From IMG/VR virus record IMGVR_UViG_3300046779_000412, positions 1 to 32,172 of that record: DNA of 32,172 bases; one strand, given 5' to 3'. The stretch is from a virus. Taxonomy: Duplodnaviria > Caudoviricetes. The notes under the pieces are model-generated. The model did no database searches. It was not told the origin of the DNA and worked only from the letters and a program-made list of their open reading frames with translations. This document shows, one piece after another, positions 1 to 32,172 of this stretch. Within the stretch, counting starts at the first letter, position 1, and each line of letters starts with the position of its first letter. Position numbers and translations under genes: made by a program.

Positions 1-105
1 ACCATTCTTCAGTTGTTGGTTGAGAATTCTAATCTTAAACGAGAGATAGAAGAACTTAAACATGAAATTAAAGAAATGAAGTGGTGTCTTGAGGAGAAAG
101 ATTGA
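1..105 (+). CDS. 3' end of a hypothetical coiled-coil protein (truncated by window start)
   Basis: Frame 1 is open from base 1 (TILQLLVENSNLKREIEELKHEIKEMKWCLEEKD) to TGA 103-105, which overlaps the next ATG. Confidence 0.6.
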   Translation, partial: TILQLLVENSNLKREIEELKHEIKEMKWCLEEKD

Positions 106-356
106 TGACATTACCAAACGAAAGACGCATGGCTGTATTGAGGACAGAAGAATTCTTGAAAGATCTTTTGATCCCTGAAATTACACCACGTGTACCAAAG
201 GAAATTCGTCAGCGTGCATCTGCGTGTTTGCGTCACTTTCCTGGAGAATACCATATGGAAAAAGCAAAACAGATTGCACCAACAATTTTTGGTGAGTGGG
301 ACTCAGAATACACTGAACATTCACAATATTACTACGATACGGAGCGAAACAAATGA
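105..356 (+). CDS. Conserved hypothetical protein, BPSL0761-like
   Basis: MTLPNERRMAV..TEEFL..L...PRVPKEIRQRA..CLRHFP pattern. SD GAGGAG upstream; ATG at 105 is coupled to the upstream stop. Confidence 0.7.
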   Translation: MTLPNERRMAVLRTEEFLKDLLIPEITPRVPKEIRQRASACLRHFPGEYHMEKAKQIAPTIFGEWDSEYTEHSQYYYDTERNK

Positions 357-754
357 GCAAAGTGTTTACAGATGTGCATGTTTTTATGAAAGCATGTGAC
401 CACACAACACCATCACAACCAACTGAACCTAGTGTTCTGTCAGAATTGTATAAATCTCTGATTGAAGAGGAATATGCAGAGTTCCAAGAGGCAGTTTCCA
501 ACAATGATGACGCTGAACAGCTTGATGCATGCTTCGATATGATCTGGGTTATCGTCGCATATGCAAAAACACGTGGTTGGGACATTGATAGAGCGTGGGA
601 TGAGGGTGCAAAAAGCAATTTATACAAGATTGATCAGGTGACTGGACGTGTAATTCGACGTGAAGACGGAAAAATCTTGAAACCAAAGGACTGGGAACCC
701 CCAAATTTTGCAAAATTCACAAAAATTCCAGAAAAACCAGCAGGAATTCGTTGA
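353..754 (+). CDS. MazG-like / PRA-PH family all-alpha NTP pyrophosphohydrolase
   Basis: LIEEEYAEF...EQLDACFDMIWV acidic motif, plus SNLYK...RREDGKILKP..W.PP C-terminus. Confidence 0.85.
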   Translation: MSKVFTDVHVFMKACDHTTPSQPTEPSVLSELYKSLIEEEYAEFQEAVSNNDDAEQLDACFDMIWVIVAYAKTRGWDIDRAWDEGAKSNLYKIDQVTGRVIRREDGKILKPKDWEPPNFAKFTKIPEKPAGIR

Positions 755-779
755 CATTTATTGAAAAAACAGGTATAAT
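751..779 (+). promoter_or_regulatory. Consensus sigma70-type (early) promoter
   Basis: TTGACA (751-756), 17 bp, TATAAT (774-779). Confidence 0.85.
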
Positions 780-785
780 AACATT

Positions 786-1283
786 ATGATGAAACTTTAC
801 CTTGACATGGATGGTGTTATTTGCGATTTTGACAGCAAATTTGCAGAAATTTCACCAGAATTACCTGATAATCAGCGTTTTAGACATGCTGTCATGGATC
901 ATAAGATCTTTACATTGCTAAAACCCATGCCTGATGCCAAAGAATTGCTTGATTATGTCGCATGTTTGCGTCATATTGACATTCAAATTCTAACTTCTGT
1001 TGGAACTTTTGATGAAGAGCGTGGATATCAAGCAAAAATTCAAAAAAGAGCATGGTTAGATCGAAATAATATTTTCTATCAAGCAAATTTTGTTCGATGC
1101 AAACCAGAAAAGGCAAATTTCGCCAATGACATGTCCATTTTAATCGATGATTCTCCAGGATGCATCAAACCATTTGTTGCTAAAGGTGGACATGGCATTT
1201 TGCACACTGATACAAAAAGCACTATTGAAAAAATTGAGAATATTTTTAAAGAAATTGCTAAACTAAAGGCATATAGATCATGA
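786..1283 (+). CDS. HAD-superfamily 5'(3')-deoxyribonucleotidase (NT5C-like)
   Basis: LYLDMDGVICDF motif I, ILTS motif II, ILIDD motif IV. Confidence 0.85.
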   Translation: MMKLYLDMDGVICDFDSKFAEISPELPDNQRFRHAVMDHKIFTLLKPMPDAKELLDYVACLRHIDIQILTSVGTFDEERGYQAKIQKRAWLDRNNIFYQANFVRCKPEKANFANDMSILIDDSPGCIKPFVAKGGHGILHTDTKSTIEKIENIFKEIAKLKAYRS

Positions 1284-1567
1284 TTGATATTTTTCGACCT
1301 ACATTTGAATGGATTCGTAATGACTGGCATAGTAATAAGTTTCGTTTTATTGTTGAGTTGTTTGCTTGGGCTATCAGTATTGGTTGCTCGATCACAATGG
1401 CACTTACTGTTCCCAATCCACCTCTTTTGGTACTTTATCCTATTTGGATTACTGGTTGTGCTATGTATGCTTGGGCTGCTTATACTCGGAAATCTTTTGG
1501 CATGCTGGCTAACTACATGCTCTTGGTGACAATTGACACTGTTGGTTTAATTCGAATGGTTATCTAA
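1280..1567 (+). CDS. Small integral membrane protein (about 3 TM)
   Basis: Three hydrophobic segments; ATGA overlap with upstream gene. Confidence 0.7.
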   Translation: MIDIFRPTFEWIRNDWHSNKFRFIVELFAWAISIGCSITMALTVPNPPLLVLYPIWITGCAMYAWAAYTRKSFGMLANYMLLVTIDTVGLIRMVI

Positions 1568-1717
1568 ATGTGGCGTCTTTGGGCTAAAGCATTAGGAGAA
1601 AAAGCAAGTGAAGATAATGGTGAAGCAGACAAAGTTGCGCTGGTCAGAACTATTATTGTATTATCTTATTTTATTACTAATATTTTTATTATCGCTGGTG
1701 TTATAAGAAATTGGTAA
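1568..1717 (+). CDS. 49-aa membrane protein (not in ORF track)
   Basis: MWRLWAKALGEKASEDNGEADKVALVRTIIVLSYFITNIFIIAGVIRNW fills the gap exactly; resembles a small ORF common in T4-like aquatic phages. Confidence 0.75.
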   Translation: MWRLWAKALGEKASEDNGEADKVALVRTIIVLSYFITNIFIIAGVIRNW

Positions 1718-1721
1718 ACTG

Positions 1722-2336
1722 ATGAATATTTTTTATTTACACACAGACACAAAAGAATGTGCAAAACAACATCTTGACAAACACGTTGTTAAGATGATTT
1801 TAGAATATGCACAACTTCTTTCTACTGCTCATCGTCTTCTCGATGGCACAGAGTATGAAGGTCGCACTGTCAATGGTACTCGCAAAGCCATGCGCTGGTT
1901 GCTTAACGACGAGCGTGAAACAGGATTGTATATGGCATCGCATATGAAACACCCATCTGGTATTTGGTGTCGAGAAACTTCAGAAAATTATACTTGGTTG
2001 TATTCTTTATGGCGTGATCTGATGCGTGAATATACATTTCGATATGGTAGACATCATGTTGCTGAAAAATTGATTCCATATCTTGATAATATGCCGAATA
2101 ATATTAAAAGTGGTAAAATTACTGTAATGCCACAATGTATGCCAGACCAATACAAAGTTCCTGGAAACTCTATTCAAGCATATCATAATTATTACATTGG
2201 CGATAAACAGAGATTCGCTGTTTGGACCAATCGACCGATCCCAGAATGGTATGTGACTGCATATCGTGAACAGAATCATAAGGCAATTGCCATAAAAGAG
2301 TCAGATAAAGTTCGATTCAAGATGATTCCTGCATAA
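1722..2336 (+). CDS. Pyrimidine-dimer DNA glycosylase / endonuclease V-like protein
   Basis: MNIFYL...A..H.DKHVVKMILEYAQLLSTAH, HPSGIW.R, RYG..H, PQCMPD.YK, AY.NYY motifs. Confidence 0.75.
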   Translation: MNIFYLHTDTKECAKQHLDKHVVKMILEYAQLLSTAHRLLDGTEYEGRTVNGTRKAMRWLLNDERETGLYMASHMKHPSGIWCRETSENYTWLYSLWRDLMREYTFRYGRHHVAEKLIPYLDNMPNNIKSGKITVMPQCMPDQYKVPGNSIQAYHNYYIGDKQRFAVWTNRPIPEWYVTAYREQNHKAIAIKESDKVRFKMIPA

Positions 2337-2339
2337 ATA
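2334..2339 (+). promoter_or_regulatory. T4-type late promoter core (TAAATA)
   Basis: GCATAAATAC at a gene boundary, followed by SD AAGGAG and ATG 2359. Confidence 0.5.
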
Positions 2340-2358
2340 CAAATTATAAGGAGAACAT

Positions 2359-2607
2359 ATGCCGACATACTCGTTTCGAGATAAAGACACAGGTGTTACC
2401 CATGATAAATTTCTTAGTTTTTCTGGGAGAGATGAATATCTAAAACAAAATCCAAACTTAGAACAAGTTCATACATCTGCGCCAGCATTTACTGGCGATC
2501 ATATCAGTGCTGTTAAAAAGCATGACACAGGATTTAAGGAGGTGCTGCAACGAATCCACGAAAAAACTCCAGGAAGCCAATTAAATAAAACATCTAGTCA
2601 ATTATAA
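2359..2607 (+). CDS. FmdB-like small phage protein (cysteine-less variant)
   Basis: MPTYSFRDKDTG N-terminus and GFKEVLQRIHEKTPGS C-terminus, directly upstream of phoH; strong SD. Confidence 0.65.
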   Translation: MPTYSFRDKDTGVTHDKFLSFSGRDEYLKQNPNLEQVHTSAPAFTGDHISAVKKHDTGFKEVLQRIHEKTPGSQLNKTSSQL

Positions 2608-2621
2608 CTAAAGGAAGACTA

Positions 2622-3401
2622 ATGGCTCGCAAACCAGCAGCAACTAAACCTACAGAACATGAAGAATCTAATGATACAAGAGAAGTCGCCAGAAATAAAC
2701 AAATTAATAATTCTCTAAAAATTAGAATTGATGATCTTAAAACATTTGAGCCACTAACAGACAATCAGAGAAAGTTTTACGAAGCATATAAACGCCAAGA
2801 TTATTTTGTTGCATTACATGGAGTAGCTGGAACAGGTAAAACTTTTATTGCTCTTTATAAAGCACTAGAAGAGGTGCTTGATAAATCAAATCCATTTAAT
2901 AAAATTATTATAGTTCGAAGCGCAGTTCCTTCTCGTGAAGTTGGTCATCTTCCAGGTGACTTAGATGAGAAGACTGAAATCTATCGTCAACCATATCAAC
3001 AAATATGCCATACACTATTTGGCAGACCAGACGCATATCAAAGACTCGAAGAACAACATCATATTGAGTTTATCTCTACGTCGTTTATTCGTGGTATGTC
3101 TTTTGATGATGCTATTATTATTGTAGACGAAATGCAAAATTTGACGTATGAAGAGATTGACACAGTAATGACTCGAGTTGGTTATCGCTCAAAGATTATT
3201 TGGTGTGGTGACTATCGTCAGACTGATCTAAATAAAAGAAAGAACGACATGTCAGGTATTCTCAAATTTTTTGAGATCGCCCAGCATATGAAAGCATTTA
3301 CGAGAATTGAATTCACACCTGATGATATTGTTCGTTCGTCGCTGGTTAAGGACTATATCCTAGCCAAACTTAGATACGAAGATTTAGTGGAGACAAAATG
3401 A
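2622..3401 (+). CDS. phoH: PhoH-family ATPase
   Basis: GVAGTGKT Walker A, GHLPGDL.EK, FIRGMSF, IIVDEMQN, GDYRQTDL, DIVRS.LV. Confidence 0.95.
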   Translation: MARKPAATKPTEHEESNDTREVARNKQINNSLKIRIDDLKTFEPLTDNQRKFYEAYKRQDYFVALHGVAGTGKTFIALYKALEEVLDKSNPFNKIIIVRSAVPSREVGHLPGDLDEKTEIYRQPYQQICHTLFGRPDAYQRLEEQHHIEFISTSFIRGMSFDDAIIIVDEMQNLTYEEIDTVMTRVGYRSKIIWCGDYRQTDLNKRKNDMSGILKFFEIAQHMKAFTRIEFTPDDIVRSSLVKDYILAKLRYEDLVETK

Positions 3402-4021
3402 TTACAGGCGCACAATTTAAACACCTATTTCCAAGAGCACAAGATCCTGATTCATGGGCAGAATCTATGAATACAGTATTCCCAACTTATGAAATTAATA
3501 CACCACATCGTGTAGCTGCATTCTTAGCGCAGTGTGGGCATGAATCTGGTGGCTGGACAGTTTTTGAAGAAAACCTTAACTATTCTGCTCAGGGACTGTG
3601 TAGCATTTTTAAGAAATACTTTCCTACATTAGAGTCTGCTCAGCCATATGCACGAAAGCCAGAGATGATTGCTAACAGAGTTTATGCGAATCGTATGGGC
3701 AATGGCGATGAAGCATCTGGTGACGGATGGAAATTTCGTGGACGTGGACCAATCCAATTAACTGGATCTGCAAATTATAAAGCATTTGCTCAAGAGATGT
3801 TTGAAGATTGGGAGAATCTCTATAATAATCCTGATTGGGTTACAGCAGATCGTGATTTTGCATTAATGTCAGCAATTTGGTTCTGGAATAAAAACAAACT
3901 AAATCGTGAAGCTGATGCTGGCGATATTAAAACCATGACAAAAAAGATTAATGGTGGTTACATTGGTCTTGAAGATCGAATTAAACATTATGAAGAGGCA
4001 ATTCATTTATTGGTCGGATGA
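3398..4021 (+). CDS. GH19 (chitinase-like) endolysin
   Basis: AAFLAQCGHESGG, ENLNYS, IANRVYANRMGNG, FRGRGPIQLTG, TKKINGG.IGL.DR. Confidence 0.92.
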   Translation: MITGAQFKHLFPRAQDPDSWAESMNTVFPTYEINTPHRVAAFLAQCGHESGGWTVFEENLNYSAQGLCSIFKKYFPTLESAQPYARKPEMIANRVYANRMGNGDEASGDGWKFRGRGPIQLTGSANYKAFAQEMFEDWENLYNNPDWVTADRDFALMSAIWFWNKNKLNREADAGDIKTMTKKINGGYIGLEDRIKHYEEAIHLLVG

Positions 4022-4818
4022 TGGAAACTACTTACAGAACTATATTTGTGAGTGATGTTCATCTAGGCACACGTGATTCCCAAGCAGAAAAACTTAATAA
4101 CTTTCTAAAGCATAATACCTGCCAGACTTTGTATCTTGTTGGAGACATTATTGATGCATGGAAGATCCAACAAAATAAGTGGAGATGGAAGCAGAGTCAC
4201 ACGAATGTAGTTCGTAGAATTCTTGGTCATGCTAAACGTGGAACAAGAGTTGTATATGTTGCTGGGAATCATGATGAATTTTTAAGACCAATGATTCCAT
4301 ATGGGTTTTCTTTTGGATTGATAGAAATACAAAATCAAACAGAACACGTTGGGGCAGATGGAAAAAGATATCTGATTACACATGGCGATCTTTTTGATGG
4401 TATTACTCGCCTTGCTCCTTGGTTAGCATTTCTTGGTGATAAATTATATGATCTAGTCCTTGATTGGAATTCAAGATTTAATTGGATTCGTCATAAAATG
4501 GGATTTGGTTATTGGTCATTATCAAAATATTTAAAGCATAAAGTTAAAAAAGCATCTGACTTTATGTTTCAGTTTGAAAAAAATATTTCTGCATATTGTA
4601 AAAAGCGTGGATATGATGGTGTGATTTGTGGTCATATACATCATGCTGAAATTAAAGAAATTGATGGCATCGTTTATATGAACGATGGTGATTGGGTTGA
4701 ATCTTGCACTGCACTCGTTGAGCATCATGATGGTCGCTGGGAAATAGTCACTTGGACCAAGGAGAAAGACGATGTGGTTGTTAGTAATCCTTTGCGTAAA
4801 TCTGAACAATCCGAATGA
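4018..4818 (+). CDS. Calcineurin-like metallophosphoesterase, PlcP/LpxH2-like (often annotated UDP-2,3-diacylglucosamine hydrolase)
   Basis: SDVHLG, GDIID.W, GNHDE, HGDLFD, GHIHH, NDGDWVES. Confidence 0.9.
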   Translation: MMETTYRTIFVSDVHLGTRDSQAEKLNNFLKHNTCQTLYLVGDIIDAWKIQQNKWRWKQSHTNVVRRILGHAKRGTRVVYVAGNHDEFLRPMIPYGFSFGLIEIQNQTEHVGADGKRYLITHGDLFDGITRLAPWLAFLGDKLYDLVLDWNSRFNWIRHKMGFGYWSLSKYLKHKVKKASDFMFQFEKNISAYCKKRGYDGVICGHIHHAEIKEIDGIVYMNDGDWVESCTALVEHHDGRWEIVTWTKEKDDVVVSNPLRKSEQSE

Positions 4819-4984
4819 TATTCCAGGAAAGATTGTAGTTCCTTTTGATACAAAAGAAAAATGTGAAGCAGCAATAAATAATAGTTCCTTTTGGATTAAA
4901 TTTGATTCTTTCACAATTAAAGGAGAATGTCATGAAAGTCAAAAAGTTGACAAGAAAGATTTACGAAGCATGCGTAAAGCATGA
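4772..4984 (+). CDS. Small hypothetical protein with hydrophobic N-terminus
   Basis: SD AAGGAG upstream; MWLLVILCV...F.TKEKCE.A; overlaps both neighbours. Confidence 0.5.
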   Translation: MWLLVILCVNLNNPNDIPGKIVVPFDTKEKCEAAINNSSFWIKFDSFTIKGECHESQKVDKKDLRSMRKA

Positions 4985-5063
4985 TGGTAAAAAAGAAAAG
5001 AAGTTGTGGTTCAAAGCATTAAAGAAATCTTTAAAGCACAAGCACACTGAAGCGATTAAATGA
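4932..5063 (+). CDS. 43-aa highly basic protein (not in ORF track)
   Basis: SD AAGGAGA then MKVKKLTRKIYEACVKHDGKKEKKLWFKALKKSLKHKHTEAIK; the stop overlaps the GT2 start (ATGA). Confidence 0.6.
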   Translation: MKVKKLTRKIYEACVKHDGKKEKKLWFKALKKSLKHKHTEAIK

Positions 5064-5770
5064 AATTAGAAGACAAGATTACCATTGTCGTTCCATGCAA
5101 GAATGAAGAGAATTATATTTCTCATCTTTTAGACGCATTGAGAGAACAAAACATCGGCAACACTCGTATCATTATTGCCGATGCTTCTACTGATAACACA
5201 AGACAAGTTATCGAACAGACAAAAGGTAATCTTAATGTTGAGGTGATCGAAGGTGGTCCAGTTTCTATTGCAAAGAACAATGGAGCGAAACTTGTAACAA
5301 CACCATACATTCTATTCATTGATAGTGATGTTAGATTCTTTTCCCCAAATACTATTAAAGATGCCGTCACGTCTTTAGAATATTATAATTTAGATCTAGT
5401 TGGTTTATATGCCAAGTGTTATGATAATAGTATTCCAGCAAAAATTGGATTCTCTATATTCAATATAATTAATAGTATTATGCAGCATTTTATACCATTC
5501 GCTGTTGGTGCGTTCTTTTTAACTCGCAGAGATAAATTTGAAGAATTGGGTGGATTCCCCGCAAAATATGAAACTAGTGAAGATTTCTTTCTGTCCAAAA
5601 TGTATGATGTTAATAAATTTGCTTTGATTAAACATTATTTTGGACAAGACAGCAGAAGATTTCAAAAAATGGGTTACTTTGGTATGGCTTGGTATCTAAT
5701 TAAAAACTTTTGGAATCGTAACAATCAAAAATATTGGGACTCGATAGATTATTCTAAATACTGGAAATGA
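5060..5770 (+). CDS. Glycosyltransferase family 2
   Basis: IVVPCKNEE, IIADASTDNT, A.NNGA, LFIDSD (DxD), GGF...SED. Confidence 0.92.
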   Translation: MKLEDKITIVVPCKNEENYISHLLDALREQNIGNTRIIIADASTDNTRQVIEQTKGNLNVEVIEGGPVSIAKNNGAKLVTTPYILFIDSDVRFFSPNTIKDAVTSLEYYNLDLVGLYAKCYDNSIPAKIGFSIFNIINSIMQHFIPFAVGAFFLTRRDKFEELGGFPAKYETSEDFFLSKMYDVNKFALIKHYFGQDSRRFQKMGYFGMAWYLIKNFWNRNNQKYWDSIDYSKYWK

Positions 5771-6420
5771 AAAACTTTATACATCATGATATACCCAAAC
5801 TTGAACGTATCACCAACTCTGATGGTTCGAGACTATACGCAACCCCATCTGGTAAGTCCTATCCATCCGTCACAACGATTACAGGACAACTTAAAAAGAA
5901 AGCCATCATGGAATGGCGAGCTAGAGTCGGCGCAGAAGAGGCTAATAGAGTCTCTTCCAGAGCATCAAGTAGAGGTACAAGAATCCACTCCTTGTGTGAA
6001 GAATATTTGCTTGGAAACGATGCTAACCCAGATATATTTGATGCGGAGATGTTCCACTCAATTCGTGGACAATTAGACTGTATAAATAATATACATGCTC
6101 TAGAAACCCCATTATTTTCAGATTTTTTAGAAGTTGCTGGTACAGTAGATTGTATAGCAGAATTCGAGGGTAAGTTATCGGTTATAGACTTCAAAACTTC
6201 TAGTCGTCCAAAGTCTAGGGATGATATTCATGATTATTTTATGCAGACCGCTGCATACGCTGTAGCATTCGAAGAATTGACTAAAATCCCTGTTTCGAGA
6301 CTAGTTGTTATAATGGCTGTAGAGAACGATTCTCCATTAATTTTTAAAGAAAAACGAGATACATGGATAGATTCTTTTAGGGATTTGCGTCAGGATTACA
6401 AACGCCTAAATAATGTCTAG
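5767..6420 (+). CDS. PD-(D/E)XK exonuclease (MGME1/Cas4-like phage nuclease)
   Basis: YPSVTT, RGTRIH, AGTVDCIA, VIDFKTS, Q.AAYA. Confidence 0.9.
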   Translation: MKNFIHHDIPKLERITNSDGSRLYATPSGKSYPSVTTITGQLKKKAIMEWRARVGAEEANRVSSRASSRGTRIHSLCEEYLLGNDANPDIFDAEMFHSIRGQLDCINNIHALETPLFSDFLEVAGTVDCIAEFEGKLSVIDFKTSSRPKSRDDIHDYFMQTAAYAVAFEELTKIPVSRLVVIMAVENDSPLIFKEKRDTWIDSFRDLRQDYKRLNNV

Positions 6421-6429
6421 ACATAAATA
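6407..6429 (+). promoter_or_regulatory. Tandem late promoter cores upstream of the di-iron/Tct module
   Basis: TAAATA at 6407-6412 and 6424-6429, then SD GAAGGA and ATG 6462. Confidence 0.55.
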
Positions 6430-6461
6430 GTAAGTCTTATTAACATAAGAAGGATAACAAA

Positions 6462-7160
6462 ATGCAAGCTGCTCTATTCGTAGATCAATTAGAACAAGGT
6501 AATGAAGCAATGTTTCGTGCTTCAGAACTACAAGTTAAAGCATATTTCGATTCAAAACCATCAAAAGATGAGTTAATCGACCATTTTAAAGGTCGTATGG
6601 TTAATGAAAGAATGAACCTAATCGAGATCTCTGCTCAAATCGCTGCAGCACCTGCTGATGCAGATGTACAGTACCTAAATCTTCTTTCCAAACAAGCGCA
6701 AGACGAAGCCAAACATTTCCGCATGGTAAAAAATGTTATTGAGCATATTTCTGGTGAAACACTAGACGTAGCTGCAGCTGTTGAAGAGCATTCTAAGAAA
6801 TTAGATCAAAAGGGTGCTGCTCTTATCAAAAAATATGGCGCAGACAAAGACCCATTAATGTTAGCTGTTTATCAGTTAATCGCTGAAGGTCGTGCTGCTC
6901 GTAACTGGAAAATGATGTCTGAGTGCATCGAAGACCAGTTTATTGCTAAAACATACGCAAAGATTGCACGTGACGAAAAGTTCCACTCAAGTATTGGTCG
7001 TGCTGAACTTCTAAAACTATGTGACGATCCAGTTAATCAACAGAAGGTTATGGCTGTTGTTGACCAAATGCGTAAAGATCTATTCCTAATCACTTGTGCT
7101 AAATCTGGTATGAATGTAGAGAGCAAGAAGATTATGGAAGACGCTTATGGTCCACTATAA
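6462..7160 (+). CDS. Ferritin-like di-iron carboxylate protein, paralog 1
   Basis: E(RMN)...DEAKH...AEGRA...DEKFH: two DExxH motifs, each preceded by a helix Glu. Confidence 0.85.
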   Translation: MQAALFVDQLEQGNEAMFRASELQVKAYFDSKPSKDELIDHFKGRMVNERMNLIEISAQIAAAPADADVQYLNLLSKQAQDEAKHFRMVKNVIEHISGETLDVAAAVEEHSKKLDQKGAALIKKYGADKDPLMLAVYQLIAEGRAARNWKMMSECIEDQFIAKTYAKIARDEKFHSSIGRAELLKLCDDPVNQQKVMAVVDQMRKDLFLITCAKSGMNVESKKIMEDAYGPL

Positions 7161-7173
7161 TAAGGAATCAAAA

Positions 7174-7902
7174 ATGACTACAGGTAAACAGTTTGTAAAA
7201 GAGTTGCAAGAAAGTTTTGATACTCTATACGGTGTAGCAGACAAGACTACACGTGAGTATTTTGCTACTAATCCAAGCAAAGAGCAAATGCTCGCTTACT
7301 TTAAGATTCGCCTATTCAATGAGCGTTGGAACATGGTCGAATTGAGCCAAGCAGTTGCTAATCTTCCAGTTGACACTCCAATGGAAGAAGCACAAATGAT
7401 GGCAAAACAAGCATACGATGAAGCAAATCACTTCCGTATGGTTAAAGAAGTTCTTGATCACATCGCTGGTGAAGAAGTTTCTGTTGCTGAAATTAGCAAA
7501 ACTCATGGTAAGAAAATGCCATCTCAGGGTGCTTACATCCTAGACAAATACAATGCACAAGGTGACGAACTAGCATTATCTCTATATCAGTTCTTAGCTG
7601 AAGGTCGTGCTGCAGTTGTTTGGCAAGCAATGGCTGAGTCAATTCAGGATCCATATGTTGCTTCTCGTTATGCAAAGATTGCACGTGACGAAAAATTCCA
7701 TAGCAATATTGGTCGCCTAAAACTAGAAAAACTATGCGAATCTGTTGACAACCAAGAACGTGCTAAGAAATTAGTTCAGAACTTTATTTGGGATCTTTAT
7801 GAGAACACTTGCTTGTCTATTGCTCAAGTTTCTGAAGAAGGACGTGTTGCAATGAAGCATGCATATGGTCAACCAACTCGTGAGTTGTCAGTGGCTCTTT
7901 AA
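7174..7902 (+). CDS. Ferritin-like di-iron carboxylate protein, paralog 2
   Basis: E(RWN)...DEANH...AEGRA...DEKFH. Start moved to 7174 because SD TAAGGA precedes it. Confidence 0.85.
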   Translation: MTTGKQFVKELQESFDTLYGVADKTTREYFATNPSKEQMLAYFKIRLFNERWNMVELSQAVANLPVDTPMEEAQMMAKQAYDEANHFRMVKEVLDHIAGEEVSVAEISKTHGKKMPSQGAYILDKYNAQGDELALSLYQFLAEGRAAVVWQAMAESIQDPYVASRYAKIARDEKFHSNIGRLKLEKLCESVDNQERAKKLVQNFIWDLYENTCLSIAQVSEEGRVAMKHAYGQPTRELSVAL

Positions 7903-7917
7903 TATCATCATGTAGTT

Positions 7918-8469
7918 ATGAGAATTTTGATATCACAGAGGGAGGTCATTGTGCCTCCCTCATTTTTTACCTTTGATGCTTTGGAGCGTAGTTGGTATAC
8001 TTTGTTTAGTAAACACCAACTAATTCCTATTCCAAATATCTGCAAGATAGATGAATCTATCCAATATGATTGTTTAGTGCTAACTGGTGGTCCAGATAGT
8101 ATTGAACGACACATAACTGAAGATTTACATTTCAAACACGCACTCAATCAAAATAAGCCAATTGTTGGTATATGTCATGGTGCGTTTGCAGTTAATGATC
8201 TAACAGGTGGAAAGAATGGAAAAGTTGCAGGACATTGGCAAACTGACCATGCAATCTATATGGAAGATAAAGAATTTCTTGTGAATAGTTATCATGAACA
8301 GTCTATTGCAAATATTGGTCCAGAAATGGTTGTCGTTGCAACTGATGAAGAGTATAATATAGAAGCATTTAAACATAAGTCTAAACCAATTTTTGGAATT
8401 GTGTGGCATCCAGAAAGAATGAATGAACCAGTTTTACCATTGGAGGTTAGACAAATACTGGAGATTTGA
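7918..8469 (+). CDS. Class I glutamine amidotransferase / peptidase C26 (PuuD-like)
   Basis: LVLTGGPD, PIVGICHG (nucleophile Cys), VNSYHEQ, GIVWHPE (His-Glu). Confidence 0.9.
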   Translation: MRILISQREVIVPPSFFTFDALERSWYTLFSKHQLIPIPNICKIDESIQYDCLVLTGGPDSIERHITEDLHFKHALNQNKPIVGICHGAFAVNDLTGGKNGKVAGHWQTDHAIYMEDKEFLVNSYHEQSIANIGPEMVVVATDEEYNIEAFKHKSKPIFGIVWHPERMNEPVLPLEVRQILEI

Positions 8470-9899
8470 TGGAATATATTATTTGGTGTTTGATTGGTAC
8501 ATTATATGGAACATTAATCGGTGTTCTTCCAATGGCAGGTGCAACAACAGGACTGTTGACAGTCTTTGCCCTCGCCCCATATTTTTTAGCAGATCCATAT
8601 CTTGGTATTGTCTTTATGACAAGTGTTATTGCTTCATCAAGTACAGGTGATAGTTACACAAGTATTCTCACAGGTATTCCAGGTGGTGGTCAGACAGCTG
8701 CATCTATTATTGATGGTCACCCAATGGCTTTACGTGGAGAAGCAGGTAGAGCAATCGGTATTTCTCTGCTTGATAGTACAATTAATGGTGTTGTTTGGGG
8801 TTTGATTGCATTTGCTTTTTTACCATTTTATAGTAAGATAATTCTTTACTTTGGTGTTCCAGAATTTGCTGCATTATTCTTGTTGAGTTTTTGCTGCGTT
8901 GGTATGTTGACAAGTAAAAATTTCTTTTATGGATTCTTAAGTGTTATCGTTGGATTATACCTCGGACTAATTGGATTAGATCCAGGAACATCTTCTCCTA
9001 GATTTACATTTGGTTGGGATTATCTTGATTCGGGTATTCAGATCCTTCCAATGATTGCTGGATTATTTGCTATACCAGAATTGATCGAAGGGTGGAATCG
9101 TAGACATTATGCTGTAGTAAAAATTGAGAATTATTACCAGCAGGTGTTTCAAGGTTTTAGAGATTGCTTAGTATACTGGCGTGATGTTGTTCGTGGTGGA
9201 TTCATAGGATTCTTCACTGGCATTCTTCCAGGTGCTGGTGGAACTATCGGTGATATGATGTCATATTCTGTCACTGTTGCTAAAAACCCTAAAGAACAAT
9301 TTGGAAATGGTAACCCAAGAGGTCTAGCAGGATGTGAAGGTGCAAATAATGCACAGAAAGCATCTTCGCTTTTGCCAACAATATTGTTCGGTGTTCCAGC
9401 TGCACCTTTTGCTGCTGTGATGATGGCGATATGTGTTTATTTCGGTATGTATATGGGTAGTCCAGAATTAGCAACTGACACAAAGTTTATTTGGTCTATT
9501 GGTGCTAGTTTTATTGCTGCGACTATCATTACATTTATTCTGGGAATTTTTATCACTAAATATGTAGTGAAGATACTTGAGATTCCATATTGGATCTATG
9601 CAATAGGTATCCTCTGTATAGTTGTTTGGAGTTGCTTTCAATATACTGGAACTCTTAACGATTTATACATTTTAATTATGTGTAGTGTTGTCGGACTAGG
9701 TGCCAAATACTTACACTTAAGTAGACCTGCGATTTTGTTATCTTTCATTGTCGCAGAGAAATTTGAGAATTATGCCCAACAAGCATATACGTTGTATAGT
9801 ATTGGTGATCTAATCCAACGACCACTAACAGTTGGGCTATTCTCATTGTGTTTGTTTATACTTTATTGGACAATACTAAGGAGAAAGCCAAATGTATAA
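8469..9899 (+). CDS. tctA: Tripartite tricarboxylate transporter large permease, TctA family
   Basis: G.LIGVLP, SILTGIPG, DGHPMALRGEAGRA, PRFTFG, GLFAIPE, GILPGAGG, EGANNA; many TM helices. Confidence 0.9.
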   Translation: MEYIIWCLIGTLYGTLIGVLPMAGATTGLLTVFALAPYFLADPYLGIVFMTSVIASSSTGDSYTSILTGIPGGGQTAASIIDGHPMALRGEAGRAIGISLLDSTINGVVWGLIAFAFLPFYSKIILYFGVPEFAALFLLSFCCVGMLTSKNFFYGFLSVIVGLYLGLIGLDPGTSSPRFTFGWDYLDSGIQILPMIAGLFAIPELIEGWNRRHYAVVKIENYYQQVFQGFRDCLVYWRDVVRGGFIGFFTGILPGAGGTIGDMMSYSVTVAKNPKEQFGNGNPRGLAGCEGANNAQKASSLLPTILFGVPAAPFAAVMMAICVYFGMYMGSPELATDTKFIWSIGASFIAATIITFILGIFITKYVVKILEIPYWIYAIGILCIVVWSCFQYTGTLNDLYILIMCSVVGLGAKYLHLSRPAILLSFIVAEKFENYAQQAYTLYSIGDLIQRPLTVGLFSLCLFILYWTILRRKPNV

Positions 9900-10941
9900 G
9901 TACTTAATTGCAGCAGCAATCGCTGTTGTATCACTCACTGCTCGTGCAGAATATACTATGATTGTTCCAGATTCTCCTGGATCTGGTGGTGCAGTATGGG
10001 CATCAGTCATCGCTAAACATCTTAGCAAATACACAGACGAACCAATCGTGTTACAACACGTTCCAGGTGCACGCAATATTCCTGGAATGAACGAGTGGCA
10101 TAAAAAGTTTCGTCATGATGATAAAACTATGGTAGTAAGTCTTGGCTCGCACGCAGTAAATTTCTTGCTAGAACCAGTTGATTATAATTTTAGTGACTAC
10201 TCTGTTATTGGTATGATGAATCTTGATTTGGTTGTTGGTCATAATAAGAATCATGATCCAAAGTCTCAGAAGTCTAAGATGGCAGGTGGTAATGCTCTAA
10301 ACGATGCGCTTGCTGTTGGTATTATGATTTGTGGTCCACAACCAAACACTGATGCTTATCTTGCTTGTTGGAAAGAGCGTATGACATGGGTTAATGGTGT
10401 TGCTGGAAATCAGATTCGACCAATGTATATGCGTGGCGAAATTAATATCACACGTGACCCACCAACTTCTTGGATTCGTTTCTATGAGAAAGATCCAAAC
10501 ACAGTTGTCTGGTTTACTCATGGTCTTAAAGATCTAAAAACTGGTAAACAGATAGAAAACCCAAATTATAAAGGTAAACTGTTTGAGGATGTTTATAAAA
10601 AGACTTGGGGTGTAGCACCATCTGGTGATTTGTTTGAATCATATCATATGGCACGAACATTTAATAATGTTCTTCAAAAAGTTATTTGGGTTAACAAAGG
10701 TAATCCAAACGCAGAGAAACTTCGTGTTGCCATGAGAAAGATGTTGGCAGATCCAGAGGCAGTAAAAGCCATTGAAGAGGATTCTGGAAAATATGAATGG
10801 ATTGTTGGTGAACAAGCTGATAAGATTCGCCAAGATCTATTTAAAATGATCACAGAGAAGAGATTACAAACTCTTGTTCAGTGGTATCAGGGTGCTTATG
10901 GCACAAAAAGTGTATACAAGCCAGAACTTGTATCTAAATGA
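9892..10941 (+). CDS. tctC: Periplasmic substrate-binding protein, TctC/Bug-like (divergent)
   Basis: Signal peptide, IVPDSPGSGG, L.KY...PIVLQHVPGA, RGEIN; adjacent to tctA. Confidence 0.75.
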   Translation: MYKYLIAAAIAVVSLTARAEYTMIVPDSPGSGGAVWASVIAKHLSKYTDEPIVLQHVPGARNIPGMNEWHKKFRHDDKTMVVSLGSHAVNFLLEPVDYNFSDYSVIGMMNLDLVVGHNKNHDPKSQKSKMAGGNALNDALAVGIMICGPQPNTDAYLACWKERMTWVNGVAGNQIRPMYMRGEINITRDPPTSWIRFYEKDPNTVVWFTHGLKDLKTGKQIENPNYKGKLFEDVYKKTWGVAPSGDLFESYHMARTFNNVLQKVIWVNKGNPNAEKLRVAMRKMLADPEAVKAIEEDSGKYEWIVGEQADKIRQDLFKMITEKRLQTLVQWYQGAYGTKSVYKPELVSK

Positions 10942-10961
10942 TATTTTATAAAGGAACAATA

Positions 10962-11519
10962 ATGTTTAAGAAAATTTTAATCGCAACAACTTTAGTTGCA
11001 TCAACAAGTGTTTTTGCACAATCTTCTGTTACCATCACTAGTGGTAATCAGGCAGCAACCACTGGAGTAGATTCATCAATTATCAATGTCTCAGCTAAAA
11101 CACGTTTGTTTGGACAGACTGATGCAGATGTTGGTATTTTGACAACACGTGCTGAAACTACAGATAAATTAACTAATCGTTATGAGTTAGGTTTAACCCA
11201 AAATATGCCAATTGATGGTACTGTTTTATCATTTAGTTTACGTGGTGCATTTGGGCAGAAAGCAGTTTCTACTAGCCAACCATTTAACTATCATTCAGTT
11301 GAGCCAGCAGTCACAGCAAAAGTTGGTGCTGTTACAGCAAAGTTAGGGTATCGTTGGAGAGATGCATTTAATAATGTTAATGCAGATAAGAGTGAAACAA
11401 CTCGATTTGCTATCACATATGATCTAACAAAGAAAGACAAGATCGGTATGGGGTATGATATCCTGCGTGGTGATGGTGCTAACAAATCTACAACAGTAGC
11501 ATATACAAGAAATTTTTAA
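10962..11519 (+). CDS. Outer-membrane beta-barrel protein (small porin-like)
   Basis: Sec signal MFKKILIATTLVASTSVFA, amphipathic beta-strands, C-terminal beta-signal YTRNF; SD AAGGAA supports start 10962. Confidence 0.75.
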   Translation: MFKKILIATTLVASTSVFAQSSVTITSGNQAATTGVDSSIINVSAKTRLFGQTDADVGILTTRAETTDKLTNRYELGLTQNMPIDGTVLSFSLRGAFGQKAVSTSQPFNYHSVEPAVTAKVGAVTAKLGYRWRDAFNNVNADKSETTRFAITYDLTKKDKIGMGYDILRGDGANKSTTVAYTRNF

Positions 11520-11530
11520 TAAATAGATTT

Positions 11531-11897
11531 ATTGCTGTATGAAGCAATGAGAAAGGTGTTCTGGACGAGGGTTCGATTCCCTCCACCTCCACCAAAAGGA
11601 ATTTTATGAGTAATTTATTGCTTGGATTATTAATTATAGGTTTACATGGTTATTGGGTTTACAAACTTGTAACATATGATTGGAGTCAGTATGATGAAGA
11701 TCAAAAGCAATTAGATGAAGATTTCTTTTGATGGGGGTGACTAGGTTTCGACAGGGCAATTAGTAACAGAGTGGACAGCACGACACAGAGAGTCGTAAAA
11801 AGTAAACAACGTAAACGCAAACGACGCACAGTTCGCATTAGCAGCCTAAACGCTGCTTAGGGTTTCGGTAGGTTTCCTCGTAACAGAATAACCTACC
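11531..11897 (+). ncRNA. ssrA: Circularly permuted (two-piece) tmRNA gene
   Basis: T-arm GAGGG-TTCGATT-CCCTC (11567-11583) and CACCTCC-A-CCA (11584-11594) lie upstream of the 5' acceptor strand GGGGGTG (11733-11739, G3:U70 pair) and TTCGAC D-like loop. Tag frame ANDAQFALAA* at 11817-11849; late promoter TAAATA 11520-11525. Outer ends are approximate. Confidence 0.93.
11606..11731 (+). CDS. 41-aa single-TM peptide encoded within the tmRNA intervening segment
   Basis: SD AAGGA right after CCA; MSNLLLGLLIIGLHGYWVYKLVTYDWSQYDEDQKQLDEDFF*; one base separates the stop from tmRNA G1. Confidence 0.7.
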   Translation: MSNLLLGLLIIGLHGYWVYKLVTYDWSQYDEDQKQLDEDFF

Positions 11898-11915
11898 ACT
11901 AATTCGGAGATAAAA

Positions 11916-12428
11916 ATGAAAGTTGCAGTGCTTTGCAATGGTCCAAGTAGATTTGCCTATACTGGTAGATTAGGGTATGATTATGTTATTGGTTGTAATA
12001 TTCCTTGGACTGAAGTAGATGCAACTGTTGTTTTAGATGAAAATGTTATACATCGCTGGGCAAAAGAACCAGATCTAATTAGATGTAAAACATATTTCAG
12101 TAGAAAAGCATGGATGGAAACAGACGCTATTAAGAAACGTGATTTCTTCCATCCATATCTTATTGAAGTCATAGATATAATGCCTGAGTATGATTCGAGT
12201 GGACATAATGCAGCAAGATGTGCAATAAAACTTGGTGCTAAACAACTAGACATATATGGTTGCGATTCATGGTTTGAACAAACTCTTGTTAGTTATACTC
12301 ATAAGTATTTTAACGATCTCAATCCAGACAACACTAAGAAACATGTTATGGGTTGGCGTAAAAGGTGGGAAGAGATAATAAAATCGAATCCTGATGTAAT
12401 GTTTAATTTTATAAGGAATGTGTCATGA
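11916..12428 (+). CDS. DUF115/MAF-flag10/GT29-like Rossmann-fold protein
   Basis: VAVLCNGPSR, IGCN, SSGH.A...A.KLGAKQLDIYGCD motifs; SD GGAG. Confidence 0.6.
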   Translation: MKVAVLCNGPSRFAYTGRLGYDYVIGCNIPWTEVDATVVLDENVIHRWAKEPDLIRCKTYFSRKAWMETDAIKKRDFFHPYLIEVIDIMPEYDSSGHNAARCAIKLGAKQLDIYGCDSWFEQTLVSYTHKYFNDLNPDNTKKHVMGWRKRWEEIIKSNPDVMFNFIRNVS

Positions 12429-12628
12429 AAACTTTAATCGCAGCAACTATGTTAGTATTTGCATCAGCTTCATTTGCAGCTGAACCAGCAAAGAAAGATG
12501 CAAAAGCAGCTCCAGCAGCAGAACAGAATTGTGTTAAGAAAGACAAGAATGGTAAGTGCCCACCTGCACCAAAGAGTGAAAAGCCAACACCTAAAAAGAA
12601 AGCTGAAAAACCAGCTGAGAAAAAGTAA
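12425..12628 (+). CDS. Small exported Lys/Ala/Pro-rich protein with one Cys pair
   Basis: Signal peptide MKTLIAATMLVFASASFA; CVKKDKNGKC; SD AAGGA. Confidence 0.7.
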   Translation: MKTLIAATMLVFASASFAAEPAKKDAKAAPAAEQNCVKKDKNGKCPPAPKSEKPTPKKKAEKPAEKK

Positions 12629-12632
12629 TACC

Positions 12633-12706
12633 TAAATAATAGACACGAGGGTTGGAAGAACCCTTTAAAACTTCCATTTTACACACAACACACAAAGGAG
12701 AAGTAA
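12633..12706 (+). promoter_or_regulatory. Late promoter plus structured leader (H-type pseudoknot, CA-rich spacer, SD)
   Basis: TAAATA 12633-12638; AGGGT/ACCCT and GGAAG/CTTCC interlocked stems; ACACACAACACACA; AAGGAG. Confidence 0.6.
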
Positions 12707-12982
12707 ATGTCAAATCTGACTCCGTTCGAGATTCGCCTTGAACTATTAAAAATGGCGAAAGATATGCTTACCGAAGATTACTACGGAAAGCGTGAAGTCA
12801 TTAACAATGACTGGCAGATGAAAATTGAATCTGCTAAACTCAATGGTGGTGTGGTTCCTGATCATCCAGGATTCCCTCCATATCCAACAGAAGCCGAAAT
12901 TATTGCTAAAGCACAGCAATTAAATGGCTTTGTTTCACAAATCCCAGCTACATTAGAAAAGACTAGCAAAAAGTCCGCTTGA
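12707..12982 (+). CDS. Conserved phage hypothetical protein
   Basis: PFEIRLELLKMAKDML...YPTEAEIIAKAQQLNGFVS; strong SD. Confidence 0.8.
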   Translation: MSNLTPFEIRLELLKMAKDMLTEDYYGKREVINNDWQMKIESAKLNGGVVPDHPGFPPYPTEAEIIAKAQQLNGFVSQIPATLEKTSKKSA

Positions 12983-12989
12983 TAGGGTT

Positions 12990-13022
12990 AGCCTATGTGG
13001 GATTAACACACCCATATAGGCT
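12990..13022 (+). other. Intergenic RNA hairpin (processing, stability or termination)
   Basis: AGCCTATGTGGG / CCCATATAGGCT, 12-bp stem with one G:U pair; no U-tract. Confidence 0.55.
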
Positions 13023-13042
13023 TATCAACTAAAGGAGATTGT

Positions 13043-13558
13043 ATGCGTCAACGAATTTATATCGTTACTTCGCTATTTCTAATTACATTACTAATTCTTG
13101 GTTATGCATTTCATCAAAAACCAAGAACTATTGAAGTACAATATACACAATTAACCTCATATGGTAAAAAAGAAGTTGATTGCTTAGCACAAAACATATA
13201 TTATGAATCAGGATACGAACCAGTAGATGGTAAAGTTGCTGTTGCATTGGTGACAATGAATAGAGTTAATGATCCAAGATATCCAAAAGATATTTGCTCT
13301 GTAGTGAAACAGAGAATAAAATATACATGTCAGTTCTCATGGTATTGTGAACAAGGTAAATCTATTAGAAATCAAGATGTATATCAAGAAGCGCAGAAGA
13401 TAGCACTATATGTATATGCAAATTATGAGACTTTAAAAGACTTAACAGGTGGTGCTTTGTTTTATCATGCAGATTATGTTAGACCAAAGTGGCACAATTT
13501 AGAAAAAACTGCAGTTATCGGAAGACATATTTTTTATAGAGAAAGAAATCCGTCATGA
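13043..13558 (+). CDS. Cell wall hydrolase, SleB/Hydrolase_2 family, with N-terminal TM anchor
   Basis: CLAQNIYYES, VA.V.MNRV, YP..IC.VV.Q, CQFSW, GALFYHADYV.P.W, IGRHIFY. Confidence 0.92.
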   Translation: MRQRIYIVTSLFLITLLILGYAFHQKPRTIEVQYTQLTSYGKKEVDCLAQNIYYESGYEPVDGKVAVALVTMNRVNDPRYPKDICSVVKQRIKYTCQFSWYCEQGKSIRNQDVYQEAQKIALYVYANYETLKDLTGGALFYHADYVRPKWHNLEKTAVIGRHIFYRERNPS

Positions 13559-14112
13559 TGAATAAATTAAATCTTCAATTAAAAGAAGACAGCTCACAAC
13601 ACTCGTTTTATCTTTTAATGGAAGAGATTTCTTTATCTTCTTGTAAACAAGTAGTTGAATGGATATTTGAATCAAATTTTACTGAAGAAAGACCAGACAT
13701 GTTAAATCTTATCATCACATCTCCAGGTGGTGATTTGAATGCAGCGTTTGCAGTGATTGATACCATGCGTGGTTCTGCAATCCCAATTAGAACTATTGGT
13801 CTTGGGCAAATTGCTTCTGCTGGTTTAATGATTTTTATTGCTGGTGAAAAAGGACAACGCATTTTGACCCCAAACACATCAATCTTAAGTCATCAATATA
13901 CTTGGGGTGCTTTTGGTAAAGAACATGAGTTGTTTGCCACTGTTAAAGAATTTGACTTAACTACTAAGAAAATGATTCAGCATTATAAAAAATGTACTGG
14001 ATTATCTGAATCTAAAATTCGTGAAATTCTTTTACCACCACAAGATATGTGGTTGAGTCCAATAGAGGCTAAAAAGTTAGGAATTTGCGACAATGTTAAA
14101 GAATTATCTTAA
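13555..14112 (+). CDS. clpP: ClpP-family protease proteolytic subunit
   Basis: ITSPGGD, GQIASAG (Ser), SHQ (His), QDMWLS..EA..LG..D (Asp). Confidence 0.92.
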   Translation: MMNKLNLQLKEDSSQHSFYLLMEEISLSSCKQVVEWIFESNFTEERPDMLNLIITSPGGDLNAAFAVIDTMRGSAIPIRTIGLGQIASAGLMIFIAGEKGQRILTPNTSILSHQYTWGAFGKEHELFATVKEFDLTTKKMIQHYKKCTGLSESKIREILLPPQDMWLSPIEAKKLGICDNVKELS

Positions 14113-14272
14113 GTATTCTGGATTGTGGTTGGGATTTGTATTAAATCCTCACTACTGGAATTTTAAACTAGAACATAAATCAGATGGATTGTTTGATGAT
14201 TATGTTTTCTTTTTGAATGTATCTTTTGGTCCATTCTGGTTTAGAATTATTATCGATAACGGTAAATGGTAA
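14093..14272 (+). CDS. 59-aa aromatic-rich hypothetical protein (not in ORF track)
   Basis: MLKNYLKYSGLWLGFVLNPHYWNFK...GPFWFRIIIDNGKW* fills the gap; its stop overlaps the SD of the next gene. Confidence 0.6.
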   Translation: MLKNYLKYSGLWLGFVLNPHYWNFKLEHKSDGLFDDYVFFLNVSFGPFWFRIIIDNGKW

Positions 14273-14281
14273 GGAGATTTT

Positions 14282-14524
14282 ATGAACGAAACTAGAGTTT
14301 TTATTATTGCTATTTTAATTGCATTTATTTCTATAATTTTTTCAATCACATATTATAATGTTACTCATTTGCAATCAATAGAAAAGAATGTTGAAACTGC
14401 TATTCAAAAAGGTATTGACCCAGTGGCAGTAAGATGTTCATATTCAAATGAAAAAGATAATGTGTGTGTTGCATATGCAGCATCTCATCAGAATCAAATT
14501 TCTTCTGGTAAAGGAAGTAAGTAA
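14282..14524 (+). CDS. Small membrane-anchored protein
   Basis: SD AAGGAG; N-terminal TM; KGIDPVAVRC...CVAYA. Confidence 0.75.
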   Translation: MNETRVFIIAILIAFISIIFSITYYNVTHLQSIEKNVETAIQKGIDPVAVRCSYSNEKDNVCVAYAASHQNQISSGKGSK

Positions 14525-14567
14525 GCATTTACTTACTTAAGATAACCCTACTAGATGTGGGGTTATC
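14515..14567. repeat. Two adjacent inverted repeats upstream of an early promoter
   Basis: AAGTAAGTAA-gcat-TTACTTACTT (14515-14538) and GATAACCCTAC-tagat-GTGGGGTTATC (14541-14567). Confidence 0.75.
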
Positions 14568-14570
14568 CCC

Positions 14571-14599
14571 TTGTCTTTAATTCCAATTTAGGGCATAAT
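14571..14599 (+). promoter_or_regulatory. sigma70-type promoter
   Basis: TTGTCT, 17 bp, CATAAT. Confidence 0.65.
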
Positions 14600-14632
14600 A
14601 TCTCTTATATCGTTGATTATGGAGATGTGAAA

Positions 14633-15328
14633 ATGGCTTTACTTACTGTTGGAAACCCAAAATTGCTTAAAGGTCAAAAGAAGGGATATCTGTCTTCTGT
14701 CCTTCATCTAGCACCTGCTGACTTATCTGGTAAAAATACCTGTCCAAAAGCCACAGCTGGATGTAAAGCTGCATGTTTGAATACTGCTGGGCGTGGTGGT
14801 ATCTTTAAGAAAGGTGAAACCACCAATGTGATCCAACAAGCACGTATTCGCAAAACCAAAATGTTCTTCGAGAATCGCAATCAATTCATGATTGAATTGG
14901 TCAAAGAGATTGAAGCCACAATTAAGAAAGCAGAGAAGCAAGGATTGATTCCAGTCTTTCGTCTGAATGGTACTTCTGATATTGCATGGGAGAAATATAC
15001 ACTACCAAATGGTAAGAATATTTTCCAACATTTCCCAGAAGTCCAGTTCTACGACTACACCAAAATTCTTGGTCGCAAAGTATCGCATATTCCAAACTAT
15101 CATCTGACTTTCTCCAAAGCAGATGGAAACGATATGGATGCACGTCTTGCTGCATCAAATGGTATGAATGTTGCAGTTGTGTTTCACAATGTTCCTGAAA
15201 CCTACATCGGTCGTACAGTGATCAATGGTGATGAAACCGATCTGCGTTTCTTGGATCCCAAAGGTGTCGTTGTTGGTCTCAAAGCCAAAGGTAAAGCCAA
15301 AAAAGACACTTCTGGTTTCGTAGTTTAA
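14633..15328 (+). CDS. GP88-like phage protein (Cys cluster)
   Basis: LHLAPA, CPKATAGCKAACL, RLNGTSDI.W, FYDYTK, NYHLTFS, GDETDLRFLDP..VVGLKAKG. Start set at 14633 by SD GGAG. Confidence 0.75.
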   Translation: MALLTVGNPKLLKGQKKGYLSSVLHLAPADLSGKNTCPKATAGCKAACLNTAGRGGIFKKGETTNVIQQARIRKTKMFFENRNQFMIELVKEIEATIKKAEKQGLIPVFRLNGTSDIAWEKYTLPNGKNIFQHFPEVQFYDYTKILGRKVSHIPNYHLTFSKADGNDMDARLAASNGMNVAVVFHNVPETYIGRTVINGDETDLRFLDPKGVVVGLKAKGKAKKDTSGFVV

Positions 15329-15331
15329 TCC

Positions 15332-15360
15332 TTGTCTTGCAACTTCAATTAGTGTATAAT
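15332..15360 (+). promoter_or_regulatory. sigma70-type promoter
   Basis: TTGTCT, 17 bp, TATAAT. Confidence 0.75.
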
Positions 15361-15366
15361 ACAATT

Positions 15367-15708
15367 ATGATTATTCATACTACCACTAAAAAATCTAAGA
15401 AACGCAAACCAACAGCCAAGCAGCGAGAGTTGCAAGCTGACTGGGAAACACTGATTAAGAAGTATGCCCCAAAGAAGCCGATAGCGAAGACTAAGGATGA
15501 TGGTTGGACATACTCGCTTGGGGTGACTGCTCGTCGGGAGACGCCTAAGATCCCAAGTCTTCCATTCACAGCTGGTCCATGCTTGAAAAAAGAGCAACCG
15601 ACATATACTGGGACTGCCATGAAGGGTATTGGAACTATGCACAAGTCTAATGCAGTTCCTATTTTTTCTGATGAAGATGCTGTAAACATTGCAAATATGC
15701 GCAGATAA
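15367..15708 (+). CDS. Basic conserved phage hypothetical protein (probably leaderless)
   Basis: YTGT.MKGIGTMHKSNAVPIF...A..IA.MRR C-terminus; ATG 7 nt after TATAAT. Confidence 0.75.
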   Translation: MIIHTTTKKSKKRKPTAKQRELQADWETLIKKYAPKKPIAKTKDDGWTYSLGVTARRETPKIPSLPFTAGPCLKKEQPTYTGTAMKGIGTMHKSNAVPIFSDEDAVNIANMRR

Positions 15709-15723
15709 ATAAATAATTGTTGT

Positions 15724-16047
15724 ATGTCAACAACCATCTTTAATGAGGAACCTATGAAAATTAGACAAAGAGTAAAAAGATTTGATGAACTGAACGAAAC
15801 TAAAGCACGTCTATCATCGTTCATTTCTACATTGGAAGCAAATAATGCTGCAATTCTTTCTTCTGAATCAGAAGATGAAGAAGTTGTTGCTGCAAAAGCT
15901 GAATTGGTTAAAATCCTAGAAGCAAAGAAAGCAAAACTTGAAGAAGTCAATAAAGAGATTAAGGATCATAATTATTTCTTTAGAAAAACTAAAACAGATT
16001 TAGATCGTTATAGAAATACTGTCGAGTATATTGGCGAAGACGAATAA
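15724..16047 (+). CDS. Coiled-coil hypothetical protein
   Basis: ORF after TAAATA cores (15706-15715); alternative start 15754 has SD GAGGA. Confidence 0.65.
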   Translation: MSTTIFNEEPMKIRQRVKRFDELNETKARLSSFISTLEANNAAILSSESEDEEVVAAKAELVKILEAKKAKLEEVNKEIKDHNYFFRKTKTDLDRYRNTVEYIGEDE

Positions 16048-16048
16048 T

Positions 16049-16255
16049 ATGAAACAATTTTGTGATGAATGTGCGAGACTGGAAGCTGAGATTGAAATGA
16101 TGCGCTCTCGGCATTATGATGAGATTAAAATGCTAAAAAATGAACTCGCAGATGCAAGAAAATATGCATCTGCTGTCCAACGTGAAAATGAAGCATTGAG
16201 TTTAGATTTAGCATTTTACAATAAAGATTTTCCCTTGCCTTCCAATCAAAAGTGA
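16049..16255 (+). CDS. Hypothetical protein (CxxC plus coiled coil)
   Basis: ATG 16049 just after upstream stop; CDEC motif. Confidence 0.6.
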   Translation: MKQFCDECARLEAEIEMMRSRHYDEIKMLKNELADARKYASAVQRENEALSLDLAFYNKDFPLPSNQK

Positions 16256-16263
16256 TGTATAAT
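16235..16263 (+). promoter_or_regulatory. sigma70-type promoter
   Basis: TTGCCT, 17 bp, TATAAT. Confidence 0.7.
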
Positions 16264-16269
16264 ATGAAT

Positions 16270-16482
16270 ATGAATGAACTTTACAATAAACGTGATTCCT
16301 TGCAACTACAAAAGATGAAGTTGGATAAATTCTTTTCCATGTTCCTTGAGAAATATGAGCGAAAGATGGATCCAGAAAAACCAAACACACCCATTTGGAA
16401 ATTATATAAATCCAAACTCAAAGAATACGACGCTATTCAACAAGAAATTAGAAACACTAATTACTGGATTTCTAAATCATAA
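16270..16482 (+). CDS. Hypothetical protein (probably leaderless)
   Basis: In-frame ATG 7 nt after TATAAT; KMKLDKFFSMFLEKY...TPIWKLYK. Confidence 0.7.
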   Translation: MNELYNKRDSLQLQKMKLDKFFSMFLEKYERKMDPEKPNTPIWKLYKSKLKEYDAIQQEIRNTNYWISKS

Positions 16483-16484
16483 CT

Positions 16485-16700
16485 ATGTTTAAAACTGCAA
16501 ATGAATTTTCCATGCACATTGAATATATGGTGCGTGAGAAAAAGATAAATCACATGGATGCTGTTCTGGAATATTGTAAAGAAAATTACATCGAGCCAGA
16601 AGATGTAGCATCTCTCATTAATAAGTCTCTCAAAGATAAAATTGAGATGGACTTTAGGGAATTAAATTATCTTCCAAAACAAGCACAACTAGATTTATAA
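16485..16700 (+). CDS. 33: Late-promoter transcription coactivator gp33
   Basis: FS..IE..V......MDAVL.YC..N.IEPE.V..LI.KSLK.KI..D...LNYL; upstream of genes 59 and 32. Confidence 0.88.
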   Translation: MFKTANEFSMHIEYMVREKKINHMDAVLEYCKENYIEPEDVASLINKSLKDKIEMDFRELNYLPKQAQLDL

Positions 16701-17311
16701 TGGATGGGTTTAAAGCATATCGCTATTATTTGGCGATTAAATTGCATTTCACCACTGACAAATTTAATGTTTTTGAAAACAGAGGAAATGTCCGTGGCAC
16801 AAGAGAAGCATTTAATGCTAGAAATGATAGATACATTTTTGAAAAGTTAGCAAACAAATTTGATAACGATAAAGATATAATTCAATATTTTGTTTCTATC
16901 TTTGCTTATGGAAATAGTACTGCCATATATGATGGTAAAGAAGCAGATGATGCATACGTAGAATGGCTTAGAAGAAAACAAAGTATAACTAAAATTTTTA
17001 TTGATGACCTTGCAAGTCTAATAAATCATATAGAGATTAATAAATTAAAGTCTAGTGCAATATTTGAGTTTACTGATAATGAGTATCCTGTTGCACTTAA
17101 GATGTTTCTTGGTAAACAGATATCAATTGAAACAATTAGGATTATAGATGACATCTATCCAATAATTGAAAAATGGTCTAATAACGCATCAGTTAAATAT
17201 ATTTGGGAAGACGAGATTCGAAGAATTACAAAGTTGACTGGGTTTGTTAAATACGATAAAATTAAGATTAAGAAAATCTTTGATCATTTCATTGAAGAAA
17301 CACTAAGATAA
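16700..17311 (+). CDS. 59: Helicase loader gp59
   Basis: AY.YYLAIKLHFT...N...F..R.DRY.FEKL, ISIET; conserved 33-59-32 order. Confidence 0.9.
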   Translation: MDGFKAYRYYLAIKLHFTTDKFNVFENRGNVRGTREAFNARNDRYIFEKLANKFDNDKDIIQYFVSIFAYGNSTAIYDGKEADDAYVEWLRRKQSITKIFIDDLASLINHIEINKLKSSAIFEFTDNEYPVALKMFLGKQISIETIRIIDDIYPIIEKWSNNASVKYIWEDEIRRITKLTGFVKYDKIKIKKIFDHFIEETLR

Positions 17312-17312
17312 T

Positions 17313-17546
17313 ATGGGCAAGACTTATACTAAAAATTCACGTCGTTTTGATGACGAGGACACCAGTGGGCGAACTGGAAAACATGCTAAACACTCTAACA
17401 ATCGTAAGGGTGGAGGTATGAAAACGCTAAATAGTTATGTTGAAGAAGATTATGATTTTGATGATTACGATCCATTTGATGATGAGGTTGAATTACAAGA
17501 TGATATACAGATTGAACATACTAAAGATACTAACGATACTCCGTAA
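17313..17546 (+). CDS. Hypothetical protein with basic N-terminus and acidic C-terminus
   Basis: ORF fills the gap between genes 59 and 32. Confidence 0.65.
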   Translation: MGKTYTKNSRRFDDEDTSGRTGKHAKHSNNRKGGGMKTLNSYVEEDYDFDDYDPFDDEVELQDDIQIEHTKDTNDTP

Positions 17547-17563
17547 ATACGAAAGGAAATACT

Positions 17564-18469
17564 ATGGACATTCAAGCACTGCGTAAAATGCGTAACACTG
17601 ACTTCGGTCAAATCACTCAAGCATTCGATAAGATTGCAAATCCCCAAACAGAAACAAAATCATATGCAGACGATCGCTTTTGGCGTCTTGAGGGCGACAA
17701 GGCAGGTAATGGTACTGCAACTATTCGTTTCCTACCACGTGTAGAAGGCGACGAACTCCCATGGGTTCGTATCTTCAGTCATGGGTTCCAAGGTCCAACT
17801 GGCAAGTGGTATATCGAAAATTCCCTAACCACTCTTGGTGAAAACGATCCTGTTGGTGAACTAAACACTCAACTTTGGAACAGTGGTTCTGAAGCAAATA
17901 AAGAAATTGCTCGCAAACAAAAGCGTAAACTTTCTTTCATTGCGAATATCCTAGTTGTTTCCGATCCTAAGCATCCAGAAAACGAAGGCAAAGTATTCTT
18001 GTTTAAATTTGGCAAGAAAATCTTTGATAAGATTATGGATAAAGCACGTCCAACCTTCGAGGATGAGAAACCAGTGAATGTTTTTGATTTGTGGGAAGGA
18101 GCCAACTTCAAACTGCGTATGCGTAAGAAAGATGGTTATGCCAACTACGATGAATCAGTTTTCACTGAGCCATGTGCTGTTTCTGATGATGAAGAAGGAT
18201 TGTTAAAGATTGTAAATTCTCAGTACAAATTGGCTGAGTTTACAGATCGCAAAAACTTCAAATCTTACGATGAGTTAAAGCGTAAGTTGAATGAGGTTCT
18301 TTCTGGTGATTCTTTTGCTAGCAAATCTGCAGCAGAGATTGCTGAAGAAGATCGTCCAGTTGCTGCTGCTCCGAAGATTGCATCTAAACCAGCACCTTCT
18401 CCTAAGTCAATGGATGAAGATGATGACGATGTGATGTCTTATTTTGAGAAGATTGCTAAGGAAGATTAA
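17564..18469 (+). CDS. 32: Single-stranded DNA-binding protein gp32
   Basis: DDRFW..DKAGNG.A.IRFLP, HGFQGP.G.WYIENSLTT, FGKKIFDKI, GANFKL, NYD.S, acidic tail. Confidence 0.97.
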   Translation: MDIQALRKMRNTDFGQITQAFDKIANPQTETKSYADDRFWRLEGDKAGNGTATIRFLPRVEGDELPWVRIFSHGFQGPTGKWYIENSLTTLGENDPVGELNTQLWNSGSEANKEIARKQKRKLSFIANILVVSDPKHPENEGKVFLFKFGKKIFDKIMDKARPTFEDEKPVNVFDLWEGANFKLRMRKKDGYANYDESVFTEPCAVSDDEEGLLKIVNSQYKLAEFTDRKNFKSYDELKRKLNEVLSGDSFASKSAAEIAEEDRPVAAAPKIASKPAPSPKSMDEDDDDVMSYFEKIAKED

Positions 18470-18491
18470 ACAAATCCCATGCAAGTGCGGT

Positions 18492-18519
18492 AGGGGAGAC
18501 TTCGGTCTCCCCTTTTTTA
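18492..18519 (+). terminator. Rho-independent terminator with cUUCGg tetraloop
   Basis: GGGGAGAC-TTCG-GTCTCCCC followed by TTTTTT, between convergent genes. Confidence 0.92.
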
Positions 18520-18521
18520 TT

Positions 18522-20327
18522 TTAGAAGTCGTTTAAAGCAATACTTCCATATCTTCCTCTTTGATATCGTTGCCAAGAGGATTCTTGATTTCTATAATTT
18601 GGTCTAATAACATTGGTCTGATGTTTAACATTGTTAACAGTTGGTGCCACCACATTAGTGCTTTTGCCACCACCAGCTTTGGCTTGCATAGCCAATTGAC
18701 TGTTTTGCGCAGATCTGCTTTCTACTGTTGTCGCATTTCCCATTGCTGCACCCATAGCAGCAATTTTTTCTGTAGGTAATGCAGAGATTGCTTTAATTTT
18801 ATCTGTATCAATACCAGAGAATGCTTTCAGACCTGTAGCAAGTTTCTCAACACCGATACCTGCCTTTTCAATATTTACACCATTGTTACCTAGTTTTGTG
18901 ATTTGTTCTATTGGTCCACCACCTGGAGTGATAGCACCAAGCAGTCCACCAACCAAATTACCAACACCAGCAATTGCACCGCCTGTGCCGAATGCAGCCA
19001 AACCACCAGCAACTGCTAATAATCCCCCACCGACAGCCAGAAGATTTGATCCATCTATTTCAGATAGTCTTTCTATGCTAGTAGTCACTGCATCAATAAT
19101 ACCAGTGATACTATCACTTATTGTAGAAATAATTTCTACGATAACACCACCAATAGAAGTGATTATTTCTGGTAGTTTATCCAATGCTTTCATAACTACA
19201 TCACCAATCACTTCTGCCATTTTCATTAGGACAGGAGCAAATGCTGCAATGGCAGGTGCAGCCATTTCTAATGCTTTACCTAATCCCATCATGGCAAGAG
19301 TAAACGCACCAAGCCCCACTAAAGATGCTGGGTTGGCTAAAGCAGCAACACCAGAAGAAAGTCCACGTAAAAATAATGCAAGACCTCTTCCTGCGCCACC
19401 ACCGATAGATTGTAAAAGTTTTCCTAATCCTTTACCTAACGATCCAAGACCAGCACCAATACCACCCAATAATCCACCACTTTCTCCACCAGAAGCACTC
19501 GATGCTTTTTGATCTGGTGAACCACCACGTGTATTTTCTTCGATCTTATGGAGAAGATCTGTTTGATCTCCCATTAAACGAGCGTTTTCTATTTGTGCTT
19601 CTTGTTGTTCGCCAGCATTTTGTGCAGCTGTAGACGGAGTAACAGGTTGTAAATTTGTCATTGGTGCTTGAGCCATTGGACCACTAGCAACCAATCCTGC
19701 TCTTGCATCAAATTTAGAAAATTCAGAAGATGCTTGTGCACGTTTCTCTAAAAGTGCTTTTCCTGGACCAGTCTTACCTAATTGTTCTTCGTTTAGACCA
19801 GTGACTTTCTTTAGTCTTTCAAGTTCTGCCTCATTAGATTGTAAACTTTTAGCTGCGCTTTGAGCACCTTCATATTTTTGTTTTAATTCAGCACGAGAAC
19901 CAGTTACACCTAGTGCTTTTTGCTGCTGAATAAAATCTTCTCTTGCCAATCTTTTATTGTTTATTCCACCAACATTCGTAGCAGAGAGAACAGATTTTCT
20001 TAAATTATCTAAAGAAAACTTACTTTTAAAAGAACCAAATCCTTCACTAAGTCTTTCACCAAGAGACTTAAAAGTTGTGACACCTTGTGCAAGTTTAGCA
20101 ATATCAGCTGCATCTTCTGCTCTTGCTTTAGCATCCTCTTTCATCTGCTCTAGCATTTCTTTCTGCACATTTAGCGATTCTTTTTCGACCGCTGCTGATG
20201 AAGAAACCATCATTGGTGATGCAGATGATTCAATAACAGATCTAATTGAACGTAAATTTTCGTTAGCAACTTCCTGCAGTTCAATTAGTCTGCTGAAACT
20301 TTTTGGTGAAGCGGTTATAACTGTCAT
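18522..20327 (-). CDS. Tape-measure / baseplate hub length-determinant-like protein (gp29-like)
   Basis: 601 aa, helical and Ala/Gly-rich, with hydrophobic amphipathic middle and VVAPTVNN-type C-terminus; downstream of the gp26/51-like gene. Confidence 0.7.
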   Translation of the reverse strand: MTVITASPKSFSRLIELQEVANENLRSIRSVIESSASPMMVSSSAAVEKESLNVQKEMLEQMKEDAKARAEDAADIAKLAQGVTTFKSLGERLSEGFGSFKSKFSLDNLRKSVLSATNVGGINNKRLAREDFIQQQKALGVTGSRAELKQKYEGAQSAAKSLQSNEAELERLKKVTGLNEEQLGKTGPGKALLEKRAQASSEFSKFDARAGLVASGPMAQAPMTNLQPVTPSTAAQNAGEQQEAQIENARLMGDQTDLLHKIEENTRGGSPDQKASSASGGESGGLLGGIGAGLGSLGKGLGKLLQSIGGGAGRGLALFLRGLSSGVAALANPASLVGLGAFTLAMMGLGKALEMAAPAIAAFAPVLMKMAEVIGDVVMKALDKLPEIITSIGGVIVEIISTISDSITGIIDAVTTSIERLSEIDGSNLLAVGGGLLAVAGGLAAFGTGGAIAGVGNLVGGLLGAITPGGGPIEQITKLGNNGVNIEKAGIGVEKLATGLKAFSGIDTDKIKAISALPTEKIAAMGAAMGNATTVESRSAQNSQLAMQAKAGGGKSTNVVAPTVNNVKHQTNVIRPNYRNQESSWQRYQRGRYGSIALNDF

Positions 20328-20330
20328 CTT

Positions 20331-20519
20331 TTATGCTCTTCTAGTAGATTCGATTCTTTTCTTTTCTTCTTCCAAATATTGAACCAACATGTAAATGTAG
20401 ACTTCTCTTTCAAACGGTATCATATTCTCAAGTTCCGTTAATGAATATTTGTGGTACTGCATTAGTGCGAAGTTTAGTTTATAATGATTCTCTAAACTGT
20501 CATGACAAAGGTTAATTAA
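20331..20519 (-). CDS. Small gp51-like ORF, probably the -1 frameshift extension of the upstream gene (not in ORF track)
   Basis: Open frame LINLCHDSLENHYKLNFALMQYHKYSLTELENMIPFEREVYIYMLVQYLEEEKKRIESTRRA*; overlaps the T8 run; first Met (20462) has no SD. Confidence 0.75.
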   Translation of the reverse strand, partial: LINLCHDSLENHYKLNFALMQYHKYSLTELENMIPFEREVYIYMLVQYLEEEKKRIESTRRA

Positions 20520-21238
20520 AAAAAACTTTGCATTCCCTCCAGTACCTTGTGGTGATGTTTACCACAAACTGGACAATTGTATTCTACTTCTGTTTTAATC
20601 CTTGGCATTGTTTCAAAGAATTTCTGCACCTTCATGAATTGTTCAGAAGTTAAATTGTTTAAGAATTGTACTAATTCTTCATGCTTCTGTTCATTACCAT
20701 AGAAAATCTCTTCGCCTTGGAATACGTAATCAATAGATCCTGCAATAATATCAAAAACTTTATCTATATTGTCAGTTTCTAATGCTTCAAGTTTTTTCAT
20801 AACATCAATAGTTGGATATTTCATTACAACACCAACATCTCCAAACAGATCAATTTTATTGGAGTGCTCAGGATTTTTATCAACTACAATTTTAGTTAAA
20901 TCAATAGAAACTTTTGATCTGGCTTTTTCATTCATTTCACCATGATCGTCATCACATGGGAAAATTAAATCAATAGTCTCACCAACTGATTTGGCACGGA
21001 TTTGAGTAAACATATACTCTAAATCAAATGTAGCTAGTTTTGCCGCATCAAGTTTATCTTGAACACAAGAAATAATAATATTCTTTAGTGTTTCAACCAT
21101 AACTTTAACATCTTCAGACTGCTGGGCAATAAGAAGAGCTTTTTCTTCTTTTACCAAAAATGGTCTAAATTTTACTGTCAATCCACTCGAAGGCACAACC
21201 ATTGTATAGGTTGGTGCGCTCATCATAGGTAATGCCAT
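20516..21238 (-). CDS. Baseplate hub assembly / tail chaperone (T4 gp26/gp51-like)
   Basis: MALP...P.Y, FRPFLVKEEK.LL.A, FDLEY.F..IRAKSVGE, MKYPT, FFETMP, CPVC, LEGMQSFF. Confidence 0.88.
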   Translation of the reverse strand: MALPMMSAPTYTMVVPSSGLTVKFRPFLVKEEKALLIAQQSEDVKVMVETLKNIIISCVQDKLDAAKLATFDLEYMFTQIRAKSVGETIDLIFPCDDDHGEMNEKARSKVSIDLTKIVVDKNPEHSNKIDLFGDVGVVMKYPTIDVMKKLEALETDNIDKVFDIIAGSIDYVFQGEEIFYGNEQKHEELVQFLNNLTSEQFMKVQKFFETMPRIKTEVEYNCPVCGKHHHKVLEGMQSFF

Positions 21239-21239
21239 A

Positions 21240-21647
21240 TTAATCTCCTTTAGTCATATTTTTAATTAACTTATTCAACTCACTAGTGCTACCGACAAAG
21301 ATAGCATTATTGTTTGTTACTTCTTTCTTTGCACTTTCTTTTGGTGCATCAAGTTTTGCTTTTTGCTGATGTAAATCCATTAGTTGTTGATTTACATCCG
21401 CTAATTGTTTCATTAAATTACCAACAACTTCAAATGCTCTTGGGTGTTCAGATTGTTTTGCGACTTCAAGCGCACTATTTAATGCTTCTTGTCCTTGCAC
21501 CAATAACATTCTTATATGAGACCTTGTTATTTCATAATCGTCTTCGATATTTTTATCTGATTTAATAACAATGTTGTTTTTATCTACAATCTCAGTTTTT
21601 ACTGGCTCAACTTCAAACACTTTAGATAACGATTCATCGATATTCAT
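21240..21647 (-). CDS. 16: Terminase small subunit gp16
   Basis: DDYE..R, A..SEHPRAFEV...L.K, NNAIFVGSTSEL.K. Confidence 0.88.
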   Translation of the reverse strand: MNIDESLSKVFEVEPVKTEIVDKNNIVIKSDKNIEDDYEITRSHIRMLLVQGQEALNSALEVAKQSEHPRAFEVVGNLMKQLADVNQQLMDLHQQKAKLDAPKESAKKEVTNNNAIFVGSTSELNKLIKNMTKGD

Positions 21648-21657
21648 ATTTACTCAC

Positions 21658-22371
21658 TTAAAATTTTAATAATCCTGGTATCTTTGTTACACCATAAGTT
21701 AATGCAGATCCTGTGATAAAATTACCAGCACGTTCACCTAAAGTTTTATTAAGTGTTTCTTGAAATCCAGAAAAGTCTTTTGTAAACTTTCCTAGAAGCC
21801 CACCTGGTATTTTTTGATCATCATTAAGAACAGATATTGTGCTGGCTGTCCAATATTTGTATTGCATAGAAACTTGTAATTTCATGACATCTTTATTAGA
21901 TGCGTCTAACTGTATACTTGACATTGTTTTTGGATAGCATTCATGTAGAACTACTTCATATCTAGTTTTATCATTTAGATCTTGAACTTCAATAACCATA
22001 TTTGTAGTATAATTATTGTAGTAATTAAATGTTCTAGTTCTTGGATTTTGTATTCCATTGATCCATTGATCAAACAATTTTTTAACTTTAAGATCTTGGT
22101 CTACATAAAATGACATGTTGATGTTATCAAATAATTTTTCGTATGGAACTTCTCTAAATTCACCATATGCTCTATTTTGTATAGTTGAGAAATTAACACC
22201 TGGAAGCTGAACAGAATCAGCAAATAATAAAATTTTTCTCAGAGAACTATAATCTGGGTTTGTAGGGGTTCCTTTTGCATCTACAGCAACAGGTGGGGTG
22301 AACAAAATAGCAAATCTGTTAGTTCTTGCTACTGCTCCTCTTTTTATTTCTGATACGAAATCTTTTATCAT
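21658..22371 (-). CDS. 54: Baseplate/tail-tube initiator gp54-like (tube-protein fold)
   Basis: ARTNRF, SVQLPG, PYEK, F.VD...K..FD.W, YP..MS.I.LD, V...YKYW. Confidence 0.75.
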   Translation of the reverse strand: MIKDFVSEIKRGAVARTNRFAILFTPPVAVDAKGTPTNPDYSSLRKILLFADSVQLPGVNFSTIQNRAYGEFREVPYEKLFDNINMSFYVDQDLKVKKLFDQWINGIQNPRTRTFNYYNNYTTNMVIEVQDLNDKTRYEVVLHECYPKTMSSIQLDASNKDVMKLQVSMQYKYWTASTISVLNDDQKIPGGLLGKFTKDFSGFQETLNKTLGERAGNFITGSALTYGVTKIPGLLKF

Positions 22372-22970
22372 TTTGTTCTAATTATCCTTCTGGAATCTGC
22401 CCAGATTTCTTGTTTACTAGCACCCACAAATCTTTCTACTGGTAATAACATAGCAGTAGCCCAGTCGTTAGAATTTACCTTTCTAAACTGAGATCTAACA
22501 TGTCCAGTTAAATACTGTTTTATACAAGGTTTTGCCGCATCAAATCTAGAAACACCATCAATCAAAGCCCATGAATATTTAATTCTAGTAGTTTCATTCA
22601 TTTTTGCGTTGCTTTTATAAACTAATAATCTATCTAAAAGTTGGATTCTTAAACCATATGGAAGATAATGCATATTCAAACCAATGAACCCATCTTCGGT
22701 TTTTCTAAATGGAAACACTAATGGAAATCTATCGTAATAAGGTAACTCATTTTTTAGTTTAGGGTCATACAAAAACATGTATAAATGACCAGGCATTATT
22801 GTAGTTGTTAATTGCTCTGGGTTTCCCTGTAATACTTTTGGAGGAGTGATCTGCTGCCTAGTCATCAATGTGACTTGTTGATCAAACCAACTTTTTGATT
22901 TCCTAGCAGCTGTTGCTAGGTCATATTTGTTGCGTTCGAAGACGTCGAGTAAAGTTTTAGATTTAGGCAT
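22368..22970 (-). CDS. 2: DNA end protector protein gp2
   Basis: G.LYMF.YDPK.K..LPYYDRFPLV, GF.GLN.HYLP, PCIK.YL..HVRS, LP.E.F. Confidence 0.92.
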   Translation of the reverse strand: MPKSKTLLDVFERNKYDLATAARKSKSWFDQQVTLMTRQQITPPKVLQGNPEQLTTTIMPGHLYMFLYDPKLKNELPYYDRFPLVFPFRKTEDGFIGLNMHYLPYGLRIQLLDRLLVYKSNAKMNETTRIKYSWALIDGVSRFDAAKPCIKQYLTGHVRSQFRKVNSNDWATAMLLPVERFVGASKQEIWADSRRIIRTK

Positions 22971-22975
22971 AAATA

Positions 22976-23407
22976 TTATTTAGCTGCTATACCCAAGTCG
23001 TATTCAGTTATAATTTTAAACTCCCATCCTCTATCTTTAGCGTATTCTTTTGCAGCATCCCATTTAGCCTGATTTTTCATGAAAATAAGAGATTCTGTTA
23101 GGTATTTTTGTGTTCTTTTTCCAGGATAAATTGGTGGACTAACTTGTTTGCTTGGTTTAACCTCAATAAGATAGGTTTTACCTGTATTCAAAGTCATTTT
23201 AAAGTCTACAAAATAACGATGGATTCTATTATCTGTAGGGCATCTGTAAGGGATTATGATTTCTTCAGAGTTCCATTTTACGATAGAAGGGTTTTTATCG
23301 CACCAATTTGCGAACATAGTTTCCCATGAAGACCTCATAATTATATTTGTTGGGTCTCCTGTGTATTTTTCAGGAAATAATGGAGTAAACTTTCTTTTAT
23401 GGAACAT
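22976..23407 (-). CDS. 4: Head completion nuclease gp4 (TnsA-like)
   Basis: P.KY.GD..NI..RSSWE, W.SEE..IPY, HRYFVDF, IEVKP, NQAKW.AA, F.IITE. Confidence 0.93.
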   Translation of the reverse strand: MFHKRKFTPLFPEKYTGDPTNIIMRSSWETMFANWCDKNPSIVKWNSEEIIIPYRCPTDNRIHRYFVDFKMTLNTGKTYLIEVKPSKQVSPPIYPGKRTQKYLTESLIFMKNQAKWDAAKEYAKDRGWEFKIITEYDLGIAAK

Positions 23408-23443
23408 AAATAATCTTGGAAAATAATAACCACTAATTATTTA
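23407..23443. promoter_or_regulatory. Face-to-face late promoter cores at the gene 4 / gene 48 divergence
   Basis: TAAATA on + (23407-23412) and on - (23443-23438, CCTAAATAA). Confidence 0.6.
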
Positions 23444-23458
23444 GGTTAAGGACACTAA

Positions 23459-24556
23459 ATGAGTCAAGCAGAAATTCGAAAGTCTGAGCAGAGACAAGAA
23501 CAGAGATCTAATCTCTATACTCCTCGAGGCACATCGACCACGTTTAAACAGACTGGTAAAGATAGCTACGAAATTAAAAGTCATAGTTATCCGATTGATT
23601 TAATGGATCCTACCGATATTTACGGTGGGAACTATGTTGTTTTCTATATTAATGTTGCTGTAGATTCAAAACTAGCAAAAACTGCTTCTGCCGATAAGTT
23701 TGTTAATGAAACTGTTCCTAGAGATCGTGGAGATTTAATTGCTCAAAATTTTTCTAAAGAAGGATTATTTGCTGCTAATGCTGGCTTAAATGCAGGTGGA
23801 GCAGTTCTTGGATCAGCATTAGGTGTAGGTGGTGCTTCTGGAAGTGCTGCATTATTGGCTACTGTTGGAGCTGGCGCAGTGGCAAGTTATGCTGCATCTG
23901 CATCAAGAGCACAGAAAAGATTAAAAACAGCTATTGCTCTCCATATGCCAAATCAATTACAAATTAGATATGGTATGCAATGGTCTGAAGATGACACTGG
24001 TGCCATAGCAATGGTTGGTGCAGCTGGGGATGAAATTATGAAGGCACTACAATCAAAAGATGGTGGTAAAAATCTAGCAGAACCAGCACAAGCAATTATA
24101 TCAAATTTAGCATTATCCAAGGGTCCATTTGGTGCTGCTAATTCTGCAGCAACAGGTTTGGCAGCAAACCCAAAGAAAGAACAAATTTTTAAGGGGGTTG
24201 ATTTTAGATCATTTCAGTTTGAATATCAATTCTTTCCAAGAAGTTCTGACGAGGCAAAAAATGTTCTGAATATTATTCAGGAATTTAAATATCATATGCA
24301 TCCAGAATTTAAAGATTCAAATAATTTTGTTTACATTTATCCATCTGAGTTTGATATATTCTACTATCAGGGTGGAAAAGAAAACCTCAATATTCATCGC
24401 CACACTTCTTGTGTATTAACAGAGATGAGTGTTAACTATACACCAAACGGAACATTTACAACTTTTGAAAATGGTATGCCTACTCAAATAAATGTTCAGT
24501 TAAGTTTCCGTGAACTTGCACTTCTTACTAAAGATAAAGTTAAGGATGGTCTATAA
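23459..24556 (+). CDS. 48: Baseplate tail-tube cap gp48
   Basis: I.L.MP, NP..EQ.F.GV.FR.F.F.Y.F.P.S..E, YPSEF.I, CVLT.M.VNYTP.G, G.P.......F.E. Confidence 0.88.
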   Translation: MSQAEIRKSEQRQEQRSNLYTPRGTSTTFKQTGKDSYEIKSHSYPIDLMDPTDIYGGNYVVFYINVAVDSKLAKTASADKFVNETVPRDRGDLIAQNFSKEGLFAANAGLNAGGAVLGSALGVGGASGSAALLATVGAGAVASYAASASRAQKRLKTAIALHMPNQLQIRYGMQWSEDDTGAIAMVGAAGDEIMKALQSKDGGKNLAEPAQAIISNLALSKGPFGAANSAATGLAANPKKEQIFKGVDFRSFQFEYQFFPRSSDEAKNVLNIIQEFKYHMHPEFKDSNNFVYIYPSEFDIFYYQGGKENLNIHRHTSCVLTEMSVNYTPNGTFTTFENGMPTQINVQLSFRELALLTKDKVKDGL

Positions 24557-25053
24557 TGTATTTTAAAGATTTTCCAGAATTCATATATGACTTTAAATAT
24601 GGGTCATCATCTGAAACTAAAACATCTATTGTTAAAGACATAACAAGAAATATTAGAATAAAAAAAGAAGTGTTAAGTAACATTGTTCTTTACGATGAAT
24701 ATGATATTATTGATGGTGAGACACCAGAAATTATTGCTGAAAAATTTTATGGTAATCCAGAATATCATTGGATAATTATGTTAGCTAATGAAAGATTTAA
24801 TTACATAACTGATTTTCCTTTGGAAGAAGTTGCTCTTGATAAACATATCCAAGAAGTATATGGTGAAACCAGATATAATATTGCATTTTATGAGGACGCA
24901 AGAGGATACGTAGTAAATTCAGATTATCCTGGTGCAGTTGGTGTTACTAATGACACAGCAGAGAGAAGACTAAATGAACAAAAGAGAAGAATAAAAATTG
25001 TTCCAGTAGAAGTGATAAATGTTATTTTAAAAGACTTTAAAGAATTGTTATAA
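24556..25053 (+). CDS. 53: Baseplate wedge protein gp53
   Basis: MYF..FP, Y.I.DGETPE.IA.K.YG....HWII...N, E..NE.KRRIK. Confidence 0.9.
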   Translation: MYFKDFPEFIYDFKYGSSSETKTSIVKDITRNIRIKKEVLSNIVLYDEYDIIDGETPEIIAEKFYGNPEYHWIIMLANERFNYITDFPLEEVALDKHIQEVYGETRYNIAFYEDARGYVVNSDYPGAVGVTNDTAERRLNEQKRRIKIVPVEVINVILKDFKELL

Positions 25054-26318
25054 TGCAATCAGGTAATACATTAAGATTTGCTGGCGATGTCAGCATTGAT
25101 AGAGTTAAGATAATTACTCAAAAGGGGTTTTATCAGGACATTACTGCTCAGGTTTTATCTGTTCAGTTTTATGAGGATATATTTTCTCCATTTATTTCTG
25201 GAAGTTTAGTAGTCAAAGAGTCCCTAGATTTAATTAATCTGTTTCCATTTATTGGTGAAGAGTATGTAGATTTACAAATATCTACACCAACTCTTGAAAA
25301 GACTCCTATTAAAGGAAAATATTACATTTATAAGTTAACAGATAGACAATTGGTTGGTGATAGATCTATTGTGTATCAGTTACATTTTGTTTCTGTTGAA
25401 GCAGTGACTGATTTAAATAAAAAAACAAGTAGAGTATTTGGTGATAAAATCTCTAATCTTATTGAACCATTTATTAAAGATAAAACGATAGGATTGGAAA
25501 GTGAAAAGAAAGTTTTCGTTGAAGAAACGATGAACAACACCAAATATATTTCTAATTTTTGGTCACCTACAAAAAACATTATGTGGTTGGTTGATAACGC
25601 AATTAATAAAAATAAAACACCAAATTATGTTTTCTTTGAAAACAGAGATGGATTCTATTTTATTAGTTTAGAAAGTCTTTACTCAAATAAAGTGTATCAG
25701 CAATTTGTATATGATAAATTTGCGAGTGAATCTGGAAGTAATATTGATGTTCAAAAAGATTATCAGAGGATAACTACATATTCTGTTCCTGTTGCGTATG
25801 ACTATATTGATAGGATTAGTAGTGGTATGCTTGCGTCTAAAATGATAAACTATGATATCACAAAGAAAACATATAGTAGCAAGAATTACAATATGTTTGA
25901 TAGATTCCCACAACAGAAACATTTAAATCCATATCCAATAAACTCTGATAGTGCTATTTTTAGAGCAAACTCTTTTATTTTTCAAATTCCAAAATATTTT
26001 AGTAACTTTAATGGTTTTGGTGATGTTACTAATGCAAGATCTGCTCAAGAAAGAATGTCACTATTAAAAATAGCAGAAGCAAATAAAATACAAATAACTG
26101 TTCCTGGAAGAACAGATTATACTGTTGGTTTAAAAGTAAATGTAAATTTTACTAAAATAGAACCAGTATCTAAAAAGGATGATGATATAACAGATAAAAT
26201 CTTTTCTGGAAATTATATTATTGCTGCTATTAATCACTCTGTTGATAGAGAAAAACATGAGTGTCATATAGAATTAATAAAAGATTCGTCACTAATGAAT
26301 ATGAATAAGGGTAAGTAA
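25053..26318 (+). CDS. Probable baseplate hub protein (gp27-like)
   Basis: YED.FSP.ISG, P.IGEE, FFEN..GF.F.SLE.L, I.VPG....VG, SGNYII.AINH; lies between genes 53 and 5. Confidence 0.7.
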   Translation: MQSGNTLRFAGDVSIDRVKIITQKGFYQDITAQVLSVQFYEDIFSPFISGSLVVKESLDLINLFPFIGEEYVDLQISTPTLEKTPIKGKYYIYKLTDRQLVGDRSIVYQLHFVSVEAVTDLNKKTSRVFGDKISNLIEPFIKDKTIGLESEKKVFVEETMNNTKYISNFWSPTKNIMWLVDNAINKNKTPNYVFFENRDGFYFISLESLYSNKVYQQFVYDKFASESGSNIDVQKDYQRITTYSVPVAYDYIDRISSGMLASKMINYDITKKTYSSKNYNMFDRFPQQKHLNPYPINSDSAIFRANSFIFQIPKYFSNFNGFGDVTNARSAQERMSLLKIAEANKIQITVPGRTDYTVGLKVNVNFTKIEPVSKKDDDITDKIFSGNYIIAAINHSVDREKHECHIELIKDSSLMNMNKGK

Positions 26319-29300
26319 TGAATTTTTACTATGGCGTTGTAGAAAATAGACAAGATCCGCTAAGACTGGGTCGTTGCCAAGTTAGAATCGTTGGGTTGCA
26401 CACTCACGATAAATCTCAACTACCAACGGCAGAATTGCCTTGGGCAACTCCTGTACAACCAGTGACATCTGCTGCAATGAATGGTATTGGTCATTCACCA
26501 ATTGGTCCAGTAGAAGGCACTTCTGTTATTATTATTTTTACAGACGAAGGTTATCAACAACCAATTATGATCGGCACTCTTGGTGGTATTCCAAGCGAGC
26601 CTGGAAATATTGATCAAGACGATGACGCACCTATTACTTCTAAAGTTAAGATTAAAAATCTACAACTTAGAACTATACCTGGACCAGTTAGTGGTAACAA
26701 ATTAACATTTTATGATCCAGAAACTAATAGTCAAAATTTAACAGAACCTTTAAAAGCCAACATGAAAGTGTTTGGTTTTGGTCTTCCAGCAGGAACATTT
26801 ATTGTTTCTGTTAATAGTGGAACACAGATAACAATTAATAATTCTGTAAGTGATTATAAAGAAAATATTATAACATTTGAGGATGTTCCAACTAATCTAG
26901 ATGCAGTAAATCAAAGTAAGATTCAATCATACCTTGTAGATGGTAGTGGAAATCCAGTAACATCTGGAACAGGTGGTGCTATCACAACTGGAACTGCAAC
27001 AACAAATCCTGTTAAGCAAACGCCAGCAAATACATCTATACCTACAATCCCTCCACCAAAATCTTCTTCTAATCCTAGCAAATCGTCAGAAGGTATCAAG
27101 GCACTTATTGCTGCTTGTGACAAAGTAGGATTAACAACTAAAGAACAAAAATGTGCATTACTAGGAATTGCTGGTGGAGAGTCTCGTTGGATTCCTCAAT
27201 TAGAATCTTTTAATTATAGCCCTACTCGTTTAAAACAGATCTATTCATTCGCCACACCAGAAGATATTGAAAAATATTCTAATGCTTCTAGAAAGGGAAT
27301 AACAAGAGAGGAATTTTTCTCTTGGGCATATGGACCAACAAAACGTGGTAAAGGATTTTTAGGAAACGAGAGTGATATTGATGGTGGAAAATATTTTGGA
27401 CGTGGATTTATCCAGCTAACAGGCAAAGCAAACTATAAACGATATCAAAAGTTAGCTAATGACACAGGTTTATCTTTAGACATTGTTAATAATCCAGATT
27501 CATTAGATGCAGATATTAATGTTTCTGCTTTAGTTGCTGCATTGTATATTAAAGATAGAGTTAAGGGCATTTCACCAAATGCTCATCCAGGATATTTTCT
27601 TGCTGCTAAGAAAGCAGTTGGCGTAAACTCTCCAGATATCGCTGCATTAAAACAATCATATTATGAATATTTTTATGGACAACCTGGATCTGGCGGAGAA
27701 GAAAAAGATGCGGGAGCACCAGTGGCAGAGCCACCAGCAGATGGTGAAACTGGACCTGGACCATCGAAGAAAAGTATTAAAACTGGGTCAAACACAATAG
27801 GGTTTAGAGATCCAAATAACAAATATCCATTACAAGATTATATCGGTGAGCCAGACACTAATAGATTAAGTCGTGGTATTATTGATGGAACAATTGTTAA
27901 GAAAAAAGATAATATTAGAGTTAGACAAGTTCCAAAAGCATTAGACAATGGAGCATGGGATCAGCCAGAATCTGTCTATGGTGCAAAATATCCATATAAT
28001 AAAGTCTTTGAAACAGAATCTGGACACGTGCAAGAGTTTGATGATACTCCAGGATATGAAAGAATCAATACATATCATCGTTCAGGAACATTTACCGAGA
28101 TTGATCCAAATGGTGTCCAAGTAAATTATATCGTAGGAGATAGTTTTGTTCTAATAGAAAAGAATGGCTGCATTCACGTTGCTGGAGAATGCAACATAAC
28201 AGTTGATGGAAATACAAACATCTATGCTAGAACAGATGCAAACATTCAAGTTGAACAGAATGCTACTGTTAAGGTTGGTAACAATTTAGATATTGGTGTA
28301 GCTACTGACTTCACACTTGCTGTAGGTGGAGATTTTAGAGTAAAGGTGGCTGGAGACTATCAGATCCAAGCAGCAAATATTAGCAATAAAGCTGACGACA
28401 AAGTTAACATAGAAGCTGGTGGCGAAGCTAATTATCTTTCTGGTGGATCTACTAGTATGGATTACTCAGAAGGACAATTTGGTAATGGAGCACAAGGAGC
28501 AGTTCCTGTTGGATTAACTCCTCCAGATTTAGGAACTCCACTTAATCCTGTTGTACCTTATGCTATACCGCCAGAAAGAGAATTTGAAGAAAAAACTGCA
28601 GCAGAAACACCTGAAGATTACGATACACCAGAAGGAAGAAAGTCTTCATCAGAACAGGCAAGAACTGAAGGAGTAGTTGGCGGCGGTGCTGTGGTTGCAG
28701 CAGAAGAAGCAGCACCTACTGGTGGTGGCGGAACTCAGAAAACAGTAGACTGTAAAATAATTTACACTACTAAAGAATTTGGCAATGATTACAGATTAAC
28801 TAAAAACTTTACTCTTGGAATGTTAATAGATGGTGGTGTGAATGGTAAACATAGATTAGTTGATCAGTTGCTTTCTAATGGTAAGGAACAAAGAATATAT
28901 ACTGTCGGCGAGATAGTATGTAACATGGCTAATATGGCTGAAAATTTATTAGAGCCAGCATTAGAAATTCTTCCTGGTGGAATTGGTGGATACAAAAATC
29001 AATGGAGAATCAACTCTGGATATCGCCTAAAAGGTGCTATTGGTGCTGTAGAATCTCCAGTATCTCAACACCCTAAAGGACAAGCTGTAGATATTGGAAT
29101 ATTATTGCCAGATAGAATTGGTAAAACATATGAAATTATCCAACAAATGGAGCGTTCTTTACCATACGATCAGTTAATTTTAGAATATCGTTATCCAAGT
29201 TCAGTTTGGATCCATGCAGCGTACACACCTACTGGACCAAGAAAGATGGCATTTACAATGGTTAATGATAAAGTCTATAAGAGAAATGCACAAGGTATAC

Positions 29301-29347
29301 CAACTGGATTTGTTTTGGTGACTGATATTCCACCGAAAGCAGCGTAA
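26318..29347 (+). CDS. 5: Baseplate central spike gp5 with GH19-like domain and C-terminal peptidase M15-like domain
   Basis: OB-fold GVVE.R.DP..LGR..VRI.G.H; GRGFIQLTG..NY; YPYN.V.ETESGH..E.DDTPG.ERI..YH.SG; beta-helix repeats; INSGYR..SQH..GQAVDI..DQLILE..WIH. Confidence 0.92.
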   Translation: MNFYYGVVENRQDPLRLGRCQVRIVGLHTHDKSQLPTAELPWATPVQPVTSAAMNGIGHSPIGPVEGTSVIIIFTDEGYQQPIMIGTLGGIPSEPGNIDQDDDAPITSKVKIKNLQLRTIPGPVSGNKLTFYDPETNSQNLTEPLKANMKVFGFGLPAGTFIVSVNSGTQITINNSVSDYKENIITFEDVPTNLDAVNQSKIQSYLVDGSGNPVTSGTGGAITTGTATTNPVKQTPANTSIPTIPPPKSSSNPSKSSEGIKALIAACDKVGLTTKEQKCALLGIAGGESRWIPQLESFNYSPTRLKQIYSFATPEDIEKYSNASRKGITREEFFSWAYGPTKRGKGFLGNESDIDGGKYFGRGFIQLTGKANYKRYQKLANDTGLSLDIVNNPDSLDADINVSALVAALYIKDRVKGISPNAHPGYFLAAKKAVGVNSPDIAALKQSYYEYFYGQPGSGGEEKDAGAPVAEPPADGETGPGPSKKSIKTGSNTIGFRDPNNKYPLQDYIGEPDTNRLSRGIIDGTIVKKKDNIRVRQVPKALDNGAWDQPESVYGAKYPYNKVFETESGHVQEFDDTPGYERINTYHRSGTFTEIDPNGVQVNYIVGDSFVLIEKNGCIHVAGECNITVDGNTNIYARTDANIQVEQNATVKVGNNLDIGVATDFTLAVGGDFRVKVAGDYQIQAANISNKADDKVNIEAGGEANYLSGGSTSMDYSEGQFGNGAQGAVPVGLTPPDLGTPLNPVVPYAIPPEREFEEKTAAETPEDYDTPEGRKSSSEQARTEGVVGGGAVVAAEEAAPTGGGGTQKTVDCKIIYTTKEFGNDYRLTKNFTLGMLIDGGVNGKHRLVDQLLSNGKEQRIYTVGEIVCNMANMAENLLEPALEILPGGIGGYKNQWRINSGYRLKGAIGAVESPVSQHPKGQAVDIGILLPDRIGKTYEIIQQMERSLPYDQLILEYRYPSSVWIHAAYTPTGPRKMAFTMVNDKVYKRNAQGIPTGFVLVTDIPPKAA

Positions 29348-29790
29348 TGGCTTGGAATCCTTCTGAAACAGATTTAGGTTCTGTGAATGAGAATGTTAAT
29401 ATTTCTCATTCATTCACCTATATTGACGATGACGATTCAACAGAATATCCAGTTACTGTCACACCAGCAGAGTCTAATCCTTCTACAATTATTATTTCTG
29501 GAAATACAATATCTGGATACTATACTGATTCTTTTAATAATATTATAACATACAGAACAGAAGATGGACAGTTTCCAGTTGTATCAAAATTTAATGAGAT
29601 AGATCTAGATAAACTTTATCAGATGGTTTCTTATAAAGCATCTACAGTTTTATCTAAGACTTTTACATATACTGCTATCGCAAAAAATGGTGATACGGTT
29701 GTTGCAACTCAGACTTATACAAAAACTGTAACCAATGACTGGACTCAAGGGAAGAATTCATTACAAACTTTTGTGGGATATACGACATAA
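29347..29790 (+). CDS. Hypothetical virion/baseplate-associated beta-rich protein
   Basis: Thr/Ser-rich ORF translationally coupled between gene 5 and PAAR. Confidence 0.7.
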   Translation: MAWNPSETDLGSVNENVNISHSFTYIDDDDSTEYPVTVTPAESNPSTIIISGNTISGYYTDSFNNIITYRTEDGQFPVVSKFNEIDLDKLYQMVSYKASTVLSKTFTYTAIAKNGDTVVATQTYTKTVTNDWTQGKNSLQTFVGYTT

Positions 29791-30092
29791 TGCCAGCTAT
29801 TAGTAGAATCGGAGATATGAGCACAGGGCATGGTTGTTTCCCACCGACTGCTCTAGTTGCCACACCTGTAACTAAAACTTTTTTCAATGGAAAACTGGCT
29901 TCTGTAGTTAATTCTGGGTGTCAACACGCTGCTCATGTATGCGGTATTGTAGTTCATGCAGGTGCTACTCGTGCGCCATCAAGTGGAGCTTCTAAAACTT
30001 TTATCGAGGGACATCCTGCAGCGAGAATCGGAGACAATATTAGCTGTGGCGACGCTATTGGAGAAGGTTCTCCAAACACTTTCATAGAATAA
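29790..30092 (+). CDS. PAAR spike-tip protein (gp5.4-like)
   Basis: RIGD.STGHGCFPP, G.PAARIGD..SCG....GSPN.F. Confidence 0.93.
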   Translation: MPAISRIGDMSTGHGCFPPTALVATPVTKTFFNGKLASVVNSGCQHAAHVCGIVVHAGATRAPSSGASKTFIEGHPAARIGDNISCGDAIGEGSPNTFIE

Positions 30093-30106
30093 CCTAAATA
30101 AAGAAT

Positions 30107-30499
30107 ATGGCAAGAAACACAAGAATTTTCTCTGATTTAGACTTTAATTTCACAGCTCACCCTGTGAACGGAGATGTATCACGTCGATATGACGAAAACG
30201 CTATAAAACAATCTATAAAGAATCTTCTTCTAACAAGAAACTTTGAAAGACCATTCCATAGCGAGATCGGATCTCCTATTAGATCTCTTTTATTTGAAAA
30301 TCCTGGACCAATGTTTACTATGATGATGAAGAAATCTATTATAGACGTAATTAATAACTTTGAACCACGAGCACAAATTGTAGATGTTATTGTAGATGAT
30401 TCTAGGGATAATAATTTGGTTTATGTGAGTATAGAATTTAAAATTATCAACACAGAAAGACCAGTAACTCTTGACTTTGCATTAGAGAGAACACGATAA
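30107..30499 (+). CDS. 25: Baseplate wedge subunit gp25
   Basis: FSDLD..F..HP...D, AIKQSIKNL.LT...ERPF...IGS....LFE, FEPR, L.RTR. Confidence 0.93.
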   Translation: MARNTRIFSDLDFNFTAHPVNGDVSRRYDENAIKQSIKNLLLTRNFERPFHSEIGSPIRSLLFENPGPMFTMMMKKSIIDVINNFEPRAQIVDVIVDDSRDNNLVYVSIEFKIINTERPVTLDFALERTR

Positions 30500-32172
30500 A
30501 TGGCAACAAATAATAAAAGATTAAATGTAGCTGAATTAGATTTCGACACGATCAAATCTAATCTTAAAACATATCTAAAAGCACAAGATCAATTTTCTGA
30601 TTATGATTTTGAGGGATCTGCGCTTTCTGTTTTACTAGATGTTTTGGCATATAACACTCACTATAACAGCATTTATACAAACTTAGCTGTCAATGAAATG
30701 TTCTTGGATTCTGCTTCCAAGAGATCATCTGTTGTATCAATCGCTAAGATGCTTGGATATACTCCTAGATCTGCAAAGTGCGCAACTGCGATTGTTAATT
30801 TAACTATTACATCTCCAACTTCTTATCCCGATTCTGTCACACTTCCTGCGAATCAATCATTTTTGACTAGCATTGATAATGTAACATATACATTTTATAA
30901 TATTGAAGATGTGACTATTAATCCGACAAATAGTGGATCATATATTTTCTCAAATTTAAAAATAATTGAGGGAACTCCATTACAATATAAATTTGTCGTC
31001 GCTGCTGGATCAAGATTTATTATTCCTAATACTAATGTTGATATTTCTACTATTAGCGTTAGAGTTCAAGAAAATGCATCAACAGATGTTTATCAAACGT
31101 ATTCATTATCTGATAACATAACAACAGTAACCTCATCATCAAAAGTTTTTTATCTTAAAGAAATTGATGGTGGTTTATATGAAATTATTTTTGGAGATGA
31201 CAATATCTCTAAAGGACTAACTGTAGGTAATGTTGTTACAGTAGATTATTTTATTTCTAGTTTAGAAGCACCGAACAATGCAAATGTGTTTTCATATAAT
31301 GGCGTAACATTATTAGGAAGTAATTTAACAGTTACTACAGTATCAAAAGCAACTGGTGGTGCAGAAGCTGAAGATATTAGTAGTATTAAATTTAATGCAC
31401 CAAGATTATATTCTGCACAAAATAGAGCAGTAACTCCAGATGATTATAAATCTATCATCTATAATCTTTTTCCACAAGCAAAGTCAGTAACAGTTTGGGG
31501 TGGTGAAGATAACAATCCACCAGTTTATGGTAAAACATATGTTTGCGTTAAACCAAAAGATGCAGATAGATTAACTAACGTAGAAAAAGATTCAATTAAA
31601 AATAATATTCTTGCATCTAGAAATATTGTTTCTATTTTCCCAGAAATTATTGATCCAGAATATTTTGATGTTCTAGTCACATCATATGTCTATTACAATC
31701 CAAGAGAAACAAATAAGACTCCTTCTCAACTAGAAAGCATTGTAAAACAGTCATTAATAGATTATAATGTTAATGAACTACAAAGATTTGACAGTATTCT
31801 TCGATTCTCTAAAATGACTAGGGTTATTGATGAATCTGATCCAGCAATTACCAATAATACAACAAGAATTTTAATTAGAAGAACATTTGAACCAATCTAT
31901 AATATTTCTAGCGAATATAAACTTAACCTTATTAATCCTATATCTAAGGCAGGTAATAAAGAAGGTGATGTGTTCTCTTCAAGTGGATTCTTTATTCCAA
32001 ATAGCACACAAATTCATTATCTTGATGACGACGAGAATGGCAATATAAGATTATATTATCTTAACACTAACTTTGATAAAGTTATTGTCAATTCTACTAT
32101 TGGCACTATAGATTATGATTCTGGATTAGTTGTTGTTAGAAATCTGAACATAACTTCTTTAAACGGAGGAAC
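30500..32172 (+). CDS. 6: Baseplate wedge subunit gp6 (truncated by window end)
   Basis: MATNNKRLNVAELDFDTIKSNLK.YL..Q..FSDYDFEGS.LSVLLDVLAYNTHYN...NEMFLDSA..RSSVVS.AK.LGY; later QNRAVT..DY and WGGEDN.PPVYGK. Confidence 0.95.
   Translation, partial: MATNNKRLNVAELDFDTIKSNLKTYLKAQDQFSDYDFEGSALSVLLDVLAYNTHYNSIYTNLAVNEMFLDSASKRSSVVSIAKMLGYTPRSAKCATAIVNLTITSPTSYPDSVTLPANQSFLTSIDNVTYTFYNIEDVTINPTNSGSYIFSNLKIIEGTPLQYKFVVAAGSRFIIPNTNVDISTISVRVQENASTDVYQTYSLSDNITTVTSSSKVFYLKEIDGGLYEIIFGDDNISKGLTVGNVVTVDYFISSLEAPNNANVFSYNGVTLLGSNLTVTTVSKATGGAEAEDISSIKFNAPRLYSAQNRAVTPDDYKSIIYNLFPQAKSVTVWGGEDNNPPVYGKTYVCVKPKDADRLTNVEKDSIKNNILASRNIVSIFPEIIDPEYFDVLVTSYVYYNPRETNKTPSQLESIVKQSLIDYNVNELQRFDSILRFSKMTRVIDESDPAITNNTTRILIRRTFEPIYNISSEYKLNLINPISKAGNKEGDVFSSSGFFIPNSTQIHYLDDDENGNIRLYYLNTNFDKVIVNSTIGTIDYDSGLVVVRNLNITSLNGG

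Follow-up and report, generated by a model that had tools for sequence, protein, structure and literature searches.

A Putative Small-Protein Gene in the Exchangeable Intervening Segment of a Permuted Phage tmRNA Gene

Structure of the Locus

The sequence analyzed here, called the window, is the whole stretch of 32,172 bases of a viral record (IMG/VR IMGVR_UViG_3300046779_000412) with an estimated completeness of 14%. It is a fragment of a T4-like myophage, with genes for baseplate, tail tube, single-strand binding protein, helicase loader and late transcription regulator. On its plus strand, ARAGORN detects a permuted tmRNA gene with the tag ANDAQFALAA. The Rfam model RF04321 matches positions 11533–11849 with 127.5 bits (gathering threshold 47), and RF01850 (beta_tmRNA) scores 119.4 bits (gathering threshold 84).

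The acceptor piece (11533–11594, 5′ end approximate) is delimited by ARAGORN, Rfam and folding, as is its T arm (11567–11583). The 3′ strand of the acceptor stem (11584–11590), the discriminator A11591 and the CCA (11592–11594) are read from the sequence and folding. The intervening segment (IVS; 11595–11732) is 138 nt long with 27% GC. The coding piece (11733–11897, 3′ end approximate) begins with G1 at 11733, and contains the tag frame (11817–11849, from ARAGORN) and a terminal hairpin seen in the sequence at about 11867–11897. The CCA-bearing piece lies 5′ of the G1 piece, the acceptor stem has 7 bp with G3-U70, and the tag has the hydrophobic end ALAA. The gene is a predicted permuted two-piece tmRNA of the betaproteobacterial type.

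Just 5′ of the acceptor piece is ATAAATA (11519–11525, plus strand), which we take to be a late-promoter-type motif of T4-like phages with a putative function here. The motif occurs 9 times in the window against 16 expected and is not enriched in count; all nine copies are on the plus strand. No excess of promoters or terminators was found within 10900–12500. The stop codon of a gene for a 185-aa protein (10962–11519) overlaps the motif. This protein begins with a signal-like segment and ends in Phe, looks like an outer-membrane barrel by eye, and has no Pfam or PHROG match. Further upstream, 8466–10941 contains a phage-borne gene for the TctA component of a tripartite tricarboxylate transporter (Pfam E-value 8e-101), followed by a gene for a secreted-looking 349-aa protein without Pfam match, possibly the binding protein of TctA. 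Two neighboring ORFs at 6462–7902 show weak matches to DUF455 or ferritin-like families under the curated cut-off.

The 41-Residue Protein

The IVS contains an ORF of 41 codons (11606–11731, plus strand). The Shine-Dalgarno (SD)-like sequence AAGGA (11596–11600) is 5 nt before the ATG and forms a predicted anti-SD duplex of −5.6 kcal/mol. The TGA stop (11729–11731) is one base before G1. All coordinates of the initial annotation, for the CCA, AAGGA, the ORF and G1, hold. Its description of the spacer as almost entirely one ORF is also correct, with 41 aa in the 138-nt IVS. Dinucleotide shuffling of the homologous L007 spacer yields a spacer-filling ORF in 0.7% of cases, and the ORF is therefore more than a chance product; the window spacer is not listed separately in this test and was presumably merged into the L007 cluster.

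AlphaFold2, run with 17 sequences, predicts a hydrophobic helix at residues 2–23 and a polar, acidic helix at residues 26–40 (mean pLDDT 93, pTM 0.52). The two helices are connected by a conserved W-x5-TYDW hinge, and W17, TYDW and D32 are invariant across the 17 aligned copies. The best 17-residue hydropathy is 1.48 in the window protein and 2.42 in the L007 protein, and based on these values the protein is predicted to carry a membrane anchor.

The protein appears to fit no known family. No PHROG was found for the window protein, and a Pfam search with 17 family members gave weak matches only. One candidate was DUF6341 (PF19868), which matches five of the 17 members (best E-value 0.00069); the window protein has no match to it, and the assignment was rejected. 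In the ESM Atlas, the best value was 0.83, to clusters without names and with a low recognition score. Among annotated phages there was no convincing match (two records at E-value 0.7). A deep profile search recovered 23 proteins, all short and of this kind, and nothing longer.

Homologues Inside and Outside the Intervening Segment

Homologue searches with alignments gave 22 viral loci, and then 77 metagenome and 65 viral loci. The latter two sets and the window make 143 loci, 94 of them distinct. The ORF is inside the IVS at 22 of these (20 found by the parser, plus L247 and L254 by eye), directly upstream of the tmRNA gene at 44, and elsewhere or truncated at 28. The 44 upstream copies, 38 full and 6 partial, end directly 5′ of the acceptor piece. 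The IVS is 137–139 nt long in the 20 parsed copies, and in 21 of the 22 the ORF terminates at the TGA beside G1.

A "DQ" type tail, the codons of which make up the 3′ arm of the helix described below, is common to all 22 IVS copies. Most copies outside the IVS end in an unrelated tail; seven retain the DQ tail, and in one of them (L376) the leader-tail pairing persists at −10.1 kcal/mol. These facts suggest that the copies with DQ tails outside the IVS are escapes from it. The ORF tree, based on 84 columns, is poorly resolved. IVS copies are scattered on it, requiring eight changes of location, at least two of which are forced; such a tree cannot fix the direction or number of moves. By eye, three other small ORF families occur in an IVS and, in different phages, in the upstream slot (L066/L017, L017/L140, and L150/L026).

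Small ORFs of the upstream slot (L017, L026, L140, L178, and L174) show little SD; their ATG follows within a few bases on boxes resembling TATAAT or TAAATA, which suggests that the tmRNA promoter itself drives them and that translation may be leaderless. Some members of the 41-aa family lie apart from any tmRNA (L177/L362 and L366) and abut a gene that, from its start, we take to be IscU-like. Three phage tmRNAs (L165, L167, and L169) with non-canonical T loops, partly missed by ARAGORN, carry the same cargo gene in the IVS.

Selection on the ORF

Nine disjoint pairs of IVS copies showed 55.0 synonymous differences over 176.8 sites and 51.0 non-synonymous differences over 768.2 sites, or pN/pS of 0.21 with the helix codons left out. 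Three divergent pairs (window/L264, L249/L311, and L247/L326) supply most of these counts. The six close pairs have 14.5 synonymous and 16.5 non-synonymous differences, at a site ratio near 1 to 4.3. One close pair, L179/L184, differs at 4 of 20.8 synonymous and 3 of 99.2 non-synonymous sites. Among seven IVS copies, dN/dS between the window and the others is 0.09–0.26, with 10 of the 21 pairs saturated and the highest value being 0.50. The annotated frame gives pN/pS of 0.28, vs. 0.52–2.09 for the other frames. Variable columns number 22, 14 and 35 of 40 at the three codon positions. Frame +1 is stop-free in 17 of 17 copies.

The initial annotation had proposed dN/dS as a check of coding and had considered frameshifts or stops in homologous spacers fatal to its claim. 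The pN/pS value bears out the former, and the frame is open in all 22 IVS copies. With the frame kept and purifying selection among homologues, the IVS ORF behaves as a protein-coding gene; that it evolves as a real gene is well supported by the sequence comparisons. Since most of the signal comes from the three divergent pairs and IVS copies are scattered on the tree, part of the measured selection may have acted outside the IVS. In L254, an insertion of 7 nt close to the 3′ end brings the stop forward and shortens the ORF by two residues, with the full closing helix kept.

An Exchangeable Slot in the tmRNA Gene

The spacers of permuted tmRNA genes were sampled by two motif scans, covering 43 viral loci and 120 of about 530 stretches, which is a partial, motif-selected sample. 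With the window, 148 of 164 loci were parsed as permuted, yielding 114 distinct spacers in 84 clusters. A filling ORF was defined as one that starts with an ATG at +8 to +22 and stays open until 20 nt or less from G1; it was counted in the clusters of at least 75 nt (n = 45). AT-rich clusters contain it in 15 of 17 cases vs. 0.79 expected from shuffles, the cut at GC 0.35 being picked post hoc with the data already seen. The other 28 clusters contain two, with 2.6 expected. About 15 of the 84 sampled clusters carry a filling ORF.

More than 10 unrelated ORF families occupy the slot, and their products are both hydrophobic and soluble peptides. tmRNAs 97–99% identical to that of the window contain either another ORF (L017, L028, and L033, where the tmRNA is 99% identical and the ORF is an unrelated one of 26 aa) or a non-coding spacer (L005, L006, and L025, at 98%, and L029). 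The closest relatives of the window ORF (79–83% at the nucleotide level) are in tmRNAs whose pieces are 55–75% identical. The simplest reading of these comparisons is that the spacer has been swapped between conserved tmRNA halves, and the IVS as a swappable cassette is well supported. The variable cargo slot supposed in the initial annotation is strongly supported by the near-identical tmRNAs with different cargo and by the filled AT-rich clusters.

In six of the 15 other cargo ORFs, the stop lies beyond G1 and not in the IVS. Such cargos could be completed only on uncut RNA. Cargo ORFs running through G1 are seen in L002, L117, L024/L032, L101, L110, L135 and L148, and would become non-stop mRNAs if cleaved.

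Non-coding IVS families also recur (L052/L058, L059/L072/L136, L083/L106/L140, and L019/L045/L113). They are 50–240 nt long and GC-richer, and possibly represent small RNA cargo. Rfam searches of 20 loci with longer non-coding spacers gave only tmRNA models and one tRNA. The four cultured phages with permuted tmRNA that were inspected (Mosig, DLP6, Marzo, and Rb1) lack a CDS annotation in the IVS, and their spacers look non-coding by eye.

L015 and L043 have near-identical tmRNAs with an IVS of 237 nt and 134 nt, respectively. L015 contains an additional helix-closed cassette before the L043-type spacer, and the joint consists of a short G1-like stretch and a repeated CTCCACCA. Recombination of a circle at the acceptor end would produce such a tandem, although it is seen in one contig and could be an assembly chimera.

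The Closing Helix and the SD Site

The IVS is closed by a predicted helix of 13 bp including two G-U pairs. Its 5′ arm (11593–11605) takes in the last two bases of CCA and the entire 11-nt leader with the SD, and its 3′ arm (11718–11730) consists of the final codons together with part of the TGA. Pairing probabilities are 0.83–1.0. In addition, A11591 is paired with U11732, and the helix is predicted to stack on the acceptor stem across a one-by-one mismatch. The initially described helix of the SD region, extending the acceptor stem, is therefore present but longer than claimed. In 15 IVS copies, 98.7% of the cells pair, compared with 46–63% in slid controls. The helix covaries, with changes on both sides at 7 of 21 pairs (four belong to the IVS helix, three to the acceptor stem); the structure is derived from the window and kinship among the sequences inflates these counts.

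The helix is equally long in coding and non-coding spacers. Cellular Gallionellaceae spacers of 30–36 nt are closed by the same type of helix, and TGAT ends 27 of 28 distinct spacers in a set not chosen on the 3′ end. Based on these three observations, the closing helix is an inherited generic feature of the IVS, presumably for processing, and the TGA stop is borrowed from it. The stop near G1 and the helix are therefore not independent signs of design. Two ideas are ruled out here: that the stop next to G1 shows design, by the generic TGAT, and that the helix evolved to hide the SD, by its occurrence in non-coding and cellular spacers.

The SD itself is different in this respect. AGG is found within the first 8 nt of the spacer in 9 of 15 coding clusters and in 0 of 69 others. 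For the 41-aa gene, an SD of −4.5 kcal/mol or stronger is present in 14 of 22 IVS copies, 4 of 43 upstream copies and 1 of 28 copies elsewhere (5 of 71 outside the IVS); it is weak or absent in 8 of the 22 IVS copies. This tracking of coding spacers by the SD is the best sequence evidence that ribosomes may initiate inside the IVS. One or two base changes in the AAAG arm of the helix would create such an SD.

Possible Translation of the Cassette

Folding of RNA prefixes, at equilibrium and not as kinetics, predicts that the SD is paired at 0.12–0.36 until 11722 is made and at 1.0 from 11732. The modelled cost of opening the start region is 5.2–8.5 kcal/mol in nascent RNA, 12.9 in the full precursor and 5.0 in the excised piece, and the median of 17 window genes is 6.4 kcal/mol. 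In the model, 12.9 kcal/mol is reached once G1-G7 close the acceptor stem. In the excised IVS, the SD is predicted to be still paired at 0.95.

We regard it as moderately probable that the stretch between CCA and G1 is a swappable cassette with a selected gene for a 41-residue predicted membrane protein, which is translated on the nascent precursor before the 13-bp helix buries the SD. A single transcript would then likely serve as tmRNA precursor and messenger. Synthesis of roughly 120 nt precedes that of the 3′ arm and would give ribosomes time to load. On reaching the stop codon, a ribosome would open the helix and sit on G1, so that translation and maturation may be mutually exclusive on one molecule, while ribosome-free molecules would fold and mature. 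The 41-aa gene would ride on a strongly expressed transcript, and the conserved tmRNA pieces would act as recombination anchors by which the flanking and internal slots are exchanged. In phage MS2, the maturation gene is translated on nascent RNA, and a long-range helix buries its SD only once the distal arm is made. Different from MS2, the helix here lies next to a tRNA-like substrate of processing, and its kinetic window comes from modelling.

Alternatively, the intact precursor might be silent and the excised IVS the messenger, with protein output reporting tmRNA maturation. The lower opening cost of the excised piece (5.0 vs. 12.9 kcal/mol) fits this possibility and does not discriminate the timing, because it is as low as that of nascent RNA. 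The self-contained cassette (TGA by G1 in 21 of 22 copies; 137–139 nt in 20) and the SD enrichment specific to IVS copies are also as expected. It is nevertheless rather unlikely in our opinion, since the helix is predicted to survive excision (leader pairing 0.56–0.99 in 20 IVS copies, besides the 0.95 of the window SD), the leader is merely 11 nt, the TGA belongs to the generic TGAT (27 of 28), and six of 15 other cargos would lose their stop. The 41-aa gene persists outside the IVS at 72 of 94 loci, the helix is equally long in non-coding spacers and present in cellular spacers of 30–32 nt, and 8 of 22 IVS copies have a weak or absent SD. Trimming back to the CCA, as in tRNA-type 3′ maturation, could destroy the leader. 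By analogy, the excised 23S rRNA IVS of Coxiella is rapidly degraded, according to the available part of PMC4990558.

The protein could also be a partner of trans-translation, for instance as a modulator of a membrane protease for tagged proteins, and be kept beside the tmRNA for this reason. The location in or directly upstream of the tmRNA gene at 66 of 94 distinct loci and the invariant W17, TYDW and D32, which suggest a binding surface, would agree with such a partnership, but 28 copies are elsewhere, more than 10 unrelated families share the slot, most phage tmRNAs lack the 41-aa gene, and the searches gave no family, structure or partner evidence; we consider it quite improbable. Least probable is an ORF shaped by selection elsewhere and untranslated from the IVS, as is reported of the ORF in the Coxiella 23S rRNA IVS (precedent by analogy from the same part of PMC4990558). 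The fully paired SD in the predicted precursor, the weak SD in 8 of 22 copies and the insertion in L254, which shortens the ORF by two residues yet keeps the helix, are compatible with a passenger of this kind; the open frame in 22 of 22 copies, the L179/L184 pair (4/20.8 synonymous vs. 3/99.2 non-synonymous) and the confinement of AGG to coding spacers argue against it.

Extending the preferred reading of nascent translation, it can be speculated that tmRNA genes are platforms for expression and exchange. The helix-closed IVS cassette would be mobile, perhaps as a circle recombining at CTCCACCA (compare the tandem in L015), and protein output would depend on a race between ribosome loading and maturation, so that host RNase P or ribosome-rescue status tunes the phage membrane protein. 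Stop-less cargos would be silenced by tmRNA itself. Taken as a whole, this picture is unlikely.

Relation to Known Systems

Permuted tmRNA in phages is already in print for Melnitz and related aquatic myophages (PMC9004378, the available text of which never uses "intervening"). A 2025 database paper (PMC11915505, as far as available) mentions that IVSs can contain a tRNA-Ala gene or a repetitive element; "ORF" is absent from its main text, and one supplementary file has no "intervening", "IVS" or "phage". The available parts of PMC4131195, PMC10117765, PMC3978253, PMC7335160 and bioRxiv 10.1101/2024.12.16.628780 mention no ORF in the IVS. Titles and abstract starts in the literature searched, which covers few subscription journals and does not reach the first reports of two-piece tmRNA, describe no ORF in a tmRNA IVS.

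ORFs in 23S rRNA IVSs (S23p; Leptospira and Coxiella) are the precedent for an ORF in an excised segment, and that of Coxiella is apparently untranslated and decaying (PMC4990558, part available). Both systems have a sense-strand ORF in a stem-closed segment that is excised from the precursor of an abundant stable RNA, leaving a two-piece RNA. The 23S rRNA IVS, as described there, holds one protein family and is excised by RNase III. The tmRNA IVS differs in its many unrelated cargos, purifying selection, SD gain and swaps with the upstream slot. The window ORF is not an S23p element: it is in tmRNA and not 23S rRNA, has 41 aa in two predicted helices vs. the four-helix S23p, and Pfam gave no S23p match among the 17 members.

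In T4-type phages, PeSL-mediated modular shuffling exchanges cassettes between conserved anchors (PMC2839356, part available). In both cases, exchangeable small genes of unknown function lie between small non-coding anchors that are conserved. Here the anchors would be the two halves of a functional RNA and not repeated promoter-terminator cassettes. PeSL cassettes have a repeated sigma70 promoter and terminator stem-loop at the flanks of the gene; as 10900–12500 shows no excess of promoters or terminators and the flanks are tmRNA halves, the locus was rejected as a PeSL cassette. The locus suggests that T4-like phages may use tmRNA halves as anchors of recombination when small genes are shuffled.

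The tmRNA spacer is usually treated as discarded and is hidden beneath the RNA-gene annotation, but in these phages it appears to be a gene slot. As about 15 of 84 spacer clusters carry a filling ORF, gene calling may miss a set of small phage proteins. The locus is a compact, testable case of one RNA that may be both a tRNA-like processing substrate and an mRNA.

With the permuted betaproteobacterial tmRNAs (RF01850, RF04321), the phage gene shares the order of acceptor piece, IVS and coding piece, G3-U70, the encoded CCA, the tag end ALAA and the TGAT at the end of the IVS helix. The cellular betaproteobacterial spacers are mostly hairpins of 30–43 nt, with one of 131 nt, whereas the phage IVS has 138 nt and a putative protein gene. 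The 131-nt IVS, on an Achromobacter contig (L206), is GC-rich. A contig in a bacterial MAG (L222), possibly a binned phage, has a 147-nt IVS with an SD-led ORF of 37 aa.
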